Shown here piece after piece: positions 1 through 64,000 of a stretch of DNA of 64,000 nt. Location of the stretch: assembly GCA_040767085.1 (NCBI GenBank), contig JAXGPF010000008.1, positions 44,590 through 108,589 on the forward strand, written 5' to 3'. Both the position numbers and the translations under genes were made by a program. Numbering within the stretch: position 1 is the first letter of the stretch; each line of letters starts with the position of its first letter. This DNA comes from Kiritimatiellia bacterium. GTDB taxonomy: Bacteria > Verrucomicrobiota > Kiritimatiellia > JAAZAB01. The notes under the pieces were generated by a model. That model was not told the origin of the DNA and did not search any database. It saw only the letters and a list, made by a program, of their open reading frames with translations.

Positions 1-15
1 GGCGCGACCGCGGAA

Positions 16-1089
16 GTGGATTTTGCCGCCAGCCCCCGTCCGGCGACCCTGGCGGTGGATTGCAATGTCAAGCATGCCTCGATCGCATTGCAGGTTGCCG
101 GGGAGGAGGAAACCTTGCCGGTGTCGGTCAATGATTTAAAGCAGCCCGTGGCGGAAGTGCCGGCCTTGCGGCCGCTGCTGCTGAATGTGAGCGCGCCGGG
201 GTACCTGCCCGAGACCATGGAACTCGCCGGGCTGGAACCGGATTTTTTCAACATCCAGAAGATCGTGCTGAAACCTGAGCCGCCGTTGGAACCACGGCGC
301 AAGGCGGCGCCGCGGTACCGCCCCGAGCCGCCCTTGTTCCTGGACCTGGGCGGCGGGGTGACGATGGAATTAGTCTGGATTCCCCCGGGCGAATTCATCA
401 TGGGCAGCCCTGGCGCCGAACTGGGACGTTACGCCGATGAAGGCCCGCAGCATCTGGTGGAAATTACGCAGGGATTCTGGATGGGCCGATACGAAGTGAC
501 GCAGGCGCAGTGGCGGCAGGTCATGGACGCCAATCCCAGCCGGCAGCAGGATGCCGGCCATCCCGTCGAACAGGTGAGTTGGAAAGATTGCGCGGTGTTT
601 CTCGATAAACTGGGGACGACGGTCAAAAAATGGCCGGATCAGCCGCTGGCATTCGCGCTGCCGTCGGAGGCGGAATGGGAGTACGCCTGCCGGGCGGGCA
701 CGGAGACCGCCCTCAACCATGGCGCGGAGTTGACCTCGCTCATGGGCCGCTGTCCGCGACTGGATCGGGTGGCGTGGTACTACAGTCCGAACAGCGATGC
801 CCGGACACATCCGGTGGGGCGCAAGGAAGCCAACGCCTGGGGCTTATACGACATGCTGGGCAATGTCTGGGAATGGTGCCGCGACGGCAAGCGCATCTAT
901 GATCCGCTCCGGCAGACCGATCCGGAAGGCAAAAGCGAGGTGCGCGTGTCACGCGGCGGCAGCATGGGCGATTATGCCAGATTCTGCCGTTCCGCGACGC
1001 GCTATGCCCTGGTGCCGGCCGACAAGAATTTTTATCTCGGCTTGCGCGTGATTGCCCGCGCGCGTCCGGCGGACAAGGCTCGGAAATGA
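16..1089 (+). CDS. Formylglycine-generating enzyme (SUMF1/FGE-sulfatase) domain protein, probably 5'-truncated by the window edge
   Basis: FGE-family motifs IPPGEFIMGS, YEVTQAQW, LPSEAEWEYACRAG, NAWGLYDMLGNVWEWC and RGGS. The frame is open back to base 1. Confidence 0.85.
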   Translation: MDFAASPRPATLAVDCNVKHASIALQVAGEEETLPVSVNDLKQPVAEVPALRPLLLNVSAPGYLPETMELAGLEPDFFNIQKIVLKPEPPLEPRRKAAPRYRPEPPLFLDLGGGVTMELVWIPPGEFIMGSPGAELGRYADEGPQHLVEITQGFWMGRYEVTQAQWRQVMDANPSRQQDAGHPVEQVSWKDCAVFLDKLGTTVKKWPDQPLAFALPSEAEWEYACRAGTETALNHGAELTSLMGRCPRLDRVAWYYSPNSDARTHPVGRKEANAWGLYDMLGNVWEWCRDGKRIYDPLRQTDPEGKSEVRVSRGGSMGDYARFCRSATRYALVPADKNFYLGLRVIARARPADKARK

Positions 1090-1118
1090 GTTGGGCGGCA
1101 TTGCCGCCGGCCGGTCGG

Positions 1119-2336
1119 TCAGCGCATATGGGCGATGATGTTGTCCGCGAATTCAGAGCACATGATGGCGGTTGCGCCTTCCATCAAGCGCGCGAAGTCA
1201 TAAGTCACGCGTTTGGATGCGATGGCGCCGGCCAGGCCGGTTTCAATCATGTCCGCCGGATCGGTCCAGCCCAGATACCGCAGCATCATTGCCCCGGATA
1301 AAATCACCGAGCCGGGATTGACCTTGTCCAGGTTGGCGTATTTCGGCGCGGTGCCGTGGGTGGCTTCGAACACGGCATGGCCGGTGACGTAGTTGATGTT
1401 GCCGCCCGGCGCGATCCCGATGCCGCCCACCTGGGCCGCCAGGGCGTCGGACATGTAGTCGCCGTTCAAGTTCAGCGTGGCGATCACATCGAATTCTTCC
1501 GGCCGGGTCAGGATTTGCTGGAGGAAGATGTCGGCGATGACGTCCTTGATCAGAACCTGGCCGGGCGGGACCTGGCCCTGGCACTCCTCCCAACTGACTG
1601 CCTTGCCGGCATATTCCTCGCGAGCCAGTTCATAGCCCCAGCGCATGAACGCGCCTTCGGTGAATTTCTGGATGTTGCCCTTGTGCACCAGGGTGACGGA
1701 TTTGCGGTTGTTCCGCAAGGCGTATTCAATGGCCGCCCGCACCAGCCGCCGGGAACCGGTGCGGGAAACCGGCTTCAGGCCCAGGCCGGAATCCGGCCGG
1801 ATGTCCCAGTTGAATTTTTGCTTCAGGAATTCCAGCAGGGCCGCGGCTTCGGGCGAGCCGGCCGGGACTTCCCGGCCGGCGTAAACATCTTCCGTGTTCT
1901 CGCGGAAAATCACCATGTCCACCTTTTCCGGACGCTTGACGGGGGAGGGGGTGCCCGGGAAATAACGCACCGGGCGCAGGCAGACATAAAGATCCAGCGC
2001 CTGACGGAGCGCCACGTTCAGGCTGCGGATGCCGCCGCCCACCGGGGTGGTCAACGGGCCCTTGATGCCTACCAGGCACTCCCGGAACGCCTCCAGGGTG
2101 GCCGCGGGCAGCCAGTCGCCGGTCCGATCGAATGCCTTCTGGCCGGCCAGCACTTCCCGCCAGGCGATTTTTCTGGCGCCGCCGTAGGCCGCGGCGACGG
2201 CTGCGTCCAAGACGCGGACCGCGGCGCGCCAGATGTCCGGGCCGATGCCGTCGCCTTCGATAAAAGGAATCACCGGATGATCGGGCACTTCCAGGCCGCG
2301 TGCGCCCATCCGGATTTTTTGTGCTTTAGTTGGCAT
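1119..2336 (-). CDS. icd: NADP-dependent isocitrate dehydrogenase
   Basis: [72 protein letters not shown]. Confidence 0.97.
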
Positions 2337-2384
2337 GATGCTCCCGCTGTAACGTTTTCGTTTCCCATCAACACGGACATGAAA

Positions 2385-4337
2385 TCAGCCGCCGGACGTT
2401 GCGCCGACCTGTAAATTCAGCCTGCCGCCGGCCAGGATGATGGCGCGTTCGCGTTCGTTCAGGCGGCATTGCACCGGGATGGCGATGCCGCGGGTGATAT
2501 TCTGCAAGGTCAGCGCGCCGCGTTCCAACCCGGCCCGCAAACCGGCCAGTTCCAGGACGTCGCCTTGTTCCACGCGGGCGTAATCGCCGGGATCCTGGAA
2601 TATCAGCGGCAGGATGCCGCAGTTGATCAGGTTGGCGGTATGAATGCGCTCAAAACTCCTGGCCGCCACCGCCCGCACGCCCAGAAACATCGGGCAGAGC
2701 GCGGCATGCTCGCGGCTGGAACCCTGGCCGTAAGACTCGCCGGCAATGATGAAGGAGACCCGCCCCTGCGCCCGGGCCGCTTTGCACCGCGCGGGAAAAC
2801 CTGGATCCACCGGATGAAAAACATATTCGGCGTATTTGGGCACATTGGAGCGGAGCTTGAGAAAGGCGCCGGCCGGCATGATGTGGTCGGTGGTGACCTT
2901 GTCCCCGACCTTGATTTGCGCAATGCCGGCCAGAGTGTCGGGCGGCGGCACATTGCGCGGCAGCGCGCCGATGTTCGGGCCGCGGACGAGCGCGACCTGC
3001 GCCCGCGCGGCCGGCAGCGGTGGTTCGACGATCATCGCATCGTCCGTAATGAAGTGCGCCGGCTGTTTAATGAAGGGGTAGCGGCCGGCCCCCCAGCCGC
3101 GCGGATCGGTGAATTCGCCCGCGACGGCAGCCGCGGCGGCGGTTTCCACGGAAGCCAGGTACACGGCGGCATCCCGCGTGCCGCTGCGGCCGAGGAAGTT
3201 GCGGTTGGAAGTGCGGATGGAAACGGCGTTGGAACGCGGGGCATGGGAATTGCCGATGCAAAAACCGCAGGCGCTTTCCGCGATCCGCGCGCCGGCGGCG
3301 ATCAGGTCGGCCAGGGCGCCGTTGCGGGCAATCATCTCCAGCACCTGCCGCGAACCCGGCGCCACCACCAGGCTGATGCCAGGGGCGATTTTTTTACCGG
3401 CCAGCATGCGGGCCGCCACCATCAGGTCCTTGTAGGATGAATTCGTGCAGGAACCGATGCACACCTGCTGCACGGCCAGCCCGGCGAGTTCCCGCACCGT
3501 TTTTACATTGTCCGGGTTATGCGGCGCGGCGGCCAGCGGTTCGATCTGCGACAAATCAATGTCAATCACCCGGTCGTAGCGGGCGCCCGGGTCGGCCTTG
3601 AGCGGCGTGTAATCCGCCAGCCGGCCCTGCGCCTGTAAAAAACGGCGGGTGACATTGTCGGCCGGGAAAACCGAGGCCGTGACGCCCAGTTCGGCGCCCA
3701 TGTTGGCGATGGTGGCGCGTTCCGGCACGCTCAAGGTGCGCACTCCCGGCCCGCCGTATTCCAGGGCCGTGCCGACGTTGCCCTTGGAAGTCAGCATTTG
3801 CAGCAAACGCAGAATGACATCCTTGGCCGAGACCCAGGGCGGCAGTCGGCCGGCCAGGCGGACCAGGCAGACCCGGGGACATTGCAAAGCGAAGGGTTGG
3901 CCGGCCATGGCCAGCGCCACGTCCAATCCGCCGGCGCCGATGGCCAGCATGCCGATCCCGCCGCCGGTGGGGGTATGGGAATCCGAGCCCAGCAGCGTCC
4001 GGCCGGGCTTGCCGAACCGCTCCAGGTGCACCTGGTGGCAGATGCCGTTGCCCGCACGGGAAAATTTCACGCCGAACCTGGCGGCCGCTGACTGCAGGTA
4101 GGCGTGGTCGTCGGCGTTTTCGAAACCGGACTGCACGGTGTTATGGTCCACATAACTGACCGAAAGTTCGGTTTTGACCGATCCGGCGCCCATCGCCTCG
4201 TATTGCAGGAAGGCCATGGTGCCGGTAGCATCCTGGGTCAAGGTCTGGTCAATGCGAATCTCAATATCCGCGCCCGGCGCCCAGGCGCCGCTGGCCAGGT
4301 GGCTGGTGATGAGTTTCTCGACGACGCCCCGCGGCAT
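2385..4337 (-). CDS. acn: Aconitate hydratase (short Aquifex/archaeal-type aconitase)
   Basis: DQTLTQDATGT, GNGICHQ, GSDSHT, IGSCTNSS, ACGFCIG, TSNRNFLGR, TTDHIMPA, YGQGSSREHAA. Start placed at ATG 4337, preceded by AGGAGCAGGA; the ORF track extends to 4439. Confidence 0.92.
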   Translation of the reverse strand: MPRGVVEKLITSHLASGAWAPGADIEIRIDQTLTQDATGTMAFLQYEAMGAGSVKTELSVSYVDHNTVQSGFENADDHAYLQSAAARFGVKFSRAGNGICHQVHLERFGKPGRTLLGSDSHTPTGGGIGMLAIGAGGLDVALAMAGQPFALQCPRVCLVRLAGRLPPWVSAKDVILRLLQMLTSKGNVGTALEYGGPGVRTLSVPERATIANMGAELGVTASVFPADNVTRRFLQAQGRLADYTPLKADPGARYDRVIDIDLSQIEPLAAAPHNPDNVKTVRELAGLAVQQVCIGSCTNSSYKDLMVAARMLAGKKIAPGISLVVAPGSRQVLEMIARNGALADLIAAGARIAESACGFCIGNSHAPRSNAVSIRTSNRNFLGRSGTRDAAVYLASVETAAAAAVAGEFTDPRGWGAGRYPFIKQPAHFITDDAMIVEPPLPAARAQVALVRGPNIGALPRNVPPPDTLAGIAQIKVGDKVTTDHIMPAGAFLKLRSNVPKYAEYVFHPVDPGFPARCKAARAQGRVSFIIAGESYGQGSSREHAALCPMFLGVRAVAARSFERIHTANLINCGILPLIFQDPGDYARVEQGDVLELAGLRAGLERGALTLQNITRGIAIPVQCRLNERERAIILAGGRLNLQVGATSGG

Positions 4338-4404
4338 ATATCCTGCTCCTTCCTGGCGCTTGATCAATGTCCAAAACCATCCAACTAGTTTGTCATATGG
4401 CCTT

Positions 4405-4434
4405 TTACGCTTGAGTAAGGTCAACCAAGCGTAA
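4405..4434. promoter_or_regulatory. Putative operator: inverted repeat TTACGCTTG-N12-CAAGCGTAA in the divergent acn / hydrolase promoter region
   Basis: Perfect 9-bp inverted repeat in an AT-rich intergenic region. Confidence 0.4.
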
Positions 4435-4491
4435 TACAATACATCATTCTAAAAATGGCCGGGCCTGTCAAGATTGTTATGGAGTGCGCGC

Positions 4492-5082
4492 ATGCCGTCG
4501 CCGGTGGCACATACCCTGATTGGAATTACGCTGGGCGCGGCCTGCTGCCTGCCGCGCGGCGGCGGCTGGCGCCGGCTGGGCGCCCGGCTGTGGCGCTGGC
4601 GCGGCTTGCTGCTGGTGTGCGCGTTGCTGGCCAATGCCCCGGATATTGACTACCTGTTCGGGTTGGCCGCCGGCGATTTGAACAGCCGGCATCAGTTGGT
4701 CACCCATACCCTGGGCTGGATTGCCGCCGTGGCCCTGGCCTTATGGTGGGCGCAGCGGTATTTCGCGCCCCGCGCGGTGCGGATGTCCGCCGCCTTGATT
4801 TTTCTGCTGCTGGCCAGCCATCTGGCGGCGGATTACCTCGGGCAGGACCTGGCTCCGCCTTTCGGCATCATGGCCTTCTGGCCGCTCTCGGACCGTTTTT
4901 ATCTCTCGCCCTGGCCGTTGTTCCCGGCGCCCGCCAAGCGCGCGCTGGGCGAATTATGGTCGGCGCACAATTTGCGCGTGATGGCGTGGGAATTGGCGCT
5001 GCTCATGCCGGCGCTGCTGGCGGTCATGCTTTACAAGGCCCGCGGCTCCGCGGGGGATCCGCCGGCCGGCCATACTGGTTGA
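4492..5082 (+). CDS. Inner-membrane metal-dependent hydrolase (YdjM-like)
   Basis: MPSPVAH N-terminus, PDID, HQLVTHTLG, SHLAAD and FWP motifs, with hydrophobic helices. Confidence 0.8.
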   Translation: MPSPVAHTLIGITLGAACCLPRGGGWRRLGARLWRWRGLLLVCALLANAPDIDYLFGLAAGDLNSRHQLVTHTLGWIAAVALALWWAQRYFAPRAVRMSAALIFLLLASHLAADYLGQDLAPPFGIMAFWPLSDRFYLSPWPLFPAPAKRALGELWSAHNLRVMAWELALLMPALLAVMLYKARGSAGDPPAGHTG

Positions 5083-5618
5083 GTTCGCGGCGGACGCTTT
5101 AGCATCCGCCGCCTTGCCAGGGTGACAGACACCAGCCAAAGCGCGATAAACGGCGCGGTTCCCAACAAGAATGGCATATAACTGAAGATCACTATCTCCA
5201 GCTCGTCGTCCATGCCCAGCATTCTGATGACGGCGGAAAGCATCCCGGCCAGCAGCATCCGCCAGAGGGCGGACTTGAATGGATACCTGCAAAACAGGTA
5301 TGCCAGGCAGGGAATGAACCATAAGCAGTTGATGATGTTGGTGGCAAACAGCCGCGGGGTGTCTTGGTAGAATCCCATCTCCATGTCCGGCGGCGGAAAA
5401 AAATTGATCAGCAACCCGGTTGCCAGCGCGGGGAGCAAGGCGGCTTTCAGCAGCGACCGCAGGCTGGGCGGGCGGCCTTCCATCAGGATGACCGCCAACG
5501 TTAAAAACCCGCCAAACAGACCGCCGCGTATGCCGAAGGCAAGCGGGTCGAAAATCCCGCTCAGCCATCCCGCGCCGGCGCCGATCAAAAGCAGCCAGGC
5601 CTTTTGCTTGATATTCAT
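5031..5618 (-). CDS. Hypothetical polytopic membrane protein
   Basis: About 6 hydrophobic segments; GGAGG RBS before ATG 5618; ATGA overlap with the radical SAM gene. Confidence 0.7.
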   Translation of the reverse strand: MNIKQKAWLLLIGAGAGWLSGIFDPLAFGIRGGLFGGFLTLAVILMEGRPPSLRSLLKAALLPALATGLLINFFPPPDMEMGFYQDTPRLFATNIINCLWFIPCLAYLFCRYPFKSALWRMLLAGMLSAVIRMLGMDDELEIVIFSYMPFLLGTAPFIALWLVSVTLARRRMLKRPPRTQPVWPAGGSPAEPRAL

Positions 5619-6919
5619 GTTTCCTCCGGGGATGTTTGTCCGTTGACCATGGCAAAGTAAGCGGGCAGCGGTTCCGGCGCCGTCTGCGCGCACACGATTT
5701 CGCTGAGTTCGGGCGGCAAAGGCAGGGCGTCCGCACGGTATCCGGCAAGCAGGCGGTGGTATTTACGGATGAAACAATCGCGCCGCGGATTGTTCCCCAT
5801 CGCCTGGTTCATCCGCCGCCAGATGCGGTCGAGCGCAGTATCCCTGACATTGCCGAACCCGAGCGGCGTGAAATCGCAGGGACAAACAACGCCGTTGGGT
5901 TGGATATACAAATGCTGGGTGCCGGCGCCGCAACCGAAGATTTCCGGGCTTTCGATTTGATTGAAAGCACAGATTTTAGGGGCTATACCCCGCTGGTTCG
6001 TTTGCACATGAAAATCACGCAGCCGGGCGATCTGCCGGGCCGTCAGAAAGATTTCCGCCCCGGCCTGCGCCAGTTTGCCGCATGGCATCAGTTCCGCAAT
6101 CCGGTATTCATGAACCCCAAGCTTCCGGCCGAGCTCGTGGACGCGCGTATATACGCCATTTTCCACAAAAGCGCGGGTGGCGACGCTGCTGATCATGGTG
6201 TAAAAGCCATGGCGCCGGGAAAGCCGGATGGTTTCTAGCGCCTGCGTAAATATGCCCGGGATGCCCCGCATGCGGTCATGGTCTTCCGCGTTGTCGAAGT
6301 CCAGGCTGACGCAACACGCCCAGAGCCCGGCCTTTTTCAACCCCGCCATTTGCGCCGGCGTGACGCCCGCGCCGGAGGTGAAGAGGATGGATTCCAGCCC
6401 CAGGCGGCGGGTATGCCGCACGAGTTCGGGCAAGTCGCCGCGCAATAAAGGTTCCCCGCCGGTAAAGCCGATGATGCTGACGCCGAGATTCAGCAGTTGC
6501 CAAAGTACATCCTGCCATTCCGCCGTGGCCAGTTCCGTGTCCATCCGTCGGTCGGCGCTGCAATGGAAGCAGCGGCACGGGCATTGCGCCGTCACGGCCA
6601 GGAACGCCGAGACAGGGCTGAGGTGACGTCCGGAAAACAGATTGTCAAACATCCGGTCGTATCCCGGTCCCGGGAAAGGCGGGATGAAAGAATTCAGGAC
6701 CCAGCGCCCCTGGTGGCGGGTCAGCCTTTCGCCGTCCAACCATTGCCGGATGAAGGCGAGGGCCGCCCCCTTGCGTCGGCGTGGGCGCAGCGATTCGTAG
6801 ACCCGGTCGGGGACGCGCCGGATGCCTTGGGCGCGCAATTTTGCCAATGCCCATAACGGCTTGGCGGTGATGCGCGGGTTGAGCATCACCCGCAGGAGCT
6901 GGAATGTCAGGCCGTTCAT
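5615..6919 (-). CDS. Radical SAM protein with SPASM/twitch domain
   Basis: CPCRCFHC (CxxxCxxC), FTGGEPLLR, VSLD, and C-terminal GCGAG...PNGVVCPCDF...RDCF. Confidence 0.9.
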   Translation of the reverse strand: MNGLTFQLLRVMLNPRITAKPLWALAKLRAQGIRRVPDRVYESLRPRRRKGAALAFIRQWLDGERLTRHQGRWVLNSFIPPFPGPGYDRMFDNLFSGRHLSPVSAFLAVTAQCPCRCFHCSADRRMDTELATAEWQDVLWQLLNLGVSIIGFTGGEPLLRGDLPELVRHTRRLGLESILFTSGAGVTPAQMAGLKKAGLWACCVSLDFDNAEDHDRMRGIPGIFTQALETIRLSRRHGFYTMISSVATRAFVENGVYTRVHELGRKLGVHEYRIAELMPCGKLAQAGAEIFLTARQIARLRDFHVQTNQRGIAPKICAFNQIESPEIFGCGAGTQHLYIQPNGVVCPCDFTPLGFGNVRDTALDRIWRRMNQAMGNNPRRDCFIRKYHRLLAGYRADALPLPPELSEIVCAQTAPEPLPAYFAMVNGQTSPEET

Positions 6920-7794
6920 GATCTTTGCAGGATGCCCATGATGTAGTGGTGTCGTAGCGGCTGCGCCTGTGTGTGCAGGCAGTTTTCGAAATAGTCCGCC
7001 ACATGCGGCTGATCTTGCAGCGGCAGCATGTGGTCAAAGCCGGCCAGGACGCCGGTGCGCAGGAGCCATGGCGTACTGGCCTGATGCGCCGCGGCGACCG
7101 GCTGGCAACCCTCGGCATGCCACAACGCCTTCAAACCGCAAGCCGCGGCTTGGCGGGCGAACTGTTGCCAGGATTGCGGAAACCGCGGAAAGGCCAGCGC
7201 CTGGAGTTCGCCGGGGAAACGTTGCATGGTCCGGCGGAAGGCAATATATACGGGATACAGCGAGTCGCGCAAATTGACCACAAAGGCGAAAACGCCGCCG
7301 GGACATAAGACGCGGCGCGCTTCCCGCAATACTGCCGGCGGATTGGCGTAACCGATGACCCAGGCCGACACAATCATTTGCGCCCTGGCCGATTGCTCAG
7401 TTTTCAAAAAATCGCGCATATCCCCGGCCGCAAAAACGACATTATCCGCGGCGGCATTTTTGCGCGCCACGGCGAGCATGCCGTCCGAGATATCCTGCGC
7501 GATGATTTCCGCGTTGGGGTATCTGGCCGCCAGCTTGCCGGTCGTGTAGCCCGTGCCGCAGCCCAAATCCATGATTCTGCCGGCCGGGACATCCGGAAGT
7601 TGCGCCAATAGCCGGTCGGTTACACTGCGTAGACGGCATAACCAATTCGCATCGTAATCCGGGGCGATGCGGTCGTAACTGGCCTTGACCTGCCGGGGTC
7701 CAATCCAGCGGCAACGGACGAGCAACTGCGCCGCCCGCCAGTTCAGCCGCAGGCAATCGGAATATTTTCCAATATCCATCAGATTGGACCGCAT
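6916..7794 (-). CDS. Class I SAM-dependent methyltransferase
   Basis: IMDLGCGTGY, QDISDGML, AGDM, LREARRVLCPGG. Confidence 0.9.
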   Translation of the reverse strand: MRSNLMDIGKYSDCLRLNWRAAQLLVRCRWIGPRQVKASYDRIAPDYDANWLCRLRSVTDRLLAQLPDVPAGRIMDLGCGTGYTTGKLAARYPNAEIIAQDISDGMLAVARKNAAADNVVFAAGDMRDFLKTEQSARAQMIVSAWVIGYANPPAVLREARRVLCPGGVFAFVVNLRDSLYPVYIAFRRTMQRFPGELQALAFPRFPQSWQQFARQAAACGLKALWHAEGCQPVAAAHQASTPWLLRTGVLAGFDHMLPLQDQPHVADYFENCLHTQAQPLRHHYIMGILQRS

Positions 7795-8356
7795 CCCGCC
7801 AACAGCATCGCCGTGCAGGCAAGCGCAAATCCCGCGATTCTACAACCATATGCCAAAACACAAGTTTGCATGGTTGGATGTTACAATTAGGGCCGGTGAA
7901 AGTAAACCGCTGTTTTCACGGCGGGGATTCCAAGGGCGTAAGTCATTTCCGTAGGGGTTTGCCGAAAGGTTTGTGTGGCGGTATGCCCCGACTATTTTGA
8001 ATCATGCGGGAAAAGCTGATCCAATCGGACATGCCGGTGAAGTGTAGTTTAGAGAATGATTTATGTTTCCGGGAATTCCGGCATGGCGCTTGTGGCGCCA
8101 TCGCCGGAATGGGCGTACCGCGTGGTGAATTCCGCTGCCCGGAGTCTGCGCAGGGATTTGAAAAAGCAAGGCAAGTTTGGGGTGGATGCGGGCGCGCCGC
8201 GCGCCAGACGCCCCAAAATCGCCGCCGCCTTTTTCAAACGGAATTCACTACGCATTCCCACGGGGATTGCCCGCCACCCGCACGTCAATACAGCATTACG
8301 TCTCCCCCACAAAAACCCCTAAGGAAGTGAAATGCGCCCGGATTCCAAGCTGCCAT

Positions 8357-9292
8357 TCAACTTATCCCGAAGTGCCGGCGCGGATTATGGACCAGCATTT
8401 GCCGGATTTGACGCCGGGTGACTCCCAGCCTCTCCAGCGCGGGCGCCATCCGGGTGAATACGCTGCGATACGTGCGCCCGGGGTTGCCTTGCACGAGCCG
8501 CAGCGCGTTCTGCGGCCGGAACCCGGCGTCAACCGACAGCGTGATTTGGTCCAGGTATCCGCGGTCAATCAGCGCTTGCACCATCGCCATGGATGCGCGC
8601 ACGCCCCGGCCGGAGTCCAGCCGGCCGCCGCCGCAGTTGAAGCTCAGGTTGGCGCCTTGATCCGCGGCCGGGAGAAGCTGGTCAATGGCGGTGATGCTTT
8701 TGCCGTCCGCATGCCCGATGGTAATCGCGCCGGGCGCCACGCCGTGTTTAGTCAGCGCCCGCAGTTGTGCTGCCGGCTGATCGCCGCCCAGGTGCGTGGT
8801 GATGGGCAGGCCCGTCGCGTGGTGGGTTCGGGCCAAGGCTTCAAACCAGCGCGCGACGATGGCGTAATGGCGCCGCCGCCGGTCGGAGAGTTCATGCAGC
8901 GAAGTCGCCTTCAATACTCCGGGCCGGATGCCGCGGCCATCCATGCCATGGCGCGCTTCCGCCGTCCAACGCCGGGCGAGTTCCTTGACGGACGCGTTCA
9001 GCATCCACCATGGTGATTTTTCCACGGTGTAAAAGCCGGTGGCAGCGATGATGTGAAACTTTGCCTGGCGCGCAATCTCCGCGTAAGTCTCCAGGTCCCG
9101 CCCTGTGGAAGCGCTGGGCGTGCATTCCACCAGGGCGTTGCATCGGTGTTTTTCGCGCAGCTCCCGCAGGCGGGGGACGATGAGGCGCAGCGCCTGCGTC
9201 CGGATGGCGATGGACGCCTCGTTGGGACCGTAAAGCGTCAGGTGTTCATGCGTCAGGCACGCCTGCATTTGCTCCGGCCGGATCGCGCCCAA
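8357..9292 (-). CDS. Phosphotriesterase-related protein (amidohydrolase superfamily)
   Basis: THEHL, IIAATGFY, GVLKA, PITTH, IGHAD and LSVDAG supply the binuclear metal ligands. Start is uncertain (see finding). Confidence 0.85.
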   Translation of the reverse strand: MGAIRPEQMQACLTHEHLTLYGPNEASIAIRTQALRLIVPRLRELREKHRCNALVECTPSASTGRDLETYAEIARQAKFHIIAATGFYTVEKSPWWMLNASVKELARRWTAEARHGMDGRGIRPGVLKATSLHELSDRRRRHYAIVARWFEALARTHHATGLPITTHLGGDQPAAQLRALTKHGVAPGAITIGHADGKSITAIDQLLPAADQGANLSFNCGGGRLDSGRGVRASMAMVQALIDRGYLDQITLSVDAGFRPQNALRLVQGNPGRTYRSVFTRMAPALERLGVTRRQIRQMLVHNPRRHFGIS

Positions 9293-9350
9293 TACTGTTT
9301 CAATCCTGGTTTACATCTTGACGGTTGTTGTGCGGCGTGCAGTCCCCATG

Positions 9351-10850
9351 TCACCGCGGGCATTCCAGCCGCGCGCCGCGCGTTTCGACCGCGCCCTTGA
9401 ATTTGCCCCCGATGCGCAGCCGGACGGAATGCACGTTCCGGGCCGGCAGGTCGAAGGTCTGCTGCGCCAGCCACCAGCCCTGGGCGCGCTTGAGGTTGGG
9501 CTCCTTGACCATGAAGTGGCGGATGGTCTCGTATTCCGGCCGGAGCGGGTCGGGATTGCCGGAGTCGATCCGCTTGGTCAGCTCCACGACCAGCGCAATC
9601 GAGCCTTTGAAATCAGGGCTCTTTTTAAACAGCGCCTGCATCATCAGTTTCGCGCCGTCTTTGACGTGAATTTCGGGCGATATCAGCCAGCATTCGGCGC
9701 GGGCATCCAGGGATTGGAAGGCAAATCCACCCTCGGATTCCGGCCGCGCGCGCCAGGCGATGGTTTGCCGGTAGCGGTTGTCCAGGTGGATGTCCCAGCC
9801 GGACAGCGGTTGATTGGGCGGGGTGGACGCGCCGGGGAATTCCAGGAAATTGCTGCCGGGCGCCATGTCGGCCCCGCGCACGACTTCCATCTTCAAGCCT
9901 GGGACAGCCAGGCGGCGCTGGTGGAAACGCCACCATTGCCAGCCCGCCACGCAGACGCCGGCGGAGATGAGCATCAACATGGCCAGGAAGAGCGTCTGCC
10001 ACCGGCGCACCCGGCGTTTCAACTGCGCCAGGTACTGCACCGGCACTGTATCGCGCATGGCGCCGGCGGGCCGGGCGGGCGGACTGAAGTTCACGCGCTC
10101 GCGCAGCGGCGGCTGGAGCGCCCGCGGGGCCGCGTTCAGGAATGGCGCCGCCTCCAGCGGCAGCCCGGCCTTTTCCATCTCGGCGCGGTGGGCGTCCAGG
10201 TCGAAGGGCACCTTGCGCCAGAATACGGAACCGGTATCCTCGTCAAATATGCAGTAGGTTGCCCGGTAATCACCGTCGCGCGGCTGGCCGACGGAGCCGA
10301 CATTGACCAGGAAGCGTTTGCCTTCCTCCAGCATGAAATCTTCCGGCGGAATCAGGCGGGGTGTCTGGCTGCGGCCGATGACGAAAATACCTGGCTGATG
10401 GGTGTGCCCGACGAACAGGAGCGGTTCCGACACTTTGCGCCAGCCGGCTACGGCATCCTGCGGCTCAAAAATATAATGGAACCCGGCCGGCTGGTCGAAA
10501 TTGGCATGGGCGCAGCGGAAATTTTCGCCGGCCAGGCAGAGCGGCAGGCGCGACAGGAATTTTTTTGCCGGCTCGCCCAGTTGTAAGGCGGACCACTGGA
10601 TGATGCCGCGGGCGGGTTCGCTGAAATATTTGGGATCGATTTTACCGCAGATGGCGGCGTCGTGGTTGCCCAACAGGAAATGATCCACGCTGGTGTAGAG
10701 CGCCTCCAGCACTTCCCGGGGGCGGGGGCCGTAGCCGACCATGTCGCCCAGGCTGATGATGCTGTCAACCCCGGCGCTCCGGATATCCAGCAGCACGGCA
10801 TTCCACGCCGCCAGGTTGGCGTGGATATCGGAAACCACGGCATACTTCAC
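9351..10850 (-). CDS. Metallophosphoesterase fused to a TM helix and a C-terminal beta-rich (carbohydrate-binding-like) domain
   Basis: SDIHAN, LGDMVGYG, LGNHD, HAN, GHTHQP and NVGSVGQPRDG, followed by the hydrophobic helix TLFLAMLMLISAGVCVAGW. Confidence 0.85.
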   Translation of the reverse strand: MKYAVVSDIHANLAAWNAVLLDIRSAGVDSIISLGDMVGYGPRPREVLEALYTSVDHFLLGNHDAAICGKIDPKYFSEPARGIIQWSALQLGEPAKKFLSRLPLCLAGENFRCAHANFDQPAGFHYIFEPQDAVAGWRKVSEPLLFVGHTHQPGIFVIGRSQTPRLIPPEDFMLEEGKRFLVNVGSVGQPRDGDYRATYCIFDEDTGSVFWRKVPFDLDAHRAEMEKAGLPLEAAPFLNAAPRALQPPLRERVNFSPPARPAGAMRDTVPVQYLAQLKRRVRRWQTLFLAMLMLISAGVCVAGWQWWRFHQRRLAVPGLKMEVVRGADMAPGSNFLEFPGASTPPNQPLSGWDIHLDNRYRQTIAWRARPESEGGFAFQSLDARAECWLISPEIHVKDGAKLMMQALFKKSPDFKGSIALVVELTKRIDSGNPDPLRPEYETIRHFMVKEPNLKRAQGWWLAQQTFDLPARNVHSVRLRIGGKFKGAVETRGARLECPR

Positions 10851-10932
10851 GGGGCACCTCCGGCAGGGTTGGCGCAGTGCAGGTCAGTTGCTGCATCTTA
10901 GCAAACCGACGGCGGAATGTAAATGTCCGCCA

Positions 10933-12012
10933 TCATGGCAGCCGGCGCAGCCGGCCGGCGTATTCCGGCGCGGGGGTGAACCGTGCGGCGAAGGCGGGCG
11001 TGGCATGGAGTTCCAGGGGCTGGCGGTCCGGCACGAACAGGGCGGCATGGCCGGGGAAGTTCGTTTGCAGAAAACCGGCGCCGTGTTCCAGCCCCATGAC
11101 AAACAACGTGGTCGAGAGGGCGTCGGCGTCCATGGCGGCGTCCGGGCCGGCGCCGATGACGGTTACGGACACCATGCCCTCCGCGGGGAGGCCGGTGCGC
11201 GGGTCGAGGATATGCGCGTAGCGCCGGCCGCCGATGATAACGAACCGTTCGTAATTACCGGAGGTGGCCGCGGCTTCGCCGTCCTGCAAGGCCAGCGTGC
11301 CCAGCACGCGCCCTGCCGCAAAAGGATTCTGGACGGCGATGCGCCAGGGGACGCCGGGCGCGGCGGCCCCCAGCGCGCGGAGATTGCCGCCCAGGTTGAG
11401 CAAGACGTTGGTGAGTCCATGTTTGACCATGATCCGGGCGACTTCATCCACGGCAAAACCCTTGGCAATGCCGCCGAGGTCCACCTGCATGCCCGGCCGC
11501 GCCAGCCGCGCCGTCTGGTTGCTGATTTCCAGGCGTCTGTAATCCACGCATCGCCGCGCCTCCTCCAAGGCGGCCGACGCCGGCGGCTGCCCCGGCGCCG
11601 TTCCGCCGCGCAGTCCCCAAATCCGCAGCAAGGGCGGCACGGTGACATCGAAGGCGCCGGCGCTTAATTCGCCGTAGCGGCGGGCGGCCTGCAGAATGAC
11701 GATGGTTTCCCGCGCCAGGGGCGCCGGCGCGGCGCCGGCGGCCTGGTTGAGCCGCCCGATATCGCTATCGGGGTTGAAGAAACTCAAGCGGTTTTCCAGC
11801 CCGTACAACGCATTGGCGCTGAGCACGCCGGCCGGCTCCAGGTAGTCGGCGCGGTCGGCCGGGAGCGTGACGGTAAAAACCGTGCCCATCGCCAGGAACA
11901 TTTTGCGGGGCAGCGCCGCCGGCCGGCAGGCCGTCAATGCCAGCAGCAGGCCGCCCAGCAAGACGGCGGCGCCGACGGCTTTGATAGCTGGGGAAGAGGT
12001 GTGAAAATTCAT
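10933..12012 (-). CDS. apbE: FAD:protein FMN transferase (lipoprotein)
   Basis: AMGT, GAFDVTV, DLGGIAKGFAVD, LNLGGN, ATSGNYER, HILDPRTG, ADALSTTLFVMG; lipobox LTAC. Confidence 0.95.
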   Translation of the reverse strand: MNFHTSSPAIKAVGAAVLLGGLLLALTACRPAALPRKMFLAMGTVFTVTLPADRADYLEPAGVLSANALYGLENRLSFFNPDSDIGRLNQAAGAAPAPLARETIVILQAARRYGELSAGAFDVTVPPLLRIWGLRGGTAPGQPPASAALEEARRCVDYRRLEISNQTARLARPGMQVDLGGIAKGFAVDEVARIMVKHGLTNVLLNLGGNLRALGAAAPGVPWRIAVQNPFAAGRVLGTLALQDGEAAATSGNYERFVIIGGRRYAHILDPRTGLPAEGMVSVTVIGAGPDAAMDADALSTTLFVMGLEHGAGFLQTNFPGHAALFVPDRQPLELHATPAFAARFTPAPEYAGRLRRLP

Positions 12013-12084
12013 GGGCGCAGTTTGCCAGAAGTCGGAGCAAAAGACACGTTTTAAAAGTTGCCCGGCGCCGCGCCGGGTCCAAGT

Positions 12085-13455
12085 TCATCCTGCATCCGGC
12101 GGCGCCAGGCGTGGCAGATGCTTCCGCTGCTCCGGTGGCGGTTCATCCAGCGCGCGGCGCCGCGCCGCGCGCTCCATCTCTTCCAGGGGCGGCAGTCCGG
12201 TGCGCTGCCGGTGGTCTGCGCTGACGCGGCTTTGCATGAATTGTTGCCAGATTTTACGCGCCATGGCGGCAGCTTCCGCCGCGCCGGCGGCATCACCGCG
12301 CGCCGCGCGGCGTGCACTTTGCACCAGGAACCCGTCAACCAGCGCAATAGCGTCCTCCCGGGGCGTTTCCGACAAATCGCCGGCAAGGCAGGCAGCCGCG
12401 AATTCGTCGAATTCCGGATCGCCCTGCGGATTGGGATAGAGTGCGATCAATTTCGCATAAAGTTCGCGCGCCTCCCGGACTTGGCCGTAACAGTATAATA
12501 TCACTGCCGCTTCCGCCAGGAAATTGGCATAAGCCATATGAAAGACGGGGATGTCGAAGCGCTGCAAGGCTTCTTCATGGGCGCGGATGGCGTGCGGCAG
12601 CAGCTCCAGGGCCGGCGTGGCCAGGTATTCTCCGGCCGCGGGATCAAACTGCAGGCGGCCATGCCGGAAAGACTCGTCCATGCATTGAAAAAACATCTGG
12701 TAACAGGCCCGCACACCGGCCTGGGACGCATCCGCCCGGCGCCCCTGGTCAGACCAGTAAAGCGCGTGGGTAGCCGGCAGCCGCCAATCCAACGGACCGT
12801 AATCGCGATCCAAGGCCGCCATCATGGCGGCATCCAGCTTGTAAACGGAGCGCGCTCTCTCGCCCGCGGGCCCGCCGGCAAGCGCCTGGTAATCCGGATG
12901 CGCGCCGCCCAGGAGTTCGGTCATTTCCTCCGCCAGCCTGATTTTGAAATGACGGTGGGCGGTATCCATGACGTAGCCGATTTTATGCTGGTAAATCCAG
13001 CCGAGTTCGCGGAGCAGGACGGGATGGCGCGGATTGAAAACCAGCGCGCGGTCGCGCAGGAGACGGAAACCGTGCCGGACCCAGCGCCAGCGGTCTTCCG
13101 GGTCGGTGAACATGATGCTGACGTTGTATGCCATGTTCCAGGCGTGGAAGGCCCAGACGGTGGTGAACTGCGGTTCGAGCGCGGTGATCCAGTCGCTGAG
13201 TTGGACGAGTTCCAGGACGCGGGCTTCTTCCTGCAGGTGGATGGCGCGCATCCAGAGCAGGTCCGCGATGATGCCCCGGAAGCCGCCCAGGGCCACGGTG
13301 GTGAAAATCAAGGCCGGCGGCATGTCTTCCGGCGGCGGCTGAAATTGCGGGCGCACGGCGCGGGGCTGCATGACGTGCGTCCGCCAGAGCGCCGCAGCCG
13401 CCAACAGCAAAATCATGGCTGGCGCCAGGAACCAGTGTTTACGCAAAATTTTCAT
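12085..13455 (-). CDS. Conserved PVC-type hypothetical protein with N-terminal membrane anchor (family often mis-annotated as IRE protein)
   Basis: LGGFRGIIADLLWMRA, LEPQFTTVW, AWNMAYNVS, WRWV, ELGWIYQHKIG; all-helical TPR-like body; lies in an ABC operon. Family recognition is from memory. Confidence 0.65.
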   Translation of the reverse strand: MKILRKHWFLAPAMILLLAAAALWRTHVMQPRAVRPQFQPPPEDMPPALIFTTVALGGFRGIIADLLWMRAIHLQEEARVLELVQLSDWITALEPQFTTVWAFHAWNMAYNVSIMFTDPEDRWRWVRHGFRLLRDRALVFNPRHPVLLRELGWIYQHKIGYVMDTAHRHFKIRLAEEMTELLGGAHPDYQALAGGPAGERARSVYKLDAAMMAALDRDYGPLDWRLPATHALYWSDQGRRADASQAGVRACYQMFFQCMDESFRHGRLQFDPAAGEYLATPALELLPHAIRAHEEALQRFDIPVFHMAYANFLAEAAVILYCYGQVREARELYAKLIALYPNPQGDPEFDEFAAACLAGDLSETPREDAIALVDGFLVQSARRAARGDAAGAAEAAAMARKIWQQFMQSRVSADHRQRTGLPPLEEMERAARRRALDEPPPEQRKHLPRLAPPDAG

Positions 13456-13468
13456 CCTAAATCCGGCA

Positions 13469-13566
13469 TTTGAAATTCAAAAATTGACATATGCAATTGA
13501 AAATACCAAAGATCTGATTTCTGTCGCAAACATCTTTTGGGTGTAGGAAAATTTTTGAATTTCAAA
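13469..13566. repeat. AT-rich intergenic element bounded by a perfect 17-bp inverted repeat
   Basis: TTTGAAATTCAAAAATT (13469-13485) and AATTTTTGAATTTCAAA (13550-13566). Confidence 0.75.
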
Positions 13567-13688
13567 CCGGAAATTGGTTGGCGATTTTGCCGCATCTGCT
13601 TTGTTGGCAAGGGTTCGGAGTATACTAATACACCGTCACCCTTGCCGCCGCGCATCCGCGGCAAACTTGCCAACTGCCGGATTCAGGT

Positions 13689-15062
13689 TCATGTTCCCGC
13701 CATTCCCAATTGACGCCGGGCCAGCAACCAGGCGCCGGCTCCCGCCAGCAAGGCGGCGTAAAAGCACAGGACTATTCCAGCCTGCCCGGCGGCGGCCCAG
13801 GGAATCAGGCGCCCGCCGGTCAGCATGCCCACGGGGTCGAACCGGCCGAGCGCGGGCATCAGCAGCCGCACGATTTCGCTGGCGGCGGCTACGGCCAGGT
13901 CCAGCATGCGGATGGGCCAGGCAGAGGCATCGCCTTGAAAAGCCCAGCGCACCCATTGGCGCCCGGCGGCATAGCGGAAACGGTTGAGCGTGTCAAGCAG
14001 CGGCATGGCGCCCGCCAGCAGCAATGCGACCGGGAAAGAAAACGCCGCGCCGGCGGTCAGGCCCAGCGCGGCCAGGAAAGCCAGGCGGGCGAAGATGATC
14101 AAGCCGGCGCGCAGCAGGTTGCCGGCAAAACTACCTGCGGGCGCGAGCAGGATCAATCCTTGCTGCCCGGGGAAGAGCAGCGTTGTCGTCGTTTCCGGAT
14201 GTTGATTGGCGCAAGTGATTTCCAGCGCGCGGCCCGGCTGCAGCAAGTCGGCCGGCAAGTCCAGCCGGTGCGGCTTGCGGGGCGGCACGGAGATTTCGAA
14301 ACGCCGGGGATGGGGCGCTCCCGGCAGTCCAACCATCCAGACCATCGGGATGGCCGCCGTCTGGTCCGGCTGGGCGGTAATGAATTCAAACTGCAGTCCG
14401 CCGGGCCGGTTTTTCAGCATGGTGTCCGGCAGGTTGATGCGCCAGCGTCCGGCGCCGCCCGGGGGCACGGTCACGCCGGCGGCGCCGCTGTCCGGCTGAT
14501 CGGTCAGGACGGCGGCGGGCAGGCTGACTTGGGCGGTCAACAGGGTATTGCGGAGCGCCGTCAGTTCGGCTGCCGGCTGGCTGGCGCCGCAGTTGAAGCG
14601 CCACATGCCGATGCCCAGGGCCGCGCCGGCGAGGCCCAGCAAGGCGGCATTGACCAGGCTCAAACCCAGCCAGTTGCCGATCCAGATTTGCGCGGCGGCA
14701 ACCGGTTTGACGCGCACCAGTTGCAGACGGCCGGTGGCGTTTTCCAATGAAATGGCCGAGGCGCCGATGATCAGGGTGGCCGCGGAGAGCAGGAATGAAA
14801 CCCATGCGATGGAGTAGGATAACCAGATGCGCGCCATCCCCGTTAAGGTGCCGTCGCCTTGAATCGCCAGGCGCAGGCCGCAGATGCCGGCCGTCAGCAG
14901 GACTGCCAGCATCAGCCAGATGCCAGTGCGCCACAGGCGGCGCAATACCAGCGCCGCCGTGGCCCAGATTGGCAGAATATTTGAATTCACTATGTTCACT
15001 TTGACGCAGGCGCCTATCAACGCTCTTCCCGGCGCCGCCATGGCCGCTGTAAACCGCGCCAT
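13689..15062 (-). CDS. ABC transporter permease (ABC-2 type with a large extracytoplasmic loop); start uncertain
   Basis: TM helices flank a soluble domain; ENATGRLQLVRVKPV...IWIGNWLG motif; adjacent to an ABC ATPase. Confidence 0.75.
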   Translation of the reverse strand: MARFTAAMAAPGRALIGACVKVNIVNSNILPIWATAALVLRRLWRTGIWLMLAVLLTAGICGLRLAIQGDGTLTGMARIWLSYSIAWVSFLLSAATLIIGASAISLENATGRLQLVRVKPVAAAQIWIGNWLGLSLVNAALLGLAGAALGIGMWRFNCGASQPAAELTALRNTLLTAQVSLPAAVLTDQPDSGAAGVTVPPGGAGRWRINLPDTMLKNRPGGLQFEFITAQPDQTAAIPMVWMVGLPGAPHPRRFEISVPPRKPHRLDLPADLLQPGRALEITCANQHPETTTTLLFPGQQGLILLAPAGSFAGNLLRAGLIIFARLAFLAALGLTAGAAFSFPVALLLAGAMPLLDTLNRFRYAAGRQWVRWAFQGDASAWPIRMLDLAVAAASEIVRLLMPALGRFDPVGMLTGGRLIPWAAAGQAGIVLCFYAALLAGAGAWLLARRQLGMAGT

Positions 15063-15114
15063 TCCCGCTCATGCCGCGCGGAAAAGGCGCCGGCCGGGCC
15101 GGCTCTGGTGAAAA

Positions 15115-16095
15115 TCATGGCTGGCCTGAGCGCAGGTATTCGGCGAGGTCCACCGCCGGCGCGACCGCCGCGCCATCTGCCCGTCCGGTCCCCGCCCGTT
15201 CCGGCGGGAGTTCGCCGGCTTCTCCGAGTTTCTGCAGAAAGAATTGTTCCAGGGTCCGGCAAGGCCGGTCCATTTCCGGATCGCTGCCGGTGATGCGGCG
15301 CAAAGCGTCCACTATTTGCCGCTGGGTGGCGGTGTCCGGCGCGGGCACGGCAAAGCGGCAGAGCGCCGGATCTTCCAGCAGCGACCGGACGGCGCCCTGG
15401 ACAATCACCCGGCCCTGGAACATGATCAGGATGCGTTGGCAGATATCTTCCACATCCGCGAGGAGGTGGGAGGATAAAATAACCGTTTTGCCCCGCTGGC
15501 GGAGCATGAGCAGCAGGTCTTTGACCTGGCGGCATGCCAGCGGGTCCAGGCCGGAGGTCGGCTCGTCCAGCACGATTAAGGCCGGATCGTTGATCAGCGC
15601 TTGCGCCAGGCCGATCCGGCGGGCCATTCCCTTGGAAAATTCGCCCACCCGGCGCCGGCGGGCGTGTTGCAGACCGGTCATTTCCAGCAGTTGGCGCGTG
15701 CGCCGCCGGCGTTCGCCGCGGTCGAGATTGAAAAGCCGGCCGTAAAAATCCAGGGTTTCCTCGGGTGTCAGTTGCGGGTAAACATGGTTTTCTTCCGGCA
15801 GGTAACCCAGCCGCGCGCAAACATCACGATGGCCGGGCGGCAGTCCGAAAATCCGCAACTCGCCGGCGTTGGGGCGCAGCAGGCCGAGCAGCATTTTCAG
15901 GGTGGTGCTTTTGCCCGAGCCGTTGGGTCCCAGCAGACCGAAAATCTCGCCCCGGCGGATTTCGAAGGAAACATCATGCACGGCTTCGACTTTCAGGCGT
16001 CCCCAGAAATCGCGGAAACTTTTGGCCAGACCGCGGGCGTCCAGCACCAGGTCGCCGCAGTCAGGGCTTGGCGTTTGTGGGTTTTCAGCTTGCAT
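15115..16095 (-). CDS. ABC transporter ATP-binding protein
   Basis: GPNGSGKST, FSKGMARRIGLAQAL, LDEPTSGLD, SSHLL. Confidence 0.92.
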   Translation of the reverse strand: MQAENPQTPSPDCGDLVLDARGLAKSFRDFWGRLKVEAVHDVSFEIRRGEIFGLLGPNGSGKSTTLKMLLGLLRPNAGELRIFGLPPGHRDVCARLGYLPEENHVYPQLTPEETLDFYGRLFNLDRGERRRRTRQLLEMTGLQHARRRRVGEFSKGMARRIGLAQALINDPALIVLDEPTSGLDPLACRQVKDLLLMLRQRGKTVILSSHLLADVEDICQRILIMFQGRVIVQGAVRSLLEDPALCRFAVPAPDTATQRQIVDALRRITGSDPEMDRPCRTLEQFFLQKLGEAGELPPERAGTGRADGAAVAPAVDLAEYLRSGQP

Positions 16096-16131
16096 GGTGG
16101 TTGGCCGCCGCCTCGATTGAAAAACCCGTGC

Positions 16132-16160
16132 AGTATAATTTAAAAAAAACTCCAGCGCAA
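16132..16160 (-). promoter_or_regulatory. Putative sigma70 promoter of the ABC operon
   Basis: TTGCGC-N17-TATACT on the minus strand. Confidence 0.5.
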
Positions 16161-16220
16161 ACAAAACCTTGCCAAAGCCGGCGGGGTTGTCATATCGTAT
16201 GCGGGCGAGAGGAGGCGGAT

Positions 16221-17183
16221 ATGGCGCCGGAAATGCGCATTGTCTTCATGGGTTCGGCGGAGCTGGCGTGTCCCAGCCTGGAAATATTGCGGACGACGCC
16301 CGGGATGCGGTTGGTCGGCGTGGCGACCCAGCCGGAGCGGCCCAAGGGGCGCTCCCTGCGTCCGGCGGCCTGCCCGATCTGCGCGCACGTGGCGCGCCTG
16401 GGCATCCCGGTGCTGATGCCGGAAAAAATCAATACCCCTGAGACGCTTGCCGTCCTGCGCGACTTACGGCCGGATGCGATTGCCGTGGTGGCTTACGGGC
16501 AGATTCTGAAGCGCGCCATCCTTGATCTGCCGCCGCTGGGATGTGTCAACCTGCATGCTTCGCTGCTGCCGCGTTACCGCGGCGCGGCGCCGATCCAGTG
16601 GGCTATCGCCCGCGGTGAAAAGGTCACGGGCGTCACCACCATGTTCATGAACGAGGGCTTGGACGAAGGCGATATTATCTTTCAGGAGGAAGAGCCGATC
16701 CGCCCGGATGACACCGCCGCCACCCTGCACGTCCGCCTGGCGCGCCGCGGGGCCGATCTGCTGGTCCGCACCTTGTTGGCCTTGCGCGCCGGGGAGGCCC
16801 CGCGCCGGCCCCAGGCGGCGGCCGGCGCTGCCACCTTCGCGCCCCGCTTGAAGAAATCTGACGGCCGGCTGGATTGGACGCGGCCGGCGGCAGAACTCTG
16901 CAACCATGTCCGCGGCTTCCATCCCTGGCCGGGCTGTTTCCTGGCGCTGCCCGGCCCGCGTTGCCAGTTGGTAAAAGTTCTGCAAGCCCGGACCGAGCCG
17001 GCCGCGCCGTCGGGCTCCGCCCCGGGCACGGTGCTGCAGGCGGCGGGAGAGGGCCCCTTGATCGGCGCCGGCCAGGCAGCGGTGCGGCTGCTGCAGGTTC
17101 AGCCGGAAGGCAAGAAGCCCATGAGCGGGGCCGCATTTCTGTGCGGCTATGGTTTGCGCGCGGGAATGGTGTTGCCGTCATAA
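16221..17183 (+). CDS. fmt: Methionyl-tRNA formyltransferase
   Basis: RIVFMGS, VATQPERPKGR, VVAYGQIL, NLHASLLPRYRGAAPIQWAI, GLDEGDI; GGAGG RBS before ATG 16221. Confidence 0.96.
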   Translation: MAPEMRIVFMGSAELACPSLEILRTTPGMRLVGVATQPERPKGRSLRPAACPICAHVARLGIPVLMPEKINTPETLAVLRDLRPDAIAVVAYGQILKRAILDLPPLGCVNLHASLLPRYRGAAPIQWAIARGEKVTGVTTMFMNEGLDEGDIIFQEEEPIRPDDTAATLHVRLARRGADLLVRTLLALRAGEAPRRPQAAAGAATFAPRLKKSDGRLDWTRPAAELCNHVRGFHPWPGCFLALPGPRCQLVKVLQARTEPAAPSGSAPGTVLQAAGEGPLIGAGQAAVRLLQVQPEGKKPMSGAAFLCGYGLRAGMVLPS

Positions 17184-17186
17184 TTC

Positions 17187-19106
17187 ATGTTGTACCCCGT
17201 TTTATTTCTGGCGGTATTTCTGTTGCCCGGCTGGCTGATCGCCGGTATCCAGCGTTGCCGCGGGCCCCGCGTGCTCCTGGCGCTGGGATTTTCCTATGCC
17301 TTGGCGGCGCTGAACCTGCTGGTGCTGCAGACGTTGCATACGCCGCCGTCTCTTTTCACGCCCTTGCTGGCCGCGGAAATTGCGGCGCTGTTGCTCCTGG
17401 CCGGCTGGCGCCGGCGGAGCACAAGCCGGCCCCGGCCGCCTGGGCGCGCCTGGGCAGCCCTGGGCCCCGGCCTGATTGTGCTGGCGTCGGTGGCCGCCTA
17501 TTTGCTGTGGGCCGGCCCATACCTGGAAATTCCCGCCGATGCCTGGGAACATCTGCGCCGCATCCAAACGCAGATGGAGATTCTGCGGGACAACGATTTC
17601 GGGCCGGCCAAAAAATGGCAGTTGTGGACCACCCAGGGGCAGGTCTGGTACTTGCTGCAGGCCATGCTCTGCCGGTGGAGCGGATTGAAAGTGCTGGATG
17701 CCGCACCCTATGCTGTTGTAATGAACAGCCTGGCATGGACGGCGGGAATTTACCTGTTCGGCTTGAAATTGTTTGCGCCATTGCGGCGCGGGCGGCGGAC
17801 GAAGGCCATGGCGGCGGCGCTGGCAACCCTGTTTTATACGGTGTCCTTCGGAGTCAGCGTGTTCGCCTATATGCGTTATTATCCGCTGGCGCCGACCATG
17901 TTGTCCTACGTAATTTACCTGGCCGCCATGATTTTCGTGATGGATTTATTGCGCCAGGACGCCTGGCGGTGGCGCCTGGCCTGGCCGCCGGCGCTGTTTT
18001 TCGTGGTCTTGAACGCAACGCATACGCAGGAAGCCTTGTTTGTTTTTTTCATGGCTTGGAGCGTCAGCCTGGCGGAAACCGTCCGGCGCTGGCCGGCCCT
18101 CCGCGCGGCAGCCTTACGCCGGCCGGCGGGAGTCCTGGGCCTGGCCGCGCTGCTGACCTGGCTGGGCTTGTTTATCTGGTCGCATGCCCGTCCGTTGTCG
18201 CCATACTGGGTTTACGGGGCCGTGCCGATTGAAAACCTGCTGCCGTTCCTGCGCGGCATGCTGGTGCAATCGCCGACGGCGCATTTCTATCCCGTCGTCG
18301 CGCTGTGGGGCTTGTGGGTCTATTTTCTGTTTGCCCGGCATTGGCGCGAATTCGCGCCAATGCCGCTGATCATGGCGGGCATGGCCATGCCGCTGCTGAC
18401 GGTGTTCAATCCGGTCACCATGGATATCATGCTGCGGCATTTGCCCGATCCGACGGCGCTGTACCGGTTCAATTACCTGCTGCCGTTGCCGTATGTGGCC
18501 GCCTGGTGCGCCGTCCGCCACAGGCCGTGGGCGGCGGGCGGCGGCCGGCGCGGGCGCCGGCTGGCGGGCGCGGTGGTTTGGGCGGGATTGATTTTGTTTT
18601 TGTGCCCGGTGCATTGCGGGTATTTCGATTCCAGTTACAGCCGGTGGCCGACCTTGCGGAAAGTCAGGCCGGAGAATGACTGGCGTCACTGGCAGGATAT
18701 GCTGGCCATGTTGCGGTCGCAGCCCGAGAGCGCCATCATCACCGATCCGGTGACGGCTTACATGCTGCGCGGCGCCACGCGCCATTTCATCCGCGGACAG
18801 CGGTTCGATTACACCGAGTTTGCCTGGTGGCTGCGGCCGGAAATACCGGATTTGAATCTGGATCAAATCCGGCATTACCTGGACCGGGACCGGCGCTGGC
18901 TGCTGGTGATGAACCTGCGGGATGGCGCCGTGAGCGAGTCCGGCAGGCTTTCCGGGCATTGGCCGGCCAATGTTTTAAAGCTCGGACGCTACTACGCGCC
19001 GCGGACCGTAAAATGGGTGGAGGCGCGGCCCGAAAGCTTCCGCCTGCTTTGGGAGCGGGATCGGGTGCGGGTGTACGAGGTCAAGTTGACGCCCGGGCAT
19101 CCATGA
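17187..19106 (+). CDS. Polytopic membrane protein, possibly a GT-C-fold glycosyltransferase
   Basis: More than 12 hydrophobic segments, acidic EIPADAWEH motif in the first loop, C-terminal soluble domain; convergent with a GT4 gene. Confidence 0.6.
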   Translation: MLYPVLFLAVFLLPGWLIAGIQRCRGPRVLLALGFSYALAALNLLVLQTLHTPPSLFTPLLAAEIAALLLLAGWRRRSTSRPRPPGRAWAALGPGLIVLASVAAYLLWAGPYLEIPADAWEHLRRIQTQMEILRDNDFGPAKKWQLWTTQGQVWYLLQAMLCRWSGLKVLDAAPYAVVMNSLAWTAGIYLFGLKLFAPLRRGRRTKAMAAALATLFYTVSFGVSVFAYMRYYPLAPTMLSYVIYLAAMIFVMDLLRQDAWRWRLAWPPALFFVVLNATHTQEALFVFFMAWSVSLAETVRRWPALRAAALRRPAGVLGLAALLTWLGLFIWSHARPLSPYWVYGAVPIENLLPFLRGMLVQSPTAHFYPVVALWGLWVYFLFARHWREFAPMPLIMAGMAMPLLTVFNPVTMDIMLRHLPDPTALYRFNYLLPLPYVAAWCAVRHRPWAAGGGRRGRRLAGAVVWAGLILFLCPVHCGYFDSSYSRWPTLRKVRPENDWRHWQDMLAMLRSQPESAIITDPVTAYMLRGATRHFIRGQRFDYTEFAWWLRPEIPDLNLDQIRHYLDRDRRWLLVMNLRDGAVSESGRLSGHWPANVLKLGRYYAPRTVKWVEARPESFRLLWERDRVRVYEVKLTPGHP

Positions 19107-20205
19107 TGCGCTCGTAGAGCGACTGCAGCCGTTCGATCGTGCGGCGGCCGTCGAAATCGGCGGCGCGGCGGCGGGCCTGCTCCCGCAGGCGGCCGCGCAA
19201 GTCCCCGTCATCCAGCAGGCGCGCCAGTTGCGCGGACATGCGCGGGATGTCGCCCGGCGGAAACAGGAGCGCCGTCTCGCCGTCGGCGAGAATCTCGCCC
19301 TGGCCGTCGGCGGTGGAGGCGGCGATGGCCTGGCCGGCCGCCAGCGCTTCATAAAGGGTGTTGGGTGTGCCTTCCATCCGGCTGGGAAAGAGCTGGATGT
19401 CGAACGCCCGCATGACCCGGCGGGCGTCCGGACGGAATCCCAAGAAGACCGCCTGCCCGGCGATGCCCAGCGCCGCGGCCTGCTGTTTTAACGGTTCCAG
19501 GTGGCTGCCGTCGCCGACAATCCACAATTGCCAGTCGCGGCGTTGCCGGCGCGCGAGGGCCTGCATGGCGTCGGCATGGCCCTTGTGCGGCTCCAGGCGG
19601 CCGACGATGCCGATGATCCTGGTTTCCGGGCCGGCATGGTGTTCGGCGCGCAGGGCGGCCAGCCACGCCGGGTCAGCCGGCGGCATATCGTCCAGCATGA
19701 TGCCGTGGTAAAGCACCTGGATCGCGTCGGCGGGGATATGCCGCTGGCGGATACAGAATTGCCGGGTGGATTCGGAAACCGCGAGCGCGTAACGGGTGCG
19801 CGGCCCCAGGAGGCGCTCCACCGGCCGCTGGTACCAGGGCACGCGCCCGTAATTGCAGCGTTCGTGCACGATCGCCGGCAGGCGCAGCCAGTGTCCGGCC
19901 AGCCGGCCCCAGGTGCAGGCGCCGTAACCGTGGGCGTGAATGATGTCCACGCGTTCGCGGCGCAGCAGCCGGAGCAGGGCCGTCAGGTTGCGCGGATCCA
20001 TCTTGCCGTATCCCAGAAAGAGCGGCTCGATGCCCGCGGTCCGCATTTGTTCCGCGGCCTTGTCCGGCCCCTTGCGGCTGCATAAAAGCACGCGGAACCG
20101 TGTTTGATCGAAGGCCGGCAGCCACCATTGAAAGGCGCGCGCCACGCCGTGCAGCGAAGCTTCCTTGCCGCCGAAATGCTCGCAGAGTTGGAGGACGGTG
20201 ATCAC
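19081..20205 (-). CDS. Glycosyltransferase family 4
   Basis: DIIHAH, IVGRLEPHKGH, IVGDG, PSRMEGTPNTLYEALAAG. Confidence 0.92.
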   Translation of the reverse strand: MITVLQLCEHFGGKEASLHGVARAFQWWLPAFDQTRFRVLLCSRKGPDKAAEQMRTAGIEPLFLGYGKMDPRNLTALLRLLRRERVDIIHAHGYGACTWGRLAGHWLRLPAIVHERCNYGRVPWYQRPVERLLGPRTRYALAVSESTRQFCIRQRHIPADAIQVLYHGIMLDDMPPADPAWLAALRAEHHAGPETRIIGIVGRLEPHKGHADAMQALARRQRRDWQLWIVGDGSHLEPLKQQAAALGIAGQAVFLGFRPDARRVMRAFDIQLFPSRMEGTPNTLYEALAAGQAIAASTADGQGEILADGETALLFPPGDIPRMSAQLARLLDDGDLRGRLREQARRRAADFDGRRTIERLQSLYERIMDARAST

Positions 20206-20591
20206 AAGAGGATGTCTTTGGTCAAGGCGCGCGCGCGTTCGATATCCTCGCAGGAAATGGCGACGATCCCCGTCGCGCCTTCGCGGCGGATCAGGCGGGC
20301 GGAACGCATATTAATGCCGGCTTCGCTAAAGCGTCGGGCGATTTGCGCCAGCGCGCCCGGCCGATCCGCCACTTTCACGAGGATGGTCTCCTCTGTGACG
20401 GCGTGAAACCCGGCATTGGCCAGGGCGCGCAGGGCGGCGTCGCATTGATCCACGGCCATGGTGATGACCGCGGTCTCGCCGATGCATTCGGAATCAATGG
20501 ATTCGATGTTAACATTGGCCGCCGCCATTTTTTCGGCGACGTCGGCCAGCAGGCCGGCGTGGTCCTTGGCGATGATGGTGATTTGTTTCAT
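20202..20591 (-). CDS. Tandem ACT-domain protein
   Basis: Two ACT repeats, KDHAGLLADVAEKMAAANVNIESI and ADRPGALAQIARRFSEAGINM; ATGA overlaps on both sides. Confidence 0.85.
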   Translation of the reverse strand: MKQITIIAKDHAGLLADVAEKMAAANVNIESIDSECIGETAVITMAVDQCDAALRALANAGFHAVTEETILVKVADRPGALAQIARRFSEAGINMRSARLIRREGATGIVAISCEDIERARALTKDILL

Positions 20592-21715
20592 GACATTGTG
20601 CTCTGTAAATCCCCGCAAATGCGGTCCACCATGGCCGGGGTTACATGCGGCATGGTGATGATGTGCGCGCTCTCATGCTGCACGGCCAATTGCCAGCGTT
20701 GGATGAAATCCATGGGCGGGCGTGGAAAGACCACGGTGATGGAATGGGGGTGCCGCCAGGCCGGCACGCCCATGGCCTGGAATTGTTCCACGGCATAAGC
20801 GGCGACGCGCAGGCAGGCGTCAATGCGCGCCCGGAAACCCGCCCGGCCTAAGGCGCGGAACTGACACCAGAGAAACAGCGGCGTGATGCCGTTGCGCGAG
20901 CCGCTGACAGTGGTGTCCATGGTACCGATGTATTCAATGTTCCGGGAAATCCGGTCCACCAACTCCTTGCGGGCCATGACAATGCCGCAGGGAATTGGCG
21001 AACCGATCATCTTGTGGCCGCTGACGGAGAGACTGTTGATGCCGGCGCGGAAATCGAAGGGCGGGGGATCGTCCACGAACGGCAGGATCATGCCGCTCAA
21101 AGCCGCGTCGGCGTGGATGTAATATTCCTTGATGGCCAGGTTGCGCAGGATGTCGTTGATGCCCGCCAGGTCGTCCACCGCGCCCTTCATGGTGGTGCCG
21201 ATATTGGCGAAAATGATCGGGGGCACGTCCCGGTGAATTTTAAGCGACTCCCGCAAATCCTCCAGGTCCATGCGCCCGTCCGGCTGGCTGCGGATCATGA
21301 CATTGCGCACGTGCAACATGCGCAAAACCTTACTGACGGAGTAATGCGTGTCTTCCGAGTAATAGACAATGCCTTCGGGATAAACCTCGCGCGCCAGGTA
21401 AATGCCGTATAAATTGCCTTCCGTGCCGCCATTGGTGACATAGCCCCAGATTTTACCTGGCGGCGCATGCACCATCTGCCCGTAGATTTCCAGCACTTCC
21501 CGTTCGAACCGTTGCGTGTTGAGATGATAATTGCTCGCCATGAACGGATCGCCGACATTGTTGATCGGGAAGGCGAGAAACCGGAAGAGCGGGGTGTAAT
21601 CGAAGTCGGCATTGCAAGGGTAGCCGGCAAAACACTGCCGGGCGGTTTGCAAGTCCGCGAACAGGCGGTCCAATTCAACGTGGTCCGCGGCGGATATATT
21701 GGGCTGATGCTGCAT
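20588..21715 (-). CDS. hdc: PLP-dependent histidine decarboxylase (group II; serine-decarboxylase-like)
   Basis: GYPCNADFDY, INNVGDP, WGYVTNGGTEGNLYG, HYSV, GTTMKGAVD, HADAALSG, SVSGHK (PLP Lys), GSRNG. Substrate is not proven. Confidence 0.85.
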   Translation of the reverse strand: MQHQPNISAADHVELDRLFADLQTARQCFAGYPCNADFDYTPLFRFLAFPINNVGDPFMASNYHLNTQRFEREVLEIYGQMVHAPPGKIWGYVTNGGTEGNLYGIYLAREVYPEGIVYYSEDTHYSVSKVLRMLHVRNVMIRSQPDGRMDLEDLRESLKIHRDVPPIIFANIGTTMKGAVDDLAGINDILRNLAIKEYYIHADAALSGMILPFVDDPPPFDFRAGINSLSVSGHKMIGSPIPCGIVMARKELVDRISRNIEYIGTMDTTVSGSRNGITPLFLWCQFRALGRAGFRARIDACLRVAAYAVEQFQAMGVPAWRHPHSITVVFPRPPMDFIQRWQLAVQHESAHIITMPHVTPAMVDRICGDLQSTMS

Positions 21716-21794
21716 GTTTGCGCCTTGGGGTGAAAATTGTCAAAGTATGCCGGAAAGCCGCCGATGGTTCAAGGCAAAAACTGCGGTTTTCTGC

Positions 21795-21823
21795 TTGACG
21801 TCCCTGATAAATGGGCGGATACT
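21795..21823 (+). promoter_or_regulatory. Putative sigma70 promoter of flp
   Basis: TTGACG-N17-GATACT. Confidence 0.6.
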
Positions 21824-21920
21824 TTACCCAAAAAGTTGAAATGACGTTTTTTGGTTTATGCGGGTGTTTGATATTGGACAATTAAATTTGCCGGAAGACG
21901 GCACTGGCAGGGAGGCGTAA

Positions 21921-22145
21921 ATGAAAGCTGGACGTTATCGGCGGTCCGGTCAGTCCATGACGGAGTACATCATCATTGTGGCCGTGATTGCGTTGGCGGC
22001 GCTGGCCGTGTTCGGTCTGTTCGGCGACCGGATTCGCGCCATGGTCGGCGGCGCGGTGGTGGATCTGGGCGGCGATGAAGGCGAAGTCGAAGAGGCTACC
22101 GAGGTTGAATCCACCGAGTACTTGAAGACCCTGGGTACAGACTAA
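21921..22145 (+). CDS. flp: Flp family type IVb pilin
   Basis: RRSG|QSMTEYIIIVAVIALAAL: prepilin cleavage site with the EY Flp motif, followed by a hydrophobic helix. Confidence 0.9.
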   Translation: MKAGRYRRSGQSMTEYIIIVAVIALAALAVFGLFGDRIRAMVGGAVVDLGGDEGEVEEATEVESTEYLKTLGTD

Positions 22146-22485
22146 TGCTGAATTGTGAATAATCAGACAAGGCGGCCTGCGGCCACAATCTGCCGTCGCA
22201 AAAGCTATGGCAGACGCAGTCCGGCAGTGGCCGGGCCGCGTCGAAAGTTTGCCGCCCTCCGGTGTGGCGGTGCAAGCCACAAGTGAAAGTGTAGTTTGAT
22301 CCGGAACCAATCCGAAATCATCCGCCCGTCTCTGCCGGACTGGCTGCATCCGGTTGCTGCTGGACAAGCTTTCACATGTCGCCTGCACCTGCACCGTGCC
22401 TAAGGTTTATCATTCAACCTTCATAATTCATAATTAATTTGAAATGGCACGCCATGGGCGGTAACGCCCCGGCGTGCCATTGCCT

Positions 22486-23046
22486 ATGGACATGACGCCC
22501 AATGTGCTCAAGCGGGCCGGATGCAGCGGCCAATCGCTGGTGGAATCCTGCGTGGTGATCGGGATCATCTGCCTTTTTCTCATGGGCTTGTTTCAGTTGT
22601 CCCAGCTTTACATGGCGCGCGAGAGCCTGATGTATGCCGCCGGCCGCGGCGCGCGCGCCCGCACGGTGGGATTCAACGATTTCATGGTGCATAAAACCGT
22701 GCGCGTGGCCGCCATTCCCGCTGCCGGCCGCATGCTGGACCGGCCGGACACCGTCAACAGCCCGTCCGCGCAGCGCAATTTCGAGCGCGCCCGTATTCCG
22801 CTCTATCTTGCCGAGGGACATTATGGGCGTTTGTCCGCCATCCTGGATTATACCAACTGGACGGAACTCGGCCACAGTGTGATTGACCTGGGCGGGCCGC
22901 AGTTGGATTGCCGCGTGCGGCTGGATTTCCCGGTCCAAACCCCGGTCTTCCGGGCCTTTTACCGCGGTGAGACCGTGCCGTTATCCGGCAGCGCGACGCT
23001 GGAAAATCATTACCCGCTGTATTTGCGGGATATGGATGCGCCGTGA
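22486..23046 (+). CDS. TadE-like pseudopilin
   Basis: SGQSLVESCVVIGII...LFQL...YAAGRGARA. Confidence 0.75.
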   Translation: MDMTPNVLKRAGCSGQSLVESCVVIGIICLFLMGLFQLSQLYMARESLMYAAGRGARARTVGFNDFMVHKTVRVAAIPAAGRMLDRPDTVNSPSAQRNFERARIPLYLAEGHYGRLSAILDYTNWTELGHSVIDLGGPQLDCRVRLDFPVQTPVFRAFYRGETVPLSGSATLENHYPLYLRDMDAP

Positions 23047-23191
23047 GATGCGCCTCCCCGCCGGCGCCGGCGCGCAAGGCGCGGCTCGCGCTGGCGGCGC
23101 AGCGCGCCCTGCCGTAGGGTTGTGAGTGCAAGCTCGTGTTAGAGTTTGAAGGTTTTAAGGTTTTACGCAAGAATACCGAACGCTGAACACC

Positions 23192-24640
23192 ATGTCGGAC
23201 CGTCATTCCAGTCAAATCCCGCCGCCTGCCGCCGCGCATGCGCCGGCCAAAAGCGGGCAGGTGCTGGTGTTCCTGCTGATGGCGCTGGTGATCATCACCA
23301 TGGTCATCCTCTGGCATGTGGATTTGAATGCCATCCTGCATTTGAAATCCCGGACGCAGAATGCCGGCGATGCCGCGGCCCTGGCCGCCGCGCGCTGGCA
23401 AGGCCTCACGCTGAACCTGGTCGGCGACTTGAACATCATGCAGGCCCTGGCCTTGTCGGGCGGCGACACGAATGCCGCCGGGCAGATCGCGGAAATGCAG
23501 GCGCGGTTGCGTTACATGGGGCCGCTGGTGGGGCTGGCGGCGGCGCAGCAGGCCGCCAAGCATAACGGCATTTTTGTCAACGCCGCGTTCAGCGCCGCCC
23601 TGCAGGAACATGCGGATGAAGTCCGCGCAGTTTACATGGATGCCGCCGGCGGTTTCGCCGAGCCCTGGCCCGGCTGCTGGGACGCCTATGCCGGCGTCCT
23701 GGAGGCGCTGGCCGGGGAAGGCCTGGCGGCGGCGCCGGACAATACCCGGCGGTACAACGACTACAATGGCGATCATGTGCTGCTGGACCCCAGTTTTTAC
23801 GACGCCATCGCGGGCCAGGATTGGTGCTGGTTCAAGTGGTATAACCTGGCTTTGCTGCGGTTTTACACGGACTACACTTATTGGCCGGCGCTGCCGCCGC
23901 GCGTCCCGCCGGAAACGCCGGCGGACAGCGAAATCTTCGGATTGGGATTGAGCGCGGTGCAGGCCGTGTTGCCCGGCGGCGCCGCCATGCTCACCAATCT
24001 GAACGAACTGGTTGACGAGCGCGATTTAAGTTCCGCGTCGGTCACTACGGCGGCGCTGGCCTTTGCCGCCACCTGGACGACCTATGATCTCGCCCGGTGG
24101 ACGGCCTGGACGGCCCTGGCGGCATCCAATAACTTTCCCATCCGTCCGCTGGCCCCCCGCCCGGAATACGATTATGCCGGCGCGGATGCCGTGGCGCGGG
24201 TGGTTGCGGAAACGGCGCGCCTCACCCCGCGCGCCGGCGCCAGCGCGGTCAATTGGACCGCCGCCGCCAAGCCGTTCGGCTACCTGGAGACGGCGGACGG
24301 GCCGGAACGGCCGGACTACGCCGGCCTGGTCCTGCCGGCTTTTCATCATGTCCGGCTGGTGCCCGCGGATGCCGCGTCCGGCCCGGCCGGCGGCGCCTAT
24401 GACATGGCCTGGCGGGAACATATTACAGTGCATCTGCCGGCTTACATCCGCGACGGGCTGCGGGGCCTGGACGCGGATTGCTGGTATTGCCGGCAATTGG
24501 AGCAGTGGGAAGACGACGACTTCCGCGAGGACGGCCTCGATTGGCTGGAAGAACGGGATGAAGACGGCGAATTGCTCCACCCCTGTTATACGGTTACCGG
24601 GCCCGGCGGGCCGGGCGGCGGCACGCGGCGGGGGCATTGA
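23192..24640 (+). CDS. TadG-like pilus assembly protein
   Basis: KSGQVLVFLLMAL...VDL...RTQNAGDAAALAAA (Tad N-terminal motif). Confidence 0.8.
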   Translation: MSDRHSSQIPPPAAAHAPAKSGQVLVFLLMALVIITMVILWHVDLNAILHLKSRTQNAGDAAALAAARWQGLTLNLVGDLNIMQALALSGGDTNAAGQIAEMQARLRYMGPLVGLAAAQQAAKHNGIFVNAAFSAALQEHADEVRAVYMDAAGGFAEPWPGCWDAYAGVLEALAGEGLAAAPDNTRRYNDYNGDHVLLDPSFYDAIAGQDWCWFKWYNLALLRFYTDYTYWPALPPRVPPETPADSEIFGLGLSAVQAVLPGGAAMLTNLNELVDERDLSSASVTTAALAFAATWTTYDLARWTAWTALAASNNFPIRPLAPRPEYDYAGADAVARVVAETARLTPRAGASAVNWTAAAKPFGYLETADGPERPDYAGLVLPAFHHVRLVPADAASGPAGGAYDMAWREHITVHLPAYIRDGLRGLDADCWYCRQLEQWEDDDFREDGLDWLEERDEDGELLHPCYTVTGPGGPGGGTRRGH

Positions 24641-24700
24641 AACACTGATGAAGTCTGCAACCCAATTGGGAGCCGGAGCGCCCACCGCCCCGGAAATCAT

Positions 24701-25222
24701 ATGATGCAAACCAGCAAAAGGCATGCCGGCCAGGCGATGGTGGAACTGGCGGTGGGGCTGGTGGCCATGATAGTGCTGCTGGGAGCGCTGATTCAGATTG
24801 GCCGGCTGGTGCAGGCGCGTTCGCGCACCATGATGGAAGCGCGGGCCGCCGCCGGCGCGCTGGGCCTGGCGGCCACCAATGTGGCGGGAGCGCTGGGCGG
24901 CGATTATATATATAACTGGCATGCCGGCCGCGACGGCCGCGCTTACACCCGGGACGATGTGCCCCTGGCCGCCACCGGCGCCGCGGCGGCCGTGCAGGCG
25001 GCAGTGGCCGCTTCGGGCATGGCGGGCGTGCCCGCGCCGCCGGCCAATCCGTTCAACGGCCTGGCGGCGGGCGTCCATCCGGCGCAGGATTTCGCCCTGG
25101 TTCACGGCGCGGAATCCGAATCCGTGGAGGTGCTGCCGGTGGTCCGCCAGCTGGTTTATAATGATGATGCTATCGCCGTTTCCAGCAGCGCCTGGCTGGT
25201 CTGGATGGAGGGGATTTATTGA
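24701..25222 (+). CDS. TadE/TadG family pseudopilin
   Basis: HAGQAMVELAVGLV...EARAAA. Confidence 0.75.
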   Translation: MMQTSKRHAGQAMVELAVGLVAMIVLLGALIQIGRLVQARSRTMMEARAAAGALGLAATNVAGALGGDYIYNWHAGRDGRAYTRDDVPLAATGAAAAVQAAVAASGMAGVPAPPANPFNGLAAGVHPAQDFALVHGAESESVEVLPVVRQLVYNDDAIAVSSSAWLVWMEGIY

Positions 25223-25456
25223 CGCGGATGATGCCCGCAATCCGGGCTAACCTCAGATTGTCGAATGATGATCTCCGAATAATGAAGGGGCGGGCATTTG
25301 TTGACTTTGATATTCTGCGGTTTATCATTTGTCAATTTGCGGTTAAACTTTGGGCATGGTTCAAAAACATGCCTTTTTGGGTAACAGAAGGCAGTATACG
25401 CCTGTCACGCATGAATGCGCAAGAATTTGATCGGACTTGGGCGGGATTATGGTCGT

Positions 25457-26950
25457 TCAAGCCGCGCGCTTGAACATTTCAAACCCCAGCAATTCCAGCC
25501 AGTGCGGATGAGTTTTGCCGGATAGTAATTCGGCGGGACTTTTATCAACGCGCTCGGGATGTTCACTGCGCAGGAATCGCCGATGGTTGAAGAAGAAACG
25601 GAGTAGGTCCAGATAGCCGTTTCCGATCTGGCGGCGCAGGAAAAAGTAGCGCCGGAGACGGCTGTTGATGTTCTCAATAATGGAGCTGGCGCGGACAACG
25701 CCGGCGATGATTTTCCGGACGCTTTGCTCCGCGGCGCCTGATTGTTCATCTGATTGTTCACACGGAATATCATCAGCAATGTGGTCCTGGTCGGACGCGC
25801 GTTCCTTGATGCGCTGATTAAAGAGCCGGCGCATATCGGATGGATCCAAGTTGAGTTCGTTGGCGGATGCAATGAGCCTATCGTCTATTTCCTGCGCAAA
25901 GGCCAGGAGCAGGTCGCGTTGGTTTTCCAACATGACACGCACCGGCTGGATTCTGTGCGGACGCAGATGTTCTCTTTGCCGCAACGATTCAATCACGAAA
26001 TCCAACAGTTGCCGGCGGGTGTCAACGTTGCCGCCCGCCAGAGAAAGAATATCGTTGCGCAGCCATCCGGCCAAGGTGCTTATATCATCGGCCAGATTGA
26101 TAGCCGCGGCTTCGGCCTGACCGGCCACGGCGAGACGTTTCGAGTATTTGTTGCCATTGCCTTTTCTTTTTGCTTTGGTCATTTTTGCCTCCGTTTTTTC
26201 GAGAGCCGACATTGCGCCGAATGCGCGATTCTCCAGATATACCGTCAGTCGCCCCATATCCAAGAGTGCGTGAAACACATCTCCCCGGCATGGAATATCC
26301 GGCCATGCCAGCGTTTGCCCGGCTCGGAGTCCCAAGCCGCCGTCGGCAACAGTGTAATCCGGCTGAAGGCCTTTGTCGCCGAGCTCCATCAGCCGCAATG
26401 CCCATGTGTCGCCATCGCGCGAGTTTTCCAGACTCAAAAGATAGCAATATGTGGAATCAGCGTCCGCGCCGACCAATACCGGCTGCCGCGCCTGGAATAT
26501 TTCATCATGGGCGCCGACTCTGACAGACTCCAAACGCTCGTTGGCGTTAACGGTTTTAGCTTTGCCAACGGCATCCATAAGCGTGTTATGCACGGAGCCA
26601 ATGGAAATATCGAAGTCCAGCAGGTCGCGCATGAACTCCACCACGCCCCGGAATGAGCTGTGACAGATTAAAACCAGACCGAGAACGGCTTTACGGAGCC
26701 ATGCCTTTGTCACCGGCAGATAAAACAAGACCTCCTCGTCGGGGAATTTGTCGTCGAACGCTTGGTCTAAAATATTGTTCGCTTTTGCCGATTGCCGATA
26801 CACAAACTTCCGGCTGACACCGCTGGCGGCGGCCAGCCGTGAGACCGGTGTTTTCCGCGACAACGCCGCGACAGCCAATGCCTGGCGCGCGCGCGGCGGC
26901 AGATTTTTTGCGGAAGACGGACAATCTCTTGACGCAGTCAACATGGGCAT
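25457..26950 (-). CDS. DDE transposase with DxxH insertion domain (IS256/IS66/ISLre2-like superfamily)
   Basis: N-terminal HTH (VSRLAAASGVSRKFVYR); putative triad D (HDEIF), D (VADGG) and E (IIENINSRLR); GDVFH motif. Confidence 0.8.
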   Translation of the reverse strand: MPMLTASRDCPSSAKNLPPRARQALAVAALSRKTPVSRLAAASGVSRKFVYRQSAKANNILDQAFDDKFPDEEVLFYLPVTKAWLRKAVLGLVLICHSSFRGVVEFMRDLLDFDISIGSVHNTLMDAVGKAKTVNANERLESVRVGAHDEIFQARQPVLVGADADSTYCYLLSLENSRDGDTWALRLMELGDKGLQPDYTVADGGLGLRAGQTLAWPDIPCRGDVFHALLDMGRLTVYLENRAFGAMSALEKTEAKMTKAKRKGNGNKYSKRLAVAGQAEAAAINLADDISTLAGWLRNDILSLAGGNVDTRRQLLDFVIESLRQREHLRPHRIQPVRVMLENQRDLLLAFAQEIDDRLIASANELNLDPSDMRRLFNQRIKERASDQDHIADDIPCEQSDEQSGAAEQSVRKIIAGVVRASSIIENINSRLRRYFFLRRQIGNGYLDLLRFFFNHRRFLRSEHPERVDKSPAELLSGKTHPHWLELLGFEMFKRAA

Positions 26951-26956
26951 GTCTCC

Positions 26957-27319
26957 TCAAGCGTGTGATTTGCGCCGTTGGCGCGATTTAGTTTTCACGG
27001 CAATTCCGCGACGGAACTTTTTCAGATTGGAATCTGAAATCCTCTGAACAAGTTTTTTCAACTTCCGATAATCCTCCGCCGCCCGGCGGGCTTCCGCTTC
27101 CATGCTTTTCGGCACGTGCAGCCCCATGCTCCGGCCTTTGTGCTTGTAGGTGAAAGTCAAAGCGGTATGGCGGAACCGAGAATTTTTAGCGCAGCGGCAT
27201 GTGGGTTTGCCGCACTGGACACGGGTTTTGCAAAGCGAGGCTTTGATAAGGCCCTGGCAGGATGCCAGCGCCATGGCGCGGGATTTTGGTTTCGATTCGG
27301 CGATGCGTGTAGCGGACAT
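26957..27319 (-). CDS. DUF6788-like small basic Cys/His protein associated with IS elements
   Basis: ASLCKTRVQCGKPTCRCAK...HTALTFTYKHKGRSMGLHVP; 7 bp from the transposase start. Family recognition is from memory. Confidence 0.7.
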   Translation of the reverse strand: MSATRIAESKPKSRAMALASCQGLIKASLCKTRVQCGKPTCRCAKNSRFRHTALTFTYKHKGRSMGLHVPKSMEAEARRAAEDYRKLKKLVQRISDSNLKKFRRGIAVKTKSRQRRKSHA

Positions 27320-27751
27320 GGGGCAACTCCTTTCTGATTAGATTATTACAACAAGACACAAGATACAAAAAAAACGCCGCGGCGTCAACATTTTTCTAAA
27401 AAAATATTAAATTTTTCTTCTTGTCGTAACCGATTGAATATCAACGAATTACCCCCCCCCGGTTTTCCGCGTTTTTTTTACTTGACAGCGGACGTCCAAT
27501 GCGGCTATTCTTACGCCAGTTTTTTGGGGGAATTGTCTTTCAAAAAAACAGGTTGGAGAAACGCGGGGGTTCGGGGGAATGGCGGCAGCGCTCCCGGCGG
27601 AGCTTGGCAGTCCACAGCCTGAACAACCCGCATAAACGAATGGTGATTTTGCGGGAAACACCGGACGATTTTACCGGAAAAGTGTTACCCGAAAATGAAC
27701 CAGGCCAAACTTTGCTTGTTTTTATGGCAGTGCTTCAGGGATAAGGCGCAA

Positions 27752-28477
27752 ATGCAACGGGGCCGGATATTTTTAATCTGCCTGCTGGGCATGGGGCTGG
27801 TTGCCGGGCCGGCGGCCAGCCGCGTGTTCTGGCGGCGCACCGCATCCGGCCCGGCGGTTTTGGATAGCCTGCCGGGCTGGCGGACGGTGTATCGGGCGGA
27901 TGTCCGCATCAACGGCCGGCCCGGCGCGCTGCATATTGCCGCCTGCGATGAGGCGGCGCCGGCGGCGGCGGAACGGTTGCGCGGCGCCTGGCGCGGCGGC
28001 GCTCCAGCGTTCCAGCAGGGCGCGGGCATCAGCACGGGAACGGCCCGCGCCGCCGGCCGGGTCAGTCGTTTTTTGTTGCTGGAAATGCCGAATACGGCTA
28101 CAACTTTGGTCTTTGTGCTGGAGCAGTCGGAGGAAGATTACCGCGCATCGCTCGCGCCGCCGGGCGCCGCCGGCCTGGCCGGCTGGCCGGTGTACCCCGG
28201 CAGCCTGCCGCGGCTGCGGGTGGAGAATGGGGCGACGGGGGCGGGTCTGGCCGTCATGACGGCGGGCGCCAGCGCGGCGGCGGCGGCGGACTTTTACCGG
28301 GAGGCGCTCGCGGCGCGCGGCTTCCAGCCGTTGTTGCCCGAGCCGTCCGGCGGGCGGGATCGAAGTTTGCTGATTTACGGCAAGGGGCGGGCGCTGTGTT
28401 GCGTGCTGGCCAGTGAAGGCGGCGGGCCGGCGCAAAGCACCATAACTTTATTGTGCAGAAACCTGGAGATGGATTGA
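27752..28477 (+). CDS. Secreted hypothetical protein, probably Tad-locus associated
   Basis: Signal peptide MQRGRIFLICLLGMGLVAGPAAS; PVYPGS and FYREALAARGF motifs. The link to the tad locus is inference. Confidence 0.6.
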   Translation: MQRGRIFLICLLGMGLVAGPAASRVFWRRTASGPAVLDSLPGWRTVYRADVRINGRPGALHIAACDEAAPAAAERLRGAWRGGAPAFQQGAGISTGTARAAGRVSRFLLLEMPNTATTLVFVLEQSEEDYRASLAPPGAAGLAGWPVYPGSLPRLRVENGATGAGLAVMTAGASAAAAADFYREALAARGFQPLLPEPSGGRDRSLLIYGKGRALCCVLASEGGGPAQSTITLLCRNLEMD

Positions 28478-28485
28478 CGCTGGCA

Positions 28486-29919
28486 ATGAATCGTTGTTTA
28501 AGCGCGGTGTTGGCTGGTATTTTACTGGTGACGAATGGCTGGAGCGCGGCGCGCGACGACTTGCAGGCGCTGGTGTCCGCCGCCATGGAGTGGAATCCGC
28601 GGATCAGGGCGGCCGTCTGTCAGCAGGAACAGGCCGCCGCCGACCGCGCCGGGCTGCGCGGCTTCTTCGATCCGCAGCTTTCGGCCGGCGGCGAATACCT
28701 GGATTCGGTTTACGGCCGGCGCGAGACCCTGCTGCAGGCCGGTGTGCATGCGCCGGTGGGCCCCGGCGTCTACCTGGACGCCGCCGTGGAAGAGCGTTTT
28801 TTCGACCAGATGGGCGATGTGGATTCGACCAGCCTGGAATACGACCGCCTGATTCAAAGCCGGGTCTGGCTGGGATTGAATGTGCCCCTGCTGCAGGACC
28901 GCGGCTGGCGGCAGTGGCGGTTGGAGGATTTGCAGGCGCGGCACGCGGTGGCGGCGGCGGACCGGCAATTGCTGGCAGTGCGGCAGGAAGTGCGCCGGGA
29001 AGTCGAGCAGCAGTATTTCACGCTGATCGAAGCCCGGGCTTCGATCAACGTCGCCAAATCGGCCGCCGAGCGCGCGGAGAAACTGCTGCGCGAAGCGGAA
29101 GCCATGGTCAGCGTGCAGGCGCTGCCGGAATACCAGGTGTATGCCGCGCGTTCCGCGGCGGCTTTGCGCCAGGAGGAAGTGCTGGCAGCCCGCCAGAATT
29201 ACGATGCCGCCGTGCTGGTGCTGAACTCGCTGGTCGGAGCGCCCGTCCCCCCCGCGCTGTCGGACCCGGCCCTGGAAGATTTAATTGACTGGGCCATGGC
29301 GTTGCGGCTGCCGGAGCAGTACCGCCTGGCCCAAATCCTTTCCGCGCGCGGCAACTACGCCCGGATCATGTCGCAGATCGAGGCGGACCGCGCCGCCCGC
29401 GACCTGGCGGAAGACCAGTTGCGGTCCCGGTTGAGCCTGGTGCTGGAAACCACCCTGCAGGGGGAGGACCCCGACGACCTGGCGGCCACCGGCCGATACC
29501 TCAGCGCGCGCAATGCCGGCGTGCTGGCCGGCGTGGTGTGGAGCCGTCCCTGGGGCTACCGCGCGGAAAAAGCCCAGGTGCGTGTCAAAACCGCCCAACT
29601 GGCTGAGCAGGGCGAGTCGCTGCGGCAGGCGGAGTTGACGATTGCCACAGAACTGGCGGTGGCGCATAAGCGGTTTGCCTCCGCCCACGGGCGGTTGCGG
29701 GAGGCGTCGGCCGCGGTGGCCGCCGCCCAACTGGCGCTGGACTCCGAGGATGAGCGTTTCCGCCTGGGCGAAGGGCGCAGCCGAAATGTGCTGGATGCGC
29801 AAAAAGACTTGACGGACGCGTTAAAACGGCAAATAGTAGCAGGCGTGGAATTATTGCGCGCTTATTATGCGTTTGATTTCGCCGCCGGGTACAGCCTGGC
29901 GGACGCCGAGGAATTATGA
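28486..29919 (+). CDS. TolC family outer-membrane efflux protein
   Basis: Signal peptide; LVSAAMEWNPRIRAA, LNVPLLQ, EDERFRLGEGRSRNVLDAQ. Confidence 0.88.
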   Translation: MNRCLSAVLAGILLVTNGWSAARDDLQALVSAAMEWNPRIRAAVCQQEQAAADRAGLRGFFDPQLSAGGEYLDSVYGRRETLLQAGVHAPVGPGVYLDAAVEERFFDQMGDVDSTSLEYDRLIQSRVWLGLNVPLLQDRGWRQWRLEDLQARHAVAAADRQLLAVRQEVRREVEQQYFTLIEARASINVAKSAAERAEKLLREAEAMVSVQALPEYQVYAARSAAALRQEEVLAARQNYDAAVLVLNSLVGAPVPPALSDPALEDLIDWAMALRLPEQYRLAQILSARGNYARIMSQIEADRAARDLAEDQLRSRLSLVLETTLQGEDPDDLAATGRYLSARNAGVLAGVVWSRPWGYRAEKAQVRVKTAQLAEQGESLRQAELTIATELAVAHKRFASAHGRLREASAAVAAAQLALDSEDERFRLGEGRSRNVLDAQKDLTDALKRQIVAGVELLRAYYAFDFAAGYSLADAEEL

Positions 29920-30740
29920 TGACGAGATTGCGGAATTTATTCGGTTTCGGCGAGGACCGGGATGATGATTTGCAGCCGCCGCTGGAAAACTCCATCCTGC
30001 CCGATCACCAGCGCGACAAGCTGGAGCGGGATATCCAGATCCTGGAGGATGAATACGGCCTCAAGGAAAAGCAACTGCACAAGGAGGCGGAGCGCCAGGT
30101 GCAGGATGCCGCCAAGGATTCGCTCAAGCAGATGCACGTGATCCAGATGGGGCGCTGCCCGCATTGCGGCGAGCACTTGAGCGAGCATATGTTCGCCGCC
30201 ATTTGCGAATCCTGCGGGTGGAATACCTTCGACGTACCGCGCACCGGCCCGATCAAGGTGCATTTGAAGGACCATGCCACCGTGCTGGACGCCCAGCGCT
30301 GTTACGTGACTTCGGCCGGGGATGTCTTTGTGGTCAATAACGATGTGGTCACCGCGCGCCTGCTCAAGGGGGCGGTGGATTGGATCGAGTACCCCTGGTC
30401 GTCCGAGGAACTGGACCAGCGCTACAAGGCGACGCTGGAGCGCCTGCACATCACCTGCGGCTGGTGCAACAGCAAGGTGGATCCCTCCAGCGAAGGCTTC
30501 CATATGGTGCACGTGGCTTTCGGCGCCAGCCAGGAGCGCTATGTGTTTTGTTCGGACGCCTGTTACGAGGCTTTCCGCAAGATGTACCCCGCCCGCGTGC
30601 ATCGCAATTGTTACGAACGCAAATGCTCGGAATGCAATCTGTGCGTGAAGCGGTACGATGACGACGAGGATGGCAGCATGCGCCTGATTGCCAAGGACCT
30701 GCTGCGTTTCAAGGCTTTTAGAAAACAGCAATCGGGTTAA
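29916..30740 (+). CDS. Cys-rich multi-metal-binding hypothetical protein
   Basis: CPHC..CESC zinc ribbon, CGWC..CSDAC (TRASH/YHS-like) and CYERKCSECNLC; ATGA overlap with tolC. Confidence 0.75.
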   Translation: MMTRLRNLFGFGEDRDDDLQPPLENSILPDHQRDKLERDIQILEDEYGLKEKQLHKEAERQVQDAAKDSLKQMHVIQMGRCPHCGEHLSEHMFAAICESCGWNTFDVPRTGPIKVHLKDHATVLDAQRCYVTSAGDVFVVNNDVVTARLLKGAVDWIEYPWSSEELDQRYKATLERLHITCGWCNSKVDPSSEGFHMVHVAFGASQERYVFCSDACYEAFRKMYPARVHRNCYERKCSECNLCVKRYDDDEDGSMRLIAKDLLRFKAFRKQQSG

Positions 30741-30746
30741 TCGAAT

Positions 30747-31790
30747 ATGGGCGTGGTGCATACTCCCGGGCCGGGCCGGCCCATGCCGCTGCCGGCCAAA
30801 ACGCGACGCTGGCTGGCGCGCCGCATGTTGCTGCGGCTGGGCGCGGCGCTGGTGCTGGTGGCCATCGCCGGCTGGTTCATCCGCGTGCCGCGCGTGGTCT
30901 GGGCCAACGGCAATGTGATTTCCGAGGAATACGCCGAAATCCGGCCCGCCGTGGCCGGCACGGTGCAATCCATCGCGGCGCATTCAGGCGACCAGGTGCG
31001 GCGCGGCGACCTGCTGGTGCAGTTGGATAATGCCGAGGCGCTGGCCACCCTGGAGGAGGCGCGGCGCCAGATGCACAAGGCCGAAGCGGAGTTGACGCGG
31101 CGCGAGGCGGAAGTCGCCGAGCAGAAACGCCGCCGGGCCGAAGATATGGCGGTGGTGGACCTGCGCCTGCAGAATGCGCGCAGCCGCCTGGCCCGCATCA
31201 AGGAATTGCTCAGCCGCGGGCTGGTGGCCGGCAGCGCCCTGGAGGACGAACAGTTGAAGGTGGACCTGATCCAGGCCGAGTTGGAATCGCTGCGCCAGCA
31301 GGATATGAGCGTTTATGACAAGGAATTGGCCGTGGTGCGGGAGGAACTGGCGGCCCGGCGGGAGGCCGTCACGCGCGCCGAAGCCGCCGCGCAGGCCCGC
31401 GCTATCCGCGCGCCGATTGACGGCCAGGTGCTGCGCTACGAATTCGTCACCGGCGAAATGGTCCGGCCCGACGTGGTGCTGATGGAAATTTTCGGCGGCG
31501 AGGGGCAGGTGCTGAAACTGCGGATACCCGAGCGCCATGCGGCGCGCGTGAAGGCCGGCGACCCTTATCGCGCGCGCCTGGCCTCCTACGGCGGCTTGCG
31601 GGACATCTGGTTCCGGGGCGAGGTCCAGCATCTGCGCAATGTGATTCAATACGAAGGCGCATCCGGTTACCGGGTGGCTTACTGCAGTTTCGATCCGCAA
31701 GGCCGGGGCGTGCCGCCCGGCGCCACGGCTGAAGCGCGGGTGTATTGCGGCCGCACGCGGCTTTGGCTGTTCCTGCTGGGTCTGGAATAA
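30747..31790 (+). CDS. HlyD family membrane fusion protein
   Basis: One N-terminal TM, IRPAVAGTV..SGDQVRRGDLLVQLD, long coiled coil, IRAPIDGQV. Confidence 0.9.
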   Translation: MGVVHTPGPGRPMPLPAKTRRWLARRMLLRLGAALVLVAIAGWFIRVPRVVWANGNVISEEYAEIRPAVAGTVQSIAAHSGDQVRRGDLLVQLDNAEALATLEEARRQMHKAEAELTRREAEVAEQKRRRAEDMAVVDLRLQNARSRLARIKELLSRGLVAGSALEDEQLKVDLIQAELESLRQQDMSVYDKELAVVREELAARREAVTRAEAAAQARAIRAPIDGQVLRYEFVTGEMVRPDVVLMEIFGGEGQVLKLRIPERHAARVKAGDPYRARLASYGGLRDIWFRGEVQHLRNVIQYEGASGYRVAYCSFDPQGRGVPPGATAEARVYCGRTRLWLFLLGLE

Positions 31791-31813
31791 ATCCGCCGCC
31801 GTGCCGGCGCGCC

Positions 31814-33601
31814 ATGCCAGGCAGCCGCGCCGCAACCTTTTTCATGACGCCCCCCGGAAAATCCGAGCTGGCGCAGGTGATGGAATTCCTGCGGCCTTAT
31901 CGCGTGCGCCTGGTGCAAATGCTGCTGTTGACCACGGCGCTTTCGATCCTGGCCATGCTGCCGCCGCTGTTGACCCGGGCGTTCATTGACCGCGTGGTGG
32001 AAGGCGGCCATCGGAATCTGTTCCTGCCGCTGAGCGTCGGTCTGTTGCTGACGCCGCTCCTGGTGGCCGTGGCCGGTTTCCTGCAAACGCAGGGGATCGC
32101 CTATATCGGGCAGCGCTTTGTTTTCGACCTGCGCTGCGCCTTGTACCGGCACTTGCTCGCCATGTCGCTCCGCTTTTTCGGCCGGCACAGCACGGGGATG
32201 CTCTTGAACCGGCTGATGGGCGATTCCGGCGTTGTGGCCAACATGCTGTCCGCCCAGACCATCGGCATTCTGTCCGACCTGGTCTGCTCCTCCTTCGCGC
32301 TGGTGGTGACTTTCGTCATCAACTGGCGCCTGGCGCTGGTGATCGCCCTGGTCGTGGTCATTTTCCTTGTCAATTACCATTACAACATCCGGCGCATCCG
32401 CGAGGCGTCCTGGCAGTACAAGCGCTCCTACGACCGCATGTCCGGCGGCGTGCAGAACCGGCTCGTGGCGGGCCTGACGGTCAAAAGTTTCGGCGCCGAG
32501 GAGCGCGAGCAGGATGCGTTCGAGGGCGACTCCGCGGAAAGCGCCGTGCTGCACCAGAACGCCGGCTTCGCCGGGAACGTCTTCCAGCAGAATACGGCCC
32601 TGATCCAGAATCTCGGACGGGCCATCCTGTATTTCATGGGGTGCGCCATGGTGCTCCGCGGCGACATGACTTACGGCGATGTGCTGGCCTTCACCACCTA
32701 CGCCATGCAGTTGCTGGGGCCGGCCGTGCGGTTTTCGGAACTGGCGCGCCCCCTGCAGGATGTGCGGATCGCCGTGGAACGCATCATGGAGCTCTACCGC
32801 CAGCAGCCGGAAGTGCGGGACGATCCGGCGGCCGCGCCGCTGCCGTCCGCCATCCGCGGCCGCGTGGACTTCGAGAAGGTGGATTTCCATTACAACCCCG
32901 GCCAGCCGGTGCTGCGGGAATTCACCTTGCGGGTGAACGCCGGCGAGACCGTGGCGCTGGTCGGCCCCACCGGCTGCGGCAAGAGCACGGTGATGCTTTT
33001 GCTGATGCGGTTTTTCGACGTGTGCGGCGGGAGTTTGAAAATTGACGGCCGCGATGTGCGCGGCATCCGGCTCCGCGATTTGCGCGCCCAGTTCGGCGTG
33101 GTGCTGCAGGAGCCGCTGCTGTTTAACGTCAGCATTGCCGACAACATCCGCTATGCCCGACCCCGCGCCACCCCGGCGGAAATCGAAGCGGCGGCGCGCG
33201 TGGCGGAAATCCACGACTTCATCGCCACGCTGCCGCAAGGCTATCAAACCATGCTGGGCAGCGAGGGCCTGCAGTTGTCGGTGGGACAGAAACAGCGCCT
33301 GACCATCGCGCGCGCGGTGCTGACCGATCCGGCGATCCTGATCATGGACGAGGCGACCAGTTCGCTTGACAGCGACTCGGAACGCGCCATCCAGACGGCG
33401 CTGCGGCGGGTGCTGCGCAATCGCACGGCCTTCATCGTGGCGCACCGGTTGAGCACCATCCGCGACGCCCACCGCATCATCCTGATCCGCGCCGGCAGGA
33501 TTATCGAGAGCGGCAGCCATGCAGAACTGATGGCCCTGCCGGACGGCGCCTACAGCGCGCTTTACAACCGCCATGTCGCCAAAGGGGTAATTGATGATTA
33601 G
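31814..33601 (+). CDS. ABC exporter half-transporter (TMD+NBD), catalytically canonical subunit; start uncertain
   Basis: GPTGCGKS, signature LSVGQKQR, Walker B ILIMDEAT, H-loop VAHR. Confidence 0.9.
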   Translation: MPGSRAATFFMTPPGKSELAQVMEFLRPYRVRLVQMLLLTTALSILAMLPPLLTRAFIDRVVEGGHRNLFLPLSVGLLLTPLLVAVAGFLQTQGIAYIGQRFVFDLRCALYRHLLAMSLRFFGRHSTGMLLNRLMGDSGVVANMLSAQTIGILSDLVCSSFALVVTFVINWRLALVIALVVVIFLVNYHYNIRRIREASWQYKRSYDRMSGGVQNRLVAGLTVKSFGAEEREQDAFEGDSAESAVLHQNAGFAGNVFQQNTALIQNLGRAILYFMGCAMVLRGDMTYGDVLAFTTYAMQLLGPAVRFSELARPLQDVRIAVERIMELYRQQPEVRDDPAAAPLPSAIRGRVDFEKVDFHYNPGQPVLREFTLRVNAGETVALVGPTGCGKSTVMLLLMRFFDVCGGSLKIDGRDVRGIRLRDLRAQFGVVLQEPLLFNVSIADNIRYARPRATPAEIEAAARVAEIHDFIATLPQGYQTMLGSEGLQLSVGQKQRLTIARAVLTDPAILIMDEATSSLDSDSERAIQTALRRVLRNRTAFIVAHRLSTIRDAHRIILIRAGRIIESGSHAELMALPDGAYSALYNRHVAKGVIDD

Positions 33602-35573
33602 GGTGAAATTATCCCACCGCCGGCGCAACCTTGAGTTCCGTCCGGTTTACCGGCCCCGCGACCGCAAGGTCGGGGAAGCGGCGCTGTTCTGGCGGTTCAT
33701 CCGCAATTACCTGCTGCCCTACCGCCGGATTATCCTGCTCTGCGTCCTGCTGGCGGCGCTGGATAGTTGCGGCTCGTTTTACCTGATCGCCTGGTATACG
33801 CGGGTGGTGGTGGACAAGGTGCTGGTGGTCCGCCCCGCGGCCGCGCCGCCATCCACCGCCGCCGGCTTGCACGAAGAGCCGCAAGCTTTCGCCCCGTTGA
33901 ACGCGGCCGACCGCCGCGGCCAGCACCAGCCGCGGGTCGGCCTGCATCGCGCGCTGGAAACGGCGCCCCTGGCCGGCGGACGGCCGCCGCGCGCCGGCAT
34001 GCTGCTGGCGGGTTTGTTTGTCCTCTACCTGCTGACCATCCTGGCGGGCAACCTGATTAACCGCCTGGCTATCCGGCACCGCATCATGGTCGGACGGCGG
34101 ATCACCAACCGGCTGCGGGACGATATGCATGAACACGTGATCCGCCTGAGCGTTTCCGCGCAGTCGGCGCATACCCCCGGCCGCCTGATGGCCCGCATCC
34201 TCTCCGATGTCGAAGCGGTGCAGGAATACATGTTGACGCTGATCATCAACGCTTCCAGCCAGTTGATCATGGTGCTGGTCGGCATGTTGCTGCTGGCGCT
34301 GATTGACGGGCGGATCGCCCTGATGGTGCTGGCGATCATGCCGCTGTATGTCATCATCTACCGCGTGGCGCGGCCCCACTTGCGCCGCAACAACCAGGAA
34401 TTGCGCCATACCAACGCCTGCCTCTACGGGCTGGTATCGCAGAAACTGGACGCCATCCGCCTGATCCAGTCCGGCAACCGCGAGAAACGCGAATTGCTGG
34501 CATTCTTCCGGCTGGTCAGCTGCTACCTGCGCGACAGCCTACACCAGGCCTTCCTCGGCTCGTTGAGCGGGCGCCTGGCGGAATTAGTGCGCGCCCTGGG
34601 GACGAATGGCGCGGTTTTCATCTACGGGATGCAGCAGGTGCTGGCCGGCCGGATCAGCCTGGGGGGAATGCTGTACGCCTATGCCACGGCCGCCTCCCTG
34701 TTTTCGCCCGTGCTGGCGCTCAGCCGCCTGAACATGGTGGTGTCCAACCTGCTGGTTTCCCTGCAGCGGCTGGCGGAGATCATGGACGAGCCGGCAGTGA
34801 TCGCCGACGCACCCGATGCCCGGGACCTGGCTTTGCCCCTGCGCCACGGGATTGAAATCTCCGGCCTGCAGTTTGGGTATGACGCCCGGCAGCCGCCGGT
34901 GTTGCGCGGGCTTGACCTGTTTGTGCCGGCTGGAACCTGGATGTGCATCATGGGTCCCAGCGGATCGGGGAAAACCACCCTGTTGTATCTGCTGGCCCGC
35001 CTGCTGGAACGCACTGGCGGCGCCATTCTGCTGGATGGAACACCGCTGGAAAAAATCCGGCTGGAAGCCCTGCGCCGGCAAGTGGCGCTGGTGCCGCAGG
35101 AACCGCAGATCATCAGCGGCACCGTGCGCGATAACATCTGTTACGGACGGCCCGGAGCCGAACCGGGCGAAATCATGGCCGCCGCCCAAGCCGCCGAGTT
35201 TCACGACTTTGTCATTTCCATGCCCGTGCAATACGAAACTCTGCTGGGCGAAAAGGGCGCCAGCCTCTCCGGCGGCCAGCGCCAGCGCCTTTCCCTCGCC
35301 CGGGCACTGCTGACCCGGCCGGAAATCCTGCTGCTGGACGACTGCACTTCGGCCCTGGACGCGGAGACGGAGCACCGCATCCAGGAAACCCTGGCGCGCG
35401 TGCTGCGCGGCAAGACCGCTGTGCTGGTCTCGCAGCGCGTTTCCATGGCCCAGCGCTGCCGGACGGTATGCGTGCTGCAGGACGGCCAGATCGCGGAAAT
35501 CGGCGCGCCGGACGAATTGCGGACGCGCGGCGGTTATTACGCGCGGTTGTACGCCCAGCAGACGGGGAATTGA
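33591..35573 (+). CDS. ABC exporter half-transporter (TMD+NBD), degenerate subunit
   Basis: GPSGSGKT, LSGGQRQR, Walker B ILLLDDCT (E to D), switch VSQR (H to Q). Confidence 0.9.
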   Translation: MMIRVKLSHRRRNLEFRPVYRPRDRKVGEAALFWRFIRNYLLPYRRIILLCVLLAALDSCGSFYLIAWYTRVVVDKVLVVRPAAAPPSTAAGLHEEPQAFAPLNAADRRGQHQPRVGLHRALETAPLAGGRPPRAGMLLAGLFVLYLLTILAGNLINRLAIRHRIMVGRRITNRLRDDMHEHVIRLSVSAQSAHTPGRLMARILSDVEAVQEYMLTLIINASSQLIMVLVGMLLLALIDGRIALMVLAIMPLYVIIYRVARPHLRRNNQELRHTNACLYGLVSQKLDAIRLIQSGNREKRELLAFFRLVSCYLRDSLHQAFLGSLSGRLAELVRALGTNGAVFIYGMQQVLAGRISLGGMLYAYATAASLFSPVLALSRLNMVVSNLLVSLQRLAEIMDEPAVIADAPDARDLALPLRHGIEISGLQFGYDARQPPVLRGLDLFVPAGTWMCIMGPSGSGKTTLLYLLARLLERTGGAILLDGTPLEKIRLEALRRQVALVPQEPQIISGTVRDNICYGRPGAEPGEIMAAAQAAEFHDFVISMPVQYETLLGEKGASLSGGQRQRLSLARALLTRPEILLLDDCTSALDAETEHRIQETLARVLRGKTAVLVSQRVSMAQRCRTVCVLQDGQIAEIGAPDELRTRGGYYARLYAQQTGN

Positions 35574-35602
35574 GCCGCCGCGCGCCAACCTGAATTGCGC
35601 AT

Positions 35603-36670
35603 TCAGAGTTGATGGTTGGCCCGGTAAAATTTGCGGCGCCGCGCCTTGATGACAAGGCCGGCGCCGGCGCCGGCGGCCGCCAGGGCCGCCGCCGCCAGCA
35701 CGGCCAACCAGGCCGGCCACCGCGGCCCGGCCGCCTGGCTGTCAGGGGCGGGGGCCGGGGTGGGCGCCGGCGCGGGAACCGGCGGCGGCGCGGCAGGTTT
35801 GGCGGGCGCCCTGGCAAAGCCCAGCGCGAGCAATTCCGCCGCCTTGGCGTCCCGGGTTTTCTTGTCCGGGCAGCCGAGCAGGACGGCGATGATGCGGGTG
35901 TCGCCGCGTTTGGCGGTGGCGATCATGGAATAGCCGGCCTGGCGGAAGTAGCCGGTTTTCATCCCGTCGCATCCCGCGCAGGTGAACAACAGGCTGTTGT
36001 GGCTGCGCATGACAAACGGCGGCTGCTCGCGGAACGGGCGTTCGACGGTGGAGGTGTAACGCAGGCTTGCCGGGTAGGCCAGGACCGCCCGGGCCAGGCG
36101 CGCCAGGTCGCGGGCCGTACTGACGTCCGGCTGCTGGCCCGCGGCCGGGGGCAGGCCGTGGACGGAATGGAACTGCGTCGCTTGCATGCGCAGGCTCCGC
36201 GCCTGCCGGTTCATCATTTCCACGAAGCGGTCTTTGCCGCCGGCGATGTGAATGGCCAGGGCCGTGGCGGCGTCGTTGGCGGACTGTACCATCAGCGCGT
36301 AAAGCAATTCGTCCACCGTGAAGGACTCGTTTTCCTGGAGGTAAACCTGCGAGCCGCCGATCCGGGCGGCCTCGGCGGTTACACGCACCGGGTCGTCCGG
36401 CTGCAGCTTGCCCGCCTGGATCGCCTGCAGGACCAGCAGCAGGTCCATGACTTTGAGCACGCTGGCGGGATAGCCCGGCGCGTCCGAGCGGTCTTCATAG
36501 AGGATCATGCCGGTGTCGGCGTCGGTCACAATGGCGCCCAGGTAAGGCGTTCCGATACGGGTTTCGATCTGGGCGCGCGCGGCGCGGACGGCATCCGGCC
36601 GCCCCGCGGCCAGCAGGCAGGCCAGGCCGATGCCGGCGCGCCAGGCAGCGGACGGAAGTCGTGCATGCAT
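35603..36670 (-). CDS. D-alanyl-D-alanine carboxypeptidase (peptidase S11) with C-terminal TM anchor
   Basis: PASVLK (SxxK), SAND (SxN), GMKTG (KTG), STARDLARL; Pro/Ala linker and TM helix. Confidence 0.92.
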   Translation of the reverse strand: MHARLPSAAWRAGIGLACLLAAGRPDAVRAARAQIETRIGTPYLGAIVTDADTGMILYEDRSDAPGYPASVLKVMDLLLVLQAIQAGKLQPDDPVRVTAEAARIGGSQVYLQENESFTVDELLYALMVQSANDAATALAIHIAGGKDRFVEMMNRQARSLRMQATQFHSVHGLPPAAGQQPDVSTARDLARLARAVLAYPASLRYTSTVERPFREQPPFVMRSHNSLLFTCAGCDGMKTGYFRQAGYSMIATAKRGDTRIIAVLLGCPDKKTRDAKAAELLALGFARAPAKPAAPPPVPAPAPTPAPAPDSQAAGPRWPAWLAVLAAAALAAAGAGAGLVIKARRRKFYRANHQL

Positions 36671-36823
36671 ATTGATAAGCCCTGAATTTCCGCGATACGA
36701 ACGATGATGCGGCCGGTGCGGCGGCGCATGGTTTGACCGGAAATATGGCCGCCGCCGGCGCGGATGTCAAGCGTTTATCCGCCGGCGGCATATAACCGGC
36801 AGCGAAATATTATTAAAAAATAT

Positions 36824-36853
36824 TTGACAAATTCCGGGACGGTGGATAATAAT
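36824..36853 (+). promoter_or_regulatory. Putative sigma70 promoter of the ilv-leu operon
   Basis: TTGACA (36824) followed by GATAAT/AATAAT -10 candidates (spacer 15 or 18). Confidence 0.55.
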
Positions 36854-36861
36854 GCCCGCGC

Positions 36862-36984
36862 ATGAAAAATTATCACACCACCGTAGTCATCCGCGAGGTT
36901 AACGGCGCGTTGCGCGGGGCGCTCGTATTGCGCCTGGCCGTGCCGGGCGCCTGGCACGGTGGTCAACCCCTGCAGCCGGCTTGA
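36862..36984 (+). CDS. Branched-chain amino acid leader peptide (40 aa), missing from the ORF track
   Basis: MKNYHTTVVIREVNGALRGALVLRLAVPGAWHGGQPLQPA*, rich in Thr/Val/Ile/Leu; lies between the promoter and the terminator. Confidence 0.8.
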   Translation: MKNYHTTVVIREVNGALRGALVLRLAVPGAWHGGQPLQPA

Positions 36985-37041
36985 ATCTGCCGGATGATCC
37001 AGGAGCCCAACCCACCGTGCGCAAGCGGTGGGTTTTTTTTT
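36938..37041 (+). terminator. Transcription attenuator (protector, antiterminator and intrinsic terminator)
   Basis: Terminator AACCCACCG/CGGTGGGTT (37009-37034) plus T-run; antiterminator GCACGGTGG (36954-62) pairs with CCACCGTGC (37012-20); protector CCGTGCC (36938-44) pairs with GGCACGG (36953-59). Confidence 0.85.
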
Positions 37042-37066
37042 AGCGTTGGACGAAGGGAGGGCGGCG

Positions 37067-38785
37067 ATGCGGACAGGCGTGCAATGTTTGATGGACGGAT
37101 TGCAGCAAGCCGGCGTGGAAGTGGTGTTCGGGCTCCCGGGCGGGCAAGTGCTGGATATTTTCAAGGATTTGTATCATGCGCCGTTTGAATTTTTCCTGAC
37201 GCGGCACGAGCAGGGCGCCGCGCACATGGCGGACGGGTATGCGCGGGCCACCGGCCGCGTCGGCTGTTGCCTGGTGACTTCAGGTCCCGGCGCCACCAAT
37301 GCCGTCACCGGGCTGGCCACGGCCAACATGGATTCCATCCCGCTGGTGTGCATTACCGGCCAGGTGCCATCGCACATGATCGGCAACGACGCTTTCCAGG
37401 AAGCCGACATCACCGGCATCACCCGCCCGGTGACCAAGCACAATTACCTGGTGCGCAACGTGGACGACCTCCCGCGCATCATTGCCGAGGCCTTTTACAT
37501 CGCCCGTTCGGGCAAGCCCGGCCCGGTGCTGGTGGATATCCCCAAGGATGTGCAGCGGGCTTCCACACGCGCGCCGACGCCCACGGAAGTGAAAATCCGC
37601 AGTTACAACCCCACCACCGAGGGCCACCCGCGCCAGATCGCCAAGCTGGCCGAGGCGCTGAACGCCGCGGAACGGCCGCTTTTGTACGCCGGCGGGGGCG
37701 TGATCTTGAGCAACGCGGCGGCGGAATTGACGGCGCTGGCGCGCAAGGCGCGCCTGCCGGTGACCACCACGCTGCTGGGCCTGGGCGCGTTCCCGGAGAC
37801 CGATCCCCTGGCGCTGCGGATGCTGGGTATGCATGGCAGCGCCGCGGCTAATTTCGCCGTGCAAGAATGCGATTTGCTGGTGTCCGTGGGCGCCCGTTTC
37901 GACGACCGGGTGACCGGGAAAGTGTCGGAATTCGCGCCGCATGCCAAAATTGCCCACATTGACATTGACCCCTCGGCCATTGCCAAGAGCGTGGAAGTGG
38001 ATATCCCCGTGGTGGGCGATGTCAGGCAGGTTTTGTCCGAATTGCTGCCGCAGGTGGAATCCCGCGAGCGCGCGTCATGGCTGGCGAAGCTCGGACAATG
38101 GCAGGCCAAGCATCCTTTCAGTTACGATCCGGACCCGGCCAAGCTCATGCCGCAGTACGTGATTGAGCAGATTTACAAGCTGACCGGCGGCAAGGCGATT
38201 ATCGCCACGGAAGTGGGGCAGCACCAGATGTGGGCGGCGCATTTTTACAAGTACACCCGCCCGCGGACGTTCATCTCTTCCGGCGGCCTGGGCACCATGG
38301 GGTTCGGCCTGCCGGCGGCCATCGGCGCCCAGGCGGGCTGCCGCGACCAGATGGTGGTGGATATCGCCGGGGATGGCAGCGCCCAGATGAATTTCCAGGA
38401 AATGGTGGTGGCGGTGGAACACAAACTGCCGGTCAAGGTGGTCATTTTGAACAACACCTACCTGGGCATGGTGCGCCAGTGGCAGGAGATGTTTTACAAG
38501 CACGAGTATTCCGCCACCGTGCTCCGGCAGAGCGACCGCCCGAAAAACGAGCGCATCGCCGACGGCGCCGCGGGGTACCTGCCGGATTTCGTCAAGCTGG
38601 CCGAGGCCCACGGCGCTTACGGCGACCGGGTCGTCCGGCGCGAGGACGTCATCCCCGCCCTGGAAAAGGCCTTCGCCTACAACGGTCCGGCCCTGGTGGA
38701 ATGCATGGTGGAGCGCGAAGCCAACGTGTATCCCATGGTGCCGGCCGGGGCTTCGTTGACGGAAATGATTCACAGCATGGCATGA
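37067..38785 (+). CDS. ilvB: Acetolactate synthase large subunit
   Basis: RHEQGAAHMADGYARATG, TSGPGATN, GARFDDRVTG, SSGGLGTMGFGLPAAIGA, GDGS; GGGAGG RBS. Confidence 0.96.
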   Translation: MRTGVQCLMDGLQQAGVEVVFGLPGGQVLDIFKDLYHAPFEFFLTRHEQGAAHMADGYARATGRVGCCLVTSGPGATNAVTGLATANMDSIPLVCITGQVPSHMIGNDAFQEADITGITRPVTKHNYLVRNVDDLPRIIAEAFYIARSGKPGPVLVDIPKDVQRASTRAPTPTEVKIRSYNPTTEGHPRQIAKLAEALNAAERPLLYAGGGVILSNAAAELTALARKARLPVTTTLLGLGAFPETDPLALRMLGMHGSAAANFAVQECDLLVSVGARFDDRVTGKVSEFAPHAKIAHIDIDPSAIAKSVEVDIPVVGDVRQVLSELLPQVESRERASWLAKLGQWQAKHPFSYDPDPAKLMPQYVIEQIYKLTGGKAIIATEVGQHQMWAAHFYKYTRPRTFISSGGLGTMGFGLPAAIGAQAGCRDQMVVDIAGDGSAQMNFQEMVVAVEHKLPVKVVILNNTYLGMVRQWQEMFYKHEYSATVLRQSDRPKNERIADGAAGYLPDFVKLAEAHGAYGDRVVRREDVIPALEKAFAYNGPALVECMVEREANVYPMVPAGASLTEMIHSMA

Positions 38786-38795
38786 GGGGGCAACG

Positions 38796-39272
38796 ATGAA
38801 ACATATCCTGTCGGTGGTGGTGGAAAATCAGCCCGGGGTCCTGGCCCGCGTGGTCGGCCTGATCTCGGGGCGCGGCTACAACATTGACAGTTTGAACGTG
38901 GCGCCCACCCAGGACGCCTCCACCTCGCGCATCACGATGGTGGTGCCGGGCGACGATCGCGTGTTGGAGCAGGTGACCAAGCAGTTGAACAAGCTGGTGG
39001 ACGTGATCAAGGTGCACGATTTCACCGGGGAACGCTTCCTGGGCCGTGAATTGATGCTGGTCAAGGTCATGACGGGGCCGAAAAACCGCGCGCCGGTGGT
39101 CGAGCTGGCCGCGCTGTTCAACGCCCGCGTGGTCAGCGTGCAGAGCAAGTCGCTGACCGTGCAGATGGCGGGCGCCAGCGAGGATGTGGACAACCTGCTG
39201 GAACTCCTGCGGCCGAACGGTATTTTGGAGTTGTCGCGCTCGGGGGTGATCGCGGTGGGCAAACAGGATTGA
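38796..39272 (+). CDS. ilvN: Acetolactate synthase small (regulatory) subunit
   Basis: LSVVVENQPGVLARVVGLISGRGYNIDSL, KQLNKLVDVIKV, RELMLVKV. Confidence 0.95.
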   Translation: MKHILSVVVENQPGVLARVVGLISGRGYNIDSLNVAPTQDASTSRITMVVPGDDRVLEQVTKQLNKLVDVIKVHDFTGERFLGRELMLVKVMTGPKNRAPVVELAALFNARVVSVQSKSLTVQMAGASEDVDNLLELLRPNGILELSRSGVIAVGKQD

Positions 39273-39318
39273 AGCGGCCGGCGCCAGGCGCCGCGGCCGG
39301 CACGGGAGACATGCGAAA

Positions 39319-40875
39319 ATGAACAAGGCACAAAATGATCGCGTTTTGATTTTCGATACGACGCTGCGGGATGGCGAGCAATGCCCGGGCGCCAGCCTGA
39401 ACCAGCGGGAGAAAATTGAAATTGCCCAGCAGTTGGCGCGCCTGAAAGTGGATGTGATCGAGGCGGGCTTTCCCATCGCCTCGCCGGATGATTTCCGGGC
39501 GGTGCAGGCGGTGGCGGAGCAGGTCCAGGGGCCGCGCATCGCCGGCCTCGCGCGTTCTATGGAAAAGGACATTGTGCGCTGTGCCGAGGCCGTGGCCCCC
39601 GCCGGCAAGCGCGGGCGCATCCATGTGTTCCTGGCCACTTCCCGCATCCACCGCGAGTTCAAACTGCGCAAGGACCAGCGGGAAATCATCCGCCTGGCCG
39701 TGGACGCCGTGACCCGCGCGCGGAAGCTGTGCGGGGATGTGGAGTTCAGCCCCGAGGATGCCTCGCGCACCGAGCCGGAATTTCTGGCCGAGGTGGTCCG
39801 CGCCGTGATTGACGCCGGGGCGGGCACCGTCAATATTCCCGACACGGTCGGGTACGCCGTGCCGGACGAGTTCGGCGCCTTGATTGCCGAGCTGTTCGAA
39901 CGTGTGCCCAATATCGGCCAGGCCATCATCAACGTCCATTGCCATAACGACCTGGGACTGGCAGTCGCCAATTCGCTGGCAGCCGTCAAAAACGGCGCCC
40001 GGGGCGTCGAATGCACGATCAACGGCCTGGGCGAGCGGGCGGGCAATTGTGCGCTGGAAGAATTCGTCATGGCCCTGCGGACGCGGGCGGACGCCTTCAA
40101 GCTGCGGACGGGGATTGAAACCCGCGAAATTTACCGCGCGAGCCGGCTGGTCAGCCGGCTGACGGGCATGGTGGTGCAGCGCAACAAGGCCATCGTGGGC
40201 GCGAATGCCTTCGCCCATGAGTCGGGCATCCACCAGGACGGCATCCTGAAGGAACGCAGCACGTATGAAATCATGCGCCCGGAAGATATCGGCCTCGAAG
40301 GCGGCACGGAACTGGTCCTGGGTAAACACTCCGGCCGGCACGCCTTCCGCGACCGCCTGGCCGGCATGGGCTTCCAACTGAACGCGGAGGAACTGGAACG
40401 GGCTTACGCGCGGTTTATCGAACTGGCCGACAAGAAAAAAGCGATGTACGACGACGATCTCCTGGCCATTGCCCGCCATGAAATGGAGGATGTGGCCGGG
40501 ATCTATGCCCTGGAATACATCCAAGTTTCCACCGGCTCGAGCACCGTGCCTACCGCCACTGTCCGCTTGAAAAAAGGCGCGGCCGTCAAGCAGGATGCCG
40601 CCTGCGGCGATGGCCCGGTAGATGCCGCCTTGAAGACCGTGGACCGCATCACCGGCGTGCCCGGCCGCCTGCTGGATTACGGCATTCAAGCGGTGACGGT
40701 CGGGAAGGACGCCCAGGGCGAGGTGAGCATGCGCGTGGCGTTTGACAAAGACGTAGTCAGCGGCAAGGCGGCCGGCACGGACATCGTGCAGGCCAGCGCC
40801 GCCGCTTACCTGAATTGCGTCAACCGCATGCTGGCCGCGCGGCGCCAGGCGGAGCCGGCCGCTAAAAATTCATGA
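39319..40875 (+). CDS. leuA: 2-isopropylmalate synthase
   Basis: FDTTLRDGEQ, EAGFP, HCHNDLGLAVANSL, GERAGN, HESGIHQDG, LGKHSGRHA, GDGPVDA. Confidence 0.96.
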   Translation: MNKAQNDRVLIFDTTLRDGEQCPGASLNQREKIEIAQQLARLKVDVIEAGFPIASPDDFRAVQAVAEQVQGPRIAGLARSMEKDIVRCAEAVAPAGKRGRIHVFLATSRIHREFKLRKDQREIIRLAVDAVTRARKLCGDVEFSPEDASRTEPEFLAEVVRAVIDAGAGTVNIPDTVGYAVPDEFGALIAELFERVPNIGQAIINVHCHNDLGLAVANSLAAVKNGARGVECTINGLGERAGNCALEEFVMALRTRADAFKLRTGIETREIYRASRLVSRLTGMVVQRNKAIVGANAFAHESGIHQDGILKERSTYEIMRPEDIGLEGGTELVLGKHSGRHAFRDRLAGMGFQLNAEELERAYARFIELADKKKAMYDDDLLAIARHEMEDVAGIYALEYIQVSTGSSTVPTATVRLKKGAAVKQDAACGDGPVDAALKTVDRITGVPGRLLDYGIQAVTVGKDAQGEVSMRVAFDKDVVSGKAAGTDIVQASAAAYLNCVNRMLAARRQAEPAAKNS

Positions 40876-41741
40876 TTGACGCCAGAACCAAGCTATACGC
40901 CGTGCTCGGGCATCCAGTGAGCCATTCGCTGTCGCCGCCGATGCAAAACGCGGCTTTTGCCGCCTTGGGTATCAACGCCGCCTACCTGGCATTTGACGTC
41001 GCGCCCGACCGGCTGCCGGCATTGCTGCCGGCCCTGGCCGAACTGGGGTTTGCCGGCTTGAACCTGACCGTGCCGCTGAAGGAACCCGCCTTGCAGTGCC
41101 TCTCCGACTTGGATGAATCCGCCGCGCGCATGCGGTCGGTCAATACCGTCCGGATGGACGGGCATGCGATGCGCGGCTACAGCACCGACGGCGCGGGCTT
41201 CCTGGCGGCCTTGCGGGCGGAATTCAGCCTGGAGGTCCGGGGCCGGAGCATGTGCCTGCTGGGCTGCGGCGGCGCCGGCCGCGCGGTGGCCATCGCCTGT
41301 GCCCTGGCCGGCGCGGCGGAAATCCGGCTGGCCAACCGTTCCGCCGGCCGCGCGGAGCGGTTGGCCGCCGAAATCGCCGGCCTGCCGGACGCCCCCCGCG
41401 TCAGCCTGGCGCCGGCGCAGCCGGCGGCCTGGCGGGAAGCCTGCCGGCAGGCGGAAATTGTGGTGCAGGCCACGTCCGTGGGCTTGCGGCCGGGAGACCC
41501 GCCGCTGGTCGGCGCCGATGCCTTTCAGGCCGGCCAGTGGTTTTACGACTTGATCTACCATGTGCCGGAAACCGCAACGATGCGCGCCGCGGCCACCGCC
41601 GGCGCGCGCGCAGCCAACGGCTTGGGGATGTTGTTGTATCAGGGGGCGCTCGCCCTGGAAATCTGGACCGGCCGGCCGGCGCCCGTGGCGCCTATGCGCC
41701 GGGCGTTGCAGCAGGCGGTATACGGGGACAACCTGCCATGA
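40872..41741 (+). CDS. aroE: Shikimate dehydrogenase
   Basis: [44 protein letters not shown]. Confidence 0.95.
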
Positions 41742-42556
41742 CCTATGAATTCGCGTTCGCCTATCTTTCAACAATGATCTTTGTCCTGGGAGCATGCATC
41801 GGCAGTTTTGTCAATGTCTGCATTTACCGGATTCCCCGCGACCTCTCGGTGGTGGCGCCGCGCTCGTTTTGCCCCGCTTGTTCGCGGATGATTCCCTGGT
41901 ATTATAACCTGCCGCTGCTGAGTTATCTCATACTCGGGGGGCAGTGCCGTTATTGCGGCGGCAAAATCAACCTGCGTTATTTCCTGGTGGAGGCGTTGAC
42001 CGGCTTCCTGTTCCTGATGATCTGGCTGCGGTTCGGCTGGGATGTCCGCACGCCCGCGTATTGGCTGCTGGCCGCGGGCTTGGTCATTGCCGCGTTTGTA
42101 GATTTCGAACACCTGATCATTCCCGACCGCATTTCCATCGGCGGGATGCTGGCCGGCCCGGCCCTGGCGGCCTGGGCGCCTGCCATGCACGGTCAGGCGG
42201 CGGCTTTTGCCGGATTCCGTGCGGCGTTGCTGGGCATGCTGGCCGGCACGCTCCTGCTCTGGTCCGTGGCCGAACTCGGGCGCCTGTATTTCAAGCGCGA
42301 AGCCATGGGCCTGGGCGATGTCAAACTGCTGGGGGCGATTGGGGCGTTTCTCGGCTGGCAGGCAGTGCTGTTTACCGTCATCTGCGCCTCGACGGTCGGG
42401 GCGGCGGCCGGGATGACGATGATCGCCATGGGGCGCAAAAAGATGGCGAGTAAAATCCCGTTCGGTCCGTACCTGGCCATGGCCGCTTTGTTGTGGGTGC
42501 TGGGCGGCGCGGACTGGTGGCAGGCCTACCTGGCATGGCTGACGCAAGCGCCCTAG
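41738..42556 (+). CDS. pilD: Prepilin peptidase
   Basis: [26 protein letters not shown]...[30 protein letters not shown]. Confidence 0.93.
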
Positions 42557-42596
42557 GCGGGGACCGGCTGGTTAAACGGCAACAGGCAATCCAACC

Positions 42597-43166
42597 ATGC
42601 GCGACGCGTTCAATATCACTTTGGCGGGATTTATGGGGACGGGGAAATCCGCCGTCGGCCGGCGGCTGGCGGAGGCCTTGGGGCGCGAGTTCGTAGACAT
42701 GGACGCCGTTCTGGAAGCGCGCGAGGGCCTGCCCGTGCGCCGGATTTTCGATGAAAAGGGCGAGCAATATTTCCGCAGCCTGGAACGGAGCCTGGTCGTC
42801 GAACTGGCGGCGCGGCGGAACCTGGTGATAGCCGCCGGCGGCGGCGCGATCCTCGATCCGGCAAATTTCCGGCGGCTGGCCGCCGCCGGCCCGGTGATCT
42901 GCCTGACCGCGGCGCCCGAAACTATTGCCGCCCGGCTGGGCGCGGCGCAAACGCGGCCGCTGCTGGCCGGCGGCGATCCCGCGCGGATATTAGGCGAAAT
43001 CCGCCGGCTGCTGGCGGAGCGCCAGCCGGCTTATGCCGCCGTGCCCTGGCAGGTGGCGACGGACGGCTTGACCGCCGCGGCGGTGGCCCGCCGGATTCTG
43101 CGGCAATTGCCGGCGGCCGTGGTCAGCGGCAAACCAGCGCTCCCGCCAGACCGCCCAGGATCATGA
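42597..43166 (+). CDS. aroK: Shikimate kinase
   Basis: GFMGTGKSAVG, DMD, GEQYFRSLE, AAGGG, RPLL. Confidence 0.95.
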   Translation: MRDAFNITLAGFMGTGKSAVGRRLAEALGREFVDMDAVLEAREGLPVRRIFDEKGEQYFRSLERSLVVELAARRNLVIAAGGGAILDPANFRRLAAAGPVICLTAAPETIAARLGAAQTRPLLAGGDPARILGEIRRLLAERQPAYAAVPWQVATDGLTAAAVARRILRQLPAAVVSGKPALPPDRPGS

Positions 43167-43665
43167 TCAGCGCCGGGTTGACCCGCGCGCAACGCAGAAT
43201 CGCAAACGCTCCCACTGCCAGCGCGATGACCGCCAGCCGGCCGGTGCCCGGCGCGGCATTTTCCCACATGGCTATGGCCAGTTTGACGGCGGCGGCGGCA
43301 ATCAGTCCGGCCACGGCCGGCCGGAGGGCGCCCATGATGGAATGCACCAGCGGGTGATGCCGGTAACGCTGCCAGGCGGCCGCCAGGGTGATCATGCCCA
43401 GCAGGGACGGCAGCGCCAGGGCGGCGGTCGCCAGCAGGGCGCCGCTGATCCCGGCGGTCTGGTACCCGATGTAAGTGGCGGCATTCACGGCCAGCGGCCC
43501 GGGGGTGATTTCCGCGATGGCCAGGATGTCCAAAAACTGGGCAGTCGTCAGCCAGCCATGGTGCTCGATTTCCTGCTGGATCAAGGGCAGCATGGCATAA
43601 CCGCCGCCGATGGTCAGGCAGCCGATTTTGACAAAAGATACGATTAATTGCAGGTAAATATGCAT
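43123..43665 (-). CDS. Short-chain chromate transporter (CHR) subunit
   Basis: IGGGYAM, ITPGPLAVNAATYIGY, LRPAVAGLI. Confidence 0.9.
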   Translation of the reverse strand: MHIYLQLIVSFVKIGCLTIGGGYAMLPLIQQEIEHHGWLTTAQFLDILAIAEITPGPLAVNAATYIGYQTAGISGALLATAALALPSLLGMITLAAAWQRYRHHPLVHSIMGALRPAVAGLIAAAAVKLAIAMWENAAPGTGRLAVIALAVGAFAILRCARVNPALIMILGGLAGALVCR

Positions 43666-43691
43666 GTCACAAATTTCAAACTCAACTCATG

Positions 43692-44276
43692 TCAAGTTCC
43701 CGCCTGTCGACGCCGGTAAAAATAACGCAGGGCGCCGGCGGCGCCCGCGCCCAGGATGATCCAGACCACGCTGACGCCGGGGATCAGCGCCAGCGCGGCA
43801 GCCGTCCCGGCCAGGACCCAGGCGGTTGCGCTGCGGCAGGCGCGGCGGGCGGAGGTCCAGGCCACGGCGGCAATGAGCCCGGCCACGGCGCCCCGGATGC
43901 CCTGCATGCCCCGGGCCACCGCCGGAGCGCGCACGGCATGTTCGAGCAGCATGGCCAGCGCCAGGATCACGATCACGGACGGCGCGATCATGCCGGCCGT
44001 GGCGGCGATGGCGCCGGGGATGCCGGCCTGGCGCTTGCCGATGAAGGTGGCGGCATTGATGGCAATGGCGCCGGGAATGGTCTGCGCCATGGCGAAAATA
44101 TCGTTGAGTTCCAGCGGCGTTGCCCACTGCCGGCGCTCGACGATTTCCCGTTCCAGCATCGGCAGCATGGCGTAACCGCCGCCGAACGTGAACAGGCCGA
44201 CGCGGGCGAAAGCGCAGAACAACGCGCCTAGCGATGTCGGCCGCAGGGCGGCTTCAGATGGCGGAGAGGGAGGCAT
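43692..44276 (-). CDS. Short-chain chromate transporter (CHR) subunit
   Basis: FGGGYAMLP, AQTIPGAIAINAATFIG, IRGAVAGLI. Confidence 0.9.
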   Translation of the reverse strand: MPPSPPSEAALRPTSLGALFCAFARVGLFTFGGGYAMLPMLEREIVERRQWATPLELNDIFAMAQTIPGAIAINAATFIGKRQAGIPGAIAATAGMIAPSVIVILALAMLLEHAVRAPAVARGMQGIRGAVAGLIAAVAWTSARRACRSATAWVLAGTAAALALIPGVSVVWIILGAGAAGALRYFYRRRQAGT

Positions 44277-44286
44277 GATCCGTTCT

Positions 44287-45696
44287 TCAGCATTTGACCG
44301 CGCAGACGGCCAGGCCGCCGGCGGCGGTCTCCTTGTAACGCGCCGACATGTCGCGGCCGGTCTGCAGCATGGCGGCGATGACCTCGTCCAGGGTGACTTT
44401 CTGTTTCTGCGGATCGCCGGCGGATGCCAGCAGGTAGGCGTTATAGGAAGTTACCGCGCCCACGGCGTTGCGTTCGATGCAGGGAATCTGCACGTAGCCG
44501 GCGATCGGATCGCAGGTCAGCCCCAGGTGATGCTCCAGGGCGATCTCCGCGGCATTGGCGATGAAATTGACGGCGTAACCGTAAACCTGGGCCAGCAGGG
44601 CGGCGCCCATGGCCGAGGCGACGCCGATTTCACCCTGGCAGCCGACTTCGGCGCCGGAAATGCTGGCGTTGTGCCTGGCGATGAGCGCAATGGCCGCCGC
44701 CGCCAGCAGCCCTTCGCGGAGGGCCTGTTGCGGCATGCGCATCTGGCGCCGCAGCAGGTAAATCAGGCCGGGGAGCACCCCGGCGGAACCGGACGTGGGC
44801 GCGGTGACAATCCGCCGGCCGGCGGCATTTTCCTCGGCTGCCGCCAGGGCGTAGGCGTTCAGAAACACCAGGAACCGGTCGGGATAATTTTTCAAAGCCC
44901 GGGCGCGGGCGTAAAGCGTCGGCGCCTTGCGCGCCAGGCGGATCGGGCCGGGCAGCAGGCCGCCATGCTGAATGCCGTGTTCCACGGCGGCTTCCATGAC
45001 GGCGATAATCCGGTCCAGATCGGCCCAGACGCCGGCGGGGTTGCGCCCGGAAACCGCCTGTTCGTGCTCCAGAAGCAGGTCCACCAGCGGCATGCCGGTG
45101 TCCGCCAGGCACGCTTGCAGTTGTGCCATGTTAGCAAAAGGATGGGGTGGCGCGGCCTGCGGCGGGGCCGGCTCATCCCGGTAGCGCACAAAGCCTCCGC
45201 CGATGGAATAACATTCCATTTCCAACAGGGGTTGGGCGCCGGCCGCCAGTCGCAAAATCATGGTGTTGGGGTGGGGGGCATTGGGCAGGTCGCCGGCGCA
45301 ACGGATATCGGCGGCCTGGAAGGGGATGCCCTGGCGCGCGCCGGGCAACTCCATGCGGTAAACGGCGGACGGCTCGCGCAGGAGACCAGCCAGGCGCTCC
45401 ACATCGCAGGTTTCCGGGGCCATGCCCAGCAGCCCGGCGGCGACGGCGCGATCGGTGCCATGCCCCTTGCCGGTGGCGCTCAGCGAGCCGTACAGATCCA
45501 CTTCCAGGCGGGTGGCGCGGGCCTGCGCCGCGGCTGGCAGGGCCGCCGCACTTTCACGGAACCGGCCCGCGGCCTTCATCGGGCCAATCGTGTGTGAGCT
45601 GGACGGCCCGGGCCCGATCTTGAACACGTCGAAAATGGACGTTCGAATGCATTCGGCCGGCGGCGAGGCCGCTGGTTTTTTGCCTTGACGCTTCAT
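44287..45696 (-). CDS. sdaA: L-serine ammonia-lyase, Fe-S dependent, single chain
   Basis: IGPGPSSSHTIGPM, YGSLSATGKGHGTD, VTAPTSGSAG, GAEVGCQGE, HHLGLTCDP, QIPCIERN, YKETAAGGLA. Confidence 0.95.
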   Translation of the reverse strand: MKRQGKKPAASPPAECIRTSIFDVFKIGPGPSSSHTIGPMKAAGRFRESAAALPAAAQARATRLEVDLYGSLSATGKGHGTDRAVAAGLLGMAPETCDVERLAGLLREPSAVYRMELPGARQGIPFQAADIRCAGDLPNAPHPNTMILRLAAGAQPLLEMECYSIGGGFVRYRDEPAPPQAAPPHPFANMAQLQACLADTGMPLVDLLLEHEQAVSGRNPAGVWADLDRIIAVMEAAVEHGIQHGGLLPGPIRLARKAPTLYARARALKNYPDRFLVFLNAYALAAAEENAAGRRIVTAPTSGSAGVLPGLIYLLRRQMRMPQQALREGLLAAAAIALIARHNASISGAEVGCQGEIGVASAMGAALLAQVYGYAVNFIANAAEIALEHHLGLTCDPIAGYVQIPCIERNAVGAVTSYNAYLLASAGDPQKQKVTLDEVIAAMLQTGRDMSARYKETAAGGLAVCAVKC

Positions 45697-46220
45697 CAGA
45701 AAGCCAACCGCGCGGCGGCGCCGAGCGTTACGGTGTCGGTGTTGATGCGTTTGTCCAGGTCCTTGATGTTTTCCCAGTCCAGGAAGCGGTAGTTGGCATT
45801 GATATCCAGGCGCAGGTTGGGCAGGATTTCAAAGTCCAGCCCGGCGCGCACGCCGTAAAACGGGTCGTCGGCGAATTTGCCGTCGGCGTAATTGATGCCG
45901 ATGCCGCCGGCCACGTAAATGCCGGATCCCAGCACGAGGTAAGCCTGGGGCGCATAGGTGGTTTCATCGGAACCGCCGAACCCGTTGGGGAAAATTTCCA
46001 GGTCGGCCTGGATTTTCAGGAGGCGCCAGGGGGCGAACTGGTAGGTTGCCAGCCAGGCCAGCCCGTCGTCATCGAGCTTGTAGTCGTCTTCCTTGATGCG
46101 GTCGATCGTCCGCCAGTAATTGGCGCCCACGCCGAGACGGTGCAACTGGATTTGTTCCGCGCGGGTTTGCGAGCCGGCCGCCAGCATTGCCAACAATCCG
46201 ACAATCAATAATTTCCGCAT
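45696..46220 (-). CDS. Small outer-membrane beta-barrel protein (porin/OmpW-like)
   Basis: Signal peptide, alternating beta-strand pattern, C-terminal Phe. Confidence 0.8.
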   Translation of the reverse strand: MRKLLIVGLLAMLAAGSQTRAEQIQLHRLGVGANYWRTIDRIKEDDYKLDDDGLAWLATYQFAPWRLLKIQADLEIFPNGFGGSDETTYAPQAYLVLGSGIYVAGGIGINYADGKFADDPFYGVRAGLDFEILPNLRLDINANYRFLDWENIKDLDKRINTDTVTLGAAARLAF

Positions 46221-46241
46221 GTTTGATCGCTCCTTGGGTGT

Positions 46242-49442
<3,201 letters not shown>

Positions 49443-49479
49443 GTTTTGCATCTCCGGGAAAAGGGTTGAATTGGCGGTT

Positions 49480-49508
49480 AGCATGGCGGGTTCGCCCGGC
49501 CAGGTCAA
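49480..49508 (-). promoter_or_regulatory. Putative sigma70 promoter of carB
   Basis: TTGACC-N17-CATGCT on the minus strand. Confidence 0.5.
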
Positions 49509-49522
49509 GCCAAAAAGCACGC

Positions 49523-49686
49523 CAGGGCTGCGTCATTCTCGGCGGCTCGCTCCCGCGCCAGGCGGGACAAGCCAGAGGTTTACCCCGCTTTGAGCGGGGT
49601 CTCGCCCTACCCACGACAAATGCTTGTGAAACGGTAGGGCGAGGTCTCCGTACCGAGCCGTCTGTTCTGAGAATGACGCAGCCCTG
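49523..49686. mobile_element. MITE-like element (copy 1) with 18-bp TIR and an internal GTAG-type REP doublet
   Basis: CAGGGCTGCGTCATTCTC / GAGAATGACGCAGCCCTG; flanks AAAAGCACGC / AAAAGCGCGC (9/10 direct repeat); internal TCGCCCTACC...GGTAGGGCGA. Confidence 0.8.
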
Positions 49687-49805
49687 AAAAGCGCGCGGCT
49701 TTATCGGAATTTGCGTTTGACTACGGCATGGAGGAATGGCAGCATGCAGGTTTGCGATAACCAAGCCAAGCCCATAAATCCCACTAGCAGAAAACAGGTT
49801 GCCCC

Positions 49806-50918
49806 ATGTCTTTTGAAAGCGGCTCAGTCAGTTTCAGCATGTTTTACGTTCCCGCCCCCCTGCCGGAGACCATCCATCAGCGGTTTGCCAAGGGCGTGCT
49901 CGGTCCGATAGATAAGCTGCGCGAGGAAGAAATTCACGGCTGGGTTGGGCCCCGGCACCTGCTGGATCGCGAGATCAGCGAGATGACGGCCTGGCCCTCC
50001 GGTTTTTTGCGGCTGACGCTCTCCCAGGCGCAACGGGTCATCCCCGCGTCGCTGCTGCGGGCGGAATGCCGCATCGAGGAAATGGCCTGGATGCAGGCCG
50101 AGCACCGCGATTATGTCAACCGCCAGCAGAAAAGTGAAATCAGGCAGCGGGTGGTCGAGCGCCTTTTGCCGCAAATGCCGCCCCAGCTCAAGGGGATTGA
50201 CTTCTGTTACGATCCGCGGGCAAAATTCCTGTATGTCACCGCGCTTTCGGAGAAACAGTTCGACGCTTTCCTGATCAACTTCGGCCTGACCACCGGGGTC
50301 AAACTGATCCAGGTTGATCCGGTATCCGCCGCGTGGCATGAGGCGCATTGCCGGGCCGACCAATGGCCCGCGCTGGGATTTGCCGCCGAACAGTGGGCGG
50401 ATTGCGCCCCCGGGCGCGAATTCTTAATGTGGCTCTGGTTCATGTCGGAGGCCAAAGGCGGCGAAGTGGACTTGGCTGGCGGCGGGAAATTCGCCGTTAT
50501 GGTGGAAGGACCCCTGCTGTTCGATCAGGCGGAGCAGGGTGAGACGGCGATCCGCAAAGGCGAGCCGATGCTGAGCGCCGAAACCCGCGCCGCGCTTCTC
50601 AGCGGCAAAAAGCTGCGCCGGGCCAAGCTGACCCTGGCCCGCGGCGGCGAGGAGTGCTGGACTTGCTCGTTTGACGCCGATGGTTTCATCTTCCGCAACT
50701 TGAAATTGCCCAAGACCGAGGCGATTGACGCCGTGGGCCGCTTTCAGGAGCGGATGGAAATGCTGGACACCTTCCGGGAAGCCTTCCTCGGCCTCTACGG
50801 CACTTTCGCCAAGCTGCGCGACGACCGCGGCCGTTGCCAAGCGCTGGAGTCGGAAATGAAAAAATGGATGTCCGGACGGCCGTCCCGCAAGCTGGCGGAT
50901 GTATCCAGCAGTCAGTGA
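49806..50918 (+). CDS. RdgC-like recombination-associated protein
   Basis: GWVGPRHLLD, RVIPASLL, GREFLMWLWFMSE, VEGPL, ALLSGKKLRRAKL. Family recognition is from memory. Confidence 0.7.
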   Translation: MSFESGSVSFSMFYVPAPLPETIHQRFAKGVLGPIDKLREEEIHGWVGPRHLLDREISEMTAWPSGFLRLTLSQAQRVIPASLLRAECRIEEMAWMQAEHRDYVNRQQKSEIRQRVVERLLPQMPPQLKGIDFCYDPRAKFLYVTALSEKQFDAFLINFGLTTGVKLIQVDPVSAAWHEAHCRADQWPALGFAAEQWADCAPGREFLMWLWFMSEAKGGEVDLAGGGKFAVMVEGPLLFDQAEQGETAIRKGEPMLSAETRAALLSGKKLRRAKLTLARGGEECWTCSFDADGFIFRNLKLPKTEAIDAVGRFQERMEMLDTFREAFLGLYGTFAKLRDDRGRCQALESEMKKWMSGRPSRKLADVSSSQ

Positions 50919-50940
50919 TCAGTGATCGGTGATCAGTGAA
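50913..50940 (+). repeat. Heptamer tandem repeat (CAGTGAT)x4
   Basis: CAGTGAT CAGTGAT CGGTGAT CAGTGAA, overlapping the rdgC-like stop codon. Confidence 0.8.
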
Positions 50941-50962
50941 CCTTGAGTTTTGGTCAACAGCA

Positions 50963-50992
50963 TTGACAGGTACACGCTGCGTCTGATAAAGT
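50963..50992 (+). promoter_or_regulatory. Candidate promoter directed toward the cassette array (Pc-like)
   Basis: TTGACA-N18 with extended -10 TGaTAAAGT. Confidence 0.4.
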
Positions 50993-51260
50993 GCAGTCAG
51001 CTTGACTGTTGGTTTTGGTTCAGTAGCATCCCATAGCAAACCGCTTGATTCTCTCACAAAGCCGCAAAGCCACAAAGAAGACGCGGATAATTTACCACTG
51101 AACCGGAAGGATTGGCCACCCAAAGTTGACTAGATTGACGCATATAGCGGGCATCTTTCCCTTTCCTGTACGTCAATCTGTATTCACAACCCGTTAAATA
51201 TCAACGAAAGAGTTGATGGATTTAACGAAAACGGTGGAAATGTGTCGTGCTATGCATGAC

Positions 51261-51279
51261 GCATAATATTATGTTGGCC
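51261..51279 (+). other. attI-like integron recombination site
   Basis: GCATAAT-N5-GTTGGCC (L box, 5 bp, R box). GTTGGCC is the exact complement of the GGCCAAC that ends the first cassette. Confidence 0.55.
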
Positions 51280-51291
51280 CAGATCGAGGAC

Positions 51292-52164
51292 ATGACAAAA
51301 CGAAAACAGATCACCAAGACCGTCCGATTTGAGGTCTTCAAGCGCGACTCATTTGCCTGTCAGTATTGTGGACGGAAGGCTCCTGAAGTCCTGCTTGTGA
51401 TTGACCACATCGAGCCAGTGGCAAAGGGTGGTACGAACGACATACTGAACCTCATCACCGCCTGCAAAGACTGCAATGCGGGCAAGTCCGATCGCCAGTT
51501 GTCAGACTCCTCGATTCTCGACAAGCAGCGGCAGCAATTGGAGGACTTGCAGGAGCGGAAAGAGCAGATCGAAATGATGTTCCAGTGGCAGAAGGGCCTA
51601 CTTGACCTCGACGACCAGGTCGTTCAGCAGTTGACGGCGTTCTGGTCAGAGCAGGTTCCCGGATATAGCCTGAACGAGACCGGCATCAAGGGTCTCAAAC
51701 GGCTTAAGCGGAAGTTTGAACTTGATGAGATCCTGGCCGCCATGAAGATCGCCGCAGAACAGTACATCGAGTTCAAAGACGGGCAACCGACAAAGGAATC
51801 CGTTGAGGAGGCATGGGGGAAGGTCGGCGGCGTCTGTGCCGTCAGGCGCGAAGAGAAGAAACGTCCCCACATGCAAAAGCTTCGTTACGTGCGGGGTATC
51901 CTCCGCAACAGGCTAAGCTACCTGGACGAAGCACGCGCCCTTCAGTTGCTGGAGGAAGCCTTCGACGCAAGTGCGAGCCTTGAAAATCTGGAGAAGCACG
52001 CGAAGTCGCTACGAACTTGGACCGAATGGCGCAACGACATTGAGGCGTTTATCACCGAGCACGAAGAGAAACCGGAAGATGACGGAGAGGGCCAACAAAC
52101 GGTCCGAGGCTACTCCGAAACCCGCGCCGCAAACGGCGCGTCTTCCGGATCGCCTCAACCGTAG
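51292..52164 (+). CDS. HNH endonuclease (cassette 1)
   Basis: VRFEVFKRDSFACQYCG...IDHIEPVAKGGTND..NLITACKDCNAGKSD plus a helical C-terminal domain; GAGGA RBS before ATG 51292. Confidence 0.9.
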   Translation: MTKRKQITKTVRFEVFKRDSFACQYCGRKAPEVLLVIDHIEPVAKGGTNDILNLITACKDCNAGKSDRQLSDSSILDKQRQQLEDLQERKEQIEMMFQWQKGLLDLDDQVVQQLTAFWSEQVPGYSLNETGIKGLKRLKRKFELDEILAAMKIAAEQYIEFKDGQPTKESVEEAWGKVGGVCAVRREEKKRPHMQKLRYVRGILRNRLSYLDEARALQLLEEAFDASASLENLEKHAKSLRTWTEWRNDIEAFITEHEEKPEDDGEGQQTVRGYSETRAANGASSGSPQP

Positions 52165-52172
52165 CGTTCTGT
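52090..52172 (+). other. attC site 1 (83 bp)
   Basis: R'' GGCCAAC; L''/L' ACGGTCCGAGG / CCTCAACCGT with an extrahelical base; central hairpin CGCGCCG/CGGCGCG; R' GTTCTGT. Confidence 0.75.
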
Positions 52173-52199
52173 TGAAAGAAACATAGATGGGAAGCACAA

Positions 52200-53909
52200 A
52201 TGGACCGTGAACGGATCATCCGCGAACTCGCCAAGTGCCGGCTGAAACCGGATGGACACAGGCGTCAGTACACGATAGCCGGAAAGTTGGGACAGGGAGG
52301 GAATGGCGTCACGTTCGTCGTTCATGTTGGCCGGCGGGAGCTTGTGGCAAAGATATATGTCCCTCCGGACAGCCGGGATCTCGACAATGCCGCCTTCAAG
52401 CGATTCACCCGCGAGATTGAACTCTCCAGTCGGACTCACCATCCCTTTGTCGTCCCGGTTGCGGGAACTGGCAACATCGCGGTGGGCGCTTATACGTTCC
52501 CTTTTTATCTGATGCCCAAAGCGAAGGGCACACTTCGCAGTCTCATCCCCTCAGCGTTCACGCTTGACGGTCTCGGCTTCAGGCTCCGTACCTTTACGCA
52601 AGTCGTAAGCGGAGTCTCCTATCTGCACCACATCGGCATCTTTCACCGGGACTTGAAACCAGAGAATATTCTCCTGTCCGATAACGGCCTTCCGATGGTG
52701 GCCGACCTCGGCATTGCCCACGTTGCGCCCTCTTTCGTCGAATGGAGCAAGCTTACCCTCCCAAAAGACCATTTGATGAACTGGGATTACTACGCACCCG
52801 AACAGAGAGATGGTGACGCTACCAAGGTCGATCATCGCGCCGATATCTATGCCTTGGGCCTAATCATGTATGAACTTATGACTGGCGTTTCCCCGTCACG
52901 CCCAAACCTCCCGGAATTGTACAGCTTTGACGTTCGACTCGCGCGGTTGGATAGCATCTTTGGAAAGATGACGGCCCATTATCCTGAGAAACGCTATCAG
53001 ACTCTTGATGTACTCCAGGACGAGTTGACATGGACACTGATTGCCTTGGGAATTCCAACGGAGGCGCCTTCTTCTGATGAGGCAGACAAACGGAGCCTGG
53101 TCAGGCTACTGCGCAGCACCAATGCCGCTAATCGTGCCCGCGCACAGGAGATTGTTCGGCGCCTAGCAGACAAGGCATTGCCCGAGCTTCACGAGATGAC
53201 CGGCGACACGCGCGTGGACGTTGCCCTATCCGCGTACAAACTTCTTGGAAATCTTGTCCACAAGGAATCATTGCCGTATTTGTTGGCAGGATTGTACCCG
53301 CGACGCTCGGCGCAGAAGCCCAGATTTGTTACTGGCGAGGCAGCTGCAGAGGCCCTGCGCAACTACCCCGTTGAGGACAGACTGGCGACACTTAGGGCGA
53401 TTAAGGACTTGGTTCTCGCCAGACACATCGGCCTCATCATAGAAGGTATTCCGGCACAAGATTCCTACCCACTCGCATCCCGACTGTACGAGTCTAAGCT
53501 GTTCTACGACGACTGGAGTGAGGAATCAGGCCTCGCCTTCTTACTCCGTCTTGACCAGAATGAGGCTTGGCCGCTTGTCGAGCGCAAACTGGCAAGCGGC
53601 TCAACCGTTTACTCCTTTACCGTCTTTCGAGACTTCTTCCCCAATGTGAATTCCGACCGACAGAAGCTCCTTATTGACTACATGCTCAATCGCGATAGCG
53701 ATCTCAGCTCATGGGAGCTTCCCAGGCTTCTGGATGCCATTGCGGCATCTTTCGTCCCCTCGCAATTTGCCTCGGAAGCACTATCACGACTCAAAGATGT
53801 TGCACAGCGGCGAATCCGAAAGTGGGATGAGCGGGAAGCATTTGTTCGCAAAGTGGAGGAGCTAGAGGTGAAAACGATCGCTCCTGCAAAGAGCCCAAAG
53901 AAATCATGA
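52200..53909 (+). CDS. Hanks-type Ser/Thr protein kinase with helical (HEAT-like) C-terminus (cassette 2)
   Basis: LGQGGNG, VAK, HRDLKPENIL, DLG, YYAPEQ, DIYALG. Confidence 0.9.
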   Translation: MDRERIIRELAKCRLKPDGHRRQYTIAGKLGQGGNGVTFVVHVGRRELVAKIYVPPDSRDLDNAAFKRFTREIELSSRTHHPFVVPVAGTGNIAVGAYTFPFYLMPKAKGTLRSLIPSAFTLDGLGFRLRTFTQVVSGVSYLHHIGIFHRDLKPENILLSDNGLPMVADLGIAHVAPSFVEWSKLTLPKDHLMNWDYYAPEQRDGDATKVDHRADIYALGLIMYELMTGVSPSRPNLPELYSFDVRLARLDSIFGKMTAHYPEKRYQTLDVLQDELTWTLIALGIPTEAPSSDEADKRSLVRLLRSTNAANRARAQEIVRRLADKALPELHEMTGDTRVDVALSAYKLLGNLVHKESLPYLLAGLYPRRSAQKPRFVTGEAAAEALRNYPVEDRLATLRAIKDLVLARHIGLIIEGIPAQDSYPLASRLYESKLFYDDWSEESGLAFLLRLDQNEAWPLVERKLASGSTVYSFTVFRDFFPNVNSDRQKLLIDYMLNRDSDLSSWELPRLLDAIAASFVPSQFASEALSRLKDVAQRRIRKWDEREAFVRKVEELEVKTIAPAKSPKKS

Positions 53910-53980
53910 GCAGAACAATCGGCTTCACTCTTACGGTTGCCCCGGGGCGGATCAACCGAAGGTGAGCCGTAACGTTCGGC
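53910..53980 (+). other. attC site 2 (71 bp)
   Basis: R'' GCAGAAC (complements the cassette start GTTCTG); GCTTCAC / GTGAGC with extrahelical T; CTTACGGTTG / CAACCGAAG; R' GTTCGGC. Confidence 0.9.
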
Positions 53981-53989
53981 AGTAGAGAG

Positions 53990-54637
53990 ATGAAGGCAAT
54001 AATCCATAGGGAACTATTGCTCCGTCCGCGTACTGGATACGCAATGGATGCCGTCCAAGCCATTGCCGACTTTTGTGCGCAGTCAGAAGACTACACCTAT
54101 CTGCGAAAAGAAACGGACGAGTACTGCAGGCACATCAATGCAGATGCCTGCATGATTGCGGATCGATCCTCCAAAGTCTTCCCCGCGCTAGCCTTTGCGT
54201 CGTCTGACGGTGCTGTGCTCCAGGTTGTGAACATTGTTCCCGGCAGCGTTTCCGAAATCGGAATAGCGGACTACAACATGATACTTGACCGCTTCACCAA
54301 GGCATTCGCAATATTTTGCGGGGCAAAACGGGTTAAGATGACTATAACACAGACATCGGACTCACTGACCCTCGAGTCGGCTATTCCGGGGAGAAAGACC
54401 CGCGACTTCTTCCAGCGTTTCCTCAATCTGCATCCGACGAGTTACCACCCATCTGACATCGAGCGGCTTGATGTCTTCATCTGCGCTGCTTCAAGATACC
54501 ACTCTGGCGGCTTCAACACACATCGGCTCCGCAGGTATTTGATGGAGGTTTTGGAATGGAAAGAAAAGGACGCATCCTGGTGTTGTGACCGAATTGATGC
54601 CGGACTGGACATTCTGAAAGTAAACAGGAAATTCTAG
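53990..54637 (+). CDS. Hypothetical protein (cassette 3)
   Basis: 215-aa ORF exactly filling the space between GTTCGGC (53974) and GCCGAAC (54637); HPSDIERL motif. Confidence 0.8.
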   Translation: MKAIIHRELLLRPRTGYAMDAVQAIADFCAQSEDYTYLRKETDEYCRHINADACMIADRSSKVFPALAFASSDGAVLQVVNIVPGSVSEIGIADYNMILDRFTKAFAIFCGAKRVKMTITQTSDSLTLESAIPGRKTRDFFQRFLNLHPTSYHPSDIERLDVFICAASRYHSGGFNTHRLRRYLMEVLEWKEKDASWCCDRIDAGLDILKVNRKF

Positions 54638-54713
54638 CCGAACAAACGTAAGCGTCCGGTGGAGCGCCCCCTATGCAAACACTCCGGACGTGGCAAACTG
54701 CTTTGGGTTAAAT
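54637..54713 (+). other. attC site 3 (77 bp, imperfect)
   Basis: R'' GCCGAAC is the exact complement of the cassette start GTTCGGC; central CGTCCGG / CCGGACG; AAGC / GCTT; R' GTTAAAT. The right arm has extra bases. Confidence 0.6.
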
Positions 54714-54719
54714 TATGTA

Positions 54720-55103
54720 GGCGTGGGGTCGGACCGCGGCAAGTTGTGGGGGCGTGGGGGTCGGACCGCGGCAAGTTGTTGTTTGATAGGTGGATAGCCC
54801 GATATTATGGTGAAAAAACGCCTTAAAGGTGTTTTTTGGCGGGCTTTTTGTGTTATAAGCACCTGTAGGCCGGGAAGGATTTGTAAATGAAATGGCCAAA
54901 ACAATTATGAACCGGAGGAAATTGGCGATAGAGCAAGAGCCGATTGCTGGTGAATCGGAAGCGTATATTCTAAGGGAGCAGCCCATTGGCTATGGTAATG
55001 CTTAATGTTTATTTTGGTAATGAAAAAACGGCGCTAAGGGCCTTTAAAGTATCTGAAATATCTTTAAAGCATTGGTTTTTAGCATATTGCCGAGGTCCGA
55101 CCC
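54720..55103 (+). mobile_element. Internally deleted (non-autonomous) copy of the Y1 element, with a duplicated left end
   Basis: GGGTCGGACCGCGGCAA at 54726 and 54758; left-end sequence to about 54862 joined to the 3' end of the transposase (GTAGGCCGGGAAGG, cf. 57028); ends in TTGCCGAGGTCCGACCC (55087-55103). Confidence 0.88.
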
Positions 55104-55149
55104 TGTGGTGCGCACGGGAACCGTGTCCAGCGAAACCAGGAGAAACGCG

Positions 55150-55449
55150 ATGAATATCGAAATCATGCGAGCTTTCTTTGGGTGGTGTACCGTCATCAAC
55201 GGTGCGTTTCTGCTTCTAGCATTCTTGTTGTGCGCGAAGGCGAGCGACTGGGTGTACAGGATGCACAGCAGGTGGTTCCCCATCAAAAGGGAGGCATTAA
55301 CATTGACGATGTATTGCTTCATCGGAGGGATGAAGATTATCTTTATTATGCTAAACCTTGTGCCATATTTGGCGCCATATTTGGCGCTTGTCATTCTGGC
55401 GGGGGCGTGGGGTCGGACCGCGGCAAGATGTTGTTTGATAGGTGGATAG
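55150..55449 (+). CDS. DUF6868-like small membrane protein (cassette); natural 3' end replaced by a Y1 left end
   Basis: MNIEIMRAFFGWCTVINGAFLL..HSRWF..YCFIGGMKIIFIMLNLVPY; in-frame 12-bp tandem duplication GCCATATTTGGC (55362-55385). Confidence 0.7.
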   Translation: MNIEIMRAFFGWCTVINGAFLLLAFLLCAKASDWVYRMHSRWFPIKREALTLTMYCFIGGMKIIFIMLNLVPYLAPYLALVILAGAWGRTAARCCLIGG

Positions 55450-55566
55450 CCCGATATTATGGTAAAAAAACGCCCTTAAAGGTGTTTTTTGGCAGGCTTT
55501 TTGTGTTATAAGCACTTATATTCGTATCATGCCGAGAAAAAATCGCTATTTCATGTGTGGTCATTT
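55404..55566 (+). mobile_element. Orphan left end of the Y1 element plus the first 13 transposase codons
   Basis: GGCGTGGGGTCGGACCGCGGCAAG...ATGCCGAGAAAAAATCGCTATTTCATGTGTGGTCATTTA (MPRKNRYFMCGHL). Confidence 0.85.
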
Positions 55567-55624
55567 AGCTTGGGGAAACTCTTAACCAGATATTCCAGCG
55601 CATGGCCGGTCCGCGCTGCGTGCG

Positions 55625-55701
55625 GCCCAACCATGCACTGGACCGTCAATGGTCCGCACACACGCAGTGTGCGGCGGCCCGCCGCCAGCGCCCCGTTCGG
55701 C
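55625..55701 (+). other. attC site 4 (77 bp)
   Basis: R'' GCCCAAC; GCACTGG / CCAGCGC; central CCGCACAC / GTGTGCGG; R' GTTCGGC. Confidence 0.7.
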
Positions 55702-55726
55702 CAGAAGGCCAGAAGGGAGAGGGGAG

Positions 55727-56113
55727 ATGAGAAGGATAGTCGTGGCAATGCTGGTGTTTGCGGTGGGCACGATGATCGCAGTGTCACACCCCGGTGGGCT
55801 TGATGCAAACGGCGGCCACTACAACCGAAAGACGGGCGAATATCACTATCACCGACAACCTGCGGCAAACCCGCAGCCGCCTGCGCGATTAACTCCGTCT
55901 GCATCGCAGTCCGTCTCGACAAACAAGACGCAGACGATAGAGAAGTCGTTTTGGCTCAACACGTCCTCAGGCGTCAGGCACAACAAAGGATGCCGTTGGT
56001 TCGGGAAGACGCAAGGCGGTCGCTACTGCGGGCCAAATGAGGGGCGAGCGTGCGGGCAATGTGGTCGGCGTGGGGGTCGGACCGCGGCAAGTTGTTGTTT
56101 GATAGTAGGATAG
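55727..56113 (+). CDS. Secreted YHYH-domain protein with C-terminal Cys-rich (Ada-like) domain (cassette); stop codon replaced by a Y1 left end
   Basis: Signal peptide; HPGGLDANGGHYNRKTGEYHYH; WLNTSSGVRHNKGCRWF...CGPNEGRACGQCG. Confidence 0.78.
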   Translation: MRRIVVAMLVFAVGTMIAVSHPGGLDANGGHYNRKTGEYHYHRQPAANPQPPARLTPSASQSVSTNKTQTIEKSFWLNTSSGVRHNKGCRWFGKTQGGRYCGPNEGRACGQCGRRGGRTAASCCLIVG

Positions 56114-56302
56114 CCAGATATTATGGTAAAAATACGCCCTTAAAGGTGTTTTTTGGCCGGCTTTTTGTGTTATAAGCACTTATATTCGTATCATGCCAAG
56201 AAAAAACCGGTATTTCATGTGTGGTCATTTATGGCACTTGACCCATAGGTGTCACAACCGTGATTTTTTGCTGAAATTCGGTAAGGACCGTGATGCTTAC
56301 CG
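56067..56302 (+). mobile_element. Orphan left end of the Y1 element plus the first ~37 transposase codons
   Basis: Near-identical to the start of the full copy; MPRKNRYFMCGHLWHLTHRCHNRDFLLKFGKDRDAYR, then abuts the next left end. Confidence 0.88.
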
Positions 56303-57266
56303 GGCGTGGGGCCGGACCGCGGCAAGATGTTATATGACAGGTAGATAGCCCGATATTATAATTAAAAAACACTCTTAAAGATGTTTTTTGGCGGGTTTTT
56401 TGTGTTATAAATACTTATATTCGTATCATGCCAAGAAAAAACCGATATTTCGTGTGTGGTCATTTATGGCACTTGACCCATAGGTGTCACAACCGTGATT
56501 TTTTGCTGAAATTCGGTAAGGACCGTGATGCTTACCGCAACTTGCTCCGAGCGCGGCTACAAGGTTCTGGGGTTGATTTATACGGTTATTGCCTTACTGG
56601 CAACCATGTTCATCTCTTGGTGCATAGCGATGCCGGCCTGGATATACCTGCTCTAATAAAGTCAGTGGCCGGTGAATTTGCCCAAGCGTATAATCGGCGC
56701 AAAAGGCGCACGGGCGCTTTTTGGGGAGACCGGTACCATGCTACGCTGGTTGATAGCGGAAAATATTTGTGGCGTTGTCTGCAATATATTGATCTGAACA
56801 TGGTGCGTGCCGGGCGTGTGACGCATCCTGCGGATTGGCCATGGTGCGGATATCATGAATTGGTGGGGGAACGCAAGCGTTACTGTTTAATAAACAGGGA
56901 TGGATTACGAGCGGCGTTAAATTTTTCTTCAATTGAGAGTTTTAGCGATGAATATCGGGCAGGCATTGTTGCGCGGTTGGCGGAGCAAAACCTGCTGCGG
57001 GAGCCCTGTTGGACAGAGGTCTTGGCCGTAGGCCGGGAAGGATTTGTAAATGAAATGGCCAAAACAATTATGAACCGGCGGAAATTGGCGATAGAGCAAG
57101 AGCCGATTGCTGGCGAATCGGAAGCGTATATTCTAAGGGAGCAGTCCATTGGCTATGGGAATGCTTAATGCTTGTTTTGGTAATGAAAAAACGGCGCTAA
57201 GGGCCTTTAAAGCATCTGAAATATCTTTAAAGCATTGATTTTTAGCATATTGCCGAGGTCCGACCC
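56303..57266 (+). mobile_element. Full-length Y1 (HUH) transposase element with 17-bp inverted ends
   Basis: Left end GGGCCGGACCGCGGCAA (56309-25); right end TTGCCGAGGTCCGACCC (57250-66); markedly AT-rich. Confidence 0.85.
56428..57168 (+). CDS. REP-associated-type tyrosine transposase (Y1_Tnp, IS200-like HUH)
   Basis: HLTHRCHNR, YCLTGNHVHLLV (HUH), FWGDRY, YIDLNMVRAG (catalytic Tyr), DWPWCGY. Confidence 0.92.
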   Translation: MPRKNRYFVCGHLWHLTHRCHNRDFLLKFGKDRDAYRNLLRARLQGSGVDLYGYCLTGNHVHLLVHSDAGLDIPALIKSVAGEFAQAYNRRKRRTGAFWGDRYHATLVDSGKYLWRCLQYIDLNMVRAGRVTHPADWPWCGYHELVGERKRYCLINRDGLRAALNFSSIESFSDEYRAGIVARLAEQNLLREPCWTEVLAVGREGFVNEMAKTIMNRRKLAIEQEPIAGESEAYILREQSIGYGNA

Positions 57267-57366
57267 TGTGGCCGTGTCGTCCGACGGCATGACGATCCAC
57301 TGTCTCAACGGTTTGCCGTGTCGCTGTGCGAGTGGGCGGAGACACAGGCAGGAGAGAAAAACGCGA

Positions 57367-57395
57367 TTGATCCCCGTCCGTTGCTCGTGTAATCT
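57367..57395 (+). promoter_or_regulatory. Putative own promoter of the TA cassette
   Basis: TTGATC-N17-TAATCT followed by the AAGGGAG RBS. Confidence 0.45.
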
Positions 57396-57421
57396 ATGCT
57401 TAGCAAAAGGGAGATAATGTT

Positions 57422-57610
57422 ATGCCAACCGTCATGAAGAAAGAATCAGCACACAAAATCATCGACCGCATGCCTCAGCAGGCGACATGGGATGACCTTA
57501 TACACGAAATTTACGTTCACGAGGCGATCGAACGAGGGCTAGCCGATAGCAAGGCCGGAAGGACCAAAGAAGTTAAAGAAGTCCGTGCCAAATACGGCTT
57601 GCCGATATGA
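57422..57610 (+). CDS. Type II antitoxin (small, ParD-like)
   Basis: KESAHKIIDRMPQQATWDDLIHEIYVHEAIERGLADSKAGRT; ATGA overlap with the toxin. Confidence 0.85.
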   Translation: MPTVMKKESAHKIIDRMPQQATWDDLIHEIYVHEAIERGLADSKAGRTKEVKEVRAKYGLPI

Positions 57611-57949
57611 GAGTTCATTGGACAGACACGGCTCAATCCCATCGGCGCCATCCACGCATATATTGCCCAAGACTCCGCCGAGTACGCCATCTACACGATA
57701 GATCGCCTGACGCGACGCTCTCAGCAAATTGCCGACTTTCCTCTTTCGGGTCGTCGTGTGCCGGAATATGAAATGGACCAAATTCGAGAGGTAATCGAAG
57801 CTCATTACCGGATCATCTATTACATTAAATCAGACCAGATTGACGTTTTGGCTATCATTCATGAGGCAAGAAATATCCTGGCCGATTGCCAAGAAAACAA
57901 CATAGCCGAACCAGATTTTCCAGCGGATGGCGACCAGCGCCACCGCTGA
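57607..57949 (+). pseudogene. RelE/ParE family toxin, frameshifted after about codon 12
   Basis: MRVHWTDTAQSH, then a frame change to GAIHAYIAQDS...FPLSGRRVPE...IREVIEAHYRIIY...IDVLAIIH. Consistent with a 2-nt loss near 57643. Confidence 0.85.
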
Positions 57950-57963
57950 AAATTATGTTCGGC
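57905..57963 (+). other. attC site 5 (59 bp)
   Basis: GCCGAAC-CAGAT-TTTCCAGCGG-ATGGCGACCAGCGCCA-CCGCTGAAAA-TTAT-GTTCGGC; fully self-complementary apart from an extrahelical C. Confidence 0.92.
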
Positions 57964-57970
57964 GATTATT

Positions 57971-60900
57971 TTAGTCTCCAACCTTGCCCGTTCCCCGCCC
58001 ATAGATCAGGTTGTAAACCACCGGGATCACCAGCAAGGTGAAGATGGTGGAGACGAATAAGCCGAAGATGATGGACCAGGCCAGGCCGCTGAAAATCGGA
58101 TCGAGGGTGATCGGCCAGGCGCCCAGCAGCGTGGTGCCGGCGGTCAGGAAAATCGGGCGGAACCGCGTGGCGCCGGATTCCAGGATGGCCTCGCGCAACG
58201 AACGCCCCGCCGCCGTGTTGACGCGGATGAAGTCAATCAGGATGATGGCGTTGCGCTGGACGATGCCGCCCAGGGCGATCATGCCGATCATGGCGGTGGC
58301 GGTGAAAAACACGGGAGTGTCGAAACCGCCCACCGGGCGGTTCACCAGCAGGTTCAACAGCCAGAAACCCGGCATGATGCCGATCAGCGTCAGCGGGATG
58401 GACATCATGATGACCAGCGGCAGCAGGTAGGAGCTGGTTTCGTAAACCAGCAGGACGTAAATGGCCAGGAGCGCCACGGCGAAGGCGATGCCCAGGTCGC
58501 GGAAGACATCCACCGTGATCTTCCATTCCCCTTCACCGGCCCAGTCCGCCCTGAGACCCGCCGGCAGCGGATTGGCTTTCAGCCATTGCTGCATGGCCAG
58601 CACTGCCTCCGCCGGGCCGCGGCCCGCCATCTCGGCCGTGACGTACACCACCCGCTCCTGGTTTTTATGCATGATGGACTTGTCCTCCACCTGCTCCTCG
58701 AACCGGCCCAGTTCGCCCAGTTGGACAAATTGGCCCTGGCGGCCCTTGATGGGCAGGGTGGCCAGCAGGGCGGTGTCGGAACGCTTGTCGCGGGGCAGCC
58801 GCAGCACGAGCGGCAGTTCGTTCTGTTCGGACGGGGTATGAACCGTGCCGACCATCTGGCCGTCCAGCGCCAGCCGCAGCACCTGGGCGGCGTCCGCCGC
58901 GGCGATGCCGCTGCGTCCGGCGAGATCGCGGTCAACATGGAAAAACCATTTCTGCTGGTTGGTTTCGACCGAGTCGTCCACTTCGACGACTCCCGGCTCC
59001 TGTCGCAACCGCGCGGCCACCTGGCGGGCGCCGGCGATCAATTCGTCGTATTGCTGGTGCGGCTGGCCGTAGATTTCCGCCACCACGGTCGCGAGCACCG
59101 GCGGGCCGGGCGGAGCCTCCACGAGCTTGACCTGCGCGCCATGCCGTTCAGCGATGGCGGCGATGTCATTGCGGATGCGCAGGATGATATCGTGGCTGGA
59201 TTGCGCCCGGCGCTGGCGCGGCAGCAAGTTGACGCGGATATCCCCGAGGTTGGGCGCTTGGCGCAGGTAATAGTGCCGGACCAGTCCGTTGAAGTCCATC
59301 GGCGAAGGCGCGCCCAGGGTCGTGGTGAAGTCCACCACTTCCGGTACGCCGCGCAGGTAATCCTCTGCGTCGCGCGCCAGGGCGTCGGTCATTTCCAGCG
59401 GGGCGGATTCGGGCAGGTCCAGCACGAGCTGGAATTCGTTTTTATTGTCGAAGGGCAGCATTTTCAGGGGCACGCGGCCGGTGGCGGCCAGCAGCAGCGC
59501 GCCGGCGAACAGCGCGGCCATCACCGCCAGCAGCAGCCAGGCGGCCCGGCGCGAATCCACGAACGGGGCGGCCAGCCGGCTATAAACCGCGTAGGTGCGG
59601 GTGGTCCGCACATCGTAAGGCTTGGCATTGTCCGCCGGGGCGCGCAGCAGCTTGTTGGCCAGCCATGGCGCCAGGGCGAACGCCACCAGCATGGAACTGA
59701 TCATCGTCAGCGGCACGTTGAGGGCCATCGGGCGCATGTAGGGGCCCATCATGCCGCTGATGAAAAACATCGGGATGAACGAGACGATGATCGCCAGCGT
59801 GGCCAGCACGATGGGCGGCATCACTTCTTCCATGGCCAGTTGCACGGCCTCCTCGCGGCGGTGGCGTTTCATGGCGAAAAAGCGGTAAATGTTTTCCACG
59901 CTGACGATGGGGTTGTCCACCAGCAAGCCCAACGCCAGGATCAGCGCGAACAGCGTCACGCGGTTGATCGTGTAGCCGAACAGGAAGTTGCACAGGAGCG
60001 TCAGGGCGTAGGTGATCGGGATCGCCAGCCCGACGATCACGCCGACCCGCCAACTCATGGTCAGGGCGATCAGGGCGACGACGGTGAGCATCCCCAGGCC
60101 GAGGTTGAGCACCAGGTCGTTGACTTTTTCGTTCGCGGTGGCGCCGTAGTCCCGCGTAATGCGGACGGCGACATTGTCCGGGATGGTCCGGCCCTGCAGC
60201 GCCCGCAGGGCGCGTTCCAGTTCCCGCGCCACTTGCACGGCATTGCTGCCCTTCTTCTTGGCCACGGCGATGCTCACCGCGGCCCGGGGCGCGGCGCCGT
60301 CCGGCGCCGCGAACGCCGGGTCGGCCGGCCCATGGTGGAAGCGGGTCAGGGTGCGCGGTTCCGCCGGGCCGTCGGCGATCCGCGCGACGTCCCGCAGGTA
60401 AACCGGGCGGCCGGCATGCAGCCCCACCATCAGGTTGGCGACTTCGCCGGCATCCCGCAGAAACGGCCCGGCCGCGACCGTCGCCACGGCGTTGCCCTGC
60501 TCGAACGAGCCGGCCTGGAGCTGCAGGTTGCCCGCCTGCAGCGCGCCGGCGATTTCGCGGGGGCAGAGGCCGTGCGCCGCGAGTTGTTCCGGATCGAGGT
60601 AGACGGTCAACTGGCGTTTTTCGCCGCCGTGAATGGTGATGGCGGCGCTGTCGGGCACGTGCTGGAGTTTGCCGACGACTTCCTCGGCGATTCGGTAGAG
60701 CGCGTGGGTGTCGCAACTCCGGCTGTGCAGGGTGGCGGTCAGAATCGGCACGTCGTCAACTTCCACCGGCTTGACCACCCAGCCGGCGATGCCGGGGGTG
60801 GCTTTATCCACATTCTGGAAAATCTTGTTGTACAGCTTGATCAGGCTGGCTTCGCGGTCCTCGCCCACGTAAAACCGCACGGTCACCACCGCCATTCCCG

Positions 60901-61177
60901 GGCGCGAGGTGGAATAGACGTATTCCACGCCGTCAATCTGGTACAGCAGGCGTTCCAGGCGCGACGACACCATTTTTTCCACTTCCGCCGCCGATCCGCC
61001 CGGATACATCACCAGCACGTCGGCCAGCGGGACGACGATTTGCGGCTCCTCTTCGCGGGGGGTCACCATCAGCGCGATGGCGCCGGCCAGCAGGCTGACC
61101 AGGATCAGCAGCACGGCGAAATTGCCGGTGAGGAAGGCCCGCACCAGCCCGCCCATTACAGAGTGTTTGCCGTCCAT
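57971..61177 (-). CDS. RND efflux permease (AcrB/CusA family)
   Basis: REEEPQIVVP, YGATANEKV, NRVTLFALILALGLLVDNPIVSVENI, GMMGPYMRPMA, RFRPIFLTAGTT. Confidence 0.95.
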   Translation of the reverse strand: MDGKHSVMGGLVRAFLTGNFAVLLILVSLLAGAIALMVTPREEEPQIVVPLADVLVMYPGGSAAEVEKMVSSRLERLLYQIDGVEYVYSTSRPGMAVVTVRFYVGEDREASLIKLYNKIFQNVDKATPGIAGWVVKPVEVDDVPILTATLHSRSCDTHALYRIAEEVVGKLQHVPDSAAITIHGGEKRQLTVYLDPEQLAAHGLCPREIAGALQAGNLQLQAGSFEQGNAVATVAAGPFLRDAGEVANLMVGLHAGRPVYLRDVARIADGPAEPRTLTRFHHGPADPAFAAPDGAAPRAAVSIAVAKKKGSNAVQVARELERALRALQGRTIPDNVAVRITRDYGATANEKVNDLVLNLGLGMLTVVALIALTMSWRVGVIVGLAIPITYALTLLCNFLFGYTINRVTLFALILALGLLVDNPIVSVENIYRFFAMKRHRREEAVQLAMEEVMPPIVLATLAIIVSFIPMFFISGMMGPYMRPMALNVPLTMISSMLVAFALAPWLANKLLRAPADNAKPYDVRTTRTYAVYSRLAAPFVDSRRAAWLLLAVMAALFAGALLLAATGRVPLKMLPFDNKNEFQLVLDLPESAPLEMTDALARDAEDYLRGVPEVVDFTTTLGAPSPMDFNGLVRHYYLRQAPNLGDIRVNLLPRQRRAQSSHDIILRIRNDIAAIAERHGAQVKLVEAPPGPPVLATVVAEIYGQPHQQYDELIAGARQVAARLRQEPGVVEVDDSVETNQQKWFFHVDRDLAGRSGIAAADAAQVLRLALDGQMVGTVHTPSEQNELPLVLRLPRDKRSDTALLATLPIKGRQGQFVQLGELGRFEEQVEDKSIMHKNQERVVYVTAEMAGRGPAEAVLAMQQWLKANPLPAGLRADWAGEGEWKITVDVFRDLGIAFAVALLAIYVLLVYETSSYLLPLVIMMSIPLTLIGIMPGFWLLNLLVNRPVGGFDTPVFFTATAMIGMIALGGIVQRNAIILIDFIRVNTAAGRSLREAILESGATRFRPIFLTAGTTLLGAWPITLDPIFSGLAWSIIFGLFVSTIFTLLVIPVVYNLIYGRGTGKVGD

Positions 61178-61180
61178 GGC

Positions 61181-62215
61181 TCAATCCTCCAGCACGGGTT
61201 GCGCGAGCACCTGTTCGCCGTCCGCCAGGCCGCTGAGAATCGCCACCTGTTCGCCGTAGCGCGGGCCGGTTTTCACCAGGCGGGTCAGGCGCCGCCCGTG
61301 TTCCAGCACCTGAACGAATTCCAACTGGCCGGAGCGGTAAACGGCGCCGGCCGGCAGGAGGATTTGGCGGCGTTCGTCCGCGTTGACCCACAGGCGGCCG
61401 AAGGTGCCGGGCAGGAGCGTCCCTGTATTATCTTCCAGATCCACGCGCACAAGCTGGGTGCGGCTCATCGGATCGATTTCCGCGACGATCTCCGCCACCC
61501 GGCCGGCGAACTTGCGGGACGGCCGTTCGAGCGTCACTTCCACTTCCTGGCCAAGCTGCAGCTTTTCGATCAAACGCAGCGGCGCCGGCACTTCCAGGCG
61601 CATGCGGTGCGGATCGTAAATGGCCATCAGGAGCTGGCCCGGGCCGGTCAGGTCGCCGGCTTCCACGCGGCGGTCGGTGACGATGCCGGCGATGGGCGAG
61701 GTGATCTGGGCATAGGAAAGCATGACGCGCATGCGCTCCATCTGGGCCTTGGCGGCGTTAAACATGGATTCCGCCGCGGTCAAAGCCTGCTCGGTGGCGG
61801 CCTGGGTTTCGAAAAGCTGACGCGCGCGTTTGTACTCGGCTTCCGCCTGCTTCAATTGCGCTTCCGCGGCGCCGGCCTGCTCGCGGATTTCGCGGTCGTC
61901 CAGCGTCAGCAGCAGGTGGCCGGCCGGCACGGCCTGGCCGGCGGAGACGAACATTTCGTTGACATGCGCCGGGATGCGGGCGCTGATGTTCACCCGGTTG
62001 GCCGAAGCCACCGTGCCCACCAGGTCCAGGCGCACAGGCACGACTTCCGCGCGGGCGGCGATCACGGCGGCGTTGTCCGGCGCCGGTCGGCCCGGCAGCG
62101 GCCGCGCCGCGGGGGCATCGGCGCGGGGCAGGCATCCGGCGGCCAGCATGGCGGAGAGAAGGGCGGCGGCGGCGGCCTGGCGGCGCCGCAGGTTCAGCGG
62201 GTAATCAGCATGCAT
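61181..62215 (-). CDS. RND periplasmic adaptor (lipoprotein)
   Basis: Lipobox LAAGC; ISARIPAHV..VSAGQAVPAGHLLLTLD; ITSPIAGIV; IDPMSRT; GTFGR. Confidence 0.93.
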   Translation of the reverse strand: MHADYPLNLRRRQAAAAALLSAMLAAGCLPRADAPAARPLPGRPAPDNAAVIAARAEVVPVRLDLVGTVASANRVNISARIPAHVNEMFVSAGQAVPAGHLLLTLDDREIREQAGAAEAQLKQAEAEYKRARQLFETQAATEQALTAAESMFNAAKAQMERMRVMLSYAQITSPIAGIVTDRRVEAGDLTGPGQLLMAIYDPHRMRLEVPAPLRLIEKLQLGQEVEVTLERPSRKFAGRVAEIVAEIDPMSRTQLVRVDLEDNTGTLLPGTFGRLWVNADERRQILLPAGAVYRSGQLEFVQVLEHGRRLTRLVKTGPRYGEQVAILSGLADGEQVLAQPVLED

Positions 62216-62229
62216 TTGACACCTCTTGA

Positions 62230-63570
62230 TTAATCAGGTTTGTGCGCGGGCTGTGCATATTTTTCAGCCAGTGCGCCGCGGGCGCGCTCCAGGTTCGATT
62301 GCGCGATCAGCAGGTCGTATTGCGCCGCCACGCCGCGCGTCTGCAGGGCATGCAGTCCGACTTCGGCCGTCAGCAGTTCGGTGATATCGGCCGCACCTTG
62401 CTGGTAGCGCTCGCGCGTAATGCGCAGCGCCTCGCGGGCGTTTTCCACATTCTTGCGCATGACCTCAATCCGTTCCCGGGCTTCGGCCAGGCTCAGTTGC
62501 GCCTGGGTCAGGTCGAATTGCACCGCCAGGCGGGTTTTGCGCAGTTCCGCCCGGGCGCGGGCCAGTTCGGCGGAAGCCTGGCGGATGGCGTTGGGTCGGC
62601 GGAAGCCGTCGAAAATTTCCCACTCTGCCATGATGCCGGCCATGTAACTGTTTTCGTAATCACGCCAATCGTCGCTATCCCAGTCCAGCGAGCCGAAGGC
62701 GTTGAAGGCCGGGCTGAATTCCCGTCGGGCGCGCCGCCACTGGTGCTGGCTCAAGGTTACCTGTTCGGCAGCCAGGCGGAGTTCCGGTCGGTTTTCCGGG
62801 CCGGCCTGTGAAGCGTCGTCTAACGCTGCCGGTTCCGGTTCCGGCGGGGGCTGCAAGTCGTCCGCCCGGGCTATTTCCACGCCGATGGCGGTGTTGAGCG
62901 CCGCTACGGCCAAGCGGAGTCCGTTGCGGGCGCGGATTGCATCCTCGCGCGCCTCGGCCAGTTTGACATCCAGGTTCAGCACATCGGTTTTGACCGCCGA
63001 ACCGGCCTGGAAGCGCTCGCGGGCCACCCGCTGGCTTTCCTCGAGCGATGCGACCATGGCCGTTTGAACGTCCACGAAGGCGCGTGCCTGGAGGGTGTTC
63101 AGGTAGGCGCGGGTGACCTGGTGCACCAACTCGTTGCGCGCCGCGTCCTGCCCGGATTGCGCCAGGCGCGTGCCGGACAGCGCCGCGCCGCGGGCGGATT
63201 CGCGCTGGCCGCCGTCAAACAAACGGTATTTGGCGGCAACGCTCCAGCGGATATTGTCCGTGTCGTCCGGATCGTTAGGGTCGAACTCCGGCGCCATCAT
63301 GTTCAGTTGCCGCTGGTTGAGCGTCATCATGAAGGCTTGCGGGGGATTGTCGGTGCGCATGTACGTTCCGTTCAGGGAGAGCCAGGGGTAATAACCCGAT
63401 TCCGCCTGGCGCAGCGCAGCCTGCGCGGCCGTGATGCGTTGCGCCGCCGCCGCCATGTCGGGGTTCTCGCTCAGCGCGGTTTGAATGCAATCTTCCAGGG
63501 TGATCGCCGGCGCGGCCGCTGCCAGGACCGCGCCGCAAGCGGTTATGATGTTTGCCAAGCGTTGACGCAT
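62230..63570 (-). CDS. TolC family outer-membrane efflux protein
   Basis: Signal peptide; TLEDCIQTALSENP, LFDGG, ERFQAGS..KTDVL, ERYQQGAADITELLTAE. Confidence 0.92.
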   Translation of the reverse strand: MRQRLANIITACGAVLAAAAPAITLEDCIQTALSENPDMAAAAQRITAAQAALRQAESGYYPWLSLNGTYMRTDNPPQAFMMTLNQRQLNMMAPEFDPNDPDDTDNIRWSVAAKYRLFDGGQRESARGAALSGTRLAQSGQDAARNELVHQVTRAYLNTLQARAFVDVQTAMVASLEESQRVARERFQAGSAVKTDVLNLDVKLAEAREDAIRARNGLRLAVAALNTAIGVEIARADDLQPPPEPEPAALDDASQAGPENRPELRLAAEQVTLSQHQWRRARREFSPAFNAFGSLDWDSDDWRDYENSYMAGIMAEWEIFDGFRRPNAIRQASAELARARAELRKTRLAVQFDLTQAQLSLAEARERIEVMRKNVENAREALRITRERYQQGAADITELLTAEVGLHALQTRGVAAQYDLLIAQSNLERARGALAEKYAQPAHKPD

Positions 63571-63654
63571 ATACTTGTCTCCGTAATGATTATTATTATT
63601 CTGCCGAAAAGAGCGAAAAAAACAAGCAAATTCAGCCGGCCAGGGCTGGCCGGT

Positions 63655-63917
63655 CACGGCTGCGTCATTCTCGGCGGCTCGCTCCCGCGCCAGGCGGGAC
63701 AAGCCGGAGGTTTACCCCGCTTTGAGCAGGGTCTCGCTCTTCAGCAGATTTCCCAGGTGGGGCGAGCTCTCCGAGTCCGGCTTTGCCGGACGGCTCCGTC
63801 GGAGACGTCGCCCTACCTCCAGCAGATTTCCCAGGTAGGGCGAGGTCTCCCTGCTTCGCTGAAGCTATACAGGGCAAGCCGTACCGAGCCGTCTGTTCTG
63901 AGAATAACGCAGCCCTG
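63655..63917. mobile_element. MITE-like element (copy 2) with an expanded REP mosaic
   Basis: CACGGCTGCGTCATTCTC / GAGAATAACGCAGCCCTG; flanks GCTGGCCGGT / GCTGGCCCGC; two REP doublets sharing the linker CAGCAGATTTCCCAG; extra insert CCTGCTTCGCTGAAGCTATACAGGGCAAGC. Confidence 0.78.
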
Positions 63918-64000
63918 GCTGGCCCGCTCAGAGCGGAATGCCGCGGACGCCGAAAAAGGGGGTTACCGCGGGATAAACAGCTTCTGGCCCTGGCGCAGAT

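Follow-up and report, generated by a model that had tools for sequence, protein, structure and literature searches.

Organization of the locus

The window analysed is a stretch of 64,000 nt of a Kiritimatiellia genome, which measures 4.08 Mb, is assembled in 28 contigs and is estimated to be 95% complete. The 6.7-kb segment from 51261 to 57963 of the window, located between an rdgC-like gene and a convergent acrB-like gene, is an integron cassette array in which attI and most of the attC sites have been kept. The features of the region are the following.

51013..51121, no strand assigned: copy of a dispersed repeat of ~90-110 nt, found in ~25 copies over the contigs of the genome
51195..51279, plus: attI; core CATAATATTAT followed by GTTGG at 51262-51277, crossover GTT at 51273, where the first cassette begins
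51292..52164, plus: cassette 1 gene, HNH endonuclease-domain protein of 290 aa (Pfam HNH, 8e-15)
52090..52172, plus: attC1 (R2 32.6 bits, E 6e-7; R1 20.4 bits, E ~1e-3)
52200..53909, plus: cassette 2 gene, Ser/Thr protein kinase of 569 aa with a HEAT-like C-terminal half (Pfam Pkinase, 3e-28; weak HEAT_2)
53910..53980, plus: attC2 (R2 43.8 bits, E 3e-10; R1 26.9 bits)
53990..54637, plus: cassette 3 gene, 215-aa protein of an uncharacterised family (243 representative clusters)
54637..54713, plus: attC3 remnant; R'' box GCCGAAC intact, the rest non-canonical, weak hairpin
54720..55108, plus: MITE-like, internally deleted Y1 copy (repeat families D2-D5; blastn)
55150..55449, plus: gene for a DUF6868 small membrane protein (Pfam DUF6868, 8e-23, residues 1-75)
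55403..55567, plus: solo Y1 left end with the first 39 nt of the transposase gene (repeat families, blastn)
55625..55701, plus: attC4; 89% identical to the attC at L012:1848-1928 in the intI-linked array of the same-genus genome G002
55727..56113, plus: gene for a YHYH-domain protein (NCBIfam YHYH_alt, 3e-12)
56067..56301, plus: Y1 left end and 5'-terminal 108 nt of the transposase gene, truncated by the following copy
56302..57271, plus: complete Y1 transposon (left end 56302-56427, transposase 56428-57168, right end 57169-57271)
57422..57949, plus: toxin-antitoxin pair (RelB/ParD-like antitoxin 57422-57610, ParE toxin 57607-57949)
57905..57963, plus: attC5, the last site of the array (R1 40.1 bits, E 1e-9; R2 39.2 bits, E 7e-9)

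The genes of the array all reside on the plus strand, and the cassettes have a GC content of 0.52-0.56, lower than that of the genome (0.61) and of the flanks (0.62-0.66), as an earlier note on this DNA had described. The tight fit of genes to cassettes noticed there is seen in the first three cassettes. The 3' end of the HNH gene overlaps attC1, the kinase stop codon and the start of attC2 are one base apart, and attC5 ends 7 nt from the stop codon of the acrB-like gene. The dispersed repeat at 51013..51121 sits between the rdgC-like gene and attI, the place where an integrase gene is expected.

attI and cassette boundaries

The attI core CATAATATTATGTTGG spans 51262-51277 and overlaps the junction GTTGGCC (51273-51279). 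In relatives that carry an integrase, homologous sites lie where the first cassette begins, on the side of intI. On the cassette strand, the core is found with 15 of 16 identical residues in G002 (L012 6457-6472), ~610 nt upstream of intI, and with 14 of 16 in G026, a member of another family (L010 904-919), again upstream of intI. What had been called an attI-like site shares its 16-nt core with sites adjacent to intI in both genomes. Homology with a site adjoining an intI remnant on contig C23 of the same genome extends over ~65 nt upstream of the core, and the two attI sites exhibit ~75-80% identity.

GTTGGCC at the junction pairs exactly with GGCCAAC, the R'' box of attC1; likewise, in G002 the attI junction GTTGGGA is the complement of the R'' box of the first attC, TCCCAAC. 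The three pairs listed in the earlier note, GTTGGCC/GGCCAAC, GTTCTG/CAGAAC and GTTCGGC/GCCGAAC, are present, with 7/7, 6/7 and 7/7 complementary positions, and the R'' box of the last cassette also matches its own first bases at 7/7. Complementarity extends to non-consensus bases. In the arrays of relatives, R'' boxes and cassette starts are complementary at 7/7 in 16 of 22 consecutive pairs. The signature of circular integration is visible directly in the sequence; the chemistry would be that of IntI, as known from established integron biology.

Transposon copies lie between attC3 and attC4, and there the R''/R' chain breaks down (3/7). No attC belonging to the DUF6868 gene or the YHYH gene could be recognised, and joining in silico the flanks of the transposon copies, in search of a split attC for either gene, gave nothing convincing. 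Transposon insertions have scrambled the limits of the cassettes in the right half, and the third attC is degenerate.

attC sites

Since no Rfam family matched the interval 50.5-58.5 kb, attC covariance models were built. R1, the smaller, and R2 were trained solely on attC sites adjoining integron-integrase genes in related genomes; they are home-made, lineage-specific models with a shortened calibration, distinct from the official attC model of IntegronFinder. A common hairpin can be derived from the seven intI-adjacent attC sites of relatives, and 11 of its 21 base pairs show compensatory changes. R2 searched both strands of the window, 128 kb in all, with filters off. Its top three matches, attC2, attC5 and attC1, are all on the plus strand, and the next best match anywhere scores 14.6 bits; the same three sites are recovered by R1. 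A covariance model scoring none of the sites was named in the earlier note as part of a refuting outcome; here three sites score high.

The R2 score of attC1 is inflated, because the model includes an attC of the G003 integron which is 75% identical to attC1, with compensatory stem changes; R1 does not contain this relative. attC5 is strand-specific, the opposite strand scoring 12-15 bits. A long, branched centre keeps the scores of attC4 low with both models (11-12 bits). The attC3 remnant is detected by neither R1 nor R2. Its interior belongs to a small repeat family, found also on contig C28, and the site is interrupted at 54659, in a sister assembly, by a group II intron which the present genome lacks. 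Thus, of the five attC-like palindromes reported earlier, three are recognized by the models and attC4 by homology, while the degenerate element at 54637-54713 fails both models.

[quoted passage not shown] 2016, PMC4889954; Néron et al. 2022, PMC9024848). The term was applied here to two or more attC sites found by covariance model, at most 4 kb apart and on one strand, with no intI nearby. The R2 sites at 52090, 53910 and 57905 are all on the plus strand, and gaps measure 1.7-2.3 kb when attC4 is counted. The designation CALIN given earlier to the locus is sustained by at least three attC sites validated by model and one validated by homology, on a single strand and within 6 kb.

Copies of a Y1 transposon

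The region 54720-57271, on which the earlier note was silent, consists largely of nested copies of a Y1 transposon. The complete element is bounded by a common inverted repeat of ~21 nt (I3-I11), and its transposase is a Y1 family member (Pfam Y1_Tnp, 2e-11; 44.5 bits vs a cut-off of 23). The match to the NCBIfam REP-associated tyrosine transposase reaches 69 bits, below the cut-off of 80, and the protein is therefore RAYT-like rather than a confirmed RAYT. The MITE-like copy at 54720..55108 is made up of a partial left-end duplicate, a left end, the 3'-terminal 141 nt of the transposase gene and a right end. Left ends starting at 55403 and 56067 have replaced the 3' ends of the DUF6868 and YHYH genes, respectively. 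In the present genome the element resides at three loci only. Specialisation in cassette arrays finds no support at the level of the Y1 family, as an attC lies within 1.5 kb of just 2 of the 29 loci with homologues in the class. The Y1 transposase encoded in the carB-acrB gap of G002 is only 31% identical, and is therefore a different element.

Cassette genes

The HNH protein matches over its full length phrog_16986 (4e-81), a phage family of unknown function. The best PADLOC match of the kinase is PD-T4-6 (3e-36), which covers residues 21-233 of the kinase domain only, and generic PknB is comparable (1e-32; also PDB PknB). No match was obtained for the C-terminal 270 residues, and matches in 400 genomes of the class concern the kinase domain, with no full-length homologue. 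The 215-aa protein has no Pfam, NCBIfam or PADLOC match, and fold and sequence searches returned no PDB or BFVD match, though the AlphaFold pLDDT is 96; a distant homologue in G345, from another family, is encoded by a cassette exactly flanked by two attC sites. The YHYH protein starts with a hydrophobic, signal-peptide-like segment, as judged by eye. ParE is recognized on the downstream frame (Pfam ParE_toxin, 7e-10), its gene being split into two reading frames by a frameshift near 57636-57641; the antitoxin gives a weak RelB_ParD match. Exact-protein look-ups of the antitoxin, the transposase and three start variants of the HNH protein found nothing.

The array had been viewed as defence-oriented. 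Evidence for this is weak, as the PD-T4-6 match is restricted to one domain, the HNH protein belongs to a phage family of unknown function and ParE carries a frameshift; for the remaining three genes no defence match was obtained. As a rather unlikely possibility, the kinase-HEAT cassette might encode an anti-phage kinase of a new single-gene type.

The integrase gene

In agreement with the earlier description of the array as integrase-less, no intI was found in the 64-kb window by tblastn with the IntI proteins of G002 and G003 as queries, and a profile search of the 4.08 Mb found no TIGR02249 match above cut-off. The end of the rdgC-like gene and the first cassette are 354 nt apart, with no intI remnant between them (tblastn), and the locus is thus not a complete integron. 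Loss of the integrase in place is a presumption, against which counts the lack of any intI trace between the rdgC-like gene and attI. The sole IntI trace in the genome is a 79-aa C-terminal remnant with a frameshifted tail at C23:307113-307398, which scores 102 bits as integron integrase vs 76 as Xer and is 308 nt from an attI-like site. IntI above the TIGR02249 cut-off was found in 16 of 41 relatives, two of them of the same genus, and the distribution indicates that IntI is native to the lineage. In relatives intI is often at contig ends, because cassette arrays break assemblies. Elsewhere in the present genome are at least 8 more attC clusters and, at C22:456373-457074, another intact attI, accompanied by a single cassette.

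The carB-acrB gap of G002, the counterpart of the gap that houses the array, measures 2.5 kb and contains unrelated DNA with no attC. The rdgC-like gene is absent from the genus. The search for an empty site by synteny failed, given that the G002 gap is unrelated and other same-genus contigs break there.

History of the array

The features described make it very probable that the locus represents a chromosomal integron of Kiritimatiellia type, reduced to its recombination platform and cassette array by loss of the integrase gene. By its sequence, the array is a decaying CALIN with attI still attached, a kind of element already well known. Circular cassettes, each made of a gene and an attC, would have been inserted one at a time in attI, between G and TT of the crossover triplet, by the IntI tyrosine recombinase, which would account for the complementarity of each R'' box to the start of its own cassette. 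With no intact intI in the genome, the array would be frozen and decaying, as the degenerate attC, the repeated insertion of the Y1 (IS200-like) element in the right half and the frameshifted ParE suggest. Cassettes could still be excised or reshuffled by IntI provided in trans, for example by an incoming element. Since both intI and the Pc promoter are gone, cassettes would be expressed by read-through or from internal promoters.

It is unlikely that an integrase gene never resided at the locus, attI and cassettes having moved in by rearrangement or transposition, or the cassettes having been inserted at a secondary site by IntI acting in trans. A gap of just 354 nt devoid of intI remnants and partly occupied by the dispersed repeat, the paralogous attI next to the intI remnant on C23, and Y1 transposons both in the array and in the G002 carB-acrB gap fit such a history, and secondary-site insertion of cassettes by IntI is documented (bioRxiv 10.1101/2022.09.11.507474). 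However, the left boundary is a bona fide attI core, which is not created by secondary-site (attG) insertion, the divergence of the attI copies does not fit a recent split of one platform, and the array as a whole is not bracketed by transposon ends.

A split but active integron, in which a functional IntI encoded elsewhere, either within the ~5% missing from the assembly or on a plasmid or phage left out of the bin, serves in trans this array and other attC clusters, is very unlikely. At this level of completeness and fragmentation a functional intI may have escaped assembly; in relatives the gene is frequently at contig ends, the genome has the additional attC clusters and the intact attI on C22, and mobilisation of CALINs in trans has been reported (PMC12444791, PMC4889954). 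Against this, the 4.08 Mb contain no intI above cut-off and, as IntI-like sequence, the truncated and frameshifted remnant only, and degenerate attC3, transposon pile-up and frameshifted ParE fit inactivity.

Chance palindromes or transcription terminators between unrelated island genes are effectively refuted: hairpins are numerous in GC-rich genomes, the sites are at gene ends as terminators are, and attC3 and attC4 score poorly, but three sites reach 33-44 bits vs 14.6 for the next best and are strand-specific, sequence homologues reside inside integrase-linked arrays, R'' boxes complement cassette starts at non-consensus bases too, and the attI core is conserved across families.

An integron that has lost its integrase thus remains the preferred reading of the locus. 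A wider arrangement, quite unlikely, would be a Kiritimatiellia "distributed integron", in which orphan attI platforms are maintained and served in trans whenever IntI arrives by horizontal transfer. The genome holds two intact orphan attI sites with cassettes, here and at C22:456373-457074, and a third, degenerate attI by the intI remnant. Were this arrangement real, attI as well as attC would persist and spread uncoupled from the integrase.

Significance

With the integrase in 16 of 41 sampled relatives, integrons appear as a regular feature of the Kiritimatiellia, a little-studied class of the PVC group, and both the lineage-specific attC model and the attI core sequence can be used to annotate Kiritimatiellia genomes. 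The locus provides a clean example of the decay of a chromosomal integron, by probable integrase loss, attC erosion, transposon pile-up and toxin frameshift, and leaves the understanding of the integron mechanism unchanged. Cassette genes are open to functional testing, including that for the 215-aa protein, predicted to fold confidently and with no detectable structural relatives.

Comparison with known integrons

Mobile integrons of classes 1-3 have in common with the array attI, attC sites with R'', L'', L' and R' boxes, and crossover between G and TT. In contrast, the array has no integrase, no Tn402 or Tn7 context and no resistance genes, and its attI is unrelated to attI1-3.

As in published CALINs (PMC4889954, PMC9024848), two or more co-oriented attC sites are found with no intI nearby, an arrangement read as a degraded integron. 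Size is similar, ~5 sites vs a published average of 5-6, and so is the cargo, mostly of unknown function and free of antibiotic-resistance genes. The array differs in that it keeps attI, recognisable by homology to relatives, whereas attI annotation in IntegronFinder is limited to classes 1-3. The host differs too, being a member of the Kiritimatiellia (PVC group); a literature search found no paper on integrons in this class.

Chromosomal integrons and CALINs of Xanthomonas (PMC12444791) similarly feature an integrase decayed in some lineages and kept in relatives, and stable arrays at fixed loci. In Xanthomonas, however, an intI pseudogene usually stays beside ilvD, whereas here intI is wholly gone from the locus, which is not conserved even within the genus, the G002 DNA being unrelated.

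The CALIN of Halorhodospira halochloris (Sonbol & Siam 2021, PMC7923331) includes group II introns, an IS200/605 element and toxin-antitoxin cassettes. There, one IS605 adjoins the array; here, a single-gene RAYT-like Y1 element with inverted terminal repeats has left five left and two right ends nested inside the array, and the intron is absent from the present genome. The two loci share a toxin-antitoxin cassette and the association of attC sites with a Y1/HUH transposon and, in the sister assembly, with a group II intron inserted in attC, elements which use single-stranded DNA or hairpins being clustered together in both.

The low-GC island

The island occupies positions 50919-57970 of the window. 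Its parts have a GC content of 0.42-0.59, a short attC-containing piece excepted, against 0.61 in the genome and 0.62-0.66 in the flanking carB and acrB-like genes. Every island gene is on the + strand; the earlier note had described co-oriented genes of lower GC content. The products are an HNH-domain protein (cassette 1), a Ser/Thr kinase with a HEAT-like tail (cassette 2), a 215-aa protein without family match (cassette 3), a DUF6868 membrane protein, a YHYH-domain protein, a Y1 (IS200-like) transposase and, in the last cassette, a RelB/ParD-like antitoxin and a ParE toxin. Read-through of the toxin gene requires a +1 shift near 57636-57641, where the frame is broken; the cause is either a genuine mutation that inactivates the gene or an error of the assembly. 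The upstream antitoxin gene is intact.

Features of the island and its borders
49806-50918, RdgC-domain gene, left border
51262-51277, attI core
52090-52172, + strand, attC1
53910-53980, + strand, attC2
53990-54637, + strand, gene for the 215-aa protein
54637-54713, attC3
54720-55108, Y1 transposon copy with internal deletion
55403-55567, solo Y1 left end with short transposase stub
55625-55701, attC4
56067-56301, solo Y1 left end with short transposase stub
56302-57271, complete Y1 copy (left end, 246-aa transposase, right end)
57607-57949, + strand, ParE toxin gene
57905-57963, + strand, attC5
57971-61177, AcrB-family gene, convergent, right border

attC sites

Rfam lacks an attC family and gave no match in the array region. 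The integron-integrase model TIGR02249 scores above its cut-off in 16 of 41 relatives, same-genus genomes G002 and G003 among them; integrons are thus native to this group of Kiritimatiellia, and independent reference sites were at hand. These were collected on the cassette side of intI with a simple scanner for R''/R' boxes and a hairpin. Seven short sites align as a hairpin, with compensatory changes in 11 of 21 pairs, and were used to build a first covariance model, R1. In the relatives' loci R1 found 38 sites, nearly all on the strand predicted by intI orientation, including a regular array of eight in the relative G022. A second model, R2, was built from the 38 sites. Both models are free of window sequence, and all 64 kb were scanned on both strands with filters off.

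The three best R2 hits, all on the + strand, are attC2 (43.8 bits, E 3e-10), attC5 (39.2 bits, 7e-9) and attC1 (32.6 bits, 6e-7); the next-best hit anywhere in the window reaches 14.6 bits. R1 gives the same top three (attC5, 40.1 bits; attC2, 26.9; attC1, 20.4). The attC5 match is orientation-specific, since it scores 39 bits on the + strand and 12-15 on the other. The R2 score of attC1 is helped by a G003 site in the R2 set that is 75% identical to it and differs by compensatory stem changes, but attC1 is still found by R1, which lacks that site. With the models attC4 scores 11-12 bits only, owing to a long, branched centre; along its full length it shares 89% identity with an attC of the G002 array physically linked to intI. 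The earlier note had counted five attC-like palindromes and would have regarded the array as refuted had the attC covariance model scored none of them and had they failed to recombine. The models do score sites: three are recovered by R1 and R2 and a fourth by homology; attC3 is detected by neither model.

Cassette boundaries

When a circular cassette is inserted by IntI, the R'' box of its attC should be complementary to the first bases of the cassette, which correspond to the R' box of the preceding site. Among 22 consecutive pairs in integrase-linked arrays of relatives the rule holds at 7/7 in 16, and most of the others are model hits with termini placed one or two bases out of register. 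In the array described here the agreement is 7/7 for cassette 1 with the attI junction (GTTGGCC/GGCCAAC), 6/7 for cassette 2, and 7/7 for cassette 3 and the last cassette, bearing out the complementarity noticed earlier in the first three; attC1 R'' matches its own R' box at 3/7 only. The chain is broken at attC4 alone (3/7), in a stretch interrupted by transposon copies. The boxes of cassettes 1 and 2 contain non-consensus bases that co-vary, and the signature is therefore not a mere repeat of the lineage consensus GCCGAAC/GTTCGGC. The array would have been assembled by IntI in the past.

attI and the missing integrase

The left-junction core, CATAATATTAT followed by GTTGG, is also found upstream of intI, on the cassette strand, in two relatives. 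The G002 copy matches at 15/16, and the GTTGGGA that comes after it is perfectly complementary to the R'' box of the first attC (TCCCAAC); G026, which belongs to another family of the class, has a 14/16 match. The window's own genome carries a second intact core of G002 type at C22:456373 (GTTGGATAATATTAT followed by GTTCGGC). One cassette with a single ORF comes after it, and its attC lies 640 nt downstream, the whole spanning C22:456373-457074; a search of this contig gave no integrase. A degenerate copy at C23:306777 is homologous to the window site over about 65 nt upstream of its core. It is separated by 308 nt from a C-terminal IntI remnant (C23:307113-307398); copy and remnant together span C23:306777-307398 (locus L001, 1165-1786). 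The remnant, 79 aa and 59% identical to G002 IntI, continues in another frame, scores 102 bits as integron integrase versus 76 as Xer, and has no attC within 1.5 kb. From these recurrences the attI-like site of the earlier note is a real attI homologue, and the sole integrase trace of the genome is a frameshifted pseudogene on another contig. In this genome (4.08 Mb, 28 contigs, 95% complete) nothing scores above the TIGR02249 cut-off, and tblastn with G002 and G003 IntI proteins found no match in the window.

[quoted passage not shown] The array has both properties, which supports its classification as a CALIN, as the earlier note had proposed; it would now be immobile, unless IntI were supplied in trans. 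At least eight further attC clusters were found in the genome, six or seven sites lying at C22:115.5-119.0 kb and four on C18, so the genome holds several integrase-less arrays.

Further attC clusters (2-7 model-positive sites each)
C22:115519-119037
C22:126427-127217
C18:10215-11890
C3:219545-221022
C2:220178-220965
C23:157807-158564
C11:13669-13895

From the rdgC-like gene to the first cassette there are 354 nt, which include, at 51013-51121, a dispersed repeat of about 100 nt, present in about 25 copies on most contigs (consensus ...TTCAGTAGCATCCCATAGAAAACCGCTT.ATTCTCTCACAAAGCCGCAAAGCCACAAAGAAGATGCGGATAATTTACCACGGAACC...) and without match in Rfam.

Locus history

The window is homologous to G002 as far as the carB start (49516), and again from within the acrB 3' end (57996) onwards. 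The 2.5 kb of G002 DNA in this gap is unrelated, lacks an attC and encodes another Y1 transposase, 31% identical to that of the window. The rdgC-like gene is absent from all four same-genus genomes, with relatives (40-44% identical) in other families only, and may be part of the variable region despite its native-looking GC content. On these grounds the carB-acrB gap is a variable hotspot. Either intI may have been deleted in place, or a block of attI plus cassettes may have moved in.

Cassette cargo

Integron cassettes have been reported to encode phage defence (bioRxiv 10.1101/2024.07.02.601719), which makes the defence-oriented array of the earlier note a reasonable idea; in the window such a role would rest on domain-level hints. 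The HNH protein matches the phage protein family phrog_16986, of unknown function, over its full length (4e-81). The kinase aligns with the PADLOC PD-T4-6 and MADS6 models over the generic kinase domain only, about as strongly as with PknB; among 400 genomes of the class none carries a full-length relative. The family of the 215-aa protein is uncharacterised and has 243 representative clusters; N81, Y95, N96, H153, D156, D161, W190, R201 and G205, among others, are nearly invariant in it. Its predicted fold (pLDDT 96, pTM 0.85) has no significant structural match in PDB or BFVD, and the protein no Pfam family. In a genome of another family, a distant homologue forms a cassette that two attC sites delimit exactly.

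Decay of the right half

The region 54720-57271 is mostly Y1 (IS200/RAYT-like) transposon, the full element measuring 970 nt with inverted termini of about 21 nt. The left tip forms short tandem duplications in the array, and the DUF6868 and YHYH genes have each lost their 3' end to a solo left end; no attC was found for either gene, even after in silico joining of the transposon flanks. Elsewhere in the genome the element occurs in two places only (C23:155654-156097, C18:19-143). Of 401 genomes of the class, 49 have its protein family, mostly in 1-2 copies per genome, and the family adjoins attC in just 2 of 29 loci; the element is therefore not regarded as array-specific.

attC3 has an exact R'' box and an interior that belongs to a small repeat family present also on contig C28. 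The sequence of about 70 nt at 54646-54716 has two related inverted copies there (134495-134566, 134712-134742). A contig of a sister assembly (Logan SRR13306812_126221; L050), 100% identical to the window over 51745-54661, carries a group II intron at 2915-4709 (73 bits for Rfam RF02005; domains for RT and maturase). The intron starts at window position 54659, inside attC3, and is oriented like the cassettes; the window's own genome lacks it. attC3 is regarded as a degenerate or remodelled site.

The work adds a lineage-specific attC model and an attI core. The array resembles the CALIN of Halorhodospira, for which co-clustering of attC sites with IS200/605 elements, group II introns and toxin-antitoxin cassettes was described earlier (PMC7923331).

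Follow-up and report, generated by a model that had tools for sequence, protein, structure and literature searches.

Full-length and truncated copies of a TIRYT/TIRtron-type element in an integron cassette array without an integrase

Full and truncated copies of a Y1 (HUH) transposase element lie in an integron cassette array of a Kiritimatiellia bacterium. Their position raises the questions of what kind of element this is, how its truncated copies came about and whether the attC sites of the array attracted them. The locus is part of the window, that is, the whole 64,000-nucleotide stretch of DNA analyzed here. In the explanation that we favor, with a probability of roughly 0.7, the stretch carries a TIRYT/TIRtron-type insertion sequence of ~970 bp in one copy that looks active and four that have decayed; the element hit an integrase-less cassette array at three sites. 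The element is of a known kind; its behavior is new and mechanistically suggestive.

Element copies and their surroundings

Repeat finding and BLAST against the whole assembly recovered each piece named in the original prediction, namely, a full element, an internal-deletion derivative and three extra left ends in the same orientation, and all five copies lie on the plus strand inside one integron cassette array lacking an integrase. The full-length copy spans positions 56303-57266, or 56303-57271 with the TGTGG that follows its right end, and is bounded by a left end, GGGCGTGGGGCCGGACCGCGGCAAG, and a right end, TTGCCGAGGTCCGACCC, with 94% complementarity between the terminal inverted repeats (TIRs). 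The MITE-like derivative (54752-55108, or 54752-55103 without its terminal TGTGG), located in the 5' leader of the DUF6868 cassette, joins the left ~110-113 nt of the element to its right ~240-244 nt, with 87% and 97% identity to the full copy, respectively. The left-end-only copies (30, 163 and 236 bp) comprise a fragment of 28-30 nt at 54720-54749, which has a terminal TGTGG and adjoins the left end of the MITE; a 163-nt fragment at 55404-55566 (88% identity to the full copy) within the DUF6868 open reading frame (ORF); and a 236-nt fragment at 56067-56302 (90% identity) within the YHYH ORF, which carries the first 37 transposase codons and adjoins the left end of the full copy.

The TIRs are 17-24 bp long and imperfect (90-94% complementary over 17-21 nt), with the core GGGTCGGACC; in the full copy they are placed 125 bp upstream of the ATG of the transposase gene and 98 bp downstream of its stop codon. 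The right ends had been described as a 16/17 inverse of the left-end consensus, and the complementarity recomputed here was likewise 16/17. With up to 3 mismatches, the 17-mer GGTCGGACCGCGGCAAG occurs 7 times in the window versus 0.57 expected, a count reached in 0 of 100 shuffles, and genome-wide the 17-mer end motif is found at element copies only. The left-end copies are mutually 82-94% identical, the left end of the full copy being the most divergent, which argues that the fragments are of independent origin.

Four attC sites, all on the plus strand, were located in the array. attC A (53910-53982) follows the kinase cassette and forms a GCAGAAC...GTTCGGC hairpin (-33 kcal/mol); attC B (54637-54713), referred to as attC3 in the original prediction, is an imperfect GCCGAAC...GTTAAAT hairpin; attC C (approximately 55583-55705), of the long type with a chimeric 5' arm, begins 17 nt after the 163-nt fragment and shares 91% identity over 107 nt with an attC-type repeat in the same-genus genome G002; and attC D (57905-57965), the last site of the array, follows the ParD/ParE-like cassette, forms a perfect GCCGAAC...GTTCGGC hairpin (-36 kcal/mol) and has homologues in the genomes G001, G002 and G014. 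The YHYH cassette is without an attC. Thus, of the proposed loss of attC sites from both interrupted genes, the part concerning YHYH stood, and the part concerning DUF6868 fell with the presence of attC C. An Rfam scan of positions 51000-58100 returned no family match. Two home-made attC detectors, one built on motif and stem rules and the other on constrained folding, found 1-2 of the 4 attC sites of the window and none in the array of Desulfosarcina alkanivorans; they matched the genome at the background rate of 0.035 per kb-strand and were set aside. A MAFFT alignment of seven attC sites, made for a covariance model, was structurally inconsistent.

Independent and diverged copies and MITE-like derivatives occupy at least 4 sites of the assembly, including a second MITE (C23:155655-156095) in an intergenic region between ordinary genes and a further copy at the end of contig C18, and the divergence between copies, with these unrelated loci included, is 6-18%. 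This distribution, from which we infer that the element is mobile, agrees with the original claim of a RAYT-like Y1/HUH element that mobilizes itself and its ends. Two GGTCGGACC-ended sequences (C5:117648/121058) were considered as a single 3.4-kb element and rejected: their ends point apart, and they are solo ends of other subfamilies.

Only one full copy is present in this genome, and RAYT class 2 genes, too, are usually single-copy (PMC5581495), as would befit a RAYT-like gene that has been domesticated and no longer moves, its flanking repeats having multiplied through recombination or replication slippage; alternatively, the repeats could be an artefact of a draft assembly, in which the C18 copy is found at a contig end. 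We consider this explanation extremely improbable in both its versions. The MITE-like derivatives and fragments at the unrelated loci on C23 and C18, with their divergence, speak against it, as do the identical multi-copy elements in D. alkanivorans (99-100% identity) and in the genome G495. Moreover, the limited identity of the left-end copies and the same architecture in the finished genome of D. alkanivorans make an assembly artefact unlikely.

The transposase and its known relatives

The transposase gene (56428-57168, plus strand) is intact and encodes a 246-aa protein matching Pfam Y1_Tnp (PF01797; E=2e-11). The protein carries the motifs HRCH, NHVHLL (the HUH motif, GNHVHLL at residues 58-64) and YIDLNMVRAG, with the catalytic tyrosine; in 27 homologues, H60, H62 and Y120 are invariant, as are L123, N124 and M125 of YIDLNM. 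The C-terminal half is conserved and uncharacterized, and bears a RExxWTESxAVGSxxF block. The nearest solved structure is TnpA_REP 4ER8 (E=1e-4), the profile match to ISDra2 TnpA has an E-value of only 1e-4, and the score against NCBIfam REP_Tyr_transpos (NF047646) is 69 bits, under the 80-bit cut-off.

At least 2279 homologues were found at E <= 0.001 among the 3000 candidates listed, and relatives across phyla account for at least 585 loci among the 599 pattern matches scanned. In ~45 of the 75 loci examined, both ends carry a core of the GGGTCGGACC type, and its spacing from the gene is constant, about 110-160 bp upstream of the ATG and 95-105 bp downstream of the stop codon. Many copies of the family sit among ordinary genes.

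The original prediction regarded the element as a candidate for an undescribed system. However, RAYT-like Y1 transposase genes with terminal inverted repeats in place of REPs received the name TIRYT/TIRtrons from Di Nocera, De Gregorio and Rocco in 2013 (PMC3733652) and were included in the classification of Quentin et al. in 2018 (PMC6006769). The element is a TIRYT/TIRtron, nearest to TnpA_Y1 subclass 2.1 (PMC6006769), a kind named in 2013 and never studied since: the gene is flanked by TIRs rather than by REP hairpins, an arrangement kept in the relatives, and the copy number is low, with occasional small solo-TIR families. The core GGGGTCGG agrees with the published TIR motif GGGGWSAS (PMC3733652) at 7 of 8 positions, with G where the motif has A. 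With subclass 2.1 the element shares the NHVH HUH motif and a similar protein length (246 aa versus a median of 238 aa), whereas its tyrosine motif is YIDLNM rather than YIELNP or Y[IV]HLNP (class 2 signature Y---NP), and the HTH-like C-terminal extension of the subclass was not detected, with no Pfam match to Bac_DnaA_C, HTH_23 or HTH_28 at E<=1 in any of the 27 members (PMC6006769). Mobility, MITE-like derivatives, left-end pile-ups, stutter arrays and a link to integrons are not shown in the TIRYT publications (PMC3733652, PMC6006769). TIRYT-type Y1 transposases are widespread and until now have entered catalogues only as unusual relatives of RAYTs, "not associated with IS features"; the present locus and its relatives offer defined ends, a natural MITE substrate and a candidate pentanucleotide target.

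The element resembles the REPtrons of the REP/RAYT (TnpA_REP) group in its closest solved structure and in the inverted cognate repeats flanking the gene, but its repeat is neither a REP hairpin nor dispersed in hundreds of copies. With IS200/IS605 (IS608, ISDra2) it shares the Y1 HUH core and the strict co-orientation of copies, and it resembles them in an apparent absence of target duplication and in what looks like insertion 3' of a specific short sequence similar to the right terminus. It differs from them in that its protein is longer, with an additional C-terminal domain, in the absence of tnpB and in the possession of true TIRs without covariation-supported subterminal hairpins, whereas IS200/IS605 elements have hairpins and no TIRs.

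Insertion points and the association with integrons

According to the original prediction, the insertions lie at the last codons of the DUF6868 and YHYH genes, whose stop codons are gone, and the intact cassettes in related genomes match this description. The intact YHYH gene of a same-genus genome (L093) ends with ...CAGTGTGG and, past the insertion point, CGGATGA; the intact DUF6868 gene of homologous cassettes in the genomes L100 and L101 ends with ...CATTTTGG and GATGA. From these normal gene ends it follows that both insertions replace the last 2-3 codons and the stop codon. The 163-nt fragment is placed right after the sole TCTGG of the DUF6868 ORF and the 236-nt fragment right after the sole TGTGG of the YHYH ORF; thus, the gene-end position of both insertions is explained by the location of the only T[GC]TGG of each ORF. 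The pentanucleotide, which has a genome-wide frequency of ~1.6 per kb-strand, also terminates every right end (three right ends, one genome), so that the rule is based on two empty-site comparisons and three right ends from a single genome. A clean T[GC]TGG is absent at two left junctions of this genome (54720 and C23), and the left flanks in other lineages follow no equivalent rule. At the third site in the array, the 54720 fragment starts 6 bp past the GTTAAAT of attC B, as had been noted.

The placement of the copies could alternatively mean that folded single-stranded attC sites or cassette 3' boundaries are specifically targeted, with cassettes being parasitized or frozen and attC sites deleted. 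The three insertion sites of this genome fall within a 6.7-kb array representing 0.16% of the genome, the in-array copies are all co-oriented with the cassettes, and the attC of YHYH is missing. Pile-ups inside cassette arrays are found in three genomes; those of D. alkanivorans belong to a true integron array, and this species has another array where the right end of an element abuts position 83 of a 200-nt attC. A Sedimentisphaerales copy is located 4.8 kb downstream of the integron integrase gene, IntI. Furthermore, members of the family tend to be found in genomes that carry integrons, IntI being present in 9 of 10 versus 40 of 191 genomes in Verrucomicrobiota (p=1.4e-5) and in 11 of 18 versus 82 of 233 genomes in Desulfobacterota (p=0.028). 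An Omnitrophota copy (G090) with an adjacent integrase-like gene was not counted, the score being below the IntI cut-off and the TIR different.

The junctions themselves, however, are not inside attC: that of YHYH lies 56 nt upstream of the attC, judging from the intact cassette, the 54720 junction is downstream of attC B, and the sole T[GC]TGG accounts for the gene-end position. A test for enrichment of attC sites in the flanks of homologues had been suggested; the 130-nt flanks of 41 relatives showed no excess of hairpins at either end (median z -0.2 versus -0.18 in the control; p=0.39 and 0.66). No integron integrase gene was present in the metagenome neighborhoods of seven relatives, four of which were plainly housekeeping contexts, and across 50 metagenome-assembled genomes a single copy of 73 was within 25 kb of IntI. 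The copies in G114, G043, G455 and G495 are 0.1-2 Mb away from IntI, and the C23 copy of the present genome is flanked by ordinary genes. Targeting or deletion of attC hairpins is thus unlikely; what persists of the proposed association with integrons are the in-array pile-ups and the co-occurrence with IntI.

IS1111-attC elements and group IIC-attC introns, which are known to target integrons, are also found in cassette arrays, always oriented the same way with respect to the cassettes, but insert at a defined position within attC, whereas the element inserts outside attC and most members of its family are found outside arrays. It is conceivable, although we hold it only tentatively and with considerable doubt, that the clade represents, beside these two, a third type of mobile element associated with integrons, which would settle and spread preferentially in cassette arrays by exploiting a single-stranded DNA phase or cassette traffic and would undergo polar, left-end-initiated movement leaving left-end-only copies and stutter arrays. 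If so, polar left-end-initiated transposition would be a mode undescribed for single-tyrosine HUH enzymes. If the association with integrons holds, the element would also be a new player in integrons, truncating cassette genes, removing attC sites and possibly fixing or shuffling cassettes, and two single-stranded-DNA systems would become connected.

Truncated copies, terminal stutters and a possible route of movement

A 3'-truncated copy abutting a full copy recurs in D. alkanivorans (194, 358 and 535 nt), in Sedimentisphaerales (55 and 110 nt) and in the genome G492 (860 nt), so that left-end-only products, which had been attributed to one-ended events, are found repeatedly across the family. 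Within 3 kb on either side of 41 loci, the ratio of extra left ends to extra right ends is only 9 to 4. Short tandem terminal stutters, with up to 4-5 units, are present at 12 of 41 left ends and 10 of 41 right ends, compared with 0.8-0.9% of random positions (p=5e-16 and p=4e-12, respectively). No report of the truncated pile-ups, the stutters, the co-occurrence with IntI or the in-array pile-ups was found in the literature searched. The left-end-only copies and terminal stutters are reproducible by-products that constrain the mechanism. IS91/ISCR elements and Helitrons likewise insert in tandem or directly next to one another, have multiple termini and give polar products with one end only, but these employ two-tyrosine (Y2) Rep-like enzymes, whereas the element encodes a Y1 enzyme; furthermore, they typically over-run the terminator, whereas the element copies stop short of the right end.

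The ends of Tn3-family transposons start with GGGG, as do the TIRs of the element, and TGTGG is present on both sides of the MITE and of the unit formed by the 236-nt fragment and the full copy. Hence, the ends might belong to a non-autonomous element of the DDE type (Tn3-like, its TIR starting with GGGG) that is mobilized in trans, with the Y1 gene as a passenger and TGTGG as a 5-bp target duplication. This we judge to be very unlikely, because TIRs and gene stay together at a conserved spacing in different phyla and no DDE partner is conserved alongside them, and the sequence past the putative duplications is not the continuation of the native target. Neither target-site duplications nor flanking direct repeats were found in the relatives, and at C23 TCTGG follows the right end without a matching sequence in the left flank, which argues against simple duplication.

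In the preferred explanation, a TIRYT/TIRtron-type insertion sequence would move in single-stranded form through Y1 chemistry, as IS200/IS605 elements do, and would insert 3' of a short target resembling its own right terminus. The target would stay at the left boundary of the resident copy, so that new copies would land at the same place, and in later polar events the upstream copy would lose its right part, precisely to the point where the next left end begins. Candidates for such events are an aberrant cleavage that pairs an internal pseudo-site with the right end and an abortive transfer started at the left end; they would yield the left-end-only fragments and the short terminal stutters found across the family. 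Arrays may collect copies because insertions are tolerated, because the integrase moves copy-bearing cassettes on and, perhaps, because arrays are rich in single-stranded DNA.

RNAalifold analysis of 31 left and 31 right ends gave no conserved, covariation-supported helix beyond the palindromic core, and thus the recognition logic of IS200/IS605 may not apply. By eye, a recurrent CTTAAG-like motif was observed beside T/A runs in the ends of the family.

A Y1 transposon with inverted ends in an integrase-less array

Reading of the 53.5-58.5 kb region of the window, combined with repeat finding and a BLAST search of the complete 4.08-Mb draft assembly with the element as query, bore out the originally predicted inventory of copies and fragments. 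The full element spans 964 bp (56303-57266) and carries an intact transposase ORF of 246 aa (56428-57168). It is accompanied, all in the same orientation, by an internally deleted copy joining the left ~110 nt to the right 244 nt (54752-55103) and by three left-end-only pieces of 30 nt (at 54720), 163 nt (55404) and 236 nt (56067). There are 7 occurrences of the end motif in the window where 0.57 would be expected, and the left and right ends of the element are 16/17 complementary. The transposase is a Y1_Tnp protein (Pfam E=2e-11) that scores 69 bits on the NCBI model of REP-associated tyrosine transposases, under the 80-bit cut-off. In its alignment with 26 homologues, the histidines of the HUH motif (NHVHLL) and the catalytic tyrosine (YIDLNMVRAG) are invariant, and the nearest solved structures are E. 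coli TnpA_REP (4ER8) and ISDra2 TnpA, each at ~E=1e-4.

The element had been proposed to represent an undescribed system, but its architecture already has a name: RAYT-like genes with flanking terminal inverted repeats, many with a GGGGWSAS motif, were termed TIRYTs or TIRtrons (Di Nocera et al. 2013, PMC3733652), and most TIRYTs were subsequently assigned to TnpA_Y1 subclass 2.1 (median 238 aa, NHVH, no REPs; Quentin et al. 2018, PMC6006769). Thus, the element belongs to a kind that has been described but not studied, and is not a new system. Its clade differs from the published subclass in the tyrosine motif (NM rather than NP) and in the lack of a detectable HTH domain in the conserved C-terminal half. 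A word-limited protein search scored at least 2279 homologues at E <= 0.001 among 3000 candidates, and in species-representative genomes at least 585 loci were confirmed among the 599 pattern matches listed, with hosts including Verrucomicrobiota, Planctomycetota, Lentisphaerota, Acidobacteriota, Desulfobacterota and Gammaproteobacteria. The core (G)GGGTCGGACC was present at both ends in about 45 of the 75 loci examined, the 85%- and 62%-identical relatives among them, at distances of 110-160 bp upstream of the ATG and 95-105 bp downstream of the stop.

The array that contains the pieces in the window is short, and its cassettes (HNH, Ser/Thr kinase, an orphan ORF, DUF6868, a YHYH-domain protein and a ParD/ParE-like pair) all point the same way; between them are imperfect palindromes of attC type with the boundaries GCCGAAC...GTTCGGC. 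Since no integron integrase (IntI) in the whole assembly reaches the TIGR02249 cut-off, the array is integrase-less (CALIN); the genome has no second array with these attC types. A 113-aa open frame on another contig (C23:307113-307349) scores 101 bits against the C-terminal quarter (positions 225-303) of the integron-integrase model and could be an intI remnant or merely a fragment of another tyrosine recombinase. A possible extra attC-like hairpin (GGCCAAC...GTTGAAA) at 52090-52177 lies immediately ahead of the kinase gene, overlapping the HNH ORF's end. In the last cassette, the ParE/RelE-like toxin (57607-57949) is split into two frames (57607-57771 and 57758-57949), with 4 stops when read as one; it is probably a pseudogene that arose by frameshift, and the antitoxin-like ORF of 62 aa next to it (57422-57610) is intact.

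Insertion positions and a candidate target

The positions of the insertions were checked against related genomes in which two of the cassettes are intact. There, the YHYH gene (one same-genus genome) has the ending ...GGGCAGTGTGG/CGGATGA and the DUF6868 gene (two relatives) ...CATTTTGG/GATGA or a similar one. Both insertions therefore take the place of the stop and the two or three codons before it, as had been predicted. The accompanying claim that both cassettes have lost their attC sites held for YHYH only: the DUF6868 cassette retains, 17 nt past the 163-nt fragment, an attC-type repeat 91% identical to that of the same-genus genome. This repeat (55583-55705) is chimeric, its 5' arm (TTAACCAGATATTCCAGCG) resembling the short type of the array's last attC and the remainder the ~130-nt long type of the same-genus genome, so that pairing of the outer arms is lost. 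The DUF6868 gene also contains, in its 3' part, a 12-bp tandem duplication (CATATTTGGCGC x2; 55364-55387) that is not found in two homologous cassettes of relatives.

T[GC]TGG immediately precedes both gene-end junctions and occurs exactly once on the coding strand of each of the two ORFs (~1.6 per kb-strand genome-wide). Furthermore, TGTGG, TGTGG and TCTGG follow the genome's three right ends. The insertion at last codons is thus most simply explained as a target-sequence effect, with T[GC]TGG as a plausible pentanucleotide target. Neither flanking target duplications at the family loci examined nor a conserved subterminal hairpin in the family ends were found.

Outside the array, the source genome carries a 430-bp MITE-like copy between ordinary genes (C23:155655-156095), a left end at the edge of contig C18 and solo ends of other subfamilies. 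The left-end copies are mutually 82-94% identical, that of the full copy being the most divergent, which indicates separate, old insertions from more than one source rather than local duplications or collapsed repeats. The solo ends of other subfamilies (GGTCGGACCnnnGCAAC...) lie at C5:121041-121102, C24:196024-196075, C5:117513-117650 and C24:9452-9586, the last of which still has transposase codons 1-21. The genome also encodes six Y1 paralogues that are more distant (27-32% identity).

Polar pile-ups and terminal stutters

Pile-ups are also found in other genomes of the family. Full copies in the finished Desulfosarcina alkanivorans genome are directly preceded by 3'-truncated ones of 194, 358 and 535 nt with the same orientation; in a Sedimentisphaerales genome, left ends of 110 and 55 nt precede a full copy; in carrier genome G492, an 860-nt copy lacking only the right end adjoins a full one; and carrier genome G495 contains a 19-kb fragment field. 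This field (G495:C3:736000-755000), far from both IntI of that genome, comprises nested and tandem copies and fragments with >20 core motifs and modules of up to 1.3 kb at 99% identity. Across 41 loci (+/-3 kb flanks), 9 extra left-end fragments were counted against 4 extra right-end ones, a weak bias towards the same side. The terminal 7-12 nt were tandemly repeated just outside the element at 12 of 41 left ends and 10 of 41 right ends, compared with 0.8-0.9% at random positions (p=5e-16 and 4e-12, respectively); such stutter arrays reach four or five units, and the MITE-like C23 copy has them on both sides.

Truncated copies and stutters suggest that the underlying process uses the element boundary again and frequently stops before the right end is reached. 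What the analysis shows is intact catalytic residues in a Y1 enzyme, conserved ends, the lack of duplications and a plausible pentanucleotide target. The proposed mechanism is a single-strand, "peel and paste"-like movement, in which the element would insert 3' of a sequence resembling its right terminus. The target retained beside resident copies could then be re-used for further insertion, and polar truncation, through aberrant internal cleavage paired with the right end or abortive left-end-initiated transfer, would yield left-end-only copies and stutters.

Association with integrons

Three insertions of the element lie within one 6.7-kb array in the source genome. D. alkanivorans encodes a genuine IntI (430 bits) at 580.8 kb, and 8-21 kb downstream of it recognisable attCs surround the pile-ups. 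There, one left end provides the stop codon of a cassette ORF and its right side is ~40 nt from the next attC; a second array holds two more copies, one with its right end adjoining position 83 of a 200-nt attC. A Sedimentisphaerales copy is 4.8 kb downstream of IntI. Of the 50 carrier genomes, 32 have an IntI above the cut-off. Across 201 evenly sampled Verrucomicrobiota genomes, IntI was present in 9/10 carriers versus 40/191 non-carriers (p=1.4e-5), and in 6/7 carriers without three pre-selected genomes (p=7e-4); among 251 Desulfobacterota, the figures were 11/18 versus 82/233 (p=0.028). This co-occurrence may reflect shared ecology or genome size.

The original prediction held that attC hairpins are the target, which is not supported: the junctions lie outside attC, the flanking 130 nt in 41 relatives do not exceed control positions in structure, and many copies have ordinary genes around them. 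The metagenome neighbourhoods of seven relatives contained no integron integrase gene, four long metagenome contigs are plain housekeeping contexts (e.g., dnaX/recR, sufBD, ribosomal proteins), and copies in four genomes (G114, G043, G455 and G495) are separated from any IntI by 0.1-2 Mb. Of 73 copies in 50 MAGs, only 1 lies within 25 kb of an IntI; the attC detectors used were too insensitive for counting copies in integrase-less arrays. Accumulation in arrays probably results from tolerance of insertions there and from the travel of copy-bearing cassettes by integrase-mediated exchange, with a real preference of the element for single-stranded array DNA being possible.

The literature searched yielded no report of polar pile-ups, terminal stutter arrays or a statistical integron link, the nearest published case being an anecdote of an IS200/IS605 element beside a CALIN (PMC7923331); these features make the element a useful entry point for experiments. 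At another Verrucomicrobiota locus (G114:C1:2422000-2438000, positions 8797-11234), ~20 nt separate the right end of a family member from a CRISPR array's first repeat; the array has about 40 units (29-32-nt repeats, 61-nt period).
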